From: an uncultured cyanobacterium
Lineage (GTDB): Bacteria; Cyanobacteriota; Vampirovibrionia; Vampirovibrionales; JAGQHJ01
Assembly: GCA_937922745.1 (NCBI GenBank)
Contig: CALAJO010000005.1
Span: forward strand, 1,991-65,990
Direction: 5' to 3'
Length of the DNA stretch: 64,000 nucleotides
Part shown: positions 1-64,000 of the stretch, in pieces
How positions within the stretch are numbered: position 1 is the stretch's first letter
Layout of the letters: each line of letters begins with the position of its first letter
Translations under genes and position numbers: made by a program
Notes under the pieces: model-generated
Database searches by the model: none
The model's input: only the letters and a program-made list of their open reading frames with translations
What the model was told of the DNA's origin: nothing

Positions 1-1753
1 TGATGCCCTGGTATTTTTAATTGGTACGGAACTTCGCCCGACACAGATTATTGACGAACGGTTGACGGAAGAGGCCCGGGATACGGCAGCATCCCGTGTT
101 GAGCCTGTAATTGAGGTTTTTCCCCAGGGGAACATTATTGTGCGCAAAGGGGAAAAAATAAATGACGTGCAGATTGCCGCATTGCAACAACAGGGAAACC
201 TTTTTGCCAAGAACCGATTTCTGGCCGTCGTGGGGGTTTCCATTCTCACCGTCAGCCTGCTGTCCATTGTCTGGATTTACCTGTACCGCTTTGAGCATAG
301 CAACTTCTTTAAACCGGCCTATGCCGGCTTGCTGGCAACCCTTATGGTGGCTTCCACTGCCGGGCTGACCTTACTGTTGGACTTGCAACCCAACCTGGCG
401 ATAGAACTCTTTCCCGTCGGGATAATGTCCCTGATGCTGTGCATCTTTACTCATCCGCGTATCGCCATCCTCACCTCCATGATTGTACTACTGCTTTGCG
501 GGATTACGTTGAAGCTGCCGCTGGAGTCCTTATCGGTTCTAGTGATATCTTCACTGGTTGGGATTTTTGTTCTTTCCCGCAAGCCCATCCCCAAGGATCG
601 CAATGATATTATCCTGGCGGGTTTGGGTATTGGGCTCAGCCGAGGCATTGTCATCCTTGCTATCAGCCTGATCTACGACTCCTACGCCCAAATTTCCGAC
701 TTAAGCCTGATGTACCGTGCCTGGGTCGGAATTCTCTCCGGGGTATTTACCGGAATTATCACGCTGGGCGCCCTGCCGATCGTGGAAAACTGGTTCAAGC
801 TGGTTACGCCGTATACCCTGCTGGAGCTGGGCAATCATGACAAGCCATTGTTGCGGCGGATGCAGATGGAAGCGCCCGGCACATTTCACCACAGCCTAAT
901 GGTGGCAACCCTGGCGGAAGCCGCCGCTGAAGCGATAGAAGCGAATCCCATCCTGGCCCGCGTTGGGGCACTCTACCACGATATCGGTAAGATGAAGCGC
1001 CCGTTGTTCTTCGTGGAGAACCAGGCCTATTTTGGTGTTGAAAACCCGCATGACAAGTTAACCCCTCGCCTCAGCAAGATGGTGGTAACCGCCCACCCCC
1101 GTGATGGGGTTGAAATGGCGAAACAATGGGGCCTGCCCAAAGTGATTGCCCGCTTTATGCCGGAACATCATGGAACCCTGACGGCCGGTTATTTTTATAA
1201 CAAGGCCGTGCTGGAAGAAGGGGAAGAAAACGTCAACAAGGCCCAATTCCGTTATCCGGGGCCCAAGCCTCAATCCAAGGAAACCGCTATTGTTATGCTG
1301 GCTGACGCCTGTGAGTCAGCCGTTCGAGCCTTGAAGAACCCTACGCTGGCCCAGGTTGAGGAACGGGTGGATAAAATCATTAAGCAACGTGTGGATGACG
1401 CCCAGTTTAACGAATGCGCGATTACCTTCCAGGATATCCAGGTTGTTCGGGATACGTTTATTCGCATTCTCCGTGGGATTCAGCACAACCGAATTGAATA
1501 CCAGCAGAATGTCCTGGCAGAGCTGGGCAAAAAACCCGGCCAAGACGCCAAGTTGCTGGCCCAGGGACTAAAAACGATTCCGGAGCAGCAGCCCACTGTT
1601 GCGCCGGTTTCCGTGCTGCCACTTGCCGCGGTAAAGGAGCAAAACGGCCAACCTGGGAACGGTCATAGCGGCGACCCGTTAATCGAGCTGGATTCCCTGG
1701 CGGATGCCAATAAACAGCAGCCCGATCAGGAACCGGGGCCAAGCTGTTGCTGA
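1..1753 (+). CDS. pgpH: 7TM receptor with intracellular HD hydrolase (PgpH/YqfF-like, probable c-di-AMP phosphodiesterase); 5' end lies outside the window
   Basis: Reading frame is open to nt 2 with no stop, so the gene is probably truncated at the window edge. Multi-TM N-terminal half followed by an HD domain with motif LYHDIGK. Conserved gene order with ybeY and dgkA downstream. Confidence 0.8.
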   Translation, partial: DALVFLIGTELRPTQIIDERLTEEARDTAASRVEPVIEVFPQGNIIVRKGEKINDVQIAALQQQGNLFAKNRFLAVVGVSILTVSLLSIVWIYLYRFEHSNFFKPAYAGLLATLMVASTAGLTLLLDLQPNLAIELFPVGIMSLMLCIFTHPRIAILTSMIVLLLCGITLKLPLESLSVLVISSLVGIFVLSRKPIPKDRNDIILAGLGIGLSRGIVILAISLIYDSYAQISDLSLMYRAWVGILSGVFTGIITLGALPIVENWFKLVTPYTLLELGNHDKPLLRRMQMEAPGTFHHSLMVATLAEAAAEAIEANPILARVGALYHDIGKMKRPLFFVENQAYFGVENPHDKLTPRLSKMVVTAHPRDGVEMAKQWGLPKVIARFMPEHHGTLTAGYFYNKAVLEEGEENVNKAQFRYPGPKPQSKETAIVMLADACESAVRALKNPTLAQVEERVDKIIKQRVDDAQFNECAITFQDIQVVRDTFIRILRGIQHNRIEYQQNVLAELGKKPGQDAKLLAQGLKTIPEQQPTVAPVSVLPLAAVKEQNGQPGNGHSGDPLIELDSLADANKQQPDQEPGPSCC

Positions 1754-2349
1754 ATTTATCCGAATCCTTTTCTACGACGATTCCGTTAAACGAGCCTGGC
1801 AGCCTAAACTGCGATTTTTCCATCTCTGAAACCCTGTTGGAAAAACTGCCTGATGAAGCCCGGCACATCAACGTGGTTGTACTGGAAAAGATGCCCTCGC
1901 TTTGGGCGCACTTGTCCAGGCAGATTGAGGAAAACCGTTGGGTTCAGCTCATCAGCACCGTAGAACAAACCTTTAACCTTAGCCTGATCCTGGTTTCCGA
2001 TGAGGAGATCCGGGCGATGAACCGGGAATATCGGAATAAAGACGAGGCCACCGACGTGTTAACCTTTACCCTGCTGGAGGAAACCGCCGAGGAAAGCGGC
2101 ATGGCCATGTTGCCGGAGCTGGATCTGGGGGAAATTTATATTTCCGTGGAATGGGCGAAAGCCGCTATTTGTAAAGAAAACGCAGCGATTTCAGACAATC
2201 CGCTCAACTTTTATCATGGACTGACGTTATTTATACTGGAGCGGATCACCCATGGTTGCCTCCATCTCTTAGGGGTACACCATGATACGATGGCATCCTA
2301 TAATAAAGTGGTAGCAATTCAACAAGCGGTGCTGAATGCCCTCTACTGA
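1747..2349 (+). CDS. ybeY: rRNA maturation endoribonuclease YbeY
   Basis: UPF0054 signature DEATDVLTF and zinc site HGCLHLLGVHHD. Start is uncertain: the track uses a TTG at 1747 overlapping the pgpH stop; the first ATG is at 1891. Confidence 0.85.
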   Translation: MLNLSESFSTTIPLNEPGSLNCDFSISETLLEKLPDEARHINVVVLEKMPSLWAHLSRQIEENRWVQLISTVEQTFNLSLILVSDEEIRAMNREYRNKDEATDVLTFTLLEETAEESGMAMLPELDLGEIYISVEWAKAAICKENAAISDNPLNFYHGLTLFILERITHGCLHLLGVHHDTMASYNKVVAIQQAVLNALY

Positions 2350-2824
2350 AAATCCGACAATCCAAGCCATAGACCTGGATGATAAGCCGACCGTCATACC
2401 GGGAGGCCGATTTATTTCCACTCGCCGCGATTTGCGGGCCGGGTTCAAGGCGCATAACATTCTTGCCAGCTTTGGCTATGCCTTCGAAGGCTTGTTATAT
2501 GCCACCCGAACCCAGCGAAACTTCAGGATCCATTTGTGCATTACCATTGTGGCCTTTACCTTGGCCTTGCTGTTGCATATTACACTAATTGAAATGGCAG
2601 TGCTGGCCATTGTCATCGGCATTGTGCTGTTTGCCGAACTCGCAAACACCACTATCGAACTGTTTGTGGATATGCTGACCGAAGGCCGCTACGATATCCG
2701 CGCCAAGGCCATCAAGGATATGGCTGCCGGCGCCGTTCTGATCACCGCAATTAGCGCATTAACCTGCGGCGTCTGCATTTTTGTGCCGTATCTCAGCGCG
2801 TTGTTTATTTCCACTGGGAATTAG
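2336..2824 (+). CDS. dgkA: diacylglycerol kinase / undecaprenol kinase (DgkA family)
   Basis: Three-TM small protein with DgkA-like motifs (AFEGLLYA...ELANTTIE...AKDMAAGAV). Third gene of the pgpH-ybeY-dgkA order. Its 3' end overlaps the convergent minus-strand ORF by 66 nt. Confidence 0.8.
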   Translation: MPSTENPTIQAIDLDDKPTVIPGGRFISTRRDLRAGFKAHNILASFGYAFEGLLYATRTQRNFRIHLCITIVAFTLALLLHITLIEMAVLAIVIGIVLFAELANTTIELFVDMLTEGRYDIRAKAIKDMAAGAVLITAISALTCGVCIFVPYLSALFISTGN

Positions 2825-4063
2825 AGCATTATTTACTTTGAGTTCGTTTGCCAGCCAGTTTGCTGAAGCCAACCCTGGATTATGAACTTGCCCGACAATG
2901 GGTTCTCTCCGATTTCCATCCGGCAGCACTTGCACCTGGTTATTGCTATCAACTGTGTAAAGTGACACTTGACTCTTATGCCTGATGTTAAAATAGACAT
3001 CACGCCATTCCGGATGTTGTTTTGCGAGTTCCGCATCCAGCCAGTTTAACGCCACCATCTGATGAAATGAAAGCAGGCAACCTTCGGTAATGTCAAACAC
3101 TTCAGGCCAGCTGTTATATTGCTTGTAACGCTTAATCTCATCAATTTGCCAAGCTTTGGCCAAAACATTCCAGAGAACGCTTCCCTCAAACCGAGCATTT
3201 ACCGAAGGCATTGCTTCGACTTCATCGTCATAAACATCTGCTTTGCCATCACCTGTAACATCATATCCCTGCTGAACCTTAGTTACGGTAAAGGAGCCTT
3301 GTGCCCAATCTGTAATTAAGCCATCATCCTGGCTGTAAAATGCCGGTTTGCCATTGATACCCGTAGCACCAATTACTTTCGCACCGTCGACAATCCCAAG
3401 TAAATTAAATTTCTGCCAATTGCCACCAGCCCCAGGTAACACAACGGTTCGACCTTTCCAGATTAATTGTTGTAGCGCCTGGATGCCTTTATATAGTTCC
3501 CGCTGGAAAGGTTCAACACTGATAGACAAAACATGTCCAAGGGCATTTCTTTTTTGATGCACTGTCTCGCGGGAATTGGTTATAATTTTGTAATAAGGCT
3601 GTGCGTACGGTGCCAAAATAGCACACTGCAATAAAAGGATAGCACCTCTTTTATGTGGTGCTTCCAAATCCCGGGCAACTTTTTTCAATTGCTCAGGAAG
3701 CTCCTTGTAATCCCCTTTCAAATTCAAACCAAAAACCTGCGCCATCGGATTCTTCTGAAGTATCAACCGACTATACAGTTCACCGGAGGTAATATCCATT
3801 TTTCCATCCTGGTTGATATCCATATCCTTTTCGCTAAAATTGCTCAAAATGGCAACTTGAGGTCTCGACGAATCCATATTGAACACTCGGCCAGCCCATT
3901 TTTTTAGGGCCTCAAAAACCAATTTCCCTGGCTTCGCATCTTCCGGCAAGTCCATCACAATCCAGCCATCCTGATTGACACGTTTTATGGGGCGTACGCC
4001 AAATCGAGGCGGCTGTGACAAGCCCACTTTATGAGCGTAATCGGTTATCAATGTATTCCACAT
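2759..4063 (-). CDS. hypothetical protein with EF-hand-like Asp-rich calcium-binding loops
   Basis: 434-aa ORF in an AT-richer patch. Loops DINQDGKMD and TGDGKADVYDDE resemble EF-hand/FG-GAP Ca-binding loops. No signal peptide and no recognisable catalytic motif. Confidence 0.45.
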   Translation of the reverse strand: MWNTLITDYAHKVGLSQPPRFGVRPIKRVNQDGWIVMDLPEDAKPGKLVFEALKKWAGRVFNMDSSRPQVAILSNFSEKDMDINQDGKMDITSGELYSRLILQKNPMAQVFGLNLKGDYKELPEQLKKVARDLEAPHKRGAILLLQCAILAPYAQPYYKIITNSRETVHQKRNALGHVLSISVEPFQRELYKGIQALQQLIWKGRTVVLPGAGGNWQKFNLLGIVDGAKVIGATGINGKPAFYSQDDGLITDWAQGSFTVTKVQQGYDVTGDGKADVYDDEVEAMPSVNARFEGSVLWNVLAKAWQIDEIKRYKQYNSWPEVFDITEGCLLSFHQMVALNWLDAELAKQHPEWRDVYFNIRHKSQVSLYTVDSNNQVQVLPDGNRREPIVGQVHNPGLASANWLANELKVNNALIPSGNKQRAEIRHKNADAAG

Positions 4064-4197
4064 GGCAACTATACTGGCAGACTAATAGTGAGTATCATTC
4101 ATGCAAGAATAAGGGAGACAGAGTTAAAAAGCTAGATGTTAGGATTTGAACCTATTCCTGATTACGATAATCGTTAAGGGGCAGTACCACGGTTCAT

Positions 4198-4226
4198 TTG
4201 ACATTGCGCTTTTAACCCACTAAAAT
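4198..4226 (+). promoter_or_regulatory. sigma70-type promoter for tRNA-Cys (TTGACA-17-TAAAAT)
   Basis: Perfect -35 TTGACA at 4198-4203, 17-nt spacer, -10 TAAAAT at 4221-4226, about 11 nt upstream of the tRNA 5' end. Confidence 0.6.
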
Positions 4227-4237
4227 CGAGTGTTCAA

Positions 4238-4309
4238 GGCGACATGGCCAAGTGGTAAGGCAGGAGTCTGCAAAACTCCCACTCCCCAGTTCGAATCTGG
4301 GTGTCGCCT
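4238..4309 (+). tRNA. tRNA-Cys (anticodon GCA)
   Basis: Cloverleaf traced by hand: acceptor GGCGACA/TGTCGCC, anticodon stem GGAGT/ACTCC with loop CTGCAAA (anticodon GCA), T-arm CCCAG-TTCGAATC-CTGGG. CCA is not encoded. Confidence 0.9.
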
Positions 4310-4494
4310 TTCTTCTCTCCCAAAGGGGTTCAGTCTTTCACATTTTACTTTCAACAGTACTTTGTTGCATTCATGTAGCAACAGCGTTCAATATTTCTCA
4401 ATAATAAATAAACCACACTGTCCGGCCAAACAAGATGAATGGGTAAGGGCAAAACAAGAACTGAATTGACTGGCACTGCGGCTATCTTTTGGCT

Positions 4495-6066
4495 TCACTT
4501 TGCAAGGGGATTGTTTTTGGGATGGTACACGGCAAATTGGTACCCTGGCGGCGTACTCTCGATCGGTATCCCGAAGAGTCGGGGCTTATGCTGGACAAAG
4601 AAGTGGCGCTGCAATGGGTGGTTGTCGATCGCGTCGGCCGGCTTAAAATCCAGGTAGTTCTGCTGTTTTACCAAGAGAGCATTCGAGTACTTGTGCCCAC
4701 TCACTTTGGGATAGGTTTGCGGACCTTCATAAATAAACATTTGCTGGTAATTCTCGGAAAGTACCCATAGCGTGCGGGAAATGCCGATGGGGCGATCCGT
4801 GGTCGATTCAACTTCCCGGAAAACCTGCCTGGCTTGCTGAAGCGACATGCCATGCTGAAGAAAACCGGGGAATGCCAACGTGGTCCAGATAAATCCAATC
4901 GTCGTCAAAGAGAGCATCAGCAGGCCGGTTGTCTGCAACAGCGTACGGTATTTTGTTTCACTTTGGGTCAGATGCAAGAGGGTGTAGAGGCAAACCCCAA
5001 AGAGTACTGGCGTAAACAGAAAGAGGTTATAGCTGCTAAACGGAGTACGGACGCAGGACATATACACTAAGGCAAATATGCCGGTTGCAAACAGCCCGAG
5101 GCAAATCGGCAAAGCAATTTGTCCCTGGTAATGACGCCACCAGTAAAATCCTGAAACGGCGGAAAAAATCGCCACTAATCCGTAAAACGTCATTCGGCTT
5201 TTGAGAAAGTAATAATGAACCAGGTCTTTTAAAGGGGGCAGCATACCATACCGCTGGAAGGCATTTTCGCTTTGGTAGGCTGCATGCGCTTTGGTCCCCA
5301 GAAGGGTTTCCATGATGCCGTAAGGGCTGGCAAGCAATAGAACTATCAGAAAACAAACAAGACTTACACTATACACCATACCTAATGACTTCAAAAAGTC
5401 TTTTCCCTTCTGGAACAGGCTGAAATAGCCGCCAATTAAAAATGCAAAGACCACAGCGCCCCAGGCTTGTGTCGCGCCCATGAGCCCCAACAACAGGCCC
5501 AGCAGGATAGGCAAGTAAAGGGATCGGTGACGAAAGAAAAAAGGCAGCAGGCAAGCAATGGCTATAAGCAGCGTGGCCAAGGCTTCTGGCCGACCGTCGT
5601 TTTGGCCGGTAAACCGGCTGCCCATACCGATTAGACACAAACAAACCATCAGGAAGCCAAAACCGGAAAGGGTTCTTCGAGGAGATGCCGCAAGTGCAAT
5701 TCGGTAAAAGAGAAACGCACAAATCGCCAGGGTCAAGCTATTCAAAACCGCAATGCCGACAAACGCGCTTTGCGGCGTCGCATCCTGCATCAAAAGGCTC
5801 AAAACCACCGGGAACAAGGGAACATAGTACACAAACCGATAGCCTGTTTGCAGCCCAATATCCAACGGCAAATCATAGATCTCATTCACCAGGCCCAGGC
5901 CCTGTTTAAACTGGATAGCCGTTGGAATAAAGGCCACGGCATCCGCTCCGGGAAGGGGATAACCGGTATAACCGAACGTAATTAACAATGTTGCCAGGCT
6001 AATAACCAGGACAGCGATGCTTGCCGTAAAAAGCACTTTTGGCTGAATCACGCGTTTAAGCCTCAC
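4495..6066 (-). CDS. polytopic membrane protein, GT-C-like (ArnT/PMT-type) putative glycosyltransferase
   Basis: 523 aa with 10 or more predicted TM helices, an Asp-containing first loop (YDLPLDIG) and a C-terminal soluble domain. Assignment is by architecture only. Confidence 0.5.
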   Translation of the reverse strand: MRLKRVIQPKVLFTASIAVLVISLATLLITFGYTGYPLPGADAVAFIPTAIQFKQGLGLVNEIYDLPLDIGLQTGYRFVYYVPLFPVVLSLLMQDATPQSAFVGIAVLNSLTLAICAFLFYRIALAASPRRTLSGFGFLMVCLCLIGMGSRFTGQNDGRPEALATLLIAIACLLPFFFRHRSLYLPILLGLLLGLMGATQAWGAVVFAFLIGGYFSLFQKGKDFLKSLGMVYSVSLVCFLIVLLLASPYGIMETLLGTKAHAAYQSENAFQRYGMLPPLKDLVHYYFLKSRMTFYGLVAIFSAVSGFYWWRHYQGQIALPICLGLFATGIFALVYMSCVRTPFSSYNLFLFTPVLFGVCLYTLLHLTQSETKYRTLLQTTGLLMLSLTTIGFIWTTLAFPGFLQHGMSLQQARQVFREVESTTDRPIGISRTLWVLSENYQQMFIYEGPQTYPKVSGHKYSNALLVKQQNYLDFKPADAIDNHPLQRHFFVQHKPRLFGIPIESTPPGYQFAVYHPKNNPLAK

Positions 6067-6146
6067 CTCATCCTACAACAGTAAGCGGGAGAAACACAGG
6101 TATCGTTTTCCATTATAGAGGCTTTTTGTAGTGGCCCTGCAAATCG

Positions 6147-7265
6147 TTACCGCAGATGCTCCCAATGGAGGACACTGTCTTCCGCCATGGGGAGGGTGAG
6201 GGTTTTCCCGATAACCGCTTCCAGTTGGGCCGGTGAAATGCCTGTTCCAGGACGCTTGATGGCCAGGTCATTCAGGGAGAGCTGATGTCCGGCCGGCAAA
6301 TCTTTGCGGATAATCAGGCTTTTGCGCGCCTTTGCAATACAATCGCCCTCGATTGGCTGGGGTTGTTTTACCCCATCACCTAGGGCGGACTCAACCTCGC
6401 GAATGGCCTGCATCATGGCCTTCAATTCCGCAGCAGTCAGGGACATTTTATGATCTGGGCCGGGCAGATCCTTGTCTAGCGTGTAATGCTTTTCGATGAT
6501 CCGTGCGCCGAGCGCAACGGCGGCAACTGTGACATTCCAACCCAGCGTATGATCGGAGTAACCGATCAAACAGTTCGGGAAAGCCTGGTCAAGGGTCTGC
6601 AATGCCCTGAGATTAACAGAGTCCGGCGTGGTTGGGTAAGAGCTGACGCAATGGAGCAGAGACAAGGGCAAGTCCGGGTTTTCCTGGCGCAAAGCCGCCT
6701 CGGCCGCTTGCACTTCGGCCAGGGTGGACATGCCGGTGGACAGAATAATCGGCGTGTTCATTCGTCCCAGCATCCGTAGAAAGGGTAAATTAGTCACTTC
6801 GCCGGAAGGGATCTTCAGCATCGGCAATTGCAAATCATGATGCAGGTACTGCGCAGCGACTTCATCAAACGGGGTGCAGAGAAACATGATACCCCTCTGC
6901 GCCGCATAGGCTTGAAGCTCCTTATACGCTTCCTCAGGCAATGTCAGGGAGGCAAGCAGGTCATGCTGGGTCTTGGTCTTCTGGTCCGACAGGGTTTCCG
7001 CCTGGTATGCCGCTAGAGGTGTTTGTTTGGACGCCAGCGTATCAGGGTTGAAAAGTTGGAATTTAACCGCATCGGCTTTGGCTTCAATTGCGGCATCCAC
7101 CAATTCCTTGGCCATGGAAAGATTCCCGTTATGGTTAACCCCGGCCTCCGCAATCACAAAGGTTTTGTCCGTCCCTAAAATTTCGTCCCACTGCAATGCG
7201 GTCTGGCTCATTGTTTTTTCTGCGGGCTGTGAAAGGGTGGCTGGTTGCATTCGCGTCTTCTCCAA
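6147..7265 (-). CDS. NeuB-family nonulosonic acid synthase (legionaminic/pseudaminic/N-acetylneuraminic acid synthase-like)
   Basis: N-terminal AEAGVNHNGNL...DAVKFQ NeuB TIM-barrel signature and a C-terminal SAF-like antifreeze domain. Confidence 0.85.
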   Translation of the reverse strand: MEKTRMQPATLSQPAEKTMSQTALQWDEILGTDKTFVIAEAGVNHNGNLSMAKELVDAAIEAKADAVKFQLFNPDTLASKQTPLAAYQAETLSDQKTKTQHDLLASLTLPEEAYKELQAYAAQRGIMFLCTPFDEVAAQYLHHDLQLPMLKIPSGEVTNLPFLRMLGRMNTPIILSTGMSTLAEVQAAEAALRQENPDLPLSLLHCVSSYPTTPDSVNLRALQTLDQAFPNCLIGYSDHTLGWNVTVAAVALGARIIEKHYTLDKDLPGPDHKMSLTAAELKAMMQAIREVESALGDGVKQPQPIEGDCIAKARKSLIIRKDLPAGHQLSLNDLAIKRPGTGISPAQLEAVIGKTLTLPMAEDSVLHWEHLR

Positions 7266-7331
7266 ACGTGATACGGTGATAATTATTCTTGATCGTAGGC
7301 CAAGCCAGGCAGGAAGTCCAGGCCACCCTGG

Positions 7332-8075
7332 TTAGCGTAACACCGGCATGGCTTTATCCACACAATCGTCAGACTCTTGCTGGAGCAGAAACTCGGCCAG
7401 TCGCAAGTCAAACAGGGTATCGATATCCACCGCGGCTTCCGGCGGCATTACATATGCATAGACTGGCCCCGCTAAAAAGCCATGGGCATAGGCCTGTTCT
7501 GCTTCAGTGCAGTAGATGGCGCCATTCAGGCAGAAGTTGTGGGCCAGTTGCTGACGATTGGTCTTTTGCTGATCAAAGCCGTGTAAAGCCAGCTCGCCGG
7601 TTTTGGAAACCGTGCCTTGCCAGGAGAGCGGCTTGCCGGGAGAAACACTCACCACGCTAACCGAACCCTTCGCTGCTTGTTGATGATAAAGCTGAAGCGC
7701 CTCATCAATATGCCGAGCAGTCCGTAGTGGCGATGTGGGTTGCAGTAACACCAAGGTGTCTGGATAGGCGGCGTTCGCATCAAGGTACCAATCCAGGAAG
7801 TGGCGGATGACCTGCTGGGTCGTGGCCGTGTCATTCGCAAGCTCCGCCGGGCGCGCTGCAGAGAGCAGTGCGCCATGCGCTTGGGCAACCTCTGCGATTG
7901 CCGCGTCATCCGTCGAAACATACACTGCATCAATCGTTTTGGCCTGCTGCGCCGCTTCGATGGTGTAGGCGATCAGCGGCTTACCACAGAGCGGATGGAT
8001 ATTCTTTCCAGGCAGGCCCTTTGATCCGCCCCGCGCAGGAATCAGCGCAACGGTTTTCACGCTTGGCCTATCCAT
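7332..8075 (-). CDS. CMP-nonulosonic acid synthetase (acylneuraminate cytidylyltransferase family, NeuA/LegF-like)
   Basis: CTP_transf_3 N-terminal motif ALIPARGGSKGLPGKN. Overlaps the upstream aminotransferase gene by 19 nt, indicating an operon. Confidence 0.8.
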   Translation of the reverse strand: MDRPSVKTVALIPARGGSKGLPGKNIHPLCGKPLIAYTIEAAQQAKTIDAVYVSTDDAAIAEVAQAHGALLSAARPAELANDTATTQQVIRHFLDWYLDANAAYPDTLVLLQPTSPLRTARHIDEALQLYHQQAAKGSVSVVSVSPGKPLSWQGTVSKTGELALHGFDQQKTNRQQLAHNFCLNGAIYCTEAEQAYAHGFLAGPVYAYVMPPEAAVDIDTLFDLRLAEFLLQQESDDCVDKAMPVLR

Positions 8076-9253
8076 TGATCCAACACATCCATAACGGATT
8101 GAATGACGCGCGTTTGCTGATCAGGCATCAGTGTAGAGGAGCTGGGGAGGTTAAAGCCATATCGTTGCCAGTGTTCCGCGTTAGGGCAAGGATGCTGGGC
8201 AAAAGGCTGGAATGGTTTCTGCAAATGCCCCGGCTTGAAGAACGGTCGGGACTGGATCTGTTGATCGTTCAACGCCTTCACCATATCCATGGCAGTGTAA
8301 CCGGGCACAGCCTCAGGATTCAGCGCAACACCGTAAAGCCAGTCGGAGCTAATCGCATCCGCGGGCGGCGCAAACCGTAAGAGGGCCGGATGACCGACAA
8401 AAGCCTCGCTATAGCGACGGGCGATATCCTGCCGGTTTTGGACGAAACGGGAAACCTGCTCCAGTTGCGCAACGCCCATGGCGGCCTGGACATTGGTGAG
8501 GCGGTAATTATAGCCTACTTCATCGTGGGAAAAGGTAAGGGCGTCATCCTTGGCCTGGTTGATAAGGTAGTGCGCCCGCTCCATCAAGGCCGTATTCTGG
8601 CTGATGATGAGGCCGCCACCACCGGTTGTCATTGTCTTGTTCCCGTTGAAGCTCAGGCAGCCAATCGTCCCGATTCGGCCGCACGGCTGGCCCTGCCAGT
8701 AGGCTCCCATTGCTTCCGCAGCGTCCTCAATCACCTTCAGGTTATGGCGCGCTGCAACATCAAGGACAGGTTCCATATTCATTGGGTGCCCATAAAGATG
8801 GACGGTGATAATCGCTTTGGTCTTCGGGGTAATCAAGGCTTCCAGCTTCGCCGGGTCAGCATTCCAGTGCGTTGCCTGGGAATCCCAAAATACGGGAGTC
8901 GCCTGGACATAACGGATCACATTAATGGATGAAATAAACGTCAAGCTGGGCACAATCACTTCGTCCCCCGGCTGGACGCCAGCCAGCAAAAGCGCAATAT
9001 GAAGCGCCGCAGTGCCGTTGACGGTTGCGACCGTCCGTTCAACGTTGAAATAATAAGCCATTTCCTGTTCAAAACGGGTTACGTAAGGGCCCACCGACGA
9101 AACCCAGCCGGAATCCAAGGCATCTTTCACATAATTCCAGGTATTGCCTTCCAGACAAGGCTCGGAAAGCGGGATAAAAGGCTGCATCGCCACGGCGTTA
9201 GACATGGTACAGGGCGACCTTTTCGTTGTTTTCCTGGGCCTTAAAGAAATCAA
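8057..9253 (-). CDS. DegT/DnrJ/EryC1/StrS-family PLP-dependent sugar aminotransferase (LegC/PseC-like)
   Basis: Fold-type I aminotransferase with PLP-lysine motif SFNGNKTMTTGGGG and the DegT-like N-terminal region. Confidence 0.85.
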   Translation of the reverse strand: MISLRPRKTTKRSPCTMSNAVAMQPFIPLSEPCLEGNTWNYVKDALDSGWVSSVGPYVTRFEQEMAYYFNVERTVATVNGTAALHIALLLAGVQPGDEVIVPSLTFISSINVIRYVQATPVFWDSQATHWNADPAKLEALITPKTKAIITVHLYGHPMNMEPVLDVAARHNLKVIEDAAEAMGAYWQGQPCGRIGTIGCLSFNGNKTMTTGGGGLIISQNTALMERAHYLINQAKDDALTFSHDEVGYNYRLTNVQAAMGVAQLEQVSRFVQNRQDIARRYSEAFVGHPALLRFAPPADAISSDWLYGVALNPEAVPGYTAMDMVKALNDQQIQSRPFFKPGHLQKPFQPFAQHPCPNAEHWQRYGFNLPSSSTLMPDQQTRVIQSVMDVLDQWIGQA

Positions 9254-10199
9254 CCGTCATTCGCAAGCCTTCTTTCAGGGAGTATTGCGGCGCGTAGTCG
9301 AGGATGGCCTTAGCCTTGTCGATATTCGACCAGAGGCGGAACACTTCACTCTTGTCCGGGCGGAAGCGCTCTTCCTGTTGAACGATATTCAGTTCCCGGC
9401 CCAAAAGATCTTCCACTTCCTTGATCAGGTCGGCAATGCTGATTTCATATCCCGCACCCACGTTGATCACTTGGCCTTCGGCAGCCTTGGTAGCGCCCGC
9501 TTTCAGGAAGCCCTGCACTGTATCCAGGACAAAGTTAAAATCACGCGTCGGCGTCAGGTTGCCTACCCGAACTACCTCGCCAGCCAGGCCCTGGCGGATG
9601 AGGTTGGGAATGATGGCCCGCATAGACTGGCGCGGCCCGTAGGTGTTAAACGGCCTCAGCAGCACCACCGGCAGATCGAACGAGCGGTAGTAGCTCTCCG
9701 CAATCTGATCGGCCCCGATTTTACTTGCGGAGTAGGGAGATTGCCCTTGCAAAGGATGCTGCTCATCAATCGGCACGTATTGGGCAGTGCCGTAAACCTC
9801 GCTGGTAGAAGTCGTCACAACACGCTCAATGTCAAAATCGCGACAGGCGTCCATCACGTTCAGCGTCCCGGTCACATTAGTATCCACATAAGAGCGCGGC
9901 GCAACATAGGAGTAGGGAATCGAAATGAGGGCCGCAAGATGGAACCCGTGGGTGCAACCTTTTACAAAATGGCGCACAAAACCACTATCCCGAACGTCGC
10001 CGGGCATTACCTCAATGGCTTCAAGCACTTCCGGGCTTAGCGTATCCAGCCAACCCCACTGGTTGGAGGAGTTGTAGCGCACCATTGCCTTGACGGACGC
10101 CCCTTCGCGCACCATCATCTCCGTAAGGTGGCTGCCGATAAAACCGCCGGCACCGGTGATAAAGACTTTCTTACCTTCCCAATATCTATTTGTATTCAT
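9198..10199 (-). CDS. NAD-dependent nucleotide-sugar 4,6-dehydratase/epimerase (extended SDR, LegB/RmlB-like)
   Basis: GxxGxxG Rossmann motif ITGAGGFIGSHL and catalytic YxxxK (YSASK). Overlaps the downstream gene by 56 nt. Confidence 0.75.
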   Translation of the reverse strand: MNTNRYWEGKKVFITGAGGFIGSHLTEMMVREGASVKAMVRYNSSNQWGWLDTLSPEVLEAIEVMPGDVRDSGFVRHFVKGCTHGFHLAALISIPYSYVAPRSYVDTNVTGTLNVMDACRDFDIERVVTTSTSEVYGTAQYVPIDEQHPLQGQSPYSASKIGADQIAESYYRSFDLPVVLLRPFNTYGPRQSMRAIIPNLIRQGLAGEVVRVGNLTPTRDFNFVLDTVQGFLKAGATKAAEGQVINVGAGYEISIADLIKEVEDLLGRELNIVQQEERFRPDKSEVFRLWSNIDKAKAILDYAPQYSLKEGLRMTVDFFKAQENNEKVALYHV

Positions 10200-10209
10200 C
10201 GTGATGTGC

Positions 10210-11274
10210 TTAAACTCCTACTGAAATATACTGTTCCGAGTCCTGGTTAACGCGAGCGTAATCCTCGGGCTGGCCAATGTCAATCCACGCCTCGGAAATG
10301 GGGAACGTTCCCACTTGCTGGCCTGATGAAAGCAGCACTTCAATCAGATCCGTCATATCAAAATAACGATTATCGGGGATATATTGCAAGGCCATCGGGT
10401 CGATCAAATAGATCCCCGCATTGATATTAAAGTGCTGAACCGGTTTCTCCTCCAGTTGAACCAGCCTCTGCCCCTCGGTGTTGAGGACGCCGTAAGGCAC
10501 CTGGTACTGAAAATGCCGTGAGCCCAAGGTCAACACATTGTTGTTTGCATGATGCCATTCCAGCATATCGTGGAAATTAATCCGGGTGAGGATATCGCCG
10601 TTCATCACGAAAATAGGGCGATCCAGGGCCTGGTTATGGAGGAACTTGAGGGAGCCGCCGGTTCCCATCGGGTTTTCTTCCCGGATGACATTGATATTGA
10701 GGGATTTCGGTGCATCCGCAGTCAGGAAATTCTCAATCATCTCGGACTTGTAATGGGTCATCACCCAGATGTCCTCAAACCCCTGTGCTTCGATATGGTT
10801 AAGGATATGCCCCAATATCGGGCGTTCGTTAATGGGAAGCAGCGGTTTCGGCGTTGTCAGCGTCAGCGGCCAAAGGCGCTTGCCTGCCCCGCCAGCCATA
10901 ATAACAATAGGGCACTTATGGTTGTCCCGCGGCACGTAATCCCGAAGCAGCACCAGGTTGGTTACCCGGTTGTTCTCATCCACAACGGGCAAGGCTTCGT
11001 TTTTATGCTTGGTCATCACGTCACGCAACTCCGTGGCGGTCATCGTGTCCCGGCCAACAACGGGTTTACTGTTCATCAAGCCGGATACACCGGTTAAGAG
11101 CGATACCCCCTTCAGCAAGGCCGTCCGCACATCCCAATCCGTAATGATGCCCAGCAGCGTTTCATCCTTGTCCACGACAAGCGAAATCTTAAACCCGGTC
11201 TTATTCAGGTTTTCCAGGACATCGGCCAGGGAATGGGTGGTTTCCAGATAGGCTTTGCGGTAATCATTGCGCAT
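10210..11274 (-). CDS. CBS-domain sugar-phosphate nucleotidyltransferase (PtmE-like, e.g. GlcN-1-P guanylyltransferase)
   Basis: N-terminal CBS pair (IITDWDVRTALLKG) fused to an NTP-transferase domain (IVIMAGGAGKRLWPLT...KPLLP). This architecture matches the PtmE enzyme of GDP-dependent legionaminic acid pathways. Confidence 0.75.
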   Translation of the reverse strand: MRNDYRKAYLETTHSLADVLENLNKTGFKISLVVDKDETLLGIITDWDVRTALLKGVSLLTGVSGLMNSKPVVGRDTMTATELRDVMTKHKNEALPVVDENNRVTNLVLLRDYVPRDNHKCPIVIMAGGAGKRLWPLTLTTPKPLLPINERPILGHILNHIEAQGFEDIWVMTHYKSEMIENFLTADAPKSLNINVIREENPMGTGGSLKFLHNQALDRPIFVMNGDILTRINFHDMLEWHHANNNVLTLGSRHFQYQVPYGVLNTEGQRLVQLEEKPVQHFNINAGIYLIDPMALQYIPDNRYFDMTDLIEVLLSSGQQVGTFPISEAWIDIGQPEDYARVNQDSEQYISVGV

Positions 11275-11381
11275 GAATGGGGTAATGCCTCCTCTTTAAT
11301 CCATCGCATTATGTTCCAGAATGACAGAAGCAGTAGAGAGATCATAATACAAGGACTTGGTGCGTAAGACGAATTTTGCTT

Positions 11382-11411
11382 TTCAATGATTTTTTCTTTA
11401 CATTGTATAAT
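11382..11411 (+). promoter_or_regulatory. candidate sigma70 promoter (TTCAAT-18-TATAAT) for the plus-strand nonulosonate operon
   Basis: Perfect -10 TATAAT at 11406-11411 in the AT-rich divergent intergenic region, about 90 nt upstream of the ATG at 11501. Confidence 0.4.
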
Positions 11412-11500
11412 CATCTGGCCGGTTTTCCCAAAGTCGCCAGGATTCTTTGTTCAAGGCCTTTTTACCTTATCGTAAAAGCGTTAAACCAGGAAAGAAACGC

Positions 11501-12727
11501 ATGTCCCCTTCGCTGAAACTTATGGTCGTCACCACCTCCCGTGCGGACTACGGACTATTATCGCCGTTGCTTCAGCGGCTTGGGAAAGATCCCCATTTCG
11601 AGGTGCTACTGGTGGCAACCGGCACCCATTTATCTCCTCTGCACGGCTATACGCTCAAACAGATCCAGGAGGAGTGGGATGGGGAGCTTACAACCGTGGA
11701 TATGACGATGAGTAACGATTCCGAGCAGGCGCTTTGCAATGCGGTTTCCGTCGGGGTGCAAGGATTCTCGCGCGTGTTAATGGATGAGAAGCCCGACGCG
11801 GTTATCCTGCTTGGCGATCGCTATGAATTGTTCTCTATTGCGCCTGCCGCAGTCATCCACAAAATCCCCATCATCCATATCCACGGTGGTGAGGCCACGT
11901 TCGGAGCCATAGATGAAGCCATCCGCCACGCCGTAACCAAAATGGCCGCCATTCATTTCCCAACCATTCCCGCCTATGCCCGGCGGATTATCCAGATGGG
12001 CGAAAACCCGGCCCATGTTTTTGCGGTTGGCGCACTCGGCGTGGATAATATCCACCAGATTGAAACCTACTCCGTTGAGGCATTCAGCAAACTGACCGGC
12101 GTTCAATTCGTAACTGAAAAAGTTGCCTTGATGACGTATCACCCGGTGACGCTGGAAGGGTACAAAGAGGCCGCGCAACAGGCGAAAAACCTAATGGATG
12201 CGTTGCTGGATACCGATTTAACCGTGCTGGTGACCATGCCCAACGCCGATACGGGCGGTGTACAGGTTTATGAAACCATACAGGGCTATCTCAACCACTA
12301 TCCGCAAAAGTTCAGGCTGATGAAAAGCCTGGGGCAGAAAGGTTACCTGAGCGCCATGCGCTACGCCCGCCTGATGGTTGGCAATTCTTCGAGCGGCATT
12401 TTGGAAAGCGCATCGTTTCAGCTTCCGGTGGTGAACATCGGCGACCGGCAGGCGGGGCGCTTTGCGCCGGAGAACGTCATCCATTGCGGATACGATACGG
12501 CATCCATCAAGGCAGCCATTCAAGACGCTTGCTCCGATGCGTTTCGGGCCGCCATTGCAGGGCTTGTTAACCCCTATGGGGATGGCAAGGCAGCGGAGCG
12601 CATTGCTGAAACGCTTAAGACCATTGACTTTCGGGATAAGACCCTGCTGCTTAAGAAAGGGTTTTTCGATATGCCTGCCGAAGTCATTGACGGTGCGGTT
12701 GAGCCGTTGCATCTGGCCCATGCTTAA
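11501..12727 (+). CDS. hydrolysing nucleotide-sugar 2-epimerase (NeuC/LegG/PseG family)
   Basis: Epimerase_2 motifs TSRADYGLL...HIHGGE. Start placed at ATG 11501 with RBS GGAAAG; the track's TTG at 11447 is less likely. Confidence 0.8.
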   Translation: MSPSLKLMVVTTSRADYGLLSPLLQRLGKDPHFEVLLVATGTHLSPLHGYTLKQIQEEWDGELTTVDMTMSNDSEQALCNAVSVGVQGFSRVLMDEKPDAVILLGDRYELFSIAPAAVIHKIPIIHIHGGEATFGAIDEAIRHAVTKMAAIHFPTIPAYARRIIQMGENPAHVFAVGALGVDNIHQIETYSVEAFSKLTGVQFVTEKVALMTYHPVTLEGYKEAAQQAKNLMDALLDTDLTVLVTMPNADTGGVQVYETIQGYLNHYPQKFRLMKSLGQKGYLSAMRYARLMVGNSSSGILESASFQLPVVNIGDRQAGRFAPENVIHCGYDTASIKAAIQDACSDAFRAAIAGLVNPYGDGKAAERIAETLKTIDFRDKTLLLKKGFFDMPAEVIDGAVEPLHLAHA

Positions 12728-12784
12728 CTCCGACGAGGATTATATGGTGCTGGATTTGTCTCAACGGATTAAGGGAACGGGATA

Positions 12785-13567
12785 ATGCGCATACTCTACA
12801 TGGGGAAAAACAAGCCTGCTGTTATTGCCGGGTTGGAATACCTGGTTGAGCAGGGGCATGATGTGGTGGCCGTTGCGGCGCAGAAGAACAAAATGCCTGG
12901 CTCGCATTGCCTGGTGGAGACGGCCCATCGCTTTGGCATTCCTGTAACGAGCGATATTGCGTTATATCAAAACATCGCGGCGGGACAGTGCCCGCCGGAG
13001 TGCGGCTATCACCTTCAGGACATCGATCTGGTGATCTCCTACCTGTTTTGGAAGAAGATCAGAAAGCCGCTGATTGAGCTGCCGAAACTGGGATGCATCA
13101 ACTTCCACCCTGCACCGCTGCCGGATTACAAGGGGCTTGGCGGATACAACTTCGCGATTTACGAAGGCGCACAACAGTGGGGTGTTTCCGCCCACTTTGT
13201 GAACGAGGATTTTGACGCGGGCGATCTCATCAAAGTGATGCGCTTTGATATCAACCCCAACCGCGAAACGGCCTACTCCTTGGAGCAGAAGAGCCAGAGC
13301 GTCATGTTTGAGCTTTTTCAATATGTGATGGATCTGATAGCTTCCGGCCAACCCTTGCCGAGAATCCCCCAGCTGCAAGGCGGAAAATATATTACCCGCG
13401 CCGATTTTGAAGCCCTGCGCAAGGTGTCCGAGACCGACACGGTTGAGGAAATCAAGCGAAAAGTTCGCGCCTTCTGGTATCCGCCGTATGAAGGGGCGTA
13501 TGTTGATATTAATGGGGAGAGTTTTACGCTCGTATCCAGGGAATTGCTGCAAGATCTGCGCCCGTGA
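12785..13567 (+). CDS. formyltransferase-family protein (sugar N-formyltransferase-like, Fmt N-terminal domain only)
   Basis: About 260 aa with formyl_trans_N core HPAPLPDYKGLGG...SAHFVNEDFDAGDLI (His/Asp catalytic motif) and no tRNA-binding C-terminal domain. Size and motifs resemble sugar N-formyltransferases. Confidence 0.7.
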   Translation: MRILYMGKNKPAVIAGLEYLVEQGHDVVAVAAQKNKMPGSHCLVETAHRFGIPVTSDIALYQNIAAGQCPPECGYHLQDIDLVISYLFWKKIRKPLIELPKLGCINFHPAPLPDYKGLGGYNFAIYEGAQQWGVSAHFVNEDFDAGDLIKVMRFDINPNRETAYSLEQKSQSVMFELFQYVMDLIASGQPLPRIPQLQGGKYITRADFEALRKVSETDTVEEIKRKVRAFWYPPYEGAYVDINGESFTLVSRELLQDLRP

Positions 13568-13645
13568 CCCTGAGGTGCGCTTCTTGTCGGCAGGATGGGA
13601 CTATGCTAACCTCGGTGTAAAGCCTTCCCAAGGAGAGAGACAGAG

Positions 13646-14644
13646 ATGACGAATGCACTGCTGGTCGCACTGGGCGTAATGGGAAAGCGCTATCAAAAAG
13701 CGCTGGAGACAGTCTTTGGCGAAGACTTGAACCTGTACACGGTGGATCCCAAATTCCCAACCAACCATGGAAGCCGACATTATGCCGATATTGCGGAAGT
13801 ACCGGACAACATCGCGTTTGACATCGCCGTGGATGCGCGCCCAAATTTGGGCCGGATGGGCGTTTTCAAGCATTTCCTGGTTCGCAACATCCCCCGCATT
13901 GTGATTGAAAAGCCCTCAGCTTCCTCAATGGAGGAGTCGCGCGCCATGCTGGCCTTATACCAGCAGGCTGTCAACAAGCCCACCATCCTGGTTCCGTTTT
14001 ACCGTCGCTTTACCAGCGCGTTCGCCCCGCAAACCCTCTCAAAACTGGATGCCGGCCAGCTGAAATCTGTTGTCATTTCCGCCGGCGCGGTCGGGTTGGG
14101 CTGTGTAGGCATCCATTACGTCGATCTGGCCAATTACTTGTTTGGTGCGACGCCAACCGATGTTTACGCCCAGCTGGAGTTGGGGACGATTCCCAGCCCG
14201 CGCGGGGAGCAGTTTAAGGATGACGCCGGGACGCTGATCGTCAACTATCCCAATGGGCGCTTTGTGCTGAATCTGCTTTCAGACTCCACGGCCGGGGCGA
14301 ACATTACATTGCTCTACGAGCGCGGGAAGATTCAGTTCCTGGATCAGCGGGGCTACCAATGGCTCTGGTTTCGACAGCCCAGGGAAAACTGGCAGGAGCC
14401 GTACTACAAAACCCACCAGGAAGTGATGATCGATCCGCCGGAACCTTATGGGTTTAACCTGGAAGAGATGATGGCAAAAGGGATTCGCGCGCTCTGCGAT
14501 GATAAGGTTTCTATCCCAACGCTGGAAGACGGGCATCATGCGCTTCAGGTGCTGGCGCTGGCCATGAAGTCCTCGCAGGAAGGCAGGACTATTGCCTGGA
14601 CGGATCAATCCGCCATAGAAGCCGTTTCGTTCCACTTTACCTAG
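13646..14644 (+). CDS. Gfo/Idh/MocA-family oxidoreductase
   Basis: Rossmann N-terminus and an EKP motif (IVIEKPSAS), followed by a C-terminal alpha/beta dimerisation domain. Confidence 0.6.
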   Translation: MTNALLVALGVMGKRYQKALETVFGEDLNLYTVDPKFPTNHGSRHYADIAEVPDNIAFDIAVDARPNLGRMGVFKHFLVRNIPRIVIEKPSASSMEESRAMLALYQQAVNKPTILVPFYRRFTSAFAPQTLSKLDAGQLKSVVISAGAVGLGCVGIHYVDLANYLFGATPTDVYAQLELGTIPSPRGEQFKDDAGTLIVNYPNGRFVLNLLSDSTAGANITLLYERGKIQFLDQRGYQWLWFRQPRENWQEPYYKTHQEVMIDPPEPYGFNLEEMMAKGIRALCDDKVSIPTLEDGHHALQVLALAMKSSQEGRTIAWTDQSAIEAVSFHFT

Positions 14645-14655
14645 GAGGTTAGCCC

Positions 14656-15588
14656 TTGCGGATTGCATTTATCGGGGCCGGAAATATTGCGCCGTTTCAC
14701 CTACAAGCCATCCGCCTGCTGGGGGCGGAGGTCGTCGGGGTCTGCACGCGAAGCGATCGGGGCCGGGTTTTTGCCGAGGAAAACCGGATTCCGCATTTCT
14801 CCCCGGATGCCAGGACGCTGGTTAAGGAAAGTCAGGCACAGGCCGTAATGCTGCTGGCGCAGCCATCCGCGTACCCGCAGATCCTGTCGGACTTGAAGCC
14901 GCTGAACCTCCCGACGTTCCTTGAAAAGCCGTTGAGCTATACCGTTCAGCAGGCCGAGGCGTTGCGTCCCCTGCTGCCCGATGTCGTTTTTGTGGGCCTA
15001 AACCGTCGTTTTTACGGCAACATCCAGCAGATTATGCCACTGCTGCAAGCCTCGCCCTCATTCTCTGCCGAGCTGGTAATGCCGGAGCGCCTGAAGGATT
15101 TTGAACACCGGGATGAATTGACCCGCCACTTCTGGCCCATGATGAACAGCATCCACGGGATTGATTTGATGACGTTTCTGGCAGGCGCACCAACCGAGCT
15201 GCTTCATCTGCATCGGTGGAACTACCTGGAACCAATCGACGAAATGCAGTACCGGACGGCTGTTTACCAGACCGAACACAACCATACCGTCACATTTCTG
15301 AGCAATTTGGACTCCCCCGGCGGATGGCGCATGCATTTCTTCCTGGCGAAGCAGGAAGTGATAGTGTCCCCGCTTGAGAAAACAATTATCAGATCCTTAT
15401 CCGGCGTGGAGGAAGTGCCTGTAACCAAGGCTGATCGGCTGGCAAAGCCCGGTTTTCTGCACCAGATGCAAACCTTTCTGGAAGGGGCGGCCAATCCGAA
15501 GCATTTTCCGGCAGAATGGGTTTCGTTCGATGCGGCGTTACAGTCCATGCGCGCGGTAGAACTGCTTTTCCCAAAATCGGCTTCATGA
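14656..15588 (+). CDS. Gfo/Idh/MocA-family oxidoreductase
   Basis: IAFIGAGNIA Rossmann motif and LEKPL. TTG start preceded by AGGAGG. Confidence 0.7.
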   Translation: MRIAFIGAGNIAPFHLQAIRLLGAEVVGVCTRSDRGRVFAEENRIPHFSPDARTLVKESQAQAVMLLAQPSAYPQILSDLKPLNLPTFLEKPLSYTVQQAEALRPLLPDVVFVGLNRRFYGNIQQIMPLLQASPSFSAELVMPERLKDFEHRDELTRHFWPMMNSIHGIDLMTFLAGAPTELLHLHRWNYLEPIDEMQYRTAVYQTEHNHTVTFLSNLDSPGGWRMHFFLAKQEVIVSPLEKTIIRSLSGVEEVPVTKADRLAKPGFLHQMQTFLEGAANPKHFPAEWVSFDAALQSMRAVELLFPKSAS

Positions 15589-15717
15589 TTTATTTTTCAT
15601 TAAACAGTCCCATATGTTGAAGCCGTTTTCAAAAGATGGCTTTATAATGTTTGGGAGAGATTTGGAAGTTTTTTCCAGCTTGCTTCATTTGGGCTGAAAC
15701 TGAGACGCTAGGAAGAG

Positions 15718-17973
15718 ATGAATATCTACGGAACCAATGGACGGGACACCATTAGAGCCGGCAACGGCCACGATGTGATTTTTGGCTACGCCGGAGACGA
15801 CACGATTTACGGCCAAGGCGGCAACGACTGGATTCACGTGACGTTTTTGCCGGGCAACGATTACATCCATGGCGGCGCAGGCTTTGATACGGTCGAGATT
15901 TCAAACCGCTATTGGACACAGTACCGGAACCGCTTCGAGATTTACAACACGGAATTTAACCTGCATACCGGAAGGGCCACATTTGACACGTTTACCATTC
16001 GTACCTTCAGCATCGAGCAGGTTGTTGGCACGGGCAACCCTGATTTGCAGGACGTCATTTCAGCCGCGGGGGCAACCCGCAGCGTCACGATTAACCTGCT
16101 GAACGGCCGCATTGTTGGCGCGGCATCCGGCCTAAAGATGGTTAGCCGTTTTGAGGCGGCAACTGGCGGGCTTGGCCGGGATACCCTGATAGGCGATCAT
16201 CTGCAAAATGAGCTGAACGGCGGGGCCAATGCCGACACCATGAACGGCCAGGGCGGCTACGATCTATTCTGGGTGGATAATCTCGGCGATCGGGTCGTAG
16301 ATACTGCAAGCCGTACGATTGATACGGTGATTGCCAGCGTTGATTACACATTGCCAATCTACCTGGAAAACCTGATTCTCCTGGAGTTCTTCCCTGTTAC
16401 GACCGCCACGGGAAATGCCCACCATAACTTCCTGCTGGGCAATGCTTCCGCAACCCTGATGAGTGGGTTGGCTGGGCATGATGTCATCTGGGGACAGGAC
16501 GGCAATGATACATTGCTCGGCGGTCTCGGAAACGATTTCCTTTCCGGCGGGGCAGGCGATGATACCTTTGTCTATATCGCATCGGGCGGCCATGAATTCA
16601 TCCTGGATAGCCAGGGCCAGGATATCCTTGACATGAGCGTCTTTCTGCTGGCTGACATTGCGAGTTGGGTTGCGTTGGATGGCCCCGATGCGGATACGTG
16701 GATCGACCAACTGGCGGTTTATATCAATACCGGCAGCACGATAACCATGGCGCAGTTCTTTGACAACAGCACAGCCGATATCAACCTGCTCTCTGCCGGA
16801 ACGGGGCAGGTTGAATCGATACGGCTGGGCGATGTGACGCTGCAATTCACGGATATATTGCCTTTGATCACCGCCGATCCTGGTTTGCAAAGCACGCTTC
16901 TCGCCTTGCAAACTAACGTGGACTGGATGAATCAAGGATTTAACCACTTGGGCATCATTCCCACAACCTTTCTCGACCAAGGTGATAATTTCCTCATCGG
17001 GACGCCGCAGGAAGATATTATTGATGGCCTGGCCGGTAATGATACTATTCGCAGTGGCGTTGGCGCGGACACGATTTATGGGAACGAGGGCAACGATGTC
17101 CTGCTGGGCGGCAACCACTACGACCAGATTTATGGCGGGCCGGGGAACGATACCATTAAAGGAGGCCCGGGCACCGACTTGCTACTGGGTGGATCCGGCG
17201 ACGACACGTATTCCATTATTTCCACCACCGATATGGTTGTGGAGGACGCCAATAACGGGAATGATACGGTGGTAAGTACGGTATCGTACAGGCTGACTCC
17301 CAATGTCGAAGCCCTGATCCTGAGCCAGTCGGCCGGATCAATTCACGGAACGGGGAATGAACTCCACAACGCCATTCGCGGCAACGCCGGGGCGAATCGT
17401 CTTTATGGCTTGGGCGGCAACGATACCATGTGGGGCGGGGGCAGTAATGATACGCTGTATGGCGGAACCGGGCACGATCTGCTTAATGGCGATTCGCGGA
17501 ATGATATGCTTTTTGGCGATGACGGCAACGATACCCTTTGGGGCGGAACCGGCAACGACACCTTGACCGGCGGCCAAGGTGACGACGTTTTATACGGCGA
17601 GTCGGACAGGGATGTCTTAATATCCGATTGGGGGAATGACACTTTGATGGGGGGCATTTCGGATGACACCTATCGTATTCTGTCCGCCACCAGCGAGCAG
17701 CGCGTAATCCAAGATACGGCAGGTTTGCTGGATGTGTTGGATCTGCGGACAATAGCAGCCAGCGGCAACGTCACCTTCCAGGCGGTGGATGGCAGCGATG
17801 CAGACACAGACTTGGATGCGTTACGAATCGTATTTGGCTCCGGCGCGGAACTTCGCATAAACCAGTATTTCGCCAACGCTCCGACACTCTCGCCGGGGAA
17901 TGGGCTGATTGAAAGAATTATGCTGGCGGATACGACCTTTGATTATAATATGGTCGTAAACGCCCTGATTTAA
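15718..17973 (+). CDS. RTX-type calcium-binding repeat protein (hemolysin-type Ca-binding repeats), likely a secreted or surface protein
   Basis: Many GGxGxDxL/I/F nonapeptide repeats (GNGHDVIFGYAGDDTIYGQGGND, GGLGNDFLSGGAGDDTF and others). No N-terminal signal peptide, consistent with a T1SS-type substrate. Confidence 0.8.
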   Translation: MNIYGTNGRDTIRAGNGHDVIFGYAGDDTIYGQGGNDWIHVTFLPGNDYIHGGAGFDTVEISNRYWTQYRNRFEIYNTEFNLHTGRATFDTFTIRTFSIEQVVGTGNPDLQDVISAAGATRSVTINLLNGRIVGAASGLKMVSRFEAATGGLGRDTLIGDHLQNELNGGANADTMNGQGGYDLFWVDNLGDRVVDTASRTIDTVIASVDYTLPIYLENLILLEFFPVTTATGNAHHNFLLGNASATLMSGLAGHDVIWGQDGNDTLLGGLGNDFLSGGAGDDTFVYIASGGHEFILDSQGQDILDMSVFLLADIASWVALDGPDADTWIDQLAVYINTGSTITMAQFFDNSTADINLLSAGTGQVESIRLGDVTLQFTDILPLITADPGLQSTLLALQTNVDWMNQGFNHLGIIPTTFLDQGDNFLIGTPQEDIIDGLAGNDTIRSGVGADTIYGNEGNDVLLGGNHYDQIYGGPGNDTIKGGPGTDLLLGGSGDDTYSIISTTDMVVEDANNGNDTVVSTVSYRLTPNVEALILSQSAGSIHGTGNELHNAIRGNAGANRLYGLGGNDTMWGGGSNDTLYGGTGHDLLNGDSRNDMLFGDDGNDTLWGGTGNDTLTGGQGDDVLYGESDRDVLISDWGNDTLMGGISDDTYRILSATSEQRVIQDTAGLLDVLDLRTIAASGNVTFQAVDGSDADTDLDALRIVFGSGAELRINQYFANAPTLSPGNGLIERIMLADTTFDYNMVVNALI

Positions 17974-18009
17974 AAGCCGGGGTAGAAGACAGGACGAAAG
18001 CCCCTTAAA

Positions 18010-19851
18010 TTGATTTCCTTCCTGAGCAAGCGCCTTTTTTCGAGAAACGTGGTTTTAACGCCAGCGTTTTCATACTATACCTTGCAGTACTTGCATGATC
18101 GGGCAAAACAACCCCATGGACTGTTTTGCTCCAGCCATATTGAATGCTACGCGTTAACGCCGAGCCAAAAGCAGCTTGAGAAGAAACTGCCTCCCAATGT
18201 TGCAATGGTTGTGCTGCCACCCGTTGAGAGCGATGCGGACGATATTTACCTGCATGCTTACCAGACCACAGACAGCCTGGTTCAGCAGATTGGGGACGCG
18301 TTTCCCGGTTTCTTTCATTTTCGGGGTGCAAGGATTGATTTGGAGAAGGCGTATCGGTTTAATGTTCAGCATTTGCTCTGCCGGTCCGAATTCTGTTTCT
18401 ACCGCAGCCTGCCGGATATCAAGGACAGTAATGCGCCCATTTTTGTGGATATTTTACTAAACCGGACAATGCTGGATGCGTTTCTCAAATCGAGCAAACG
18501 AAGCCAATATCGCCAATACCGCCTTGAGTCCTCGCTAATGGCCGAAACTTTGAGTGAACGGTTTGCGCAACTGGCCGCCAATCGGGTGGCGCCGCCGGGG
18601 CAGGACACGATTTCGCAGGGCGGCGTTTTTGCTTTTGTGGGCAGCAAACGGGGCTTGGACAGCTTTATCGATGCCTTGCAGATTCTGGCGAAGCGCCAAC
18701 CGGTTTGCCTCTACTTCTATAATGGCAAGTTCGATCTACCAAAGTCTATCATCGAAAGCCTTTCCGAGATTTCACCGGTCGTGATACTGGACAACCAGTC
18801 TTATTCCAGCCCCGCTTTGGCAAAGGCCCTTGCAGCGGATATCAGGGAGAGGCAGCATGCCCTGGCCAGCCTGGCCTCGGCAGAAGACCGGGCCTTTCTC
18901 TGCAACCAGTTCCAGAAGCTCTTTCCTATCCTGGATAAACTCCTAACGTGTGACGCGCTGTTTCAAGCCACCCGCCCGGCAATTGTCCTGGGCGCCCTAG
19001 AGTCCAATATTTATAGTGTGCTTTGCTCTCAACTGCGTGAGGTTTATGGATTTCGGCTCCTCAATTTCCAGCACGGAATGAAGCCTCCCACCCGAACGCT
19101 TCATCTGGCAAGGTTTAACGCATATTTCGTATGGAACGAACTGACACGGAACGTGCTGGAGGCCGATCAGTACCCAAACTTGGAAGGGGTTTATATCATA
19201 GGCAACCCCGATGCGGACAAGCTCCGAACGATTGTGGCCCAAGTCGATACGGGACATTACCGGCAACTGCTGGGATGGAAGGGAAATAGCCAGCTGATTG
19301 TTGCATACACCCAGCCCAACAAAGGCTTGATGACGGCCGCAATCAAGCGGGACTTTATCGCGGCCCTGCTGAAATACTGCCTGGACGTGAATCCCCATTG
19401 CAAGCTGCTGGTGGCCATGCACCCAGCCGAAACACAGGCGGATATTCCGCCTGATTTGCAAGCGTCGATTCAACAGCTTGGCACTCGATGCCATGTCACG
19501 CTCCCGGGAGGACTGAGCCTGCCTGAAAGCCTGAAGTTGGCGGACTTGGCCGTCTCGGTTTATTCCACCACGCTGATGGAAGCCTTGTATATCGGCAAGC
19601 CGGCCCTTGCCCTGGATTTCAGCCACACCATCCGGCGCCAGGAACTGGGTTACGATCAGGTTTTGCCCGTGGTTACAATGCCAGAAGCGGTTGTCGAAGC
19701 ATTGGACGCCCAATTGAGCCAGCCTGGGGCAGAAACAAACCAAACAATGGACAAAGCATTGAGGGGCAATTTTTTTATTCCCCATTTTGAAAAACCTTAC
19801 CAACAAAGGCTTTCGGATGTGCTGGACACGCTGGTTCCTTGCACGCTTTAA
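18010..19851 (+). CDS. large GT-B-like putative glycosyl/phosphotransferase (TagF/capsule-biosynthesis-like C-terminal domain)
   Basis: C-terminal region with IIGNPDADKL (GxPxxD-like), an HG motif and SVYSTTLMEALYIGKPAL resembles CDP-glycerol glycerophosphotransferase/KpsC-like GT-B enzymes. Paralogous to the next gene. Start codon uncertain (TTG). Confidence 0.5.
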   Translation: MISFLSKRLFSRNVVLTPAFSYYTLQYLHDRAKQPHGLFCSSHIECYALTPSQKQLEKKLPPNVAMVVLPPVESDADDIYLHAYQTTDSLVQQIGDAFPGFFHFRGARIDLEKAYRFNVQHLLCRSEFCFYRSLPDIKDSNAPIFVDILLNRTMLDAFLKSSKRSQYRQYRLESSLMAETLSERFAQLAANRVAPPGQDTISQGGVFAFVGSKRGLDSFIDALQILAKRQPVCLYFYNGKFDLPKSIIESLSEISPVVILDNQSYSSPALAKALAADIRERQHALASLASAEDRAFLCNQFQKLFPILDKLLTCDALFQATRPAIVLGALESNIYSVLCSQLREVYGFRLLNFQHGMKPPTRTLHLARFNAYFVWNELTRNVLEADQYPNLEGVYIIGNPDADKLRTIVAQVDTGHYRQLLGWKGNSQLIVAYTQPNKGLMTAAIKRDFIAALLKYCLDVNPHCKLLVAMHPAETQADIPPDLQASIQQLGTRCHVTLPGGLSLPESLKLADLAVSVYSTTLMEALYIGKPALALDFSHTIRRQELGYDQVLPVVTMPEAVVEALDAQLSQPGAETNQTMDKALRGNFFIPHFEKPYQQRLSDVLDTLVPCTL

Positions 19852-19910
19852 AAATTCACATTAAAATACCAAGCACATCACGCTTGCATAACCCTTGATG
19901 ATTTTACCTG

Positions 19911-22172
19911 ATGGTTGATCTCCCCCAACAGCATATTCTCTACGCCGGTGGACATAATGATCCGCTGTTCCTTTCGCACTTGGCACACTATGTCCAACGT
20001 CCCGGGCTTTGCCTGTATATCCAGTCGCCGAAGACCCGGCATAAAATAGAGAAGCTCAACCTGTTTTCCCCTGGGCAGTATCGTTTTTGCGGATTGCCGG
20101 AGGCCGGAACGGGACAGGCCCATTGGACACGCTGCAAACAGTTTGCGTTACAGCGCAGCAATACCTTGCAGCATTGGGATCCGGGGTTTTACGCGCTAAA
20201 GGATCCGGCGGTTGAGCTACGCAAGCCGTTTATCCGCTTTTTATCGCTGTCTCGGTTTAACGGGGAGCTGATGATGGTGGAGGCGCTGGCCGGGTTGATT
20301 GCCGGGCATCAAGCCAGTTCCAGCGAGCAGCACCAATATGTCCTCTTTACCGGTTTGCTCAGTCCGGCTGAGGTGCAAGCCCTGCTAGGCAACAAGCCCA
20401 ACGTGCAGGTAATCCTGTTGCCGCTGAATCCCAACGCTTCCCCCCATTTTTTGCATGTGGCGCTCAAACAGTTGGAAAGCGAATACCAGGCCGAGCATGC
20501 CGAAATCCTGAAAGACCCTTACGCAGATGATATCCTGGCGGCGTCTGAAGACCAGGAAGATGCGCTGTCTCACGCAGCCGGGGAACCGGCCCTGGTTCGA
20601 TTTTTCTCCGGTCTTAAGCGGCAGCCGAGAAAAACCGTCCTGGGCTTATTCCGGGAAGTTTACAGGGCCATGCGCCGGTTTTACCGTCATCAGGTCAAAC
20701 CGCTCCTGGCTTTTGCGCTCTCGCTGCTTTACCCTGTTGCCTGGCTGCTGGAAAAGGCAACCCGGCCGTTCCTGCTGCTTTACCGCAAGGCTTACCTGTT
20801 TGCCCGGCTGGAGGTGTATTACGGTAACCCGTGGATATACACGTTGTTGAGCCGAAAGGGATTGCAGCTCATTGTTTCCCTTCGCGGAAACTTCAGCCTG
20901 CCCGCGCTGTTCCAGAATGTGCAACTGCTGGTAAAAATGGAGCCGGAAGCCGCCATCGTTTTTTCCATCGGCAAGCCCAGCAACATCCCCGCCCGGCTGA
21001 AGGTTTTAAAGCCCGTGATCGAAAGGCTTCTGGTGGAGCGAAAGCGGGTCAAACTGATTGCCTTTATGGCCCACCTCGATGCGGATATCTATATGGACGT
21101 GCTGGGCCCGGCCGTGATGAACCATTTCCTCTTTTCCCTGCACCATGTGCCCTATTTGAGCCCATCCAAGGGCGGGGAGTACCAGACGTTCGATAAGGCG
21201 CTTTTCCCGGCAAACCAGGAGCGGATCGCGTCAGTCTTGGAAACCGGTTTGCCGCTGGAGGAGAAGATGTTACTCCTGAATGCCGCGGCGCAATACGGGC
21301 ACCTGAAGAAAACCGCCGTTTCCCTGAACCAGGTTTTTGCCTTCTTCCCCGGCCAGCATATCATCGGCACGTTGGACGTGCATTTTTTGACGATTTTGAG
21401 CCAACTCCGGAAACACCATCACCGGGATACCCGGATTCATGGCGTGCAGTTCGGGGTGGCAGCCCTGCGCGATTGCATGGACTGCCTGGACTTCGACACG
21501 TTTTTCGTCAGCGACGAGGCCGCGCAAGCAGTGTATGAAGCCGCCGGTTGTAATGCCGGACAATATCGCATTGTGGGCAACCCGGAGTGGGAAGCCCCGC
21601 TTTTGGCGGACAGCGCAAAAAACCCAATTGAGCGCTTTGATCAAGGATTTTGCGGCATGGTAGGCGTATTTACCCAACCCCTGGACGGAAGTGGCATGAG
21701 CTGCGAGGTGATGTTATTGGTTTACCAGGGGATTTTTGATTTCGCGGCACGGCACCCGGATATTGGCATCCTCATCAAGCCCCATTACCGGGATGACATC
21801 GCCCGCCTCAAAGCCATCATCCCGCCCCGAAACAACATCCTGCTGCTGGAAAGCCGGGTTGACAACACGCCCATCTTTCAAGGAATTGATGTAGCCGTTT
21901 CCTTCTTCTCTGCCGTCCTGCAATCGGCGCTTGCCAACGGTGTGCCCGCAGCGGCCTTTTGCGGCCCCCCGGAATTCCATCAGCTTTATAGCCAACTGGA
22001 ACAGCATGGCGGCCATTACGCCCCAGATTTGAACGATGCCATGGCTTGGCTGGAAACTTATTTTACCGATACGGCCTTGCAAGCGAAGTATAAGGCCAAG
22101 GCCAAAGCATATCAGTTAGCCTTGCTGGAAAACCTGCCTTCGACCCAGATCGTCAGCCACCTTTACAGTTGA
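19911..22172 (+). CDS. large GT-B-like putative glycosyl/phosphotransferase, paralog of the preceding gene
   Basis: Shares RIVGNPEWEAPL, an HG motif and a C-terminal GT-B-like core with 18010-19851. Confidence 0.5.
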   Translation: MVDLPQQHILYAGGHNDPLFLSHLAHYVQRPGLCLYIQSPKTRHKIEKLNLFSPGQYRFCGLPEAGTGQAHWTRCKQFALQRSNTLQHWDPGFYALKDPAVELRKPFIRFLSLSRFNGELMMVEALAGLIAGHQASSSEQHQYVLFTGLLSPAEVQALLGNKPNVQVILLPLNPNASPHFLHVALKQLESEYQAEHAEILKDPYADDILAASEDQEDALSHAAGEPALVRFFSGLKRQPRKTVLGLFREVYRAMRRFYRHQVKPLLAFALSLLYPVAWLLEKATRPFLLLYRKAYLFARLEVYYGNPWIYTLLSRKGLQLIVSLRGNFSLPALFQNVQLLVKMEPEAAIVFSIGKPSNIPARLKVLKPVIERLLVERKRVKLIAFMAHLDADIYMDVLGPAVMNHFLFSLHHVPYLSPSKGGEYQTFDKALFPANQERIASVLETGLPLEEKMLLLNAAAQYGHLKKTAVSLNQVFAFFPGQHIIGTLDVHFLTILSQLRKHHHRDTRIHGVQFGVAALRDCMDCLDFDTFFVSDEAAQAVYEAAGCNAGQYRIVGNPEWEAPLLADSAKNPIERFDQGFCGMVGVFTQPLDGSGMSCEVMLLVYQGIFDFAARHPDIGILIKPHYRDDIARLKAIIPPRNNILLLESRVDNTPIFQGIDVAVSFFSAVLQSALANGVPAAAFCGPPEFHQLYSQLEQHGGHYAPDLNDAMAWLETYFTDTALQAKYKAKAKAYQLALLENLPSTQIVSHLYS

Positions 22173-22658
22173 ATACATATTATCGAATGATTGAAACATT
22201 AACTTGTAGCGACTGCGAGCGCTTCGATAGTTTTTCATCCGCATTTTACACAAGGCCAGCCCTAATCCTCTAAACGCTCTGAGAGTTTGTTTAGTAAGGC
22301 TTGGTAACGACCTCGGGATACCGCCTAAGCTTGAATAACAGGACAACAACCTTGTAACATTCTCCTGGCCTCTATTTTGCGTGTGTCTTCCTATAAAATC
22401 GAGACTCTCGGTTTATTTGGCGACTTCAGCTATTTTCAATTCAGAAAAATCCTTTATTTTTATAGGGTGGCAAAATGCTACCCGGTTTTGCGATAAGGCG
22501 ATGCTTTAAAATTGCCAAATTTAACCTCTTTGTAAACAAAAACAAACGCAATCGTTACATCCATTAAAGTTCACCTTTCCATATGACGAAAAAAACAGAG
22601 AGAAGAGTCGCTGTTACTGGCGTATTCGAGAAGAAGTCGATGGAGAGGAAAGCCCTCT

Positions 22659-22988
22659 ATGGGAATGGCCGCAAGCCAAGCAAGATTCTTACTGCTTACA
22701 TCGCGCAAGAGTGACCTGGAGTTTACCGGACAGCAGGTTAACCAATCGCGGATGCAGCTTGCCAATATTACCAACCAACTGTTTACCGTGGCCACAAACT
22801 TGGAGCCCGATTCGCCGGAAGCCATTCAAATCCAGCTACGTATTAACGCGATGCAAAGCCTGGATGAATCGCTTGAACTCCAGCTTCGCCGGGTGGATAC
22901 CCAGCAGAAATCCGTCCAAACCGAGATTGAAGCCGTCCAGAAAGTCATTGATAAAAATGTCTCAATGACGTTTAAAACCTTTGCCTAA
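22659..22988 (+). CDS. small coiled-coil hypothetical protein
   Basis: 109-aa all-helical ORF after a 486-bp non-coding stretch. No recognisable family. Confidence 0.4.
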   Translation: MGMAASQARFLLLTSRKSDLEFTGQQVNQSRMQLANITNQLFTVATNLEPDSPEAIQIQLRINAMQSLDESLELQLRRVDTQQKSVQTEIEAVQKVIDKNVSMTFKTFA

Positions 22989-23380
22989 TCCTGGGGATAA
23001 CCGCAAGTCGAAAGCGTTTTGTTGTAGACGCTCAAATCCTGCTTGCGAATGGTTTCGTTTTTACGCATTTTTTCCCGCATATCGTCAAAGCGATTATATC
23101 GCATGGTATTTTGCAACTCGCTCGTTACGCAATGACAAACTTTTAGGCAGTAAGGCCCTGTTTGTTCGTCCAGCGGGCCGCGCTTTTTCTCATATGCAAC
23201 CAGGCATTCATTAACGCACTCCAGCACAACGGTTTTCGGATAGTAATATTTGCCCATGGAGGGTTGCACATCCTTGGCTGTATAGCCGTAGCGGGAGATA
23301 GGCTGGCTGCATCCGGTGAGAAACAGAAGAAAAAGCAGGATGAAGAAAAGGGGCTTCGGCACGAATCCTGCTCCTCGCAT
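22985..23380 (-). CDS. Cys-rich lipoprotein, hypothetical
   Basis: Signal peptide with lipobox LTGC and 8 Cys in the mature part. Start overlaps the dapA stop, so the two are probably translationally coupled. Confidence 0.55.
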   Translation of the reverse strand: MRGAGFVPKPLFFILLFLLFLTGCSQPISRYGYTAKDVQPSMGKYYYPKTVVLECVNECLVAYEKKRGPLDEQTGPYCLKVCHCVTSELQNTMRYNRFDDMREKMRKNETIRKQDLSVYNKTLSTCGYPQD

Positions 23381-24294
23381 CAGGACAGTGTCTTCTGCGG
23401 CTGAAGGGCCTGAATTTGTTTCATCAACTGGTCTATACGTAACATCTCATCCGCATCGGGCGGAACCAGGGGCAGGCGCAGATGCCCTTCGATAATGCCC
23501 ATCTTTGCGAGGCAGGCTTTCACCACCGTGGGGTTCGGCAGGAAAAACAGCTCCTTGAAGATATCCATCTGCCGAAGGTGCAAGTCCAGCGCCTTCCGGG
23601 TATCGCCTTGTTTAAAGGCCTTTACCATATCCCGAATCAGGTTGCCGGTAACGTGGGAGGCCACGCTAAAAACCCCGATAGCCCCCAGGGCCATAAACGG
23701 AACCGTCAGGCTGTCATCACCGCACCAAATTTGGAATGTATCCGCGGTTTTGCGCCGGATGTCGCTCACTTGATCCATATCCGGGTTGCTTTGTTTGACG
23801 CCAATGATATTCGGGTATCTTTCGGCCAGCGTTGCCATGGTTTCCGGCAGCATGTTCACCACGCTGCGGCCAGGGATGTTGTAGATGATGATCGGGCTGT
23901 CAACGGCTTGCGCAAGCGCCCCGTAATGGGCCAGCATCCCTTTTTGGGAAGGCTTGTTGTAATAGGGCACCACCACGAGCAGGGCATCCACACCCACGTC
24001 GAGAGAGGCTTTGGAAAGTTCAATGGTGGACTGGGTATCATTGGTTCCCGTTCCGGCAATCAGCTTTACGTCCCGGCTACCGATAACGCGCTTGACGATT
24101 TTAAGGGCCTCGATCTTCTCAACTTTGGAAACCGTGGGGCTTTCCCCGGTGGAGCCGTTCACCAGGATTCCATCGGAGCCTGTGGCAATCAGATGCTCAA
24201 CCAGGCGTTCCAAGGCAGGTGTATCCAGCCGGCCCTCGGCAGTAAACGGGGTCACAATGGCGGTGACCATCTCACAATTCAACGGTTGCATCAT
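23380..24294 (-). CDS. dapA: 4-hydroxy-tetrahydrodipicolinate synthase
   Basis: TAIVTPF...GSTGES...active-site region and full-length DapA similarity. Start placed at an internal Met by analogy to known DapA N-termini. Confidence 0.85.
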   Translation of the reverse strand: MMQPLNCEMVTAIVTPFTAEGRLDTPALERLVEHLIATGSDGILVNGSTGESPTVSKVEKIEALKIVKRVIGSRDVKLIAGTGTNDTQSTIELSKASLDVGVDALLVVVPYYNKPSQKGMLAHYGALAQAVDSPIIIYNIPGRSVVNMLPETMATLAERYPNIIGVKQSNPDMDQVSDIRRKTADTFQIWCGDDSLTVPFMALGAIGVFSVASHVTGNLIRDMVKAFKQGDTRKALDLHLRQMDIFKELFFLPNPTVVKACLAKMGIIEGHLRLPLVPPDADEMLRIDQLMKQIQALQPQKTLS

Positions 24295-24339
24295 CCGGTG
24301 TTTCCTCCCCAAGTGCATCAACGCTAACTGATGATGTGG

Positions 24340-25389
24340 CTATACGGCCTCGGCGACTTTCCCTGTCTTACGCACCAGCCCCATGCGATCCAATGCCTCG
24401 GCAAGCTTAACCGCGTTTAAGGCGGCCCCAATCCGCAGGTTATCGGCAACAACCCACATATTTAACCCCGTTTCCGGGTTGGAGGTATCGCGCCGGATAC
24501 GGCCCACCAGGACAGGATCCGTCCCTTCTGCCTGCTGAGGTGTCGGGTAATCTTCGGGGCGCTCGAACACGGTCACTTCCGGTACGGTTTTTAGCGCAGC
24601 AACGGCCTGCTCCGGAGACACCGGGCGCTCAAAGTCAATCGTGACGGATTCGCTGTGGCTTACAAAAACCGGGACGCGAACGGCCGTTGCGGTAATGCGC
24701 AGGTTGGGCAGCCCCAGGATCTTGCGGCTTTCCGCAACCACCTTGAATTCTTCCTTGGTGTAGCCGTCTTCCATAAACTTATCGATATGCGGGATCAGGT
24801 TAAAAGCCAACGGATGCTGAAAAACTTCGGCCTTGCCACGGGTTTTGAAGTCTGAGGCAATCACTTCTTTGGTCACTTCGCGAAGCTCGTCCATGGCTTC
24901 CTTGCCGGCGCCGCTTGCGGATTGGTATGTGCTGACGATCACCCGCTGCAGACCGCCGATTTCGTGCAATTTTTTGAAGACCGGCATCAATTGCATGGTG
25001 GAGCAGTTGGGGTTGGCAATAATCCCCTGGTGATTTTTCAGGGCCTCGTCATTGACACCGGCAACCACCAGCGGCACATCCTCATGCAAACGGAAGTGGC
25101 TCGTGTTATCCACGACAACCGCCCCACGCTTTACAGCTTCCGGCACCAGCTTTTCGCTTACGCCGGCCCCAGCGGAAGCCAGGACGATATCCACGCCCTC
25201 AAAGCTCTCTGGTTTGGCTTCTTCCACAATATAAGGCTTGCCTTGAAACATGACGGTTTCACCGGCAGTACGGCTGCTGGCCAGAGGTTTCAAGGTCTTC
25301 ACCGGAAAATTGCGCTCTTCCAGGATTTCCATAATTTTTTGGCCCACGAGCCCGGTGGCTCCTAAAACCGCAACCGTATATTTCGTCAT
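24340..25389 (-). CDS. asd: aspartate-semialdehyde dehydrogenase
   Basis: VAVLGATGLVGQ NAD-binding motif and NPNCST active-site Cys region. Lies 18 nt upstream of dapA. Confidence 0.9.
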   Translation of the reverse strand: MTKYTVAVLGATGLVGQKIMEILEERNFPVKTLKPLASSRTAGETVMFQGKPYIVEEAKPESFEGVDIVLASAGAGVSEKLVPEAVKRGAVVVDNTSHFRLHEDVPLVVAGVNDEALKNHQGIIANPNCSTMQLMPVFKKLHEIGGLQRVIVSTYQSASGAGKEAMDELREVTKEVIASDFKTRGKAEVFQHPLAFNLIPHIDKFMEDGYTKEEFKVVAESRKILGLPNLRITATAVRVPVFVSHSESVTIDFERPVSPEQAVAALKTVPEVTVFERPEDYPTPQQAEGTDPVLVGRIRRDTSNPETGLNMWVVADNLRIGAALNAVKLAEALDRMGLVRKTGKVAEAV

Positions 25390-25624
25390 TGCCCTGTCCT
25401 CTGGTTGTAGCAGTAAATATCTTTCTCTTTCAGTCTAGTACAGCAAGGCCAAAGCATCAACCTTTCCTGTTCTGGCCATCTCCATTTTGGGCCATTGAAC
25501 CCGAGATGACTTCCATAACCTTTTGAAACTTGAACCCTAAAAATATACTCTCCCCAGTGTTTGTCGAATGGGGTTTGTTTTGACATAATGAGCGCTAGAT
25601 AGAGAGTGATCACTGAAGCGCGCG

Positions 25625-26725
25625 ATGAATAATCCCAAACCATTTCTGGACCAGTTATCAACCGGCGTCATGATTTTTAGCCTGGATGGGGACGGCACTT
25701 GGAGAGTATCCGAGTGCAACCCGGCCCTGGATGGCATCCGGGAAGGCTCGGCTGCGGAACTGAACGGCAAGCAGACCAAGGACTTTATCCAGGTTGATGC
25801 CAAGACCAATGCGCCGTTTTGCCAGGGCAAGCCCTTCAAGCCCCTGGAAAAGCTACCCATCCATACGGCGTTGTTTGAAACCGCCTCCCAGCAATGGGTG
25901 CGCGTTAAGGTAAAGTATGACTGGCTGGATGAGAAAACCATCCTGTTCTGGGTCGAGCCGTTCTCGGAAGATATGGCGCTTACGCAGGCCCACGCGGACT
26001 TTGTCAGCACGGTGAGCCATGAATTCAGGACACCGTTGACCAGCATTAAAGGCTTTGCGGATACGCTGCTCCGGTATGGCGCCAATCTGGATACCGAGCA
26101 GCAAAAGCGTTTTATCACCATCATCAAGCACCAGGCGGATCGCTTGACCCGACTGGTCGAGAACCTGTTAACCGTGTCCAAACTGGGCGCGCAGAAGACG
26201 CAGTTTATCTTCCGGCCGATCCCGCTGAAGCGTACGGTGGAGCGCATTGTGCAAAGCGTGGAAGGAAAGTTACCGGAGCCAAGGGTTTTCAAGATCAACA
26301 TTCCGGAAGATTTGCCGGAAGTGTGGGCTGACCCGGACAAGCTGGAACAGGTGCTGCTGAACCTGATTGATAACGCCGCCAAGTATTCCTACCCGGATAG
26401 CGAAGTGCGGGTAAAGGCCCAGTTGCATCCGGAGGATAATGACAAGATCAAGATAGACATTGAGGATCAAGGGGTTGGCATTCCGGAAGAGCATCTGCCA
26501 AATATCTTTAACAAGTTCTCTCGCATCGATAACCCCTTAACGCGTGAGGTAGAGGGCACCGGACTGGGGCTTTACATCACCAAGTCGCTGACCAACGCCA
26601 TGGGCGGCCAGATTTTTGTGCAAAGCGAAAACAAGAAGGGAACGACTTTTACCGTGGTTCTCCCGGTTGCCACGCCGGAGCGCCAAGCGGCAGCCCGCTT
26701 GAAGGATGAAGAGGAGGCCCTCTGA
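25625..26725 (+). CDS. sensor histidine kinase (PAS-HisKA-HATPase_c)
   Basis: H-box VSHEFRTPLTSIKGF, N/G1/G2 boxes (NLIDNAAKY...DQGVGIPEE...GTGLGL). Confidence 0.85.
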   Translation: MNNPKPFLDQLSTGVMIFSLDGDGTWRVSECNPALDGIREGSAAELNGKQTKDFIQVDAKTNAPFCQGKPFKPLEKLPIHTALFETASQQWVRVKVKYDWLDEKTILFWVEPFSEDMALTQAHADFVSTVSHEFRTPLTSIKGFADTLLRYGANLDTEQQKRFITIIKHQADRLTRLVENLLTVSKLGAQKTQFIFRPIPLKRTVERIVQSVEGKLPEPRVFKINIPEDLPEVWADPDKLEQVLLNLIDNAAKYSYPDSEVRVKAQLHPEDNDKIKIDIEDQGVGIPEEHLPNIFNKFSRIDNPLTREVEGTGLGLYITKSLTNAMGGQIFVQSENKKGTTFTVVLPVATPERQAAARLKDEEEAL

Positions 26726-28035
26726 TGACCTTCCAACTGGTTCAGATAATCGGGACGCCGCCCGCTGAACTGACCGAGGTGCTTCGCCAGGAGTTGAACC
26801 AGGAAGCCCTGGTTCAGGCCATTGAGATGAACACGATACAGGAGGCCAAGGAAAGCCTGCCCTCGCTGTTGCCGGACTTGGTGGTGTTATTCCTGGATTC
26901 GCTGGATGAGAACGCCGCCCTGTTTTGCCAGGAAGTGCGCGGCCAGATGACGGAACACCGTCCGATTATCGTGGTTTCCTCCGCGACGGCCAATAAAGAC
27001 CAACGGATTGAATACTTTTTAAGCGGCGCCGACGACTACCTGACGACGGATATTGAATCCGAAGAGTTTGCCGTCCGTCTCCTGGTTCACCTGCGCCGAA
27101 ACGTGGAATTGCTATCCAACAGCCAGACTCGCCTGCCCGGCTTGCCGCTGTTCTCCCGTCTGATCCAGCGAAAGATCAATCTGGAATTGCCCTGGGCGTT
27201 TCTGCTGGTTGAACTCAACAACTTTGCCGTCTACAACGAAGTGTACGGCAAAATCCCCAGCGAGCAGATCCTGAAAACGCTGGCGTCCCTGCTGAAGTCC
27301 ATTATCCTGCCGCCGGATATTGTGGGCCAGACGGACAGCGAGACCTTCCTGGTGCTGACATCGCCGGAAAAAGCCGAACGGATTGCCGAGCATATGTGCA
27401 GCCAGTTTGATGACGTTGTTTCCAACTTCTATTCCGACAAGGATCAGAAGCGCGGCTACCTGATTTCAGTCGTCAACGAGCAGATTAGCCAGCGTGTGCC
27501 CTTTGTGTGCCTTAGTATTGGGGTGGTTTCCAGCGAAAACCGTAATTTCCGAAATTATATGTCGGTGTTTAACAGCGCGCTGGAGATGAAAAACATTGCC
27601 AAAGGCAAGTACGGCAGCAATTGGGCCAGCGAGCGCTTGAAGCTGACCGGCAGCATCACGGCCGAGCCGGAGCGTGTCCGCCGCATCCTGATTGCCGAAG
27701 GCGATGCGGCCTTGGCCTTCCTGCTAAAAAGTACGCTTGAAATGCAGGGATACCAGATTGAAACCTGCATTAGCCACGAAGAAGCCCGCAGCTTTATGGA
27801 GCGCGAGTATTTCGATCTGCTGCTGGTCGATCCGCTCATCCACGGGGAAACCTGCGGCTGGGATCTCTGCGAGTGGGTTCGCCAGCAGGAAAACCTCAAG
27901 ATGATGCATATCATCTGCATCTCCAGCGTGCATGACCGTGAAACGGCGCTTGGCTCCGGGGCCGACTTGTACCTCCCCAAGCCGTTTGAACTTACCTCCC
28001 TGTTTACCTGGGTGGATAAATTTCTGAAACGTTAA
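26725..28035 (+). CDS. response regulator with pseudo-receiver, degenerate GGDEF-like domain and C-terminal receiver (REC*-GGDEF*-REC)
   Basis: ATG overlaps the kinase stop (TGATG). The middle domain aligns to GGDEF, but GGDEF is replaced by QTDSETF and DxDxFK by ELNNF. The C-terminal receiver is canonical (LLLVDPL...KP). The N-terminal receiver lacks the acidic pair and Lys. Confidence 0.75.
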   Translation: MTFQLVQIIGTPPAELTEVLRQELNQEALVQAIEMNTIQEAKESLPSLLPDLVVLFLDSLDENAALFCQEVRGQMTEHRPIIVVSSATANKDQRIEYFLSGADDYLTTDIESEEFAVRLLVHLRRNVELLSNSQTRLPGLPLFSRLIQRKINLELPWAFLLVELNNFAVYNEVYGKIPSEQILKTLASLLKSIILPPDIVGQTDSETFLVLTSPEKAERIAEHMCSQFDDVVSNFYSDKDQKRGYLISVVNEQISQRVPFVCLSIGVVSSENRNFRNYMSVFNSALEMKNIAKGKYGSNWASERLKLTGSITAEPERVRRILIAEGDAALAFLLKSTLEMQGYQIETCISHEEARSFMEREYFDLLLVDPLIHGETCGWDLCEWVRQQENLKMMHIICISSVHDRETALGSGADLYLPKPFELTSLFTWVDKFLKR

Positions 28036-28157
28036 ATCTTATTCTGCGAACTTGTGGCGACCGATGCAAGATAAAGACCATCGGCTAAGGTGCTTGACGC
28101 CTTAAAATGATAAGATCCTGTGTAGCTTTTACAAGTTGCAACGATGGAGGGAGCTGG

Positions 28158-28817
28158 ATGGTTGATTTTGATACGAACGAAGCCAAAATCCTTCGACGGC
28201 GGATGATTGAAACCCAGCTTAAAGCCCGCGGGATCAACGACAGGAAGGTTCTTAATGCCTTTGAGCAGGTCGAGCGGCATCGTTTTGCCCCGTTTAACTC
28301 GTTGGAGGAGGCCTATGCAGATAACCCGTCTTCTATCGATTGCAAGCAAACCATCTCCCAGCCGTATATGGTGGCGTTGATGACCCAGGAGCTGGATCTG
28401 AAGCCAAACCATCAGATTTTGGAAATCGGCACGGGCTCAGGGTACCAGACGGCCATTCTCTGCAAAATATGCGAATTCGTTTGCAGCATCGAGCGGCATG
28501 AGAGCCTGGCCGAAAAAGCCAAGGCAACGTTGACGGCGCATCATATCATCAACTTTCAAATCACCGTGGGCGATGGCTCCCAGGGGCTCCCGGATGAGGC
28601 CCCCTTTGATCGAATCATCGTGACAGCGGCGGCGGAGACCTTTCCGCCGGCCCTGTTGGCGCAGCTTTCATCCCAGGAGGGCGTCATGGTCATTCCCAAG
28701 ACAGTCGTCAAGGATCAGCAGGAGCTGTTTAAAGTGGTGCGGCACAGCCAAACCCACTACGAATACCATCGCTTGGGGAGTGTCCGCTTCGTGCCGCTGG
28801 TAGTGGATTCGGTTTGA
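28158..28817 (+). CDS. pcm: protein-L-isoaspartate O-methyltransferase
   Basis: SQPYMVA and SAM motif LEIGTGSGYQTA. Start at ATG 28158 with RBS GGAGGGAG. Confidence 0.85.
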   Translation: MVDFDTNEAKILRRRMIETQLKARGINDRKVLNAFEQVERHRFAPFNSLEEAYADNPSSIDCKQTISQPYMVALMTQELDLKPNHQILEIGTGSGYQTAILCKICEFVCSIERHESLAEKAKATLTAHHIINFQITVGDGSQGLPDEAPFDRIIVTAAAETFPPALLAQLSSQEGVMVIPKTVVKDQQELFKVVRHSQTHYEYHRLGSVRFVPLVVDSV

Positions 28818-28833
28818 TTTAAGACAAGGAAAA

Positions 28834-28852
28834 GGCTCCCAAGTCGGGAGCC
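28834..28852. terminator. hairpin GGCTCCC-aagtc-GGGAGCC between convergent pcm and threonine dehydratase genes
   Basis: Perfect 7-bp stem. The U-tract is only on the minus-strand reading (TTTTCCTT), so it may terminate the minus-strand operon. Confidence 0.3.
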
Positions 28853-29039
28853 CGATTAGTCCTTGATGTTGAGTTTGAGTACGGACTTAACATGTTCATG
28901 ATAAAAGCAGTTTCCCCGGAATCATCCAAAATCAAGGATGATTTAATCAGTATTAACTTTTGATTATCGAACGGGGATAAGGAACATCTCCAAGGCAAAT
29001 AACGGAGCCGGGACGAATGGGCTGAGGGGCCGGTCTGTT

Positions 29040-30071
29040 TCAGCCCGCCAGGATTTCAGCAAAGCGCTGCACATCCACATTGCCTCCGGAAAGCACCACG
29101 GCAACTATTTGACCTGAAGCCTTGATTTTTCCGGATAACACGGCGGCCAACGCCACAGCCCCACCCGGTTCCACCACCAGCTTCAGATGCTCGAAAGCAA
29201 ACCGCATGGCGGCTTTCACCTCGTCATCGGTCACGGCCAGGCCGCCATGGAGATGGTGGGCGTTAATCTGAAAAGTTAACCGGCCGGGCTCCGGCATCAT
29301 CAAGGCATCGCACATGGTTGTTGCGCCGGGTGCGTTTCGCTGGCGCTGTTTGGCTTGCAGCGACCGCGCCGTATCATCAAACCCCTCCGGTTCCACGGAA
29401 TAAATTTCCGTTTCGGGGCTCATGGCCTTAATGGCCAGTGCGCATCCGGCAATCAGGCCGCCGCCGCTGCATGGGGCGAGCAGCTTATCCAGTTTAATGT
29501 GTCTTGCATTGGCTTCTCTGTAAATTTCCATCCCCACGGTGCCTTGCCCGGCAATGGTGTACGGATGATCATAGGGGGGCAGCAAGGTGGCCCCGGATTC
29601 CTCCGCCAGGGCTTGCGCAATGGCTTCGCGGGATTCCGCTTGTCGATCGTACAGAACGACGGATGCGCCATAAGATTGAGTCTTCTCAATCTTAATTCTC
29701 GGGGCGTCGGACGGCATGACAATGGTTGCCGGAATATCGAACAATTGGGCGGCATAGGCCACGGCCTGTGCATGGTTACCGGAAGAGTAGGCTAATACGC
29801 CTCGCTGGCGGGTCTGGCGATCCAATTGGCTAATGAAATTGTACGCCCCGCGAAACTTAAACGAACCCGTCTTTTGCAAAACTTCCGGCTTCAGCAGGAT
29901 ATGCCCGCCGGTGATTTCATCCAGGCGCTCTGAGACCAGCAAGGGGGTTTGGATAATATGCCCTTCCAGGCGCTTCTCCGCCCGCAGGATATCGTCAAAG
30001 CTGGGCAGTGTCTCCGCTTCAATAAGATTCGACCCGGATGGTTTCATACTCTCCCCCGTACTTTTGCTCAT
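29040..30071 (-). CDS. catabolic-type threonine/serine dehydratase (fold-type II PLP enzyme, no ACT domain)
   Basis: PLP-lysine motif SFKFRGA and a Gly-rich loop. 343 aa without a regulatory C-terminal domain. Confidence 0.8.
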   Translation of the reverse strand: MSKSTGESMKPSGSNLIEAETLPSFDDILRAEKRLEGHIIQTPLLVSERLDEITGGHILLKPEVLQKTGSFKFRGAYNFISQLDRQTRQRGVLAYSSGNHAQAVAYAAQLFDIPATIVMPSDAPRIKIEKTQSYGASVVLYDRQAESREAIAQALAEESGATLLPPYDHPYTIAGQGTVGMEIYREANARHIKLDKLLAPCSGGGLIAGCALAIKAMSPETEIYSVEPEGFDDTARSLQAKQRQRNAPGATTMCDALMMPEPGRLTFQINAHHLHGGLAVTDDEVKAAMRFAFEHLKLVVEPGGAVALAAVLSGKIKASGQIVAVVLSGGNVDVQRFAEILAG

Positions 30072-31164
30072 ACATCACCCGCCGCTCGGCATTCTCATCA
30101 TCGTAGAAAAAGGAGAGCAGGGCAAAGCGTTTTCCTTGCGTCACGTCTGTCGCCTCATGCATCAACGAGCAGGAGAAGATGATGGCGCTGCCGGTTTCCG
30201 CCTGATACAGGTGCGGGCCATATTCAGGGAAGCGCAGGTAGCCGCCTTCGTATTCGCCTACGTTCAGGTTCAGCGTCATTGCAAACTGCCGATGGGCGGT
30301 TCCGCCGGAGGTGTTATCCCGGTGCTTGCGAAAATATCCACCGCGCGATCCGTCATAGCAGGCTATCTTGTAATCCTCCCTCCGGGAAAGTTCGACTTGA
30401 AACGCTTTCTGTACTTCCGGGAAAACCCGTCGCTTCATCAGCCGATCCAGCCGCACCTTCATATCACCTTCCTGGATGAAGTGATCCCGGCGGATTTTGA
30501 AGCTGTAATCGTAAACGCCGATGGTTTTATCCCCATCCGGGCGCATAAAGCCGGAGTCCTCGTTCCCCTCCGTTTCCCAAATGCGGATGAGTTCCTGGCA
30601 CATGGCCTGCGGCAACACGTTGGGAATAATAACAATGGGCGCGTGGGTATAATGCCGGATGATTTTGGTTTCAACAGGCGGGAAATAGGCTGCCAGATCC
30701 GCTGCGATTTCCGACTGGAAATCCTGCAAGTCCAGTAAGCGATAGATATTCAGGACGCGCAGATTTTCATCCAGCAAAAAGGCGCATCGCGCGTAGGTCA
30801 GGGTCGATTTTGACTGATCAGGGCTGGAAACGCCGCATACCCCGTAGCGCAGGCTGCATTCCTGATCCAGATCCGATAGAAGCGGATAGGGAATGTTATG
30901 GTGCAAGGCAAACTCGGCCCGTGCTTCGGGTGCATCCAGGCTAATCCCGTATGGATGGATATCATACTGCTGCCAAAGGGGCTTTAAATCGCGCATCAGG
31001 CAGGCCACTTCCTCGCAGGCCGGCAACGCATCCTTGGCGTAAAAGAAAAGCAATAACCGTGAGCCTGCTTTATCCCGCAACACCGTGGCTTTTCCGGTCT
31101 GGTCAGGCAGGTTGAACAGCGGGGCCGTATCGCCAACGGCAACAGTGCGGGTTGCAAATACCAT
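30019..31164 (-). CDS. fusion of AhpC/TSA (Bcp-like redoxin) N-terminal domain with a prolyl-4-hydroxylase-like 2OG-Fe(II) oxygenase
   Basis: N-terminal FFYAKDALPACEE aligns to the Bcp FYPKDxTPGCT motif, with Thr replaced by Leu. C-terminal HxD...H triad (KHRDNT...LMHEAT) plus Arg in a double-stranded beta-helix context. 3' end overlaps the dehydratase start by 53 nt. Confidence 0.7.
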   Translation of the reverse strand: MVFATRTVAVGDTAPLFNLPDQTGKATVLRDKAGSRLLLFFYAKDALPACEEVACLMRDLKPLWQQYDIHPYGISLDAPEARAEFALHHNIPYPLLSDLDQECSLRYGVCGVSSPDQSKSTLTYARCAFLLDENLRVLNIYRLLDLQDFQSEIAADLAAYFPPVETKIIRHYTHAPIVIIPNVLPQAMCQELIRIWETEGNEDSGFMRPDGDKTIGVYDYSFKIRRDHFIQEGDMKVRLDRLMKRRVFPEVQKAFQVELSRREDYKIACYDGSRGGYFRKHRDNTSGGTAHRQFAMTLNLNVGEYEGGYLRFPEYGPHLYQAETGSAIIFSCSLMHEATDVTQGKRFALLSFFYDDENAERRVMYEQKYGGEYETIRVESY

Positions 31165-31317
31165 CTTGATTCACCCTGTCTACTCCATTCCCTTCATCAT
31201 AGCAAACCTGCAAACATCGGCTTATCCAATATGGAAACGATTTTGAGAACGAACCCGCGGGATTGCGAAAACCCGTATTAAGATGAGAACAAGTGCTGTT
31301 TTGCAAGGGCGAAAACC

Positions 31318-33885
31318 ATGCCGCAGACCCATCCTTCATTGCAAGAAATATATCATCATATCCTGTTAGGTCGGGTGGACTTGGCGCGGCAACAATGCGA
31401 AGCCCTGATCAGTCAAAGCCAGGACCTGGAAGAAGCGCACACATTGCTTGGCCTGATTGACGCGGAGAGCAACCAGCCTGAAAAAGCCGCTGAGAATTTA
31501 TTGCGCGCATTGCTGGCGTCCTCGCAGACGCCGGAGTCCCTCAAGCAAATCGGGCTGACCTGCTTACGACAGAAGAAACCAGGTTTGGCAATCGCTTTTT
31601 TCGAGAAAACCCTGCGCAGCAACCCTCGCCAGCCGGACGTATGGATATGGCTGGGCCAAGCGCACACGATGCAAGGCACGATCGAGCGGGCGCAGCAAAG
31701 CTTTGCCCAAGCCATCCAGTTTGCCCCCAACCATCCGGATGGCTATTCGCAACTGGCGCTGATTTTCCAAAAAACCGGCAAGCTGCAGGAAGCGTTAGCC
31801 CTGTATGAAAAGGGGTTGCCATTGGCGCCACGCAACGCGGATATCCTTTGCAACTATGCCCTGGCACTTCACCAGGCCGGGCAGGTAGACAAGGCCGAGG
31901 CCGTTTGCCGTGACGCCCTTCGCATCAACCCGAGCAGCCTGGAAGCGTATCTGAACCTGGGGGTTATATTGGCGAGCCGACGGCAGTTTGATGACGCCCA
32001 CCAGGCTTTTGCCGAAGCGATTAAAATGAACCCGACTCACCCGCAGGCCATGCTCAGCATGGGGAACATCCTGCTGGAAAAGCAGCAGTACCGGGACGCG
32101 CTGGGCTGGTACGAAAAACTGCTGCCGGTTATTCCAAACAACCCCGACCTGATGATCAACATGGGCATGGCCTGTAAGCATCTCGGGGAAATGGACAGGG
32201 CGGAGGCATGTTTCCGGAAAGCCATCTCGCTCAATCCCCAGAAATCGGAAGCCTATTATAACCTGGGCCTTTTGTATCGCCTCAAGGACGACTTTGGGCA
32301 GGCGTTTAAGATGTATCAACTGGCTGTCAAGCACAATCCCCGGCACGCGGCATCCTGGAATAACCTGGGATTGATTTACAGCGATCAGATACTGGATATT
32401 GCCGAAGCCCACCGCTGTTACCAGAAGGCCATCGAAGCCAATCCCCAACTGCCGGAAGCCTTCAACAACCTGGCGGACTCCCTGTTAAACCTCAACCGGC
32501 CCGAAGAAGCCCTCACTGCGTATCAGCGATCTCTCGCCCTGAAACCCCGGGATGAGATTCGGGTGAAGGAAGCGGTTGCCATTCCCCGGTTTTACCAAAC
32601 AGTGGAGGAAATCCAGCATTGGCGCAACCGGGCTATGGACTCGGTCAAAGCCTTACGGCAGGAAAAGCTGAATTTGACCAATCCGGTGGATATTGGCGCG
32701 CCCACGTTTTTCTGGGCCTACCACGGCCTGGGCAACTACGAAATCCAGCATGAGCTGGGACAATTGTTCGCTGACAACATCCCCCTGCACAGCGTGGTTC
32801 ATCCGCGCAATAAGACGCCTCGAATCGGCTTTATTTCCCGGTATTTTATGCCCACGCACACCATTGCAAAGGTCTTTTTCGGTTTAATTGAGCAGTTGGC
32901 CCGTCAGCAATTCGATATCGTGGTGTTTAACATCGGGCATACCCAACCGCTACCGATTAACGCTCCCTTCCAGCAGGTGAACCTGGGCGTGAGCAGCCTG
33001 GAAAAAGCCATGGAAGCAGTTGAAAACGCACAATTGGATCTCCTTTGCTACACGGATTTGGGCATGGATCCGCTGACCTATTTTCTGTCCTTCCACCGGC
33101 TGGCCCGGGTGCAGTGTGTAACCTGGGGACACCCGGAAACATCCGGCAGCCCCAACGTGGATTACTACATTTCCACTCGGCTGTTTGAGACGGAAGCCAG
33201 CCCCAAAGCGTATACGGAAACCCTGATCCGGATGGATACCGTGCCCACGTATTACCCCCGGCCGGAACCCATCCAGGAACGTTTGACGGCAGAGGACTTC
33301 GGCTACCGCAGCCAGGATCGCCTTTATTTATGCCCGCAGTCCTTGTTTAAATTCCATCCGGATTTCGATGATATCCTGGGGAATTTGCTGCGGGCAGACC
33401 CGCAAGGGCAGTTGGTCCTGGCCAATGCCGCGTATAAAATCTGGACACCTATGCTGGAGAACCGACTGAAAACCAAGCTCCCGGATGTGGCCGATCGGAT
33501 CCGCATCCTGGACAATATGCCTTACGATCGCTTTTTGAATCTGCTTAATATTGCCCACGTCATGATTGATACGCTTCACTTTGGTGGCGGCAGCACCACT
33601 TATGAGGCCCTCTCGCTGGGAACGCCGATTGTCACTCTGCCCACCCAATTCCTTCGCGGACGGATGGCGTATGGGCTGTATCAGAAAATCGGAGTGACGG
33701 ACGCCATTGCCGACACCGCCGACGCCTATGTGGAAAAGGCCGTCGCAATCGCCACCCAGCCGGATTACCGCCAGGAACTGTCCGAACGAATCAAGGCCAA
33801 CCATGACGTGCTGTACTCCGAGCAAGCCGCCGTGGACGAAATGGCTCGCCTGTTTATGGAGCTGATTGAACGCCACACCGAATAA
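31318..33885 (+). CDS. TPR-repeat glycosyltransferase family 41 protein (OGT-like)
   Basis: Ten or more TPR units in the N-terminal half. The C-terminal half has GT41 signatures (IGFISRYFMPTH..., VTWGHPETSG..., LYLCPQSLFKFHPDFD). Confidence 0.8.
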   Translation: MPQTHPSLQEIYHHILLGRVDLARQQCEALISQSQDLEEAHTLLGLIDAESNQPEKAAENLLRALLASSQTPESLKQIGLTCLRQKKPGLAIAFFEKTLRSNPRQPDVWIWLGQAHTMQGTIERAQQSFAQAIQFAPNHPDGYSQLALIFQKTGKLQEALALYEKGLPLAPRNADILCNYALALHQAGQVDKAEAVCRDALRINPSSLEAYLNLGVILASRRQFDDAHQAFAEAIKMNPTHPQAMLSMGNILLEKQQYRDALGWYEKLLPVIPNNPDLMINMGMACKHLGEMDRAEACFRKAISLNPQKSEAYYNLGLLYRLKDDFGQAFKMYQLAVKHNPRHAASWNNLGLIYSDQILDIAEAHRCYQKAIEANPQLPEAFNNLADSLLNLNRPEEALTAYQRSLALKPRDEIRVKEAVAIPRFYQTVEEIQHWRNRAMDSVKALRQEKLNLTNPVDIGAPTFFWAYHGLGNYEIQHELGQLFADNIPLHSVVHPRNKTPRIGFISRYFMPTHTIAKVFFGLIEQLARQQFDIVVFNIGHTQPLPINAPFQQVNLGVSSLEKAMEAVENAQLDLLCYTDLGMDPLTYFLSFHRLARVQCVTWGHPETSGSPNVDYYISTRLFETEASPKAYTETLIRMDTVPTYYPRPEPIQERLTAEDFGYRSQDRLYLCPQSLFKFHPDFDDILGNLLRADPQGQLVLANAAYKIWTPMLENRLKTKLPDVADRIRILDNMPYDRFLNLLNIAHVMIDTLHFGGGSTTYEALSLGTPIVTLPTQFLRGRMAYGLYQKIGVTDAIADTADAYVEKAVAIATQPDYRQELSERIKANHDVLYSEQAAVDEMARLFMELIERHTE

Positions 33886-33949
33886 TCCCTTTATATAGGG
33901 GATTTTGAATTTTTCCGCTTGGATACAATGAGGGGATGGAGTGATTTGC

Positions 33950-34780
33950 ATGAGCATTAGTATTATCAAGCGCAGTGTCAAAAGCCTGACCGATCCCAGG
34001 GAGCTTTATCTGGATCTGATGAAACGCTGCCTGCTGAACCTGATCTACCTGGACGAAACCAATATGCTGAACGACAACGGCTATGTTTTAGACGAGGCCA
34101 CCGGGAAATACGTGTTCGTTAAAGGGGTGCCGTTTACCATGGAGCAAAAGCTCACCGGGCAAATGTGGCCTTCCAAGGCGCACACCATGATCGGCATCCA
34201 TCGCCTGGATAACCTCCAGGAATGCGTCAAGCACGTTATCGAAAACCACGTGCCCGGCGATCTCGTTGAAACCGGGGTTTGGCGCGGTGGCGCAACCATC
34301 CTCATGCGGGCCATTCTACAGGCTTATGGCGACACAACCCGAAAAGTATGGGCCGCCGACTCGTTTGAGGGATTGCCCGAGACCGACCTGGAGCGATACC
34401 CGGTTGATCAAAAGCATGGCGTCCTCAACAAGGTCAACATCCTTGCCGTATCGCTGGAAGAAGTGCAATCCAACTTTGCCCGTTACGGCCTGCTGGATGA
34501 TCAGGTCCGGTTTCTCAAGGGGTGGTTTAAGGATACGCTGCCCCATGCGCCAATCGACCGGATTGCCGTTTTGCGCCTGGACGGCGATTATTATGAGTCC
34601 ACCATGGATGCCCTGAAAGCCCTTTACCACAAGGTTTCAAAAGGCGGCTTCGTCATTGTGGACGATTACAAGCTGGAAGGTTGCCATACGGCCATTAACG
34701 ACTTTCGCAAAGCGAACAATATCTTCGAGCCCATGCAGGCCATCGATTCCGATGCGGTTTTCTGGCAAAAGGCCGGTTAA
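33950..34780 (+). CDS. TylF/MycF-family (macrocin-type) O-methyltransferase
   Basis: PGDLVETGVWRGGA SAM motif and metal-binding LRLDGDYYEST. RBS AGGGGATGGAG upstream of ATG 33950. Confidence 0.75.
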   Translation: MSISIIKRSVKSLTDPRELYLDLMKRCLLNLIYLDETNMLNDNGYVLDEATGKYVFVKGVPFTMEQKLTGQMWPSKAHTMIGIHRLDNLQECVKHVIENHVPGDLVETGVWRGGATILMRAILQAYGDTTRKVWAADSFEGLPETDLERYPVDQKHGVLNKVNILAVSLEEVQSNFARYGLLDDQVRFLKGWFKDTLPHAPIDRIAVLRLDGDYYESTMDALKALYHKVSKGGFVIVDDYKLEGCHTAINDFRKANNIFEPMQAIDSDAVFWQKAG

Positions 34781-35112
34781 GCGGAAACCGGCGTATACCA
34801 GTTAAACGACTTGGCCCAATCCTTGACCGCTTCGCGGTTGGATTCCTGCATCGTTTTGGTCGCCTCAAGCATGGCGCGCTCTTTTTCCAGCTCCAGCACA
34901 AGGCCTTTCTCATACGTCACCAGGTTTTGCTTGATGGTATCCAGCAAAGACGATTCCACAGTGCCGGGCATCACATTGGTTGCCTGTACCGCGATTCGGC
35001 CGGCCGCGGCCTGTACCTGAAGTAAATTTTCCTGTAGCTGAGAGATCTTTTGCGTTGAATTCGATCGACGTGCTGTATACAGCATGTCAAAGCCCACCGC
35101 ACTTCCACCCAT
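34777..35112 (-). CDS. small helical hypothetical protein
   Basis: ATG preceded by GGAGG at 5 nt. No family recognised. Confidence 0.4.
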   Translation of the reverse strand: MGGSAVGFDMLYTARRSNSTQKISQLQENLLQVQAAAGRIAVQATNVMPGTVESSLLDTIKQNLVTYEKGLVLELEKERAMLEATKTMQESNREAVKDWAKSFNWYTPVSA

Positions 35113-35241
35113 AGAAGCCTCCACACACTAAAAATTCAAATTAACCCAACACTGTTATAAAACCGCGCAACTGCAAACTTGTTGACAGCCTTTATAAATT
35201 CATCAGATTTGGGTGGAGGATTTCCATCCTTCAGGCTTTGG

Positions 35242-35511
35242 TTACATCAAGCCCTTCACGAAATTCTTGATCTTCTGGCGGCGGGTGATTTTTTGCCCGG
35301 TAAACGGGTTAAGCCCTTTTTGCGTCGCATTATGATAGTAATCCATGTTATGGAAACCTACTTTTTGCTCATATTTTTTGACCATAGGGCCACTGGCACC
35401 GCTAATGCCGTTAGGATTTTGCTGCTTGTCACGCCCGAACAGCTTAAAGGCCGAAGCGTCCTGCGGAATGAGCATCATTCCCACCAGGAATAAGGGCAAT
35501 AACCGTTTCAT
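35242..35511 (-). CDS. small secreted hypothetical protein
   Basis: Strong RBS AAAGGAGGAG and a clear signal peptide (MKRLLPLFLVGMMLIPQDASA). Confidence 0.5.
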   Translation of the reverse strand: MKRLLPLFLVGMMLIPQDASAFKLFGRDKQQNPNGISGASGPMVKKYEQKVGFHNMDYYHNATQKGLNPFTGQKITRRQKIKNFVKGLM

Positions 35512-35684
35512 CTCTATACTCCTCCTTTAGCCGTTATCCTTATTGTGCCGACAGATCCCCCCAGGGCGCATCCTGAGTATGGTGTATCCTCGCCTCAAAT
35601 CCGCCGTTAAGGCCGGTTTACCTCAAATTGATAATGGCTGAAGGCTGTGGTATGGTTTTGCTACCGATAGGTTCAGGTTCCTCC

Positions 35685-36665
35685 ATGACAAAGTTGATCA
35701 TTCAAATCCCGTGCTATAACGAGGAAAAAACGCTTGGGACGACATTAATGGCCTTGCCGCGAAGTGTTCCCGGTGTGGATGTTGTGGAATGGCTCATAAT
35801 TAACGATGGCAGCTCGGATCGGACGATAGAAACCGCCCTGGAATATGGCGTCGATCATATTGTTGACCTGAAGTTTAACCAGGGCTTGGCCAAGGCGTTT
35901 ATGGCCGGCGTGGATGCCTGCCTGAAAAATGGCGCCGATATCATTGTGAATACCGATGCGGATAACCAGTATTTCGCCGGGGATATTCCCAAGCTCATCC
36001 AGCCGATTCTGGATGGGCAAGCCCAAATTGTGATCGGCTCCCGGCCCATCAGCCAGATTGCGCATTTTTCGCCGCTCAAGAAATTGTTGCAGAAAGTGGG
36101 CAGCAGCGTCGTCCGGCTCGCCAGCAATACGGAAATCGAGGACGCCCCCAGCGGGTTCCGCGCCATGAGTCGGGATGCCGCGATGCGCCTCAACGTGTTC
36201 GATGATTATACCTATACATTGGAAACCATTATTCAGGCCGGGCAAAAGGGGATGGCCATCATGTCCGTGCCCATCCGCACCAACCCGGATTTACGACCAT
36301 CCCGCCTGGTGAAAAGTATTTTTTCCTACGTCCGCCGGTCGATGACGACCATTATGCACATCTACCTCACTTATAAGCCCCGCCGATTATTTAACGTCTT
36401 AGGTACAATACCCTTTACAATGGGTGTATTACTTGGCGTTCGCTGGCTGGCGCTATATTTTGGCGGCACGACGCGCTCCCATGTGCCCTCGCTGGTGCTG
36501 GCCGCCATCCTGATCCTGATGGGCGTCCAGCTCTGGATCTTTAGCCTGGCTGCGTACCTGACGGAAGTGAACCGCAAGATCCTGGAAGACATCCAACTGC
36601 GGCTGCGTAAGCAGGACTATGACAAGGCACTGGCTTCTGAAAAGCAAGCCCTATGGGTCGACTGA
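35685..36665 (+). CDS. GT2-family polyprenyl-phosphate sugar synthase (DPM1/GtrB/ArnC-like) with C-terminal TM anchor
   Basis: IQIPCYNEE...INDGSSD...NTDADNQY (DxD) and two C-terminal TM helices. Confidence 0.8.
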   Translation: MTKLIIQIPCYNEEKTLGTTLMALPRSVPGVDVVEWLIINDGSSDRTIETALEYGVDHIVDLKFNQGLAKAFMAGVDACLKNGADIIVNTDADNQYFAGDIPKLIQPILDGQAQIVIGSRPISQIAHFSPLKKLLQKVGSSVVRLASNTEIEDAPSGFRAMSRDAAMRLNVFDDYTYTLETIIQAGQKGMAIMSVPIRTNPDLRPSRLVKSIFSYVRRSMTTIMHIYLTYKPRRLFNVLGTIPFTMGVLLGVRWLALYFGGTTRSHVPSLVLAAILILMGVQLWIFSLAAYLTEVNRKILEDIQLRLRKQDYDKALASEKQALWVD

Positions 36666-38305
36666 GCGGCATGTCCACCTTGGCCGGCAGTACGATAACC
36701 ACTCCGGATCAGTCGCTTCGGCACATCCTGGCCTCTGAAGCCCTGGCCCAAATTCCAAAAATCCTGACCTTGCAAGATCGTAATCCGCACAGCCCAACCT
36801 ATGGCTGCTTCGATCGAAACTTCTGGCATTACAAAATCATCGATTTCCCCAGCGGGATGGCCCAGGAGTTTGTATGGCCACTGGCCTTGGCTTACGCTCT
36901 GGATTGTCCGGATAACCGCTTTTACCAGGCACCCCGGATTAAGGAGTGGGTTGAGGCCGGGATTCGGTTTGCCGCCCGCTCCGCCCACTTTGATGGATCG
37001 TGCGATGACTACTTCCCGTTCGAAAAAGCGGCGGGGGCTGCGGCATTCTCGCTGCTCGCCTGTATGGAAGCCTATCGCCTGCTGAGCCTGGATGCGCCGG
37101 ATCTGCTGGATTTCTTTGCCCGCCGTTCGGATTGGCTGGCCGATCACCAGGAGAGCGGCAGGCTCTCCAACCACCAGGCGCTTATTGCCCTATGCCTTCA
37201 TGTGGCGGGTCAATTGCTGTCCACTACACGCTGGGACGACGCAAAAGCCCGGCGGATTGCACAAGTCTTATCCTGGCAAAGCGAGGAGGGCTGGTTCCAG
37301 GAATATGAGGGCTGCGATCCCGGCTACCATACATTGACGATATCCTGCCTGGCCCGGTTGTACCAATCCCAGCCCTCGCCGGAGCTGCAATCGGCACTCA
37401 CTAAAGCGGTTCGGCTTGCTACCCTGTTTATGCACCCGGATGGCAGTTATGGCGGCGAATATACCAGTCGGAATACGTATAACTACTTCCCCCATGGGTT
37501 TGAACTGGTGGGCCGGTGGCTGCCGGAAGCATTGGCCCTGAATACACATTTCCTCAAGGGATTAGCCAATGGCCGTGGGGCTTGCTATGCCGATGATCAC
37601 ATACTGGGCCATCACGCCTGGAACTATCTGCTGGCCTGGCAGGATTACCAAGCCGACCGGCCCAGTGATAACAGTTTGCCCCAAGGCCGCTTTCATCTGA
37701 AGGAAGCCGGATTGCTGATCGACCGGCAGGAAGGGTGTGCGTTGTTTTTGGCGCTTAACAAGGGCGGGGCGTTCAAGTTCTTTAAAAATGGCCAACTGGT
37801 GGCGTCCGATACGCAGTTTTCCTTTCAAGTTCGGCAGGGCGGCAAGTTAAGGAACGCCGTCGCGCACCTGGTGGATCGATACGCGGTTGATATTGCCGAT
37901 GACGTGTTCACGATTCAAGGGCAGTTCGGCTGGGCCAAGCAAAAGCAGATGACGCCCCTTAACCTGATGATCCTGCGTGTGGTGATGCTGACACTAGGCC
38001 GGTTCAATCCGGACTTGATCCGCCGGTTGCTTCAGAAGATGCTGATTACCGGCAAGCAATCCGCCCCGTTTGGCTTCGTTCGTCAAATAACGCTTCGTGA
38101 TGATCAGCTTGTGGTTCGGGACACCCTGACCGCTGAAAATTGGGATACGGTTGAATCCGCCGCCATCGGTTGCGATCAGACCTCCATTTATGTCGTGATG
38201 AGCCGGACGTTCCAGCAAGGGCAGCTTCAGCCGTGGGTTGATCTGACGGCACAAGTCAGACAGCTTCGCCAAGGGGAGCCGTTGGTTGTCGAGCGGGCTT
38301 ACTAG
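36653..38305 (+). CDS. hypothetical protein, (alpha/alpha)-toroid-like (heparinase II/III- or six-hairpin-glycosidase-like)
   Basis: Repeated aromatic/Gly hairpin motifs (SEEGWFQEYEG, HPDGSYGGEY). Start overlaps the GT2 stop. The fold call is inferred from sequence alone and is weak. Confidence 0.45.
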   Translation: MGRLSGMSTLAGSTITTPDQSLRHILASEALAQIPKILTLQDRNPHSPTYGCFDRNFWHYKIIDFPSGMAQEFVWPLALAYALDCPDNRFYQAPRIKEWVEAGIRFAARSAHFDGSCDDYFPFEKAAGAAAFSLLACMEAYRLLSLDAPDLLDFFARRSDWLADHQESGRLSNHQALIALCLHVAGQLLSTTRWDDAKARRIAQVLSWQSEEGWFQEYEGCDPGYHTLTISCLARLYQSQPSPELQSALTKAVRLATLFMHPDGSYGGEYTSRNTYNYFPHGFELVGRWLPEALALNTHFLKGLANGRGACYADDHILGHHAWNYLLAWQDYQADRPSDNSLPQGRFHLKEAGLLIDRQEGCALFLALNKGGAFKFFKNGQLVASDTQFSFQVRQGGKLRNAVAHLVDRYAVDIADDVFTIQGQFGWAKQKQMTPLNLMILRVVMLTLGRFNPDLIRRLLQKMLITGKQSAPFGFVRQITLRDDQLVVRDTLTAENWDTVESAAIGCDQTSIYVVMSRTFQQGQLQPWVDLTAQVRQLRQGEPLVVERAY

Positions 38306-38306
38306 G

Positions 38307-39284
38307 ATGAAAAAGCTGCTCTCGCTCCTGGTCAGTCTGGTCATTCTGTCCATCATCTATACCCGTATCCCCATGGCGCAACTGCTTTCGGTCTTCCAGA
38401 GCAGTAACCCGTTTTGGATGGTCATCAGCCTGGGCATGTTCATCCCGCTAACGCTCCTCACCTCCTGGCGCTTGCTGTGGCTTGCCCCAACCAGCGCGGA
38501 TCTTGGCCTGGCGGAATCCACCCGGCTAACGCTGCAAGCCAGCGTCCTTAACATGGTGTTGCCCTCCAAAATGGGCGATATCATCAAGGCGGTCTTTATG
38601 GCCGATCGCGGCCATATTTCCCGTTCGCTGGCTCTGTCGATCGTGGTGTTCGAAAAGGCCTGCGACATGCTTTCGCTGCTGGTATGGTGCTTGGGCGCGT
38701 TGCTGCTTTACCCCAATAAGGGGCAAGGCCTTGGCTGGCTAACGCTGATGATTGCCTTGATGTTTTTTCTGGGCGTCTTTCTCTTGGCCTCCAGAGGCTT
38801 TGCTAAGAGCTTCTTTGCCTTGGCTTCCCAACTCGCCCCCGGCAAAATCGGAGCCAAGCTGGGCAGCCTGAAGGCATCTTGGGCCGAGATGCAGGCCTAC
38901 TTCTGGGGAAATCGTGCCCGGCTATTCAAAGTGAGCCTGCTTTCCATTTTAATCTGGCTGATGCATCTCCTCCAGATCTGGTTGTTTGTTCTCGCGTTGA
39001 ATGCCTGGGTGCCGTTTTCGGCGAACCTGGCGCTGGCGCCGTTGGCCATTTTAGCTGGCTTGCTCCCACTCACCTTTGCCGGCGTCGGAACGCGTGATGC
39101 AGCCATTATCAGCCTATATAGCGCTTACCTCGCACCTTCCGCCGCTGCGGCCTTGGGATTGCTCTGTACATCGCGCTATTTGCTACCCGCGTTGGCCGGC
39201 CTTCCCTTTATCCGCCTGGAACAGCTCTCCTTCACCCGCTCCCCCCATCTGCCAATTGAGGCGAATTTAAGCCATCCCAATTGA
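38307..39284 (+). CDS. flippase-like integral membrane protein (UPF0104 / lysyl-PG-synthase TM-region family)
   Basis: Eight predicted TM helices and sequence typical of UPF0104. Such proteins are commonly paired with GT2 Dol-P-sugar-synthase-like enzymes. Confidence 0.7.
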   Translation: MKKLLSLLVSLVILSIIYTRIPMAQLLSVFQSSNPFWMVISLGMFIPLTLLTSWRLLWLAPTSADLGLAESTRLTLQASVLNMVLPSKMGDIIKAVFMADRGHISRSLALSIVVFEKACDMLSLLVWCLGALLLYPNKGQGLGWLTLMIALMFFLGVFLLASRGFAKSFFALASQLAPGKIGAKLGSLKASWAEMQAYFWGNRARLFKVSLLSILIWLMHLLQIWLFVLALNAWVPFSANLALAPLAILAGLLPLTFAGVGTRDAAIISLYSAYLAPSAAAALGLLCTSRYLLPALAGLPFIRLEQLSFTRSPHLPIEANLSHPN

Positions 39285-39540
39285 ATCACCGAGTAGGAAT
39301 TGGCGAAATCATTTCCCACGGCCGAGCGCAGCGGCGCAGCCGCAAGCGAAGGCCGAAAAAAGGAATAAGGGTCGGTCCAGGGGCAGGAACAGGCCCTGAA
39401 TCCTAAGCAAACATCCGTGCAGATCGTGCCTTGTTTCCGGATATTCAAATTTCCATTTGATGGGGGACAAACGCTTTGATTAAAACCGATTACAATAGCG
39501 TTACAAGAAACCGAGAAGCAGTCCTAAAGGTCAACGGTGG

Positions 39541-40647
39541 ATGGAGCAGGAAGAGTCCTTTCAAAGTAAGCTGAATAAGTTCATTCAGGTGTGTTTGTGG
39601 ATGGCGTTTATCTTATACCTGATGGATCCGGGCATGCTGGGCCCCCGGCCCCCGGAAAGCCCCTTTGCCACCTATGCCTTTATGATCGACCCGTATTATC
39701 GTTTCATCAACTGGATTGTGACGCCCATTTACTGGGTTATTGGCGCGATGGGGCTGTATTCGCCTTACCACGATACCTGGTTTCCCTTTACCTCCGGTGC
39801 GGAGTTTGCGGCGTTCTGCCAGGCGCTGGGGTTTGGTTTTATCCCGGCTACCATTTACGAAGGCGCCATTAACTGGTGGGTTCCGCTCAGTTCCTTCCTA
39901 TACTGGCTTTTCCTGGGGCCGATGAACTTTGTGTACGATAAATTCCGTAACTGGGCGTGGAATATCATCATCGAGTACGTGTTCCAGCGGAAAAAGGCCC
40001 GCGAGTTCCAGCAGGAACTGGACAAGAAGAACAAGGACTTTATGCGCCTCAACACGCAGTACCGTCAGCTGGCGGAAGAGGCGCACTCGCTCAAGGATTC
40101 GGTTTTAACGGACGAATTGACCCAGGTCTTCAACAAGCGCTTTTTCCTCAACCGCTTGCAGCAGGATTTCGACCTGTGCCGCAAGGATCGGATGATGTTC
40201 AGCCTCATCATGATTGACATCGATTACTTCAAGCGCCTCAACGATACGTACGGCCACCTCGCCGGTGATGATGTGCTGAAGGCCGTTGCCGGGGTCATCA
40301 AGCGGTTCTCCCCGGATTTAACCTATCCCTGCCGTTATGGCGGCGAGGAGTTCTCCGTGATTATGCCTAAAAAAGGCCCTCGGGAAGCCATGGAAACCGC
40401 CCGCCTGATCCAGGAAAATACGCAGATGCTCCGTTTCCCGGAGATCGATCCCAAGCTGCGCGTTTCCGTAAGCCAGGGCATCTGTACCGTGGATTTTGCC
40501 AGCCACGCGTCCTACGTGATTAAGCATTACGATGATGTTATCTCCTATGCCGACCAGGAGCTTTACCGTTCCAAAATCAACGGAAGAAACCGAGTCAGCA
40601 CCCATACCGCCATGGACGTTCCGGGGCAGCAGCAAACGGGCGCTTAA
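39541..40647 (+). CDS. membrane-anchored diguanylate cyclase (GGDEF, motif GGEEF)
   Basis: Four TM helices plus a GGDEF domain with IDIDYFKRLNDTYGH and RYGGEEF. Confidence 0.85.
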   Translation: MEQEESFQSKLNKFIQVCLWMAFILYLMDPGMLGPRPPESPFATYAFMIDPYYRFINWIVTPIYWVIGAMGLYSPYHDTWFPFTSGAEFAAFCQALGFGFIPATIYEGAINWWVPLSSFLYWLFLGPMNFVYDKFRNWAWNIIIEYVFQRKKAREFQQELDKKNKDFMRLNTQYRQLAEEAHSLKDSVLTDELTQVFNKRFFLNRLQQDFDLCRKDRMMFSLIMIDIDYFKRLNDTYGHLAGDDVLKAVAGVIKRFSPDLTYPCRYGGEEFSVIMPKKGPREAMETARLIQENTQMLRFPEIDPKLRVSVSQGICTVDFASHASYVIKHYDDVISYADQELYRSKINGRNRVSTHTAMDVPGQQQTGA

Positions 40648-40702
40648 ACAAGTGCTATACTATAGATAACAGAGTGGCAGTAAAGGGTTAGGGGTTATTC
40701 GG

Positions 40703-42298
40703 ATGAACGAGGTAAATGTGCGTAAAAGCCTGATGGGCCGTGCTTTTTGGTTAAAATTGGCTTCGTTTGGTTTATTTTTCGGAATCGCAGGCATGCTTTC
40801 AAGCCTCTCCGCCGAGGCAGCCGATTTGATTGGTATCAAGACGGATTCAGGGCAGAAACAGGTAATCCTGACTTTCAGCGAAACCACCAAGGGAACGTTG
40901 ATGGCCCCGTTCGATAAGGGGCAGCGCCGCCTCATCCTGGATATCCCGGGGGCCTCCCTTGCCAGCCTGCAAGACAAAAAAGCCCTTTTGCGAGCGCTGC
41001 AAAACGAACTGCCTGAACTGGCAACCATCAGCCTGGATGAGTTTAATACCGGCGAATCCCTGGTGAGGCTGGTCATAAAGACACGCGAGCCGGAAATTAC
41101 GGGGGCGCTTATCCGCAACCAGGATAGCGAACTCGTGATCCAGTTGCTTCAGTCTCCGGCCGCCATTGCCATGCAGCCGGAATCGTATGTGCCGGTCAAC
41201 CATACCTCCACCAACCCTGAGGAAACCGCTCCTCCGCCTACCCTGTCTGGCCGTACCGCGATGGAGTCGGTCGATTCCACGGTTCAGCGAAAGCTGGTTG
41301 AGCATGAACTGTTCCGCAAGCAGATGAACATCCTGAACGACCAGATTGCCAACCTGCACAACCTGGTGAACGACCAGAACAAGATGATCAATCACCTGAA
41401 GGAAGAGCAGCAACGCCTGGTGATGAAAACCCCCAACGAGAAGGAAAAGGCGGAAATTGCCTCCCTCAATCGGGAATTGAAGGACCTTGAAAAAAGCTAC
41501 GACCAAATGAAGAAGATCTTGGAGTCTTATCGGAAGCAGGTTTCCAGCTTCGATACCCAGGCAACCCAACAGGTTGAAGGAAGACGCCTGCCCGAACGAG
41601 CCTCAACCCCTCCTCCGATAACAAGCGGGGCAGATGCCGCGCAAAAGGATTATCTCGAAGCCCAGCGGGCCGCGAACGATGGGGACATGGAGCGCGCCGC
41701 TCAGGCATATCGGCAGGCCATGACGAAAGCTCCCCAGAACAAGACGTATCCATTGGAACTGGCGTCGCTGCATATTCGGATGAAATCCTACAAGGAGGCG
41801 CAGCAGGTTTTGGAAGCGGCTTTGAAGACCCACCCGGACGACCTGGAAATCCTGAATGAGCTGGGAAAAGTGGCCCTGCTTCAGAAGAACGAGGCTGAAG
41901 CGCTGGATTACTTCCGCCAAGCCATCCCAGCAGGCGTGTTGAGCAACTACGCCAGCACATTGCGTCGGATGAACAAGCTGGATGAGGCCGAAGCCGTGTA
42001 CAAACTGGCCATTGCCTCCAGCCCGAAGGATAGCGATTTGCAATATAACCTGGGCAACTTATACCTGAGCAGAAAACGCTTCGCCGATGCCGAAGGCAAG
42101 TTCTCTGAAGCCTTAAAATTAAACCCGGAGTTTGCGGAAGCCCACTTCCACCTTGGCCTGGTTTATGCAGAACAGGGGAAAGGAACCAAGGCCATTACGC
42201 ACTTTAACCAGTACCTTAAGCTAATGCCGCAGGCACCGAACAAGTCAGAAGTCGAGAATTATATCAAGGGTCTCTCCAAGTCGGCCAAAAGCGGATAA
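40703..42298 (+). CDS. secreted AMIN-like domain / coiled-coil / TPR-repeat protein
   Basis: Signal peptide, then an N-terminal beta-rich AMIN-like region (VILTFSE...RLILDIPGA...VRLVIKT), a coiled coil and 6 or more C-terminal TPRs. Confidence 0.6.
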   Translation: MNEVNVRKSLMGRAFWLKLASFGLFFGIAGMLSSLSAEAADLIGIKTDSGQKQVILTFSETTKGTLMAPFDKGQRRLILDIPGASLASLQDKKALLRALQNELPELATISLDEFNTGESLVRLVIKTREPEITGALIRNQDSELVIQLLQSPAAIAMQPESYVPVNHTSTNPEETAPPPTLSGRTAMESVDSTVQRKLVEHELFRKQMNILNDQIANLHNLVNDQNKMINHLKEEQQRLVMKTPNEKEKAEIASLNRELKDLEKSYDQMKKILESYRKQVSSFDTQATQQVEGRRLPERASTPPPITSGADAAQKDYLEAQRAANDGDMERAAQAYRQAMTKAPQNKTYPLELASLHIRMKSYKEAQQVLEAALKTHPDDLEILNELGKVALLQKNEAEALDYFRQAIPAGVLSNYASTLRRMNKLDEAEAVYKLAIASSPKDSDLQYNLGNLYLSRKRFADAEGKFSEALKLNPEFAEAHFHLGLVYAEQGKGTKAITHFNQYLKLMPQAPNKSEVENYIKGLSKSAKSG

Positions 42299-42305
42299 CA
42301 ACGGG

Positions 42306-43055
42306 CTAGGCGCTGTGTGAAACGGCCAGTTCTCTGGCAAGCAGGGCGTTGGCTTGCAGATGCTGGATAACGGACTGCTCTACAATGCCTTTGGCGTAAA
42401 ACGGAAAAATCTGGTGCCCGCCTTCAAGCAGCGTCACAAAATTGGTTTCCGCCGGGATTGCGTTGTAGAGCCATTCGCTGTGGTTATACGGTACGGTCCA
42501 GTCGTAAGGGGAATGCAATAACAAGGTGGGCGTGGTAACAAACTGGGCAGCCTGCTGCACTTCTCTGAAAAGCATTTCCATTTCCCTGTAAAACCGTAGC
42601 AGAGCCAACGGCTGAAACCGTGGCTGCGGCAAGCCGGTATCCCAAATATGGTACTGTTTGCCCGGTAAAAACCGGTTAAAAAAGTTCTTCAGGTGGGTTT
42701 GGCCGTACTCCAGGTTGAAAACCGAACGAGCCGGGGTCGCAACCAGCGTAATGGACTGGAAGATATTCGGGTTGTGGCGGTTCAACACCAGGCTTAAAAC
42801 GCCGCCCAGGCTAAAGCCAACCAGGTGTATCTCACGTCCGCTTTCAGCAAAGTCATTCAATTCCTGTTGGCAGTGGGCCAGCATATCAATCCAGCTCACC
42901 AAGCCCAAATCTCCCGGTTCATCGCCGTGCTGGGGCAGGCAAACCCGGTAGGTTTCATAGCCTTCCGATTCCAAGGCAGTCGTCAATGGGGAAAACTCTT
43001 CAGGGTGACCGCGAAATCCATGAATCAGGAAAACCAGGGGGCGTTCAACTCTCAT
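42306..43055 (-). CDS. alpha/beta-hydrolase fold esterase/lipase
   Basis: HGFRGHP oxyanion region and nucleophile elbow GFSLGG. Confidence 0.7.
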   Translation of the reverse strand: MRVERPLVFLIHGFRGHPEEFSPLTTALESEGYETYRVCLPQHGDEPGDLGLVSWIDMLAHCQQELNDFAESGREIHLVGFSLGGVLSLVLNRHNPNIFQSITLVATPARSVFNLEYGQTHLKNFFNRFLPGKQYHIWDTGLPQPRFQPLALLRFYREMEMLFREVQQAAQFVTTPTLLLHSPYDWTVPYNHSEWLYNAIPAETNFVTLLEGGHQIFPFYAKGIVEQSVIQHLQANALLARELAVSHSA

Positions 43056-43355
43056 CCAATCTTAGGCCTTCAATTTCGATAGTAAACTATCGGTATTATG
43101 GTGCATGCCCTAAAAAGTTTCTTCACTTTATTGCTGTAAAAATATAGAAAAGTGCAACAATCCGTTTTTCAACCGAGCTGATCCTGAAAACACGATTGCC
43201 ATGCGCTTCATGCAGTACAACCGGACTAAATCTTACAAAATGTTTCATTTGTGCTTCACTTTTGCAGGCAAATCAAGTAGTATTAATAAAGTCCAATTTC
43301 TTCGATCTAAAAAACAACGCAATAACACAAAAAAGCACGAAATTTCAACAATGGA

Positions 43356-43384
43356 TTGAATTTCGTGTAAAACTGTGTTATACT
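43356..43384 (+). promoter_or_regulatory. near-consensus sigma70 promoter (TTGAAT-17-TATACT with TGn extended -10)
   Basis: -35 TTGAAT at 43356-43361, 17-nt spacer, -10 TATACT at 43379-43384 preceded by TGT, in an AT-rich region. Drives the zinc-ribbon gene. Confidence 0.6.
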
Positions 43385-43493
43385 GATTTTGGTTTTTTAG
43401 AAAGATCTCCTCTCTGGAATGGTATACGATTCTGAAGGGCTTTCTTAAAAAACGGTTGTAGTCACTAGTTACATTGGAGGCCCGGTTCAAAAC

Positions 43494-43835
43494 ATGTTAA
43501 CCGAACGTCAAATCGCATGCCAATCCTGTGGGCAAGAGTTTACCTTTACTGCTGAAGAGCAGGAGTTCTACTCGCAAAAAGGCTTTCAGGATCCCAAGAA
43601 ATGCAAACCTTGCCGTGACGCTGCAAAAGCAAGTCGTGGTGGCGGTGGTAGCCGTGGTGGCTATGGCAGTGGCGGTGGTCGTGGCGGATACGGCGGTGGT
43701 GGCGGTGGACGCGCTTACCGTCAAATGTACGATGCCGTTTGCGCATCCTGCGGTACCCAAACCCAGGTTCCGTTCCAACCGAACGGCAGCAAACCCATCT
43801 ACTGCCGCGAATGCTACCAGGGAAGCTCCATGTAG
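43494..43835 (+). CDS. zinc-ribbon protein with two CxxC pairs flanking an RGG/GGY glycine-rich linker
   Basis: CQSCG...CKPCRD and CASCG...CRECYQ separated by RGGGGSRGGYGSGGGRGGYGGGGGGR. RBS GGAGG present. Confidence 0.7.
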   Translation: MLTERQIACQSCGQEFTFTAEEQEFYSQKGFQDPKKCKPCRDAAKASRGGGGSRGGYGSGGGRGGYGGGGGGRAYRQMYDAVCASCGTQTQVPFQPNGSKPIYCRECYQGSSM

Positions 43836-43858
43836 CCTGGATTGCATCAATAGCATTC

Positions 43859-43889
43859 AAAACGCCCTGTCTGTCAGACAGGGCGTTTT
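43859..43889. terminator. bidirectional intrinsic terminator (13-bp GC-rich perfect hairpin flanked by A4/T4)
   Basis: AAAACGCCCTGTC-TGTCA-GACAGGGCGTTTT lies between the convergent zinc-ribbon and HNH genes. Confidence 0.75.
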
Positions 43890-43918
43890 AGCGTTGAAAT
43901 TCTATTTGGTGGAGCGAA

Positions 43919-44419
43919 TTAAGTTCCATAAAGGTATTTTTCCCAAACACTGTATTCTTTGGCCGTATTCCACTGCTTGGTAAGTTCGAAATAGGCAAAA
44001 TTAATCGGCCGCATGGGCTTGGAGCGAAAAGTTAGGCCCGCCTCTTCCGGGGTTTTGTTGCCTTTGCCCACGTTGCAGCGTAAACAGGCAACCACCATAT
44101 TCTCCCATTCGTCCTTGCCGCCGCGGGAGCGGGGAAGCACATGATCGATCGTCATATCGTTGCCCGTTTTTCCGCAATACTGGCAGGTATATTTATCGCG
44201 ATGCATCAGGTTTTTACGGGTTAGCGGCACATGCTTGTGCGGGATATTAATATAATGCTGAAGCCGAATGACCAGGGGCAGGGGCATATCCGGGTTAAGC
44301 ATCTTTCCGTTATGCTCTACCTGTACGGCTTTGCCTTTTAAAAGCAACACAATGGCTCTTCGCCAGGAACAGATGTTTAAAGGTTCGTAAGACGCATTGA
44401 GTAGGAGGACTTTTTGCAC
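43919..44419 (-). CDS. HNH endonuclease (small standalone, McrA-like)
   Basis: CQYCG...DHVLPRSRGG...WENMVVACLRCN...K HNH/zinc motif. Confidence 0.8.
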   Translation of the reverse strand: MQKVLLLNASYEPLNICSWRRAIVLLLKGKAVQVEHNGKMLNPDMPLPLVIRLQHYINIPHKHVPLTRKNLMHRDKYTCQYCGKTGNDMTIDHVLPRSRGGKDEWENMVVACLRCNVGKGNKTPEEAGLTFRSKPMRPINFAYFELTKQWNTAKEYSVWEKYLYGT

Positions 44420-44830
44420 CTTCGTACTGCTCCGTTTGTTTCTAAATACAATTATAGAGGGTAACGAAACTCTTGTCTAGCTGTATACGAGCGTTTTACG
44501 GGCTTTTGCTAAGGATCCTTAACAAATCCGTGAATCATGCATCCGTAGTTTATAACGGTTTGATATCGCTGGTGATGTCTCACAATTCATTTTGTTTTGT
44601 GCTATATTAGGTTGGCTCAATCAAATGGGCCAAACGCCTTCAACGATTTTTTTATGGATTCAAACTTGATCCGGGCAACCGGATGAAGCCATCGAAGAAG
44701 GTTACCGGCTGGTGCATGGCGTAAGGCCAACGAACCATGTCAGGGCGGGAACGCAGCAGCATTAAGTTGTACCCTGCGGGTATGTGTCCATCCGGTAACT
44801 GGAGATGGTTTTGTCTGTCAATCTGGTCTT

Positions 44831-44866
44831 TACGAATTAAAAAAGCCCGGCTTTATCACCGGGCTT
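44831..44866. terminator. bidirectional rho-independent terminator downstream of the GHL10 gene
   Basis: AAAAAAGCCCGG-ctttatca-CCGGGCTTTTTT. Confidence 0.7.
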
Positions 44867-44888
44867 TTTTATCAAATGAAGGCGGTTC

Positions 44889-47756
44889 TTATTGCGCAGC
44901 GTCAACCGAACTGACTTTTGCTTGCTGCGATACCTTTGAACTGGTGGAATGATTCGCAATCTGGTAGGTGGCGTAATTAATCATCCGAACCACTTTATCC
45001 ACCATCTGCCGAATGGTCTTGGACTGGAAGCCGATAATGGAGTCACTTTGCGTGGCTTCTTCCCACTGCTCGGCCTGCTGCTTCAGCACCCTGGCGTCAT
45101 CGCGAAGCACATTCAGCAGGTAATTCGATTCAATGGATTGGCTGCCACGTTGGCCCAGATCGTCCATCGCCCGGTTAAGGGTAAGCAGGGAGGTATGGAT
45201 CAACTTCAGGTTTTCCAGGCTGGGAATGCTGTTATGGCTATTTAATACGGACTCGACCATGCTTCGTGTCTCGGTCAGCAACTGGCTGCTGGCGCCCAGT
45301 GGGTCGCGATGCGGCGGAATGGTTTTCTTGCGCTTGTATGGCCCGGTTTGAAGCAACAGTTGCTTGTCATTATCAAATTGGGTAACGGCAAACAACGTGG
45401 TGCCCATAACGCCGGTTTGACGGGCAATCTCAAGCGTGTCCAACAGTTCCACGGCATTCAGTTTTTGCAGGGATAGGCCAGGGTAAACCAGGGTCTTATC
45501 CTCGCTGATATTGTGGACATATTGCACCAGGCGCTGCAACGAACGCGCACTGCGGCTGTAGGCCATCGGGCTTAAGGTTTCCACCCAGCCGTTACGCACC
45601 CACGTTTCCCAATCCTGTTGGATCATGCTCATCCGCTTGTTCCGGGCAATGGGAAACACTGCCGCAGAGATCTTCAAGTCCGGCTTGATCCGCTTGGTCT
45701 GGTAGGTTAAGTCTTTCACAAAGGTCGTTACCTGGAAGGCTTTCCAGGCGGCCCACGCCTTGTTCAGGTATTCGCTGGGCTGATCCAGGTTCAAGCCGGT
45801 TTCCAGCATAAAGCGATTCGCCGAAACCATTTCAAGCCCCATGGGTTCGTTTGGTTTTTGGAAAGGATAGCGGATGTAATCCAGTTGCAAACCATCCACA
45901 TCGTAGTTCGACACGATCTCGGAGAAGTAGCTGATGAGGAAATTGCGGGCCTTGGTGCTGGCCGGGCTCAACCAGTACTCGTGCTGCCCGGAAAGAACCA
46001 GCTCGCCTTGCTTTCCTTTCAATGCCTCGGTCGCCATATCCGGCCGACTTAAGATGGGGCCGGGGAAGGCGTTAGGCTGCCCCAGGATTTTGTTGTGGCG
46101 AATGTTCCCAACCGCAAAGACCCAAACCCAGGCATGGAGTTCCACACCCTGCTTGTGGGCTTCATCCACCGCCACTTCCAGTGGATCCCAGCCGCGCGTA
46201 AGTGGGTTTTGCTCGATAATGCGGCTGGGGTAAATGGGATAGCCGGCATTGATGGTTTCAAAATAAATAGTATTGAAACCGGATGCCGCGATACGGCGAA
46301 TGAGTTGGCGCAATCTGTCCGGAGAACCCGCCTCGACAATGCTGCCCCGGTCAAGCCAGATGGCGCGCCCTTCAATCTGCGTGGTCGGAACCTGGTCGAA
46401 CATGGCCTTCATCAGTACTTCTTTGCTCTGTTCGTACGCATCCAGCGCGATTCCCAGGTTATGCTGGAACCATGCGCTTTCGAACTTGCTCTTGGCCTGG
46501 TTGGATTGCTCCAACGCGCGCTTGAGGTTGTTATGGCGCTGTGTATTATTGAGGCTTTGGGCCGCCAGGAGGTTTACTTTATCCTGCAAGTCGGACAACT
46601 CGCGCATGCGGTCGTTATAGTATTCCGCCATGGCGTTTTGGGTAGCCACGTTCCGGCCGCTGGAAAGGCCTTGCGCGCCGTCAAACTCGTACAAGTCTTC
46701 CGGGTAGGATTCCTTGAAGCTTTCACCGCTGGCCTGCGGACGCGTGCGGGGTACAATGGTTCGAGGGACGGCCGCTTGCTGAATCGCAGCCTGGGGAATG
46801 GTTGCATTACCCAGATCCACTGAAAGGCCCGGAGCGGTAAACGTCAGCTCCTTGCCGGGGGCTGGCTTACCGGGCTGCGTGGCAAAGCGAGGCGTTTCGC
46901 CTGTAGGTTGCTTTTGCACCTGGATACTTTTGGGCTTGGCCGTCAGGGAATCCAGCAGTTTATCCACGTCCCCGGTTGTGCTGGGAGTGTCGGTTGCAAT
47001 TGTTACGCTGGATTGATTATTCAGTTCAGCAATAAAGTCCATCAGGACTTCTTCCGGCATGCCAGCGTTCCAGTTCCAATTCACCAGCATCACGTTCTTT
47101 GAAATTACCGCAGCCGGGATGGAATCTCCCCAAGTGGAGAGGGCAGGCTGGTTGGAGGAGATTTTGAAGACCATGGAGCCCACAGGCAGATACGTCTGCC
47201 AATCCCCACCACCATCTTTCGATTTCAGGCGCAGCGAACTCGTCAGGTATTGCGAACCTTCCGTGCGGAATCCCAGGCGGTTAAGGAAGCTGTCCATCGC
47301 CGGATTACCGTGCATCAGCATAGGCAGGATAATCAAGCGCTTGCCGGATGCAGCATACGACGAAACCAGGTTTAAAAACGGTTCCGGTGTCTCATCAAAA
47401 ACAGGAATAATAACGACATTTCCTTTAAATTTCGTTAATTCTTCCATTTGTATAGTTGTAAAATCCGGATAAATTTGTTTTAATGTATTAAGGAGGGATT
47501 GTTCTGTTCGAGACAACGGGAGCGATACGGAACCCGCGGCTTGTCCCTCTCGCAGCACCACGGCGGTGGAAGCGGATTGTTCACCAGCTTGTGCCGTCTG
47601 CATCATCAATACTGGCATCAATAACCCGAAGATCATGCCAAAGATAAGAAAAAGCGCTATAATTTTCTGTCTGATTCGGGTTGCCTGACTCAACCGTTTT
47701 TTAAAGTGCTGCTGCTGATGTTCCTGACTCATACTGCGACTATCCTTCCGACCCAC
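44889..47756 (-). CDS. membrane-anchored GHL10-family (YngK-like, glycoside-hydrolase-like TIM barrel) protein with long N-terminal extension
   Basis: N-terminal TM helix, a low-complexity linker, and a C-terminal region matching the GHL10/DUF187 pattern (GFNTIYFE...HAWVWVF...DGLQLDYIRYP). Confidence 0.7.
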   Translation of the reverse strand: MGRKDSRSMSQEHQQQHFKKRLSQATRIRQKIIALFLIFGMIFGLLMPVLMMQTAQAGEQSASTAVVLREGQAAGSVSLPLSRTEQSLLNTLKQIYPDFTTIQMEELTKFKGNVVIIPVFDETPEPFLNLVSSYAASGKRLIILPMLMHGNPAMDSFLNRLGFRTEGSQYLTSSLRLKSKDGGGDWQTYLPVGSMVFKISSNQPALSTWGDSIPAAVISKNVMLVNWNWNAGMPEEVLMDFIAELNNQSSVTIATDTPSTTGDVDKLLDSLTAKPKSIQVQKQPTGETPRFATQPGKPAPGKELTFTAPGLSVDLGNATIPQAAIQQAAVPRTIVPRTRPQASGESFKESYPEDLYEFDGAQGLSSGRNVATQNAMAEYYNDRMRELSDLQDKVNLLAAQSLNNTQRHNNLKRALEQSNQAKSKFESAWFQHNLGIALDAYEQSKEVLMKAMFDQVPTTQIEGRAIWLDRGSIVEAGSPDRLRQLIRRIAASGFNTIYFETINAGYPIYPSRIIEQNPLTRGWDPLEVAVDEAHKQGVELHAWVWVFAVGNIRHNKILGQPNAFPGPILSRPDMATEALKGKQGELVLSGQHEYWLSPASTKARNFLISYFSEIVSNYDVDGLQLDYIRYPFQKPNEPMGLEMVSANRFMLETGLNLDQPSEYLNKAWAAWKAFQVTTFVKDLTYQTKRIKPDLKISAAVFPIARNKRMSMIQQDWETWVRNGWVETLSPMAYSRSARSLQRLVQYVHNISEDKTLVYPGLSLQKLNAVELLDTLEIARQTGVMGTTLFAVTQFDNDKQLLLQTGPYKRKKTIPPHRDPLGASSQLLTETRSMVESVLNSHNSIPSLENLKLIHTSLLTLNRAMDDLGQRGSQSIESNYLLNVLRDDARVLKQQAEQWEEATQSDSIIGFQSKTIRQMVDKVVRMINYATYQIANHSTSSKVSQQAKVSSVDAAQ

Positions 47757-47773
47757 AGTTAATAAATGAGACG

Positions 47774-48481
47774 ATGCTTATGATGGAATTCAACCTAAAC
47801 CCGTTATCACTAGATGATGCCATAGATATTGTAAAGAAAAAGGACCAGGCATTGGCCCTTCGTATGGATGCTGTTTTGACTATTGTGAACAAATTTGAAA
47901 CGGAATACTTCCCCCTGTTCGAGGAAATTCTCAAAGATCAGGATGAGAGTGAGGATATTCGCAGTTGCGTGGCACTGGCCCTGGGCAAGATTTCCGGGGA
48001 AATCCCCTTCCAGATTTTAAAGTCCTGCGCCAAGGACAGCAACACCACCGTGCGCAATTACGTGATACAGGCGCTTGGCATGACTTACCAGGAGGCAGCC
48101 GCCCCCTTGCTTATCCAGGCGCTGGAGGACAGCAGCAATACCGTGTTTGCCAGCGCGACTGAAGCATTAAATATGTTGGGTTCAAAGGCAACGCCCTACC
48201 TCATCGAGCTGCTCTCTACCGGGGCGGATGATGCCCGGTGCATTGCCGCCTGGCAACTGGGCGAAATGCAGGAGCAAGACTCTATCCCAGCCTTGTTGGA
48301 AAATATTAAGCGGGGCAGTAGTGTCTCCGTCATTGCCCTGTGTATCTGGGCCCTGGGAGAAATTGGCCTGGGAACGGACGAAGTGCTTCAGATTCTCTCT
48401 GAGGCCCGCAAGGAGCCGGAACCGGATGTTCGCCTCCGGGCCGAAACCGCCATCAAAAAAATCGCCAGCCACCAGAATTAG
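47774..48481 (+). CDS. HEAT/PBS-lyase-like repeat protein
   Basis: Five or more repeats of the type VRxxAxxALGxIG. Confidence 0.65.
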   Translation: MLMMEFNLNPLSLDDAIDIVKKKDQALALRMDAVLTIVNKFETEYFPLFEEILKDQDESEDIRSCVALALGKISGEIPFQILKSCAKDSNTTVRNYVIQALGMTYQEAAAPLLIQALEDSSNTVFASATEALNMLGSKATPYLIELLSTGADDARCIAAWQLGEMQEQDSIPALLENIKRGSSVSVIALCIWALGEIGLGTDEVLQILSEARKEPEPDVRLRAETAIKKIASHQN

Positions 48482-48690
48482 AAACAAGCATGATTACTGC
48501 TTCAACAGACAGATACCTATAGAATCCCATTAAGTTGAGGACAAAAATTTCTGCTGCAAATTCGCATATTTCTCCTTTAAGTTTTGCATTTTATATCCGA
48601 TGACGTCGATATCGTCCTGTTTCTCACGCCTAGAATGATCACAACAATGCCGAGAAATGTGGGCGAATCGTCAGCAAATTGGAAGATTCG

Positions 48691-50361
48691 ATGAAACGCA
48701 TTATTCTTTGTCTTACTTTGATTACCTTGTTATCCGGGTGTGGCTTACTGGGCAAGCCTTATCAAAATAATCCTTATATTCAGGAAATCGAGGCAGCCCT
48801 TGCCAAGCAAGATACCGTTAAGGCGATGAAAATGACAAAGGATGCGCCGCCAGAGCTGGCCCCCGTTATTACTTTGTGGCTGGAAGATAATGCAAACCGT
48901 CTTGAGCCGGTTTATTTATTTCTGCTGGCGGAACACAAATTCGCTCAGGGTAAGAAAGAAGAAGCGGCATCTTGGTTTATGGCAGGCAAAATCCGCTCGT
49001 TATATGACGCTTATCGTTGTACCGATTCGACTGCTCGCTCCGGTATTGCAATTGGCCCAATGCTTGCCCTTAAGACTGCGGAATATATAAATAATGATCA
49101 GAAGGCTGGATATCATGCCGCAAAACGGGCTTTAAAATGGGATGAAATGTATCCGCCGACCAATTCGCCTTTATGGATTTGTAATCATGGCATGATGGCC
49201 TTTAGTGGCCAGGTGACTTTAGAGCCCGAAAGCAAATGGCCTGAAATCAGGAACAAAATCCGGACTGCGATTGAAAAAGGGTTAGACAAGACCAAGGCCA
49301 GCCTCGACAAGATAGACAAGCTTCAGCAAGCAGGAGCAATCCGGGAGATTGGCAAAGCAAGAGTTTTCTCTGAAGTTTTTTATCTGTCGGATGGCCGGGT
49401 AGTAACGCCCTCTCAAAAGGGCTACCAGTTTATCTCCTTAAAGGATGGACATCTTGAAGATGAAATCCAGGCAGAGAAAGGGGGGTATGGCGCCACAAAA
49501 ATTCTGCTTCCGGATGACAAGCTATTGGTGATAGACGGCGAGCAGTGCCTTGCAAATCAAAGGCAGGTGCGCCTCATCGATTTCAGAACAAAAAATACGG
49601 TAACGGGAGGCCAATTAAATTCTTGCCGATATGCCCCTTCAGCAACCATTTTAAGTGACGGCAAAGTGCTAATTGTGGGCAGTCACAGCACAATATTTAA
49701 CAAAAAAACGAAAAAAATTGAAAAACTTGGCCCTGCCGCTACAAAAGCCGAGCTTTACAACCCTAAAACCAAAACATTTGCTTGGGGAGGGGCATTGCAC
49801 CTTCCTCGTTTCAAGCACGAAGCGCTTCGGCTTCCCAATGACGAAGTAGTTATTATCGGCGGCCATAAAGCAGGGATGCATCAGCCAGGCGTAACACAAG
49901 AGCTGAGAACGGTAGAAATATACAATCCTAAAACCCGCCAATTCCGTACCGCCGGAGAAACGATTCTGGCGCATGAGGATAGACATCGCCTCACCTTGTT
50001 GAAAGATGGAAAGGTGCTTATTACCGGTGGGATGATGCGAAACGGCATTACCTCCTCGCCAGCAAAAAGTGCAGAAATCTATGATCCAAAAACGGGTCAA
50101 TCCAAGATAATACCCAACTCCCAAATTTCAAATTACCATCAGACCGCACTGCTGTCCGATGGGCAGGTATTTATTGCCGAGAGCTTAGGGAGTGCCGGTA
50201 GCATCTCGTTTAAACGGTTTAACCCGGCAACAATGGAATTGGCCACGCTGGCTGAGCTTCCTGTTTCGGCACCATCATTGAAGATGGCCTTACACTCCGA
50301 CAAGCAAGCATATCTATTAACAGGATCCACCATATATATGCTGGATCCCAGTGCAATGTAG
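48691..50361 (+). CDS. lipoprotein with Kelch-type beta-propeller repeats
   Basis: Lipobox LLSGC. Repeated hydrophobic-GG Kelch blades (KVLIVGSHS, VVIIGGHKAG, KVLITGGMM). AT-rich. Confidence 0.65.
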   Translation: MKRIILCLTLITLLSGCGLLGKPYQNNPYIQEIEAALAKQDTVKAMKMTKDAPPELAPVITLWLEDNANRLEPVYLFLLAEHKFAQGKKEEAASWFMAGKIRSLYDAYRCTDSTARSGIAIGPMLALKTAEYINNDQKAGYHAAKRALKWDEMYPPTNSPLWICNHGMMAFSGQVTLEPESKWPEIRNKIRTAIEKGLDKTKASLDKIDKLQQAGAIREIGKARVFSEVFYLSDGRVVTPSQKGYQFISLKDGHLEDEIQAEKGGYGATKILLPDDKLLVIDGEQCLANQRQVRLIDFRTKNTVTGGQLNSCRYAPSATILSDGKVLIVGSHSTIFNKKTKKIEKLGPAATKAELYNPKTKTFAWGGALHLPRFKHEALRLPNDEVVIIGGHKAGMHQPGVTQELRTVEIYNPKTRQFRTAGETILAHEDRHRLTLLKDGKVLITGGMMRNGITSSPAKSAEIYDPKTGQSKIIPNSQISNYHQTALLSDGQVFIAESLGSAGSISFKRFNPATMELATLAELPVSAPSLKMALHSDKQAYLLTGSTIYMLDPSAM

Positions 50362-50499
50362 CTGCTGAGCATTATACTTTAGTCTAGTTTTTAAAGCGTT
50401 CACTCCAACGGCTGAAACTTTTCCCGATCGAATTCGTCCATTAGGGTATATCTCAATGGGCGTGAATGTTTTGAATAATCCATGAAAGGGATTTGCTGT

Positions 50500-51009
50500 A
50501 TGCTGCGTTTGTTGAAGTTGAGTGGCGCTAACAAGTTTCTACCAACGGTTTTGGCGGTTACCATGCTGGGGTCGGGCTTAATGCCTGCGGCCGAAGCGGC
50601 TTATAAAAAAGTTTACGATCATCGAACCGGACAGTATTATTACGTGGATGACTCGCTGGAATCCAAGGCGCGACGTGCCTGGACAAACCCTATGGTTAAA
50701 CAGGCGGTGGTTGGCGCCGCAGTTGGAGCTGGCGCAGGGCTCCTGTCCGACAGAAGCTCCGTGTTGAAAGGGGCTGCCGTAGGGGCTGCGACCGGGGTGG
50801 GCACTGGCCTGGTCGATCGGAGCAATTATATGGCCGATAAGCCCTTGTTGAGAACGGCTGTTAAAGGGGCAGCCATTGGTACGGGCGCGGGCGCCGTAAC
50901 CGGCAAAGGATTGGTTAAAGGCGCTGTAGTGGGCGCTGGGGCCGGCGCGGGCCTGCATTACCTGAAAGACTATATGAACCGAAACAACTACGACCGCCGC
51001 TGGTGGTAA
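50500..51009 (+). CDS. secreted glycine-zipper (YMGG/17-kDa-antigen-like) protein ending in RRWW
   Basis: Signal peptide followed by repeated GAAVGAGAG glycine-zipper segments. Confidence 0.6.
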   Translation: MLRLLKLSGANKFLPTVLAVTMLGSGLMPAAEAAYKKVYDHRTGQYYYVDDSLESKARRAWTNPMVKQAVVGAAVGAGAGLLSDRSSVLKGAAVGAATGVGTGLVDRSNYMADKPLLRTAVKGAAIGTGAGAVTGKGLVKGAVVGAGAGAGLHYLKDYMNRNNYDRRWW

Positions 51010-51044
51010 GTATGATATTGAATTGAGGCTGAAAGGGAAAAACG

Positions 51045-51353
51045 ATGTTGAAATCATTGCTGAAAGTGGGTTTAGCCAGTGTTTTGGCATTTACGGCATT
51101 AACTCCGGTCATTACATACGCGGATGACGATTGCCGGGATAACCGACACAGGGGTTACAAAAACGAGTGGCGCAATGATCGTCGCCAGGCCCATCGCGAA
51201 TGGCGGCAGGATAGACGCGAAGCCCGTGAGGCTTGGCGAGAGGAGCGCCGCGATGCCCAACGTGCATGGCGCGACGCCAACCGAAACTGGGCCCGGAACA
51301 ATGGCTGGCATAATGCGTCTTGGCAAGGGTATCACTCTCGCCCGTGGTGGTAA
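51045..51353 (+). CDS. secreted protein with 11-residue Arg/Glu/Trp-rich tandem repeats, ends RPWW
   Basis: Signal peptide ...VITYADDD, then repeats of the type DRRQAHREWRQ. Paralog of the next gene. Confidence 0.55.
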   Translation: MLKSLLKVGLASVLAFTALTPVITYADDDCRDNRHRGYKNEWRNDRRQAHREWRQDRREAREAWREERRDAQRAWRDANRNWARNNGWHNASWQGYHSRPWW

Positions 51354-51650
51354 TGCAACCCATAGGATGACAAATGATGTTAAAAACGATTTTAAAGATT
51401 AGTTTGGCAAGCGTTATTACCTTTATGGCGCTGCCGCCCATGGTGTCTTATGCGGATAATGACAATCATTGGAAAGACCGCCGCAAAGCCCACAAGGAAT
51501 GGCAGAAGGATCGCCGTGAGGCCCATCGGGAATGGGAAAAGAACCAGCGCGAAGCCTGGCGCGAGCGTCAGAAAGATCGCCGGGAAGCCCGTAAGGATTG
51601 GGAGCGGGATCGGCGTGAGGCGCATAGGTACCAGGATAGCCTGTATCAAA
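51130..51650 (+). repeat. 33-nt periodic coding repeats (11-aa Arg/Glu/Trp units) in two adjacent paralogous genes
   Basis: Repeats DRRQAHREWRQ/DRREAREAWRE in the first gene and KDRRKAHKEWQ/KDRREAHREWE and more in the second. Confidence 0.5.
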
Positions 51651-52060
51651 ACCAATGGCGGCAATATAACCGCAACTTCAACGATCCTTTTTATCGCAAT
51701 TCTTCCTGGGGCGGCCCGCCAGGCTATAACTGGCAGGACTATCGATTTAATGACCGACACCGCGCCATTTTATACGATATTTTCTCCCGCCGTCAGCCCG
51801 GCTATTATAACGATCTTCAATGGCAAGCCATCCAGCAACACCGGAACCTCCCGCCCGGCATTCGCAAAAAGCTGGCGCGAGGTGGGCAACTGCCACCCGG
51901 TATGCGCAACCAGTTCGTAAATGTAAATAACGATATCTTTGGGGCGTTGGGTTTGCCCTACAGAAATGATTTGAGACTTGGGGTTTATGGCCGTGACGCC
52001 ATTCTCTATAACATAGACAACGGGATTATTTTGGATATCCTGCAAAATGTTGTAAGATAA
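51374..52060 (+). CDS. secreted protein with 11-residue Arg/Glu/Trp repeats plus a weakly RcnB-like C-terminal domain
   Basis: Signal peptide ...MVSYADND. Five repeats KDRREAHREWE. C-terminus has LPPGMRNQ...ILYNIDNGIILDIL, reminiscent of the periplasmic RcnB/YohN family. Confidence 0.55.
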   Translation: MMLKTILKISLASVITFMALPPMVSYADNDNHWKDRRKAHKEWQKDRREAHREWEKNQREAWRERQKDRREARKDWERDRREAHRYQDSLYQNQWRQYNRNFNDPFYRNSSWGGPPGYNWQDYRFNDRHRAILYDIFSRRQPGYYNDLQWQAIQQHRNLPPGIRKKLARGGQLPPGMRNQFVNVNNDIFGALGLPYRNDLRLGVYGRDAILYNIDNGIILDILQNVVR

Positions 52061-52068
52061 AAGATATC

Positions 52069-52105
52069 GAAACTGTATTTTTTACAGTTTCCTTTCATTT
52101 TTTTC
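52069..52105 (+). terminator. intrinsic terminator (9-bp perfect hairpin GAAACTGTA-ttttt-TACAGTTTC plus T-run)
   Basis: Lies immediately after the stop at 52060 and is followed by CTTTCATTTTTTTC. Confidence 0.6.
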
Positions 52106-52260
52106 TACTACACTAATTCTGCTAATTTCCCAGGCTTGCCGAAGAAATTAGCAGTTTTCTTATGCATTCCTTTTTCATCGTATCGTTTGTTTACTACCCG
52201 GTTGGGTAATAAGAAACGATACGCTTTTAAATCACAATTTATTTTGAAGGTTGTGTTTTA

Positions 52261-54912
52261 ATGGAAAAAACTTTCGTGAGAACAGTTGAGCCTGCTGTAA
52301 AGGCCTCGATTCAAGATTTGCTGAAGAAGGGGCAAAGGGAACTTCGCAAAAAGCTGATTAGCCACGTTTCCATCCAGGAAACGCTGGATACGTTAATCCG
52401 AAATGTTGAAGAGATTGAACCGGACATGCTTGGCTCGGTGCTGCTGTTAGACGGTGAAAACAGAGCCCTCATCCATTGCAGCGCCCCCAGCCTGCCACAG
52501 GAATATTGCGAAGCCATCAACGGGATTAAAATCGGCCCCGCTGTAGGCTCATGCGGAACAGCCGCCCATACGGGCGAATGCGTCATTGTTGAGGATATTG
52601 AAACCCATCCTTACTGGGAGCCTTTCAAGGCATACGCGTTAAAGCATGGGCTTCGCGCTTGCTGGTCGCAACCGATTCTCTCGGCAGACGATAAGATTTT
52701 GGGCACATTCGCCCTATATTACAAACAGGTCCGCACGCCTTCGCAGGCGGAGAAAGAGTTGCTTGAGGCGGCCGCCGAGCTTGCCAGCATTGCAATCGAG
52801 TGGAAACAGTTGGAAGATGAGCTATCACAAAGCACCAAAAGCCTGGCTTATCAGACGGATCTGATTAAGACCATCACCAATAACGCTACGTCTGCCCTGT
52901 TTATGATGGATACAAAAGGGCATTGCACGTTTATGAACACGGCTGCCGAGCGGATGACCGGCTACACGCTGGATGAAATAGCCAACAAGCCTTTGCATAA
53001 TTGCATCCATCATACCCACCCGGATGGGACGCCTTACCCGCTGAAGGAATGCCCGATTGATAGGGCATTGCCGGAGCGAAACCAGGTTCGCGCGCACGAG
53101 GATATTTTTGTACGCAAGGACGGGACGTTCTTCCCGGTATTGTGCGCCGCGGAACCGATTTTTGAGAATGGCGAGCCCGTGGGCACCGTGGTGGAAGTGC
53201 GCGATATTACGCGAGAAAAAGAAGCCCAGAAGGCTTTGACACAATCCCACCGGGAGACGCAGCTTGCAAACCTGTTGCTGGATAGCATGAGCCAGGTGCA
53301 GCAGAAGTTCATTTCCGGGGCCGACCAGTGGACGCTATGGGATGAGTTTGTGAAGGATATGCTGGCGCTGACCAGCAGCGAGTACGGCTATATTGGGGAA
53401 GTCCTCTACAAGGAAAACGGTGATCCCTACCTGGTCTTTCGTGGGCTTACCAACATTGCATGGAACCCTGAAACCCAAAAACTCTTCGAAGGCCTTCGCA
53501 CCCGCGGGCTGGAGTTCCATAATATGGACAACCTCTATGGTGCAGGCCTTGTGGATAACGGCTCTGTTGTCATCTCCAATAACCCGGCCCAGGATCCGCG
53601 CAAGGGCGGCTTGCCGCATGGGCACCCTGCACTTAATGCCTTTATCGGCCTCCCGATTTACGGGCGCGATGGCAAGCTGATTGGCCAGATTGGCCTTTCC
53701 AACCGGCCCGGCGGGTTTGATGAATCCATTGCCGAGTATTTAAAACCGTTGCTCATTACCTGTAGCTATATTCTGGAAGCCTATCGCAATATCGAGTCAC
53801 GCAAAAAGGCAGAGCAAGCCATTGTCGAAAGCGAGGAGCGTTTCCGCGTCATGGCCGAGGCGGCACCGGTCAAAATCTGGATGTTGAATGAAGCGGGCAA
53901 GCTGACTTATTGCAACCAGAAGACCACGGATTTCTTCGGCTATACACTTGCGGAGCTAAGCGACATGGGTTGGGCGGATTTAACCCATCCCGATGATCAA
54001 GAGAAACTGATCGAGATTATTCAAACGTCTTTTAACAGCCAGCAGCCCTACGAGGCGGAGATACGCTATAAACGTTTTGACGGAGAGTACCGCTGGCTAT
54101 TGCTCTCCGCCATTCCCCGGTTTGAGTCGGATCATTTTCTGGGGTTTGTGGGCAGCGCCCTGGATATTACCGAGCGTCGCCAGATGCGCGAAGAGTTGGA
54201 ACGCCTGGTTAAAGAACGGACAGCCCAGTTAACGGCCGTTAACAAGGAGCTGGAAGCCTTTGCCTACTCTGTTTCCCACGATTTGCGCGCCCCGTTGAGA
54301 ACCATTGACGGCTTTAGCCAGGCGGTCCGGGAAATGTACGCGGATAAACTGGATAACCGCGGCCAGGATTACCTGACCCGGATTTACAAGGGCACCCAGC
54401 AAATGGGGCAGCTTATTGACGATATGCTTAATCTCTCCCGGCTAACGCGTGGCGAGTTGCATGTTGAGAAAGGGCTGGATTTAAGCCGGATTGCCAAAGA
54501 AATCCTCGAAGAGTCACAGCGGCATCATCCGGAGCGCACTGTGGCAGTTGAAGTTGAGGATAACCTCATCGCCGACGCGGACCGTAACCTGGCCGCCGTA
54601 TTGCTGAGAAACCTGCTGGAGAATGCCTGGAAGTTCACTTCCAAAAAATCTTCGGCGGCAATTAAAGTCGGATCGTTGATGCAAGATGGTAAAACGGTGT
54701 TTTACGTTCAGGATAACGGCGCAGGCTTTAACATGGATTACCAGGACAAGCTGTTTGGCGCATTTCAGCGTTTGCATGACACGGATGAGTTCCCAGGGAC
54801 AGGGGTTGGGCTGGCAACGGTGCAGCGCATCGTTAATCGCCATGGTGGTAAAATTTGGGCTGAAGGGCGCGTTGATGAAGGCGCGACTTTTTATTTTACG
54901 TTGAGTGCGTAG
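52261..54912 (+). CDS. multi-sensor histidine kinase (GAF-PAS-GAF-PAS-HisKA-HATPase_c)
   Basis: H-box VSHDLRAPLRTI plus N and G boxes. Two GAF-like and two PAS-like segments. Confidence 0.85.
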   Translation: MEKTFVRTVEPAVKASIQDLLKKGQRELRKKLISHVSIQETLDTLIRNVEEIEPDMLGSVLLLDGENRALIHCSAPSLPQEYCEAINGIKIGPAVGSCGTAAHTGECVIVEDIETHPYWEPFKAYALKHGLRACWSQPILSADDKILGTFALYYKQVRTPSQAEKELLEAAAELASIAIEWKQLEDELSQSTKSLAYQTDLIKTITNNATSALFMMDTKGHCTFMNTAAERMTGYTLDEIANKPLHNCIHHTHPDGTPYPLKECPIDRALPERNQVRAHEDIFVRKDGTFFPVLCAAEPIFENGEPVGTVVEVRDITREKEAQKALTQSHRETQLANLLLDSMSQVQQKFISGADQWTLWDEFVKDMLALTSSEYGYIGEVLYKENGDPYLVFRGLTNIAWNPETQKLFEGLRTRGLEFHNMDNLYGAGLVDNGSVVISNNPAQDPRKGGLPHGHPALNAFIGLPIYGRDGKLIGQIGLSNRPGGFDESIAEYLKPLLITCSYILEAYRNIESRKKAEQAIVESEERFRVMAEAAPVKIWMLNEAGKLTYCNQKTTDFFGYTLAELSDMGWADLTHPDDQEKLIEIIQTSFNSQQPYEAEIRYKRFDGEYRWLLLSAIPRFESDHFLGFVGSALDITERRQMREELERLVKERTAQLTAVNKELEAFAYSVSHDLRAPLRTIDGFSQAVREMYADKLDNRGQDYLTRIYKGTQQMGQLIDDMLNLSRLTRGELHVEKGLDLSRIAKEILEESQRHHPERTVAVEVEDNLIADADRNLAAVLLRNLLENAWKFTSKKSSAAIKVGSLMQDGKTVFYVQDNGAGFNMDYQDKLFGAFQRLHDTDEFPGTGVGLATVQRIVNRHGGKIWAEGRVDEGATFYFTLSA

Positions 54913-54939
54913 CAGAGTGGACAGGATAAGAAGAAGAAG

Positions 54940-55404
54940 ATGGACAGCGTGAACACCAAAACCATATTACTGGTGGAAGATAACCCCAACGATGCCGAAT
55001 TGACGCAACTGGCCTTTGAGCGCAATAACATCATTAACCCGGTGGTAATTGCGAAAAATGGCGTGGAAGCGCTGGATTATCTCTTTGGGACGGGGATGTA
55101 CGAAGGACGGAATGTTTATGATCAGCCCCCGGTCATTATCCTGGATCTAAAGCTGCCGAAGGTCGATGGCCTGGAAGTGCTGCGCCGTCTGCGGGCCGAT
55201 GAGCGCACCCGCCTGATCCCGGTTGTGGTTCTCACCACCTCTAACGAGGAGAAGGATTTGATTGAGGCCTATAACCTCGGCACCAACGCCTACGTCCGTA
55301 AGCCGGTGGATTTCACCGAATTCTCCGAAGCCGTAAAGAAGCTGGGTATGTTTTGGCTATTGCTTAACGAAATTTGCGGTACCTGCAAGCCCAGCGGAGA
55401 ATAA
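54940..55404 (+). CDS. single-domain response regulator (CheY-like receiver)
   Basis: LLVEDNPND...ILDLKLP...VVLTTS...KP. Confidence 0.85.
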   Translation: MDSVNTKTILLVEDNPNDAELTQLAFERNNIINPVVIAKNGVEALDYLFGTGMYEGRNVYDQPPVIILDLKLPKVDGLEVLRRLRADERTRLIPVVVLTTSNEEKDLIEAYNLGTNAYVRKPVDFTEFSEAVKKLGMFWLLLNEICGTCKPSGE

Positions 55405-55756
55405 TCACCCTCGCCTCCTGTTGATCAATCAGGGAGCCCGGTCATTTCTCTTCCAAAACCAACAAAGCAAGAGGAGGGATAGCCTGAAGCTGCCAGACTT
55501 ATCTTAAAGCAATAAGGCTCCCGCCTCTGCGACTGGCAAAAGCGAGCAAGAACACCCCTTGCGCATCCAGCAAACATTTTACAAATCACTATCGCCACTC
55601 CAATATTTTTATGATCTTGGAGCCACCTCACCGAATCCCTCTATCGTAGTGGCCATGTTAGCGAATGTCAGGAATGGGTTTTGACATTAGAATAGCGTAA
55701 CAAGTTGATAGTAAGAGAAAAACCCACACTATTTCTGAAGAGAAGGGAGATGTATC

Positions 55757-56077
55757 GTGGCTCAAAAGCGCAATAATCCAGATCAAAATTCCAAGCAAAA
55801 GATGACCGTGGCAGAAGCTGGGCGTAAAGGCGGTAAAAAAACAGCCCAAACCCATGGCGCTGATTTCTACAAAAGCATTGGTAAAAAAGGCGGCACTTCC
55901 CGCAAGGAGGCCCTGGGTCACCAAGGCTATGTGGCAATGGGACAAAAAGGCGGTGAAGTGGTGAAACAAAAATATGGCCCGGAATTTTACCAGGAAATTG
56001 GACGCAAAGGGGGCGAGGCTCGCTCGAAAGCCAGTTTAAAAACTTCAGATACCGAGGAAAGCCTTGCACAATCATAG
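55757..56077 (+). CDS. KGG-repeat general stress protein (YciG/GsiB-like)
   Basis: Four KGG stress repeats (GRKGGKK, GKKGGTS, GQKGGEV, GRKGGEA). GTG start with RBS AAGGGAG. Confidence 0.7.
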   Translation: MAQKRNNPDQNSKQKMTVAEAGRKGGKKTAQTHGADFYKSIGKKGGTSRKEALGHQGYVAMGQKGGEVVKQKYGPEFYQEIGRKGGEARSKASLKTSDTEESLAQS

Positions 56078-56104
56078 CAACACATCCTCTCGGAGGTGAT
56101 GACA

Positions 56105-56329
56105 ATGCCCTATCAGCGCATTACCGAATTACCGGATCGGGTTAAAGACCATTTGCCCCGGCATGCCCAGGAAATTTATAAGGAAGCCTTTAACCATGCC
56201 TGGGACGAATACAAGGATCCGGATGATCGTCGGGGAGACGACTCTCGCGAAGAGGTGTCCCACAAAGTCGCCTGGTCTGCCGTAAAGCGAAAGTACGAGA
56301 AAGAGGGCGATAACTGGGTTCAAAAATAA
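56105..56329 (+). CDS. chaB: ChaB-family protein
   Basis: MPY...LP..V...LP.HAQ.IYKEAFN.AWD.Y...........E..HKVAWSAVK pattern. RBS GGAGGTGA. Confidence 0.75.
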   Translation: MPYQRITELPDRVKDHLPRHAQEIYKEAFNHAWDEYKDPDDRRGDDSREEVSHKVAWSAVKRKYEKEGDNWVQK

Positions 56330-56582
56330 ACTTATATTACTTTCCCATTCCTGTTATTACTGCAGCCATCCTGGTTAGGGTGGCTGTATTTCTCTACCCA
56401 ACTCGGTAATCCACATCCTGTTGATGATAATAAAGACCGGGTTTTGCTTACAATAGAAAGTAGAACCTAATTCATCGAGGGCCATTGCAATTACACAGTA
56501 CCATTCGGATGAAAAACATCTGACACTGAAGTTAATCCAGGCGCAGGAAGACGTCAGGGAAGCAAGAGAAGACTATCGGTTA

Positions 56583-58514
56583 TTGGTGGAGAGCATAAAG
56601 GATTATGCCATCTTCCTGCTGGATGCCGATGGGTTGGTTAAAACCTGGAACACTGGGGCGGAGGCCATTAAAGGCTACTCCCAGGATGAGATCCTGGAGA
56701 AGTCATTCACGGTGTTTTATCGCCCGGAAGACCTTGCCGCCGGGAAGCCCTACAAGCTGCTAGACCGGGCTCGCACGGAGGGCCGGGTGGAAGACGAAGG
56801 CTATCGGGTTCGCAAGGATGGCAAACTCTTTTGGGCCGATGTCATTATCACGGCAATCAAGAACACAAAGGGTGATGTTATCGGCTTTTCCAAAATTACC
56901 CGTGATTTATCGGATCGACGGGCAACGGAAGAGGCATTGCGCCATTCCGAAGAGCGCTTCAGGATGCTGGTGGAAACCGTCAAGGAGTACGCCATCTTTA
57001 TGCTGGACCCTAACGGCCATATTATGACCTGGAATGCCGGTGCGGAAAGACTGAAAGGCTACAGCGAGAAGGAAATTATCGGCAAGCACTTTTCAATTTT
57101 CTATACCCAGGAAGACCTGAATCGCAACCATCCGGCAAACGAGCTTCAAATTGTCAAAGCGCAAGGGCAATACCAGGAGGAAGGCTGGCGGATTCGCAAG
57201 GATGGCTCTCCCTTTTGGGCCAATGTTACCATTACCGCCATTTATAACAGCCAAAGGGATTTAATCGGCTTTACCAAGGTCACCCGCGACCTGACGCAGA
57301 AACGCCAGGCAGATATTGCCCTTCAACTCTCCGAGCAGCGTTTTCGGCTCTTAGTGGATAGCGTAAGGGATTATGCCATTTACATGCTGGATACGGACGG
57401 CAAAATCGTAACGTGGAACAAGGGTGCGGAACGCCTTAAGGGGTATTCCTCCGATGAGATTATCGGGAAGCATTTTTCACTGTTCTATACTCCCGAGTCG
57501 CAGCAGATTAATTATCCTCAATATGAATTGCAGGTTGCCCGGAACGAAGGAAAATACGAAGAGGAAGGCTGGCGTGTTCGCAAGGACGGCAGCCGCTTCT
57601 GGGCGAATGTGGTGATCACCTCCATCGAGGATGAGTCAGGACAACTCCTGGGTTTTTCCAAGGTCACGCGGGATTTGACGGAACGGCGCCGCGCGGAGGA
57701 AAGATTGAAATATATGAATGAAAACCTGGAACTGCTGGTGGAGCAGAGGACCCGGGAATTGTTGGTTGAAAAGGCCAAAGCGGATGAAGCCAAGGAGGCG
57801 GCGGAACTGGCCAATAAACGCAAGGATCAGTTCCTGGCGAATATGTGCCACGAGACGTTTACCCCGATGAACCATATTCTAGGCTTTGCGGAAATGATTA
57901 AAAGCGAGATGGCCGGCCCACTGAGTGAGAAACAGCAGGTTTATATGAATAATATTGTCGACAGCTCCAAACACCTGCACGAGTTGTTGCAGGATATGCT
58001 GGACATCACCAAGATCCAGGAAGGCAAGCTGACTTTATACTATGAGGATTTCGAAGTCGGTGCGGTGCTGGATGAAGTCAATGCCCTGGTGCAGGAGCTG
58101 GCCTCCAGGTATGAGGTACACCTGGTTTACCGGATTGAGCCGGAAGTGGACAAAATCTCCGCAGACCGAAGACGGTTTAAGCAGATACTTATTAATCTCA
58201 TGACTAACGCCATTAAATACAACAAGCCAAATGGCTGGGTCAAAGTTAGTATTTCCCAATCCGAGAACAAGCAATGGCTGATGGTCGACGTGAGCGACTC
58301 CGGGATTGGGATTAGCGAAGAGATGCTCCCAGAGATTTTTAATCCGTTTTTCCAGGTCGATCCCTCATTTTCCCGCAAGCGCGAAGGTTCCGGCTTAGGG
58401 GCCGCAATTGCCAAGCATCTGGTGGAGTTGCATCAGGGCGCCATTCAAATCAGCAGCAAAAAGGATGTGGGCACAACCGTTAAATTTTCCTTGCCGCTGG
58501 TCAATTCCAATTAA
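56583..58514 (+). CDS. sensor histidine kinase with three tandem near-identical PAS domains (PAS-PAS-PAS-HisKA-HATPase_c)
   Basis: Three 126-aa PAS units (YAIFMLD..G.I.TWN.GAERLKGYS...GWR.RKDGS.FWANV) and H-box MCHETFTPMNHI. TTG start per ORF track. Confidence 0.85.
   Translation: MVESIKDYAIFLLDADGLVKTWNTGAEAIKGYSQDEILEKSFTVFYRPEDLAAGKPYKLLDRARTEGRVEDEGYRVRKDGKLFWADVIITAIKNTKGDVIGFSKITRDLSDRRATEEALRHSEERFRMLVETVKEYAIFMLDPNGHIMTWNAGAERLKGYSEKEIIGKHFSIFYTQEDLNRNHPANELQIVKAQGQYQEEGWRIRKDGSPFWANVTITAIYNSQRDLIGFTKVTRDLTQKRQADIALQLSEQRFRLLVDSVRDYAIYMLDTDGKIVTWNKGAERLKGYSSDEIIGKHFSLFYTPESQQINYPQYELQVARNEGKYEEEGWRVRKDGSRFWANVVITSIEDESGQLLGFSKVTRDLTERRRAEERLKYMNENLELLVEQRTRELLVEKAKADEAKEAAELANKRKDQFLANMCHETFTPMNHILGFAEMIKSEMAGPLSEKQQVYMNNIVDSSKHLHELLQDMLDITKIQEGKLTLYYEDFEVGAVLDEVNALVQELASRYEVHLVYRIEPEVDKISADRRRFKQILINLMTNAIKYNKPNGWVKVSISQSENKQWLMVDVSDSGIGISEEMLPEIFNPFFQVDPSFSRKREGSGLGAAIAKHLVELHQGAIQISSKKDVGTTVKFSLPLVNSN
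56586..57720 (+). repeat. three tandem repeats of about 378 bp encoding the PAS modules of the kinase
   Basis: Protein-level units at aa 2-127, 128-253 and 254-379 are roughly 50-60% identical. Confidence 0.5.
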
Positions 58515-58776
58515 TTCTTCAATGATTAATTATTCTAAAACTATTCCGGCGGCATAAAGCGCGCAGAAGCAGGCAAAATGCCATTGCGAACCACATCTTT
58601 CCCGCTCCGCCCTTAATTATGAGAATAGGCGCCAATTATACGCTTGTTTCCCGCGCATTAAATATATCCGCCTGCGAAAATACAAAGTTCTAACCACCTG
58701 TCGAATACTGAGCCGTATGAACAACTGCTATAGTGGCAGTTACAGTATTGTGCGTCGTAAGGAATTGATATCGAAC

Positions 58777-59076
58777 ATGATGAACTTTAAAAATATGGCC
58801 GTCCTCTCCGTTTTGTGCCTCAGCCTGGCTGGCCTGAGCGCCTGCTCTAGATCGGATAATCAAACCACGGGCGAAGCCCCGGTTGATAAGCCGGTTGTGG
58901 GCAGCGAGCAGACGGAAGAGTATGCCGAAAAGCCTGTTAGCGTTGAAAACAGCGACACCGACCCCTACACCGGCACCCGTGATGAGAAAAACTATGTTGG
59001 CAAACATCCCATTGCAGAGGATCAGACCGCTGCCGAAAAGATGGGCGAAGGCCAGGATAGCAAAAGCCAGCATTAA
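58777..59076 (+). CDS. small acidic lipoprotein, hypothetical
   Basis: Lipobox LSAC after a signal peptide, then an acidic low-complexity mature region. Confidence 0.5.
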   Translation: MMNFKNMAVLSVLCLSLAGLSACSRSDNQTTGEAPVDKPVVGSEQTEEYAEKPVSVENSDTDPYTGTRDEKNYVGKHPIAEDQTAAEKMGEGQDSKSQH

Positions 59077-59123
59077 ATTTACCTTTGCGGATAGTATGAA
59101 ATTAGAAAAAGAGGAGATAAACC

Positions 59124-59690
59124 ATGGTTTGGGATGATCCAAGTCGTAAAATCGTTTGTGGTATTTTCCATTCGGATCGGGATGTCGAGAAATTGCTTTC
59201 CCGACTGGAAGACAGAGGCTTTGGCGATACCGACGTCAGCATGATGATGTCGGATAAAACCCGGGAGCGCTATCCGGAGTTGTCCAAATCGTCCAAGTTG
59301 CCGGAAGGGGCTGCAACTGGGGCATTAACCGGCGGCTTGCTGGGCGGGCTCATTGGCGGCCTTACCATGGCCGGCAGCGTCTTGATTCCAGGGGCGGGGC
59401 TGCTGGTTGCAGGGCCCATCGTGGGCGCACTAACCGGTGGTGCGGTAGGCACCTCTACCGGCGGGCTGATTGGCGCACTCATCGGCGCCGGCATACCGGA
59501 GCATGAAGCCAAGCACTACGAGGAAAGCCTGAAAAACGAAGGCAACATCCTGGTGGTGGCGCATGTGGATAAGGAAGAAGTTCAGGAAGTGCGCGATCTC
59601 TTCCGCTCCAACGGCGCGGATAACATTGACGTGCGACTGGAAGACCCCAGCGCACGGCGCGAAACCCCTTTATATTCCCGCGATATTTAA
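59124..59690 (+). CDS. general stress protein 17M/YflT-like with central glycine-zipper membrane segment
   Basis: Strong RBS AAAGAGGAG. Two YflT-like half-domains (KIVCGIFHSDRDVEKLLSRLEDRGF; NILVVAHVDKEEVQEVRDLFRSNGA) flank a Gly-zipper hydrophobic stretch. Confidence 0.6.
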   Translation: MVWDDPSRKIVCGIFHSDRDVEKLLSRLEDRGFGDTDVSMMMSDKTRERYPELSKSSKLPEGAATGALTGGLLGGLIGGLTMAGSVLIPGAGLLVAGPIVGALTGGAVGTSTGGLIGALIGAGIPEHEAKHYEESLKNEGNILVVAHVDKEEVQEVRDLFRSNGADNIDVRLEDPSARRETPLYSRDI

Positions 59691-59741
59691 CTCTGGGAAT
59701 AAACAAGCCTTTTAGGAGCTGGCTGTCGGCCAGCTCCTTGT

Positions 59742-60200
59742 TTATGACTGGCTTTTCAATAGCCGGGTCAGTTCCCGGTCGAAGGCATTGGCAAACTGTT
59801 GCTTGTCCTTGTCGCCAAAGGGCTTGGGGCCACCCGTCTGCACGCCCGCGCCTCGCAGATCCGTCATAAAGTTGCGAATCGACAACCGCTCGCCGATATT
59901 CGCTTCGGTAAACAGCGTGCCATGCACGCTAATCACGGTGACGCCCTTGGGAACCAATATGGCGGCCAGCGGAATATCCTGCGTAATCACCAAGTCGCCC
60001 GGGATGGCGTTGTCGGCAATATACCGATCCGCAACATCCGAGCCCTGCGCCACGTGAACCAGGGACACGCACTCCGATTGCGGCACAAAGATGGCCTTAT
60101 TCGCCACAAATACCGTTTGGACGACCCGTTTATGCGCCGCCTTTACAACGATATCCTTAATAACACCGGGACATGCATCCGCGTCCACCCAGATTTTCAT
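59742..60200 (-). CDS. yaiI: YaiI/YqgV family protein (UPF0178)
   Basis: N-terminus MKIWVDADACP is typical of UPF0178. Confidence 0.75.
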   Translation of the reverse strand: MKIWVDADACPGVIKDIVVKAAHKRVVQTVFVANKAIFVPQSECVSLVHVAQGSDVADRYIADNAIPGDLVITQDIPLAAILVPKGVTVISVHGTLFTEANIGERLSIRNFMTDLRGAGVQTGGPKPFGDKDKQQFANAFDRELTRLLKSQS

Positions 60201-60265
60201 GGTTTACCTGCTCGTGCTTTGCTAAACAACAGTCTAGCAGAGACAACGAACACAAAAGCCATCAA

Positions 60266-60769
60266 TTACTGGGACTTGGCTAAAGCCGCCTTCATCTGTG
60301 GGGTGCAGCCTCCCCGCTGCTTCAGGGCCTCGCTGCTCATGCCCATGGAAACGCCGTGGAGCAGCCCCATGTAAGCCAGTTGCTTCTGGCTCCATGTTTT
60401 CTTGCTGCGCTCCTTGTCCATCATGCCAAGGAAGCCGGTCTTCCAGTCCAGGCCGCAAGCGTTCCTCATTTCGGAATAGATGCCCGTGTTAACAACCTGT
60501 TTTAAGACCGGCAAGGGTAAAATCGGCTTGGCCTTTTCCGCTGCGGTTTCCGGCGGAACAAAGGAGCCATCCGGAAGCTTGGCCATCGTAATCCTGGTTC
60601 TGGCAAACTCGGCAATCTTTAGCACCATTTCATCTTCCGTGGGTTTGGCGGCTTTGGCCGTTTGCGCGGCAGGCTTTGCGCCGGGCGCGACAGCCGACAC
60701 CGTATCGTTTGCCGTAAAGCCCAGTACCAAAATCAGGCCGGGCAGCGTGTGTTTTAATATCCAGTTCAT
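60266..60769 (-). CDS. secreted hypothetical protein
   Basis: Signal peptide present. No recognisable family. Confidence 0.45.
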   Translation of the reverse strand: MNWILKHTLPGLILVLGFTANDTVSAVAPGAKPAAQTAKAAKPTEDEMVLKIAEFARTRITMAKLPDGSFVPPETAAEKAKPILPLPVLKQVVNTGIYSEMRNACGLDWKTGFLGMMDKERSKKTWSQKQLAYMGLLHGVSMGMSSEALKQRGGCTPQMKAALAKSQ

Positions 60770-60809
60770 CTTGCAATCCTTCTGTTTAGCGTAATTTTGG
60801 GGCAGGTGG

Positions 60810-61205
60810 TTACTCGCAGACGTACTCCGCTTCCTTGGCCAGGATGCTGCCGTCTACAATAGGCTCGAACGTTTCATTTTCGTCGGCATCGGCATCAAGC
60901 AACAACTCGCCTTGGCGATCGTATATCGTCAGGTTTAGCTGGATGGATTTTTTTGCCTTGCAATCAATCCCGTGTTCCACAATGGCGGAATTGGCATCCG
61001 GTATATCTTTGCCGTAAATACCGCCCACATTCTCCTGGATTTCATCGTAGGTGCGGATGCCGTCGTCATCTTCTTTCAGCGTATCCAGGTCCACATAAAT
61101 CCGAGCCCCATCCACGGAGCCCACAAATACAATCTGCTTGGCCCAAGCCATTGCCGTTACCGACAAGCTCGCCAGAAGGAACGCCAAAACCAAGGGATGC
61201 TTCAT
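60810..61205 (-). CDS. secreted hypothetical protein
   Basis: Signal peptide MKHPLVLAFLLASLSVTAMAWA, then an acidic mature region. Confidence 0.45.
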   Translation of the reverse strand: MKHPLVLAFLLASLSVTAMAWAKQIVFVGSVDGARIYVDLDTLKEDDDGIRTYDEIQENVGGIYGKDIPDANSAIVEHGIDCKAKKSIQLNLTIYDRQGELLLDADADENETFEPIVDGSILAKEAEYVCE

Positions 61206-61381
61206 CGTGATTCACGCTTTCTCTCTTACAATGTGATTCCGTTGCCCCACCGTTTAACTTCAGGCAATCCGGTTAAAATGGGGCTATTTGGCATCGTATC
61301 AGCGAACCCCATTTTCCACAATTGTTTGTTAAATTTTATATTATAACTTTATAAATAAGGAGATAACGTAATAACTCAGCC

Positions 61382-61903
61382 CTAAGCAGCCTTGGCATAA
61401 TGCGCTTGGATTACAGGTAGAACCTTCTGTTTAATATGTTGTGCCGCGTGCGGAAAAAGCGTTTCTCTGATGAATTCACTATCCAGCCAGGCCCCGCCGC
61501 CGTGGAGCGCGCCAAAAACTTCAGCAAAGGCCTCTTTCCTCGAGCGTTTATCCTCATCGAATTTGGGAATAAAATAAAACGGTGTAATTTTGTCTTGCAT
61601 TGGCCAGCTATGCCCTTTACCCAAACTGTGATACGATCCGGAATAGGCTTGATAGCCAATTGGTAAAAGCTTTTTCTCGTAAATATTTTTCACATCCTTC
61701 ATCACGGCTTGCCTAAAGCCCTCTTGCTCTGAGAACAACTGTTTATCAGGCGTTAAGACCCTTCCCATATCATCCACAAAATGGCCAATCTCATGTCGAA
61801 GCGTCCCAATGGTATTAATAAGGCAGGACGGATATGTGAGAGCTGGACGGCGCCAAAACACACGGCAATCAGGGAAAACGTGGTTATTGGCCTTTCCAGC
61901 CAT
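61382..61903 (-). CDS. hypothetical HExxH zincin-like protein
   Basis: HEIGH motif with a downstream Glu. Start chosen at the Met 77 residues into the 249-aa ORF. The N-terminal part of that ORF is antisense to the acyltransferase gene and looks non-coding. Confidence 0.4.
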   Translation of the reverse strand: MAGKANNHVFPDCRVFWRRPALTYPSCLINTIGTLRHEIGHFVDDMGRVLTPDKQLFSEQEGFRQAVMKDVKNIYEKKLLPIGYQAYSGSYHSLGKGHSWPMQDKITPFYFIPKFDEDKRSRKEAFAEVFGALHGGGAWLDSEFIRETLFPHAAQHIKQKVLPVIQAHYAKAA

Positions 61904-63190
61904 TGGCGATAAAATCAGATCTGTGCGGTTGCCCTCTGGAAGAGACTGTGTTGAACCCGACCTTGAAACAGGAGTCGAACACTCCCTACTTGCCCAACCT
62001 AGACGCGATTCGGGGAATAGCGGCGCTGATGGTGGTTGTGCATCACCTGGAACGCTCCCGGTCCCTTCTAGGCTTTGCCCATTTTCTATGATGCCGGGAT
62101 ACTTGGCAACATGTTCAGGCATTTTGGGCATTATGCCGTAGTGACCTTTTTTATTTTAAGCGGTTTTTTAATTACGTATCTGCTGGCCCAAGAGCTTGGG
62201 CACAATGGTAAAATCAACTTAAAGCGCTTTTATACCCATCGGTTTAAGCGTATTGTACCACTCTATTTTGCCGTATTCCTAATCGCCTTTGTGCTGTTTC
62301 CCGCAATTGCCCCCATTTTCCCGTTCCACCCCTATTATGCCCAATTTATCCCGGCATTCGATGCGGATTGGCCTGTAAAAAGCCTGCTGTACCTGGCTTT
62401 TTTACAGCATACGGCTTCCATTGTTCTTTCGCCGATTCTCGCGGCAAACCAGGCGTGGTCCTTGCAATACGAGTGGTATTTTTATATGCTTTATCCGCTT
62501 GTTCTCTCCAAAGTGGGGCTTAAACGGATTCAGCCCGTATTGCTCCTTGGGCTGGCTTTATTTACGCTCTATCTTGCCGGCCACTATTACCATCTTTTCC
62601 AAACCTCCGGCCTCATCCGAAAGATTCCGTTTTATCCGTTATTCTTGGGATCCCTGGCAGGCGTTGTCGGCTATACCCTCAAGAATCGGGTTGTTGTACA
62701 GAAAACAAAACTGTTTCCATTTTTAACTTCCCGCCCCGCAATATTATTCCTGGTCGGTTGCTGGATTTTATTTTTCTTGTTGCCAGCCATCCCCGGTTGG
62801 TTGGACTTCTTGTTTATGGCCATGTCCGCTTTTTTAATCGCGAATTTTGCGTTACACAAAAAGCTGAACAATGCGCTGGAAGGGCCCACTTTAAAGTGGC
62901 TGGGACGCATTTCCTACAGTGTTTACATGCTTCATCCCGCCATCATATTTTTAACGTTTTCACTTTTCAGCCATTGGCTTCCCGCCACCTGGACGGCTTC
63001 TGTCGCACTCTGCACAGCACTCACTTATTTCACGGTTATTCCACTCACATTATTCCTGGCCCATCTGTCTTACCGGTCCATCGAAACCCCGCTCCGCAGA
63101 TCCTCCTGGAGGGGCTTTCTATTCGCCTTCGGGAAAAAAAACCCACTGCCTCAGTCATCCCAGTTTATCAGTTCCTCATCAGCGCAGTAG
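61903..63190 (+). pseudogene. acyltransferase family 3 (OatA/O-antigen acetylase-like) membrane protein, interrupted by a frameshift around 62072-62091
   Basis: The Acyl_transf_3 N-terminal motif LDAIRGIAALMVVVHH is in frame 1, which ends at TGA 62091. The continuation (FFILSGFLITY, 10 TM helices) is in frame 2, which opens at 62072. Confidence 0.55.
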
Positions 63191-63240
63191 AATATGAGCA
63201 ACTATTTGTATTCAGCGATTTTTATTAAGCAGGTTCGACA

Positions 63241-63690
63241 TTGCAAAGGAGTACCGATATGAACATAGGAAGTGTTACCCCAGCTTTTTCAGGCCGCTAC
63301 GGCATCGCGTTAAAAGGCCCGAAGTTTGCCAGCCAGCAACCTGACCAACGCATCCGTCCAACAATACATGACACGTTTGAGCAAATGATCATCGAATTGC
63401 TGCAAGGCAAATCAAATACCCTATCCCAAAAACTCGCCGTTGAAGACCCAGAGGTTACGCAATTATTATTCATAGGCAAAGCTGAAGTGTTGGCTAGGGA
63501 TTTTCGTGAGAAAGGAAAATTGCCGGGTCACATTCACGAAGCGCTGGCATTTGATTTGGGGTTTGAGGATCCCAAAACTACTTCAATCGAAGAAATCAGG
63601 GAAGCAGCAAGAAAGAGCCGCGAAAATCCAGACACTGGAATGGCCGGCACAATAGGCCCGACTTTAGCGAAATTTATCGGACTGGATTAA
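63241..63690 (+). CDS. hypothetical protein
   Basis: 149-aa ORF with no recognisable motif. Confidence 0.35.
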   Translation: MQRSTDMNIGSVTPAFSGRYGIALKGPKFASQQPDQRIRPTIHDTFEQMIIELLQGKSNTLSQKLAVEDPEVTQLLFIGKAEVLARDFREKGKLPGHIHEALAFDLGFEDPKTTSIEEIREAARKSRENPDTGMAGTIGPTLAKFIGLD

Positions 63691-64000
63691 ACATTATAAC
63701 CCCGTCGGTTAGGTTTCCGAGGTTTGATTTCAGCCATACCAATAGGGTCAGGATATGGCAGCTTGGCCCCTATTCAACTGGGGAAGAAATTGAACCCAGC
63801 CATCCTCTGGCCGACACATAATACGCTATTGCGTTTCAGCGTACCCAAAGCGCCAACAGGAGGGATCTTAGGATGGGGCTCTGGAGGGAAATTTGCATGA
63901 TGGACTTCTTGTTTTGAGGTTTTAAAGCGTCATCGCCCCATAACATCGCGCATGTTCTTTCTCTGCAAGGGCTAGGGCTTTACAAGCGGGCTAATATAAT

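Follow-up and report, generated by a model that had tools for sequence, protein, structure and literature searches.

We found that three consecutive plus-strand genes, G1, G2, and G3, in a 64,000-nucleotide stretch of DNA from an uncultured cyanobacterium (the whole stretch is called the window here) probably form an operon of small exported envelope proteins and that G2 and G3 carry an 11-residue (hendecad) module which, judged from its sequence, is a rare and previously undescribed repeat. The open reading frames run from 50482 or 50500 to 51009 (G1), from 51045 to 51353 (G2), and from 51374 to 52060 (G3). They are separated by 35 nt (G1-G2) and 20 nt (G2-G3), and a Shine-Dalgarno-like AAGGGA or AGGA lies 7 to 10 nt 5' of each. 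We assigned signal peptides by reading the residues: each N terminus resembles one, with MLK, a hydrophobic core, and then TYA followed by DDD, SYA followed by DND, or AEA followed by A. A terminator-like element, a hairpin plus a T-rich run (52069 to 52105, plus strand), begins 8 nt past the G3 stop; the hairpin (52069 to 52091) has a 9-bp stem with three G-C pairs and a free energy of -10.7 kcal/mol (z, -5.2). The preliminary description of this DNA had claimed three signal-peptide genes in a row with a terminator behind them, and both claims were borne out. It had also called the region an AT-rich patch, which it is not: the GC contents of G1, G2, and G3 are 0.566, 0.563, and 0.502 (0.53 together), against 0.521 for the window, and the AT-rich part is only the intergenic stretch past G3. 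The idea of an AT-rich or foreign island was ruled out on this composition. We consider cotranscription of the three genes probable.

G1 encodes an exported glycine-zipper protein of 169 residues (50500 to 51009) or, from the upstream start at 50482, of 175 residues. The start at 50500 (Met7) is more likely because a Shine-Dalgarno-like AAGGGA precedes it and the 169-residue product is the entry in the protein collection. The predicted protein consists of a signal peptide, a YKKVYDxxxxQYYYVDD motif, two Gly-zipper blocks, and an RRWW end. We found that G1 scores above the cutoff of the Pfam family Gly-zipper_YMGG (PF13441; 33.9 bits versus 28.9; E, 2.6e-8), as its earlier labeling as a glycine-zipper protein would have it. 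The Gly-zipper region with its GxxxGxxxG runs spans 50692 to 50967 on the plus strand; the Pfam match covers residues 71 to 110, and a motif scan found the tandem GxxxGxxxG at 50770 to 50808 and 50866 to 50904. G1 has 90 homologs, the long-form relatives being 50 to 57% identical, and the named relatives come from Vampirovibrionales/Melainabacteria metagenome-assembled genomes. One homolog carries the automatic JGI name SlyB. We found no lipobox Cys in G1 after the hydrophobic core of its signal region (GLMPAAEAAYKK), and therefore G1 is not a SlyB-like lipoprotein. G1 does end in RRWW and G2 in RPWW, as had been noted; comparison of relatives ruled out the C-terminal WW as a conserved feature across the G1 homologs.

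In two other organisms, a CigR-like gene comes directly after the G1 homolog. P0008, the fourth-best match of G3, begins 40 nt after the G1 homolog P0154, and the gene for a 217-residue protein with LPPG motifs comes after the homolog P0158. This pairing occurs at two of the four other long-form loci (it is absent from L018 and L019) and at none of the three short-form loci. We also found no Gly-zipper gene in the neighborhoods of the CigR-like P0005 and P0015. Given the two recurrences, the Gly-zipper and CigR-like genes are a conserved pair. In L017, an HSP20 gene precedes this pair. In the window, genes for LEA_5/KGG, ChaB, and a YflT/DUF1269-like Gly-rich protein lie 3.7 to 7 kb downstream of G1 to G3 and are preceded by a GAF/PAS kinase and a response regulator. 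These stress genes are neighbors by position; they may be coregulated with G1 to G3, which is conjecture.

G2 (51045 to 51353, plus strand) encodes an exported, repeat-only protein of 102 residues, and G3 (51374 to 52060, plus strand) encodes an exported protein of 228 residues (AlphaFold2 pLDDT, 84) whose signal peptide is followed by five hendecad repeats, a linker rich in aromatic residues and Asn, and a C-terminal domain of the CigR type. The two proteins are 42% identical (BLASTP; E, 1e-23), consistent with their description as tandem paralogous secreted proteins. Mature G2 has about 76 residues, among them 19 Arg, 9 Trp, 8 Asp, and 6 Glu, for a net charge of +6. It is a singleton cluster within the protein collection, and the closest non-self relative of G3 is 37% identical in a search of 1.84 billion cluster representatives. 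The signal peptides of G2 and G3, previously described as near identical, share only 17 of 29 residues (59%), and 11 of these 17 are encoded by different codons. This suggests that the G2 signal peptide has been kept intact by purifying selection. G2 would be a free-standing duplicate of the N-terminal half of G3, that is, of its signal peptide, repeats, and aromatic linker.

The hendecads of G2 (51168 to 51299, plus strand) are WRNDRRQAHRE, WRQDRREAREA, WREERRDAQRA, and WRDANRNWARN, and those of G3 (51467 to 51631, plus strand) are HWKDRRKAHKE, WQKDRREAHRE, WEKNQREAWRE, RQKDRREARKD, and WERDRREAHRY. We found that residues 11 apart are identical at a rate of 0.36 in G2 (z, 5.7) and 0.38 in G3 (z, 7.2), values that none of 5,000 shuffles reached. 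The DNA echoes this at a lag of 33 nt (identity, 0.45 in G2 and 0.48 in G3), so that the claimed 11-residue and 33-nt periodicities both stand. Tandem Repeats Finder detected no repeat in the DNA, and thus the periodicity is a protein-level feature; the duplication is an old one. Of the five to six copies claimed, G3 has about five (with Ala at 39, 50, 61, 72, and 83), and G2 has only three to four good copies and one to two degenerate ones. Likewise, the charged 11-residue unit is real, but the string DRREAHREW, given as its sequence, is present just once.

We defined the module as at least three in-register 11-mers with D-R-R-E-A at positions 4 to 8 and an aromatic residue, mostly Trp, at position 1, right after a signal peptide. 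G3 has five such units and G2 has three, and 17 other proteins were picked by the same rule. Their 59 units give the consensus W-E-K-D-R-R-E-A-x-R-E, which is nearly charge neutral. Position 9 is variable (A, 25%; R, 24%; E, 14%; I, 8%; W, 8%), and no His is conserved. The strict motif, searched as a degenerate DNA pattern for DRREAxxxWxxDRREA, was found in 3 of 185,579 species genomes. Neither Pfam nor NCBIfam has a model that matches the repeat, and a literature search on repeat strings returned no paper, in keeping with its having been reported as unrecognized. Sub-threshold matches to SART-1, RNase E, RNase Y, and YidC in these databases were rejected as low-complexity noise from compositionally biased models. 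Membership in the Spy/CpxP/ZraP family of LTxxQ proteins, which had been named as a check, was not found: there was no Pfam match at an E value below 1, and mature G2 and G3 contain no LTxxQ.

In other organisms, the repeat is joined to Gly-zipper domains (P0003, P0093, L003, L005, L007, and L011), to RcnB domains (P0002, P0030, P0126, and L009), to a CigR-like domain (P0015), and to a BA14K-like tail (L013). It is N-terminal, behind the signal peptide, in all these fusions, and it recurs as such a partner in Acidobacteriota, Planctomycetota, and other phyla. Repeat-only proteins also exist in other lineages (P0026, P0054, P0139, and P0104, the last on a 626-bp contig). The neighborhoods of the repeat loci in other phyla, when compared, had no gene in common.

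The G3 C-terminal domain (51719 to 52057, plus strand) comprises FxxxxRxxLxD helices, the segment LPPGIRKKLARGGQLPPG, and a three-stranded end. We found that the NCBIfam CigR model (NF040487) matches G3 at 52.1 bits, below its 78-bit cutoff (E, 8.3e-14), with profile positions 76 to 147 of 148 aligned to residues 152 to 227. A phmmer search matched G3 to PDB entry 4ew5 (E, 1.2e-4), aligning LPPGIxKxLARGxxLPPG, and Foldseek matched the predicted G3 model to the same entry (E, 5.7e-4; probability, 1.0; TMt, 0.62). By sequence and predicted fold, the domain is of the CigR type, and CigR is its nearest family.

A long charged helix had been anticipated for the repeat, and AlphaFold2 predicted one in both proteins: residues 32 to 102 of G3 (to 51679 of the window; pLDDT, 90 to 98) and a single helix at residues 28 to 96 of G2 (core pLDDT, 97 to 98), both modeled as monomers, which cannot bear on helix pairing. 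AlphaFold2 often gives long charged helices high pLDDT, which is no proof of their stability in solution. The repeat region is thus predicted to be one continuous straight helix of about 70 residues and about 100 Å. Foldseek found no match to the G2 helix in the PDB. Eleven residues are exactly three turns of a helix, and a period of 11 therefore gives continuous straight stripes along it: a basic stripe (K3/R6/R10), an acidic stripe (D4/E7/E11), and a Trp/Ala stripe (W1/A8) flanked by R5. On an 11/3 helix, all five Ala residues of G3 fall at 327 degrees, with the in-register Trp at 0 degrees and K3, R6, and R10 at 131 to 196 degrees from Trp. Trp and Ala with charged d and e positions would make a poor coiled-coil core.

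We tentatively favor the reading that the genes encode an envelope stress module in which the helix is an interaction or oligomerization arm. At its core would be a pair, the long-form Gly-zipper protein G1, associated with the membrane through its GxxxG helices, and the secreted CigR-type G3. In this lineage, the rare repeat would fill the variable charged region of G3 that links its signal peptide to its CigR-type domain. The resulting helix may serve as an extended arm that pairs with like helices, G2 with G3, by setting the basic stripe against the acidic stripe, Trp against Ala, or both. Such an arm would cluster or position small envelope domains beside the Gly-zipper partner, and this clustering would be part of an envelope stress response. 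We infer the G1-G3 interaction, the helix-helix pairing, and the role in stress alike from the features described above. Several findings weigh against this reading: G1 homologs are paired with CigR-like genes at only some of the other loci, the repeat loci of other phyla have no neighborhood in common, Trp and Ala would form a poor coiled-coil core, and G1 lacks a lipobox.

An alternative that we consider unlikely is that the repeat region is a hydrophilin that lies on a surface or shields it, by analogy with the 11-mers of LEA group 3 proteins, apolipoproteins, and alpha-synuclein. The helix would lie flat, either on a membrane or against a polyanionic envelope polymer (LPS phosphates or peptidoglycan), with its Trp stripe in the interface and its Arg residues on phosphates, and would guard the envelope when cells dry out or meet osmotic stress. 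Trp and Arg are classical interfacial and phosphate-binding residues, and both are plentiful here. The exact 11-residue period, which gives an untwisted stripe, the positive net charge, and the nearby stress genes, among them the one for the LEA_5/KGG hydrophilin, also fit. However, the apolar face consists of W1 and A8 only (about 60 degrees), the mean hydrophobicity is -1.04 with a hydrophobic moment of 0.4 to 0.6, and the family consensus has almost no net charge. The repeat has the periodicity of class A amphipathic 11-mers and lacks their broad apolar face with basic edges; its basic stripe lies across the helix from the Trp stripe, not along its edges. Binding of polyanions by the repeat is possible, judged from its net charge of +6 to +13.

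A more ambitious version of the favored reading, which we regard as quite doubtful, makes the hendecad a self-associating helix with charge stripes and a Trp ladder. It would build extended periplasmic assemblies, such as G2/G3 hetero-oligomers docked on G1, and act as a portable scaffold that carries Gly-zipper, RcnB, CigR, and BA14K domains in several phyla. On this view, the WW with which both G1 and G2 end would serve as a tag, specific to the lineage, for sorting or recognition.

There is little likelihood that the helix is a passive, rigid spacer, an ER/K-type single alpha-helix (SAH) that does no more than keep the C-terminal domain a set distance away, with G2 as a decaying duplicate. 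It would account for the isolated, highly charged helix that AlphaFold2 predicts with very high confidence. We found, however, that opposite-charge pairs at i,i+3 and i,i+4 are not enriched: attractive minus repulsive pairs amount to -7 in G3 (z, -0.95) and -18 in G2 (z, -3.5) relative to shuffles, and the two kinds are in balance in the consensus. The SAH identity was rejected on these salt-bridge statistics. Once the signal peptide is cleaved there is no N-terminal anchor, and thus nothing to space from. The purifying selection on the G2 signal peptide and the repeat-only proteins of other lineages also argue against a spacer.

That G3, with G2 as an accessory, handles metals in the periplasm is very unlikely. 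Here G3 would bind Ni, Co, or Cu through the His, Asp, and Glu residues of the repeat and an RcnB-like C terminus, by analogy with Escherichia coli RcnB, and would buffer the metal or modulate its efflux. RcnB is cited as a protein of periplasmic Ni/Co homeostasis that binds Cu (reference list of PMC13371490). The C terminus of G3 had been called weakly RcnB-like, and a remote similarity is suggested at the profile level only: hhalign of residues 167 to 226 (A1, an alignment of 50 relatives of the G3 C terminus) against RcnB (A3, only four sequences) gave a probability of 87.5% over 59 columns (E, 3.6e-6 for a single comparison). The Pfam RcnB model (PF11776) gave no match to G3 at an E value below 1, CigR is closer, and the Foldseek match to 2l1s, which we take to be an RcnB homolog, was weak (E, 0.33). 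PF11776 strongly matches the repeat proteins P0002 and P0030 (E, 4.5e-20 and 2.8e-13), so that the same repeat is joined to bona fide RcnB domains, and 4 kb downstream there is a gene for ChaB, whose family is one of cation transport regulators. Each repeat region, in G2 and in G3, has four His residues, but only at the variable consensus position. We know of no report of a metal function for CigR. The Arg-rich helix, with a net charge of +9, disfavors cation binding, and no metal transporter gene (rcnA, CDF, RND, or P-type ATPase) adjoins G1 to G3 among the neighbor genes. The suggestion that the repeat itself binds metal is thus unsupported, because it has no LTxxQ motif and its His is not conserved.

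It is highly improbable that G2 is an antimicrobial or bacteriocin-like peptide, secreted and rich in Arg and Trp, as its 19 Arg and 9 Trp, net positive charge, and signal peptide might suggest, since no immunity, export, or maturation genes adjoin it, PADLOC gave no defense-system match, its eight Asp and six Glu dilute its cationic character, and other organisms have the same module joined to domains of a periplasmic housekeeping type.

Glycine-zipper and CigR/RcnB-like proteins occur widely as small proteins of the envelope, and how they work is poorly understood. In Melainabacteria-like organisms, the genes for the Gly-zipper and CigR-like domains are conserved as a pair, and in other phyla the repeat turns up again on the N-terminal side of exactly these domains. 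This provides a testable hypothesis, that Gly-zipper and CigR/RcnB-like domains cooperate in the periplasm with the repeat as an interaction arm, and a clean new repeat family that is a candidate for domain databases. The value lies in annotation and hypothesis generation rather than in a new kind of system or a new field. If the scaffold reading were true, it would be a new structural principle of organizing the periplasm under stress.

Among known systems, the Spy/CpxP/ZraP chaperones are small helical periplasmic stress proteins, as G2 and G3 would be, and differ in their LTxxQ motif. ER/K SAHs are likewise long, highly charged helices predicted in isolation, but the repeat lacks their i,i+4 opposite-charge pattern, sets like charges in stripes, and has a conserved Trp. 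LEA group 3 proteins, apolipoprotein A-I, alpha-synuclein, and right-handed coiled coils share the exact 11-residue period and straight stripes; the repeat differs in lacking a broad apolar face, with a core of W and A and charged d and e positions, and Pfam and NCBIfam searches found no sequence similarity to known 11-mer families. The YMGG/OmpA-type glycine-zipper proteins (PF13441 and PF13436; SlyB/YfgH-like) are, like G1, small and exported with tandem GxxxG helices. In contrast to them, G1 and its 50 to 57% identical relatives have a distinct N-terminal YKRVYD...QYxYVPE motif. Two preprints describe the Gly-zipper lipoproteins SlyB and YfgH as outer-membrane stress factors (bioRxiv 10.64898/2025.12.22.696046; 10.64898/2026.06.08.730324), and G1 differs from these envelope stress lipoproteins in having no lipobox Cys. 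RcnB/YohN (PF11776) is, like the C terminus of G3, a small domain of the periplasm with a G-x-hydrophobic strand pattern at its end, and P0002 and P0030 carry the same N-terminal repeat as G3; G3 differs in having no Pfam RcnB match and no nearby rcnA-like efflux gene. CigR is reported to be linked with MgtC (PMC11825808). Salmonella CigR is reported to be anchored in the membrane and to antagonize MgtC. The link is not transferable to G3, whose host lies outside the enterobacteria and whose called neighborhood has no SPI-3 context and no mgtC-like gene. The closest counterpart of G3 is CigR itself (NF040487; PDB entry 4ew5, the C-terminal domain of a Salmonella inner-membrane protein), which shares the double LPPGIxKxLxRGxxLPPG motif and the three-stranded end and likewise has, ahead of the domain, a variable charged stretch and, at the N terminus, a sequence for export or anchoring. 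To this plan G3 adds a helical subdomain (residues 116 to 155), common to about 140 uncharacterized relatives, and the hendecad helix.

We found three plus-strand open reading frames arranged head to tail: G1, encoding an exported glycine-zipper protein (50482/50500-51009); G2, encoding a 102-aa protein consisting of an 11-residue charged repeat (51045-51353); and G3, encoding a 228-aa protein with the same repeat and a C-terminal domain (51374-52060). The genes are spaced by 35 nt (G1-G2) and 20 nt (G2-G3), and a Shine-Dalgarno-like AAGGGA or AGGA lies 7 to 10 nt 5' of each. That of G1 sits before Met7 (50500); the 169-aa product of this start is present in the public protein collection, and the 175-aa version is absent. 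Eight nucleotides past the G3 stop, we found a 9-bp hairpin (52069-52091; dG, -10.7 kcal/mol; shuffle z, -5.2) with a T-rich run directly after it. The next gene past G3 starts 200 nt further on. From the layout, the short gaps, and the hairpin with its T-rich run, we infer that G1-G2-G3 resemble a single transcription unit with an intrinsic terminator at its end. The locus is not the AT-rich patch it had been taken for: the GC contents of G1, G2, and G3 are 0.57, 0.56, and 0.50, versus 0.52 for the window, and GC falls to 0.40-0.42 only in the intergenic stretch past G3.

G2 and G3 are paralogs (42% identity; E, 1e-23; spanning G3 residues 2-114). Their signal peptides had been called near identical, but the two regions share 17 of 29 residues, with different codons at 11 of these 17, which indicates an ancient duplication maintained by selection. 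Past their predicted cleavage sites (TYA/DDD and SYA/DND), both proteins are periodic at 11 residues, as first noticed. The lag-11 identity is 0.36 in G2 (shuffle z, 5.7) and 0.38 in G3 (z, 7.2), with 0 of 5,000 shuffles as high. At the DNA level, the lag-33 identity is 0.45 (G2) and 0.48 (G3); Tandem Repeats Finder reported no repeat in the DNA. In register, the units of G3 read HWKDRRKAHKE, WQKDRREAHRE, WEKNQREAWRE, RQKDRREARKD, and WERDRREAHRY, and those of G2 read WRNDRRQAHRE, WRQDRREAREA, WREERRDAQRA, and WRDANRNWARN.

Pfam and NCBIfam gave only subthreshold, compositionally biased matches to the repeat and no match of the repeat proteins to the LTxxQ family. A literature search for EKDRREA, KDRREA, and DRREARRDW returned no paper with these strings. 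A word-indexed search of 5.8 billion clusters yielded 3 matches for G3 and 5 for G2. Scanned exhaustively with HMMER, 1.84 billion representatives yielded 160 proteins at E ≤ 1e-3, the closest non-self protein being 37% identical; about 20 of the 160 match the repeat region. Sequences matching the repeat have a sharp consensus, built on 59 units of 17 other proteins and reading (in percent) W56 E76 K88 D90 R93 R100 E92 A85 x R/K98 E/D98, where the values at positions 4-8 are inflated because these positions served as the anchor, positions 1-3 and 9-11 being free. When 185,579 species genomes were searched with a degenerate DNA pattern encoding DRREAxxxWxxDRREA, 3 loci matched, two from Acidobacteriota and one from Planctomycetota; among 241 million metagenome records, 10 loci matched. 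This hendecad module is therefore real, undescribed, rare, and scattered across phyla. Among about 15 billion proteins, G2 and G3 each form a singleton cluster, and the strict G3 repeat motif is absent from all GTDB species representatives searched; sampling of the source lineage is thus very poor.

In the family proteins examined, the module always immediately follows the signal peptide. It occurs alone (G2 and homologs P0026, P0054, P0104, and P0139) or is followed by a C-terminal Gly-zipper (P0003 and P0093; loci L003, L005, L007, and L011 in other genomes or metagenomes), an RcnB domain (P0002 [PF11776, 4.5e-20], P0030 [2.8e-13], P0126, and L009), a CigR-like domain (G3 and P0015), or a GYRDGF-rich tail (P0041, L002, and L006). 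The repeat-bearing protein at L013:688-1242 (RDRREARRDWRRDRREARRDF) has a Cys-containing C terminus that resembles a BA14K-type domain, recognized by eye only. Repeat-bearing loci in other phyla have no neighboring genes in common.

The C-terminal domain of G3 had been described as weakly RcnB-like. A remote resemblance stands, with 87.5% probability when profiles of the domain and of four RcnB domains were compared, but Pfam RcnB did not match G3. In contrast, the NCBIfam CigR family matched it with an E value of 8.3e-14 (52 bits versus a cutoff of 78, the match being confined to the last half of the model). The CigR C-terminal domain structure PDB 4ew5 was matched by phmmer (E, 1.2e-4; LPPGIxKxLARGxxLPPG aligned) and was the best Foldseek match of the G3 model (E, 5.7e-4; probability, 1.0; TMt, 0.62). 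We concluded that the domain is CigR-type. An extended version (G3 residues 116-228), which has no Pfam model, is carried by ~140 uncharacterized secreted proteins. A CigR-like domain can also recur within one chain, as the 451-aa secreted homolog P0007 has three or four tandem units (LP...VN..LGLP....RVGV.GDDV.L.D...G.VLD).

G1 scores above the Pfam Gly-zipper_YMGG threshold and has 90 homologs, the closest 50-57% identical with a common N-terminal motif, YKRVYD...QYxYVPE; those relatives that carry a name are MAGs of Vampirovibrionales or Melainabacteria. A CigR-like secreted protein is encoded within ~40 nt after the G1 homolog in two metagenomic organisms, independent of each other: P0154 is followed by P0008, the fourth-best match of G3, and P0158 by a 217-aa LPPG-motif protein. 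This partner is absent at two other long-form loci (L018 and L019) and three short-form loci. The adjacency at the P0154 and P0158 loci makes Gly-zipper plus CigR-like a recurrent gene pair. At the window locus, the CigR-like member of this pair carries a hendecad helix in its variable N-terminal region, and the extra repeat-only copy, G2, lies between the pair members. Direct fusion of the same repeat to Gly-zippers elsewhere independently supports a functional link. The WW ends noted for G1 (51001-51009) and G2 (51345-51353) are both present, in frame with the stop, and are the only real gene ends of this kind in the window. A C-terminal WW is absent in 15/15 G1 homologs examined, two of which carry KKWWDGQ or RKWWND close to the C terminus, and in all other repeat proteins examined. 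The shared ends could be a lineage-specific tag or coincidence.

The neighborhood is circumstantially stress flavored. Upstream, 138 nt separate G1 from the end of a gene for a 560-aa Kelch/glyoxal-oxidase-like beta-propeller lipoprotein (48679-50361; LLSGC lipobox), weakly similar to the radical copper oxidase GlxA. Immediately past the locus come an 883-aa GAF/PAS histidine kinase (52261-54912) and then a 154-aa receiver-only response regulator (54940-55404), which could regulate the neighboring stress genes; a PAS protein also lies downstream. Past the kinase and regulator are general-stress-type genes: an LEA_5/KGG hydrophilin (55757-56077; Pfam 1.1e-13, above cutoff), ChaB (56105-56329; 2.6e-24), and a YflT/DUF1269-like protein with a Gly-rich membrane segment (59124-59690; below cutoff). 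Elsewhere, an HSP20 gene (L017) or a MerR regulator (L015) lies 5' of the pair. The window's only Rfam matches are a bacterial small SRP RNA (44703-44800; 49.9 bits) and tRNA-Cys(GCA) (4237-4310).

AlphaFold2 also predicted the long charged helix proposed earlier. The G3 model (mean pLDDT, 84; 50-sequence alignment A1) has a single unbroken helix at residues 32-102 (pLDDT, 90-98), disorder at 107-115, and a compact C-terminal domain of short helices and three strands (pLDDT, about 90). G2 is modeled as a lone helix at residues 28-96 (core pLDDT, 97-98). Because eleven residues make three turns, each repeat position would fall on a straight line along the helix. On the wheel, the consensus positions lie at 0 (W1), 33 (R5), 65 (x9), 98 (E2), 131 (R6), 164 (R10), 196 (K3), 229 (E7), 262 (E11), 295 (D4), and 327 (A8) degrees; in G3, 5/5 Ala lie at 327 degrees, and the Trp residues in register lie at 0 degrees. 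The helix is thus predicted to bear a basic stripe, an adjoining acidic stripe, and a narrow Trp/Ala stripe. It is not an ER/K single alpha-helix, since pairs of opposite charge spaced i,i+3 and i,i+4 are not enriched (z, -0.95 in G3 and -3.5 in G2). Nor is it a class A amphipathic helix: with a mean hydrophobicity of -1.04, it has an apolar face made up of W and A alone, which is not flanked by the basic residues.

We tentatively favor, at somewhat less than even confidence, an envelope stress module in which G1 would be associated with a membrane via its Gly-zipper, G3 would dock through its CigR-type domain, and both G3 and G2 would use their striped helices as arms for interaction or oligomerization, pairing basic with acidic stripes or large Trp with small Ala. 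The repeat helix might instead lie along a membrane or polyanion as an LEA-like shield, which we consider unlikely. Less likely still is a passive SAH spacer, which the lone helices recall. RcnB-like metal handling, in line with the RcnB fusions, is at least as doubtful. The suggested metal-binding repeat has no conserved ligand, since the His of AHREW in the window proteins occupies variable position 9, where the family has A, R, E, I, or W. An Arg/Trp antimicrobial peptide is very improbable. The preliminary description recorded a real feature reasonably well and interpreted it partly rightly. The locus belongs to known families of small envelope proteins that are still poorly understood; its repeat module is new to description and merits definition as a family.
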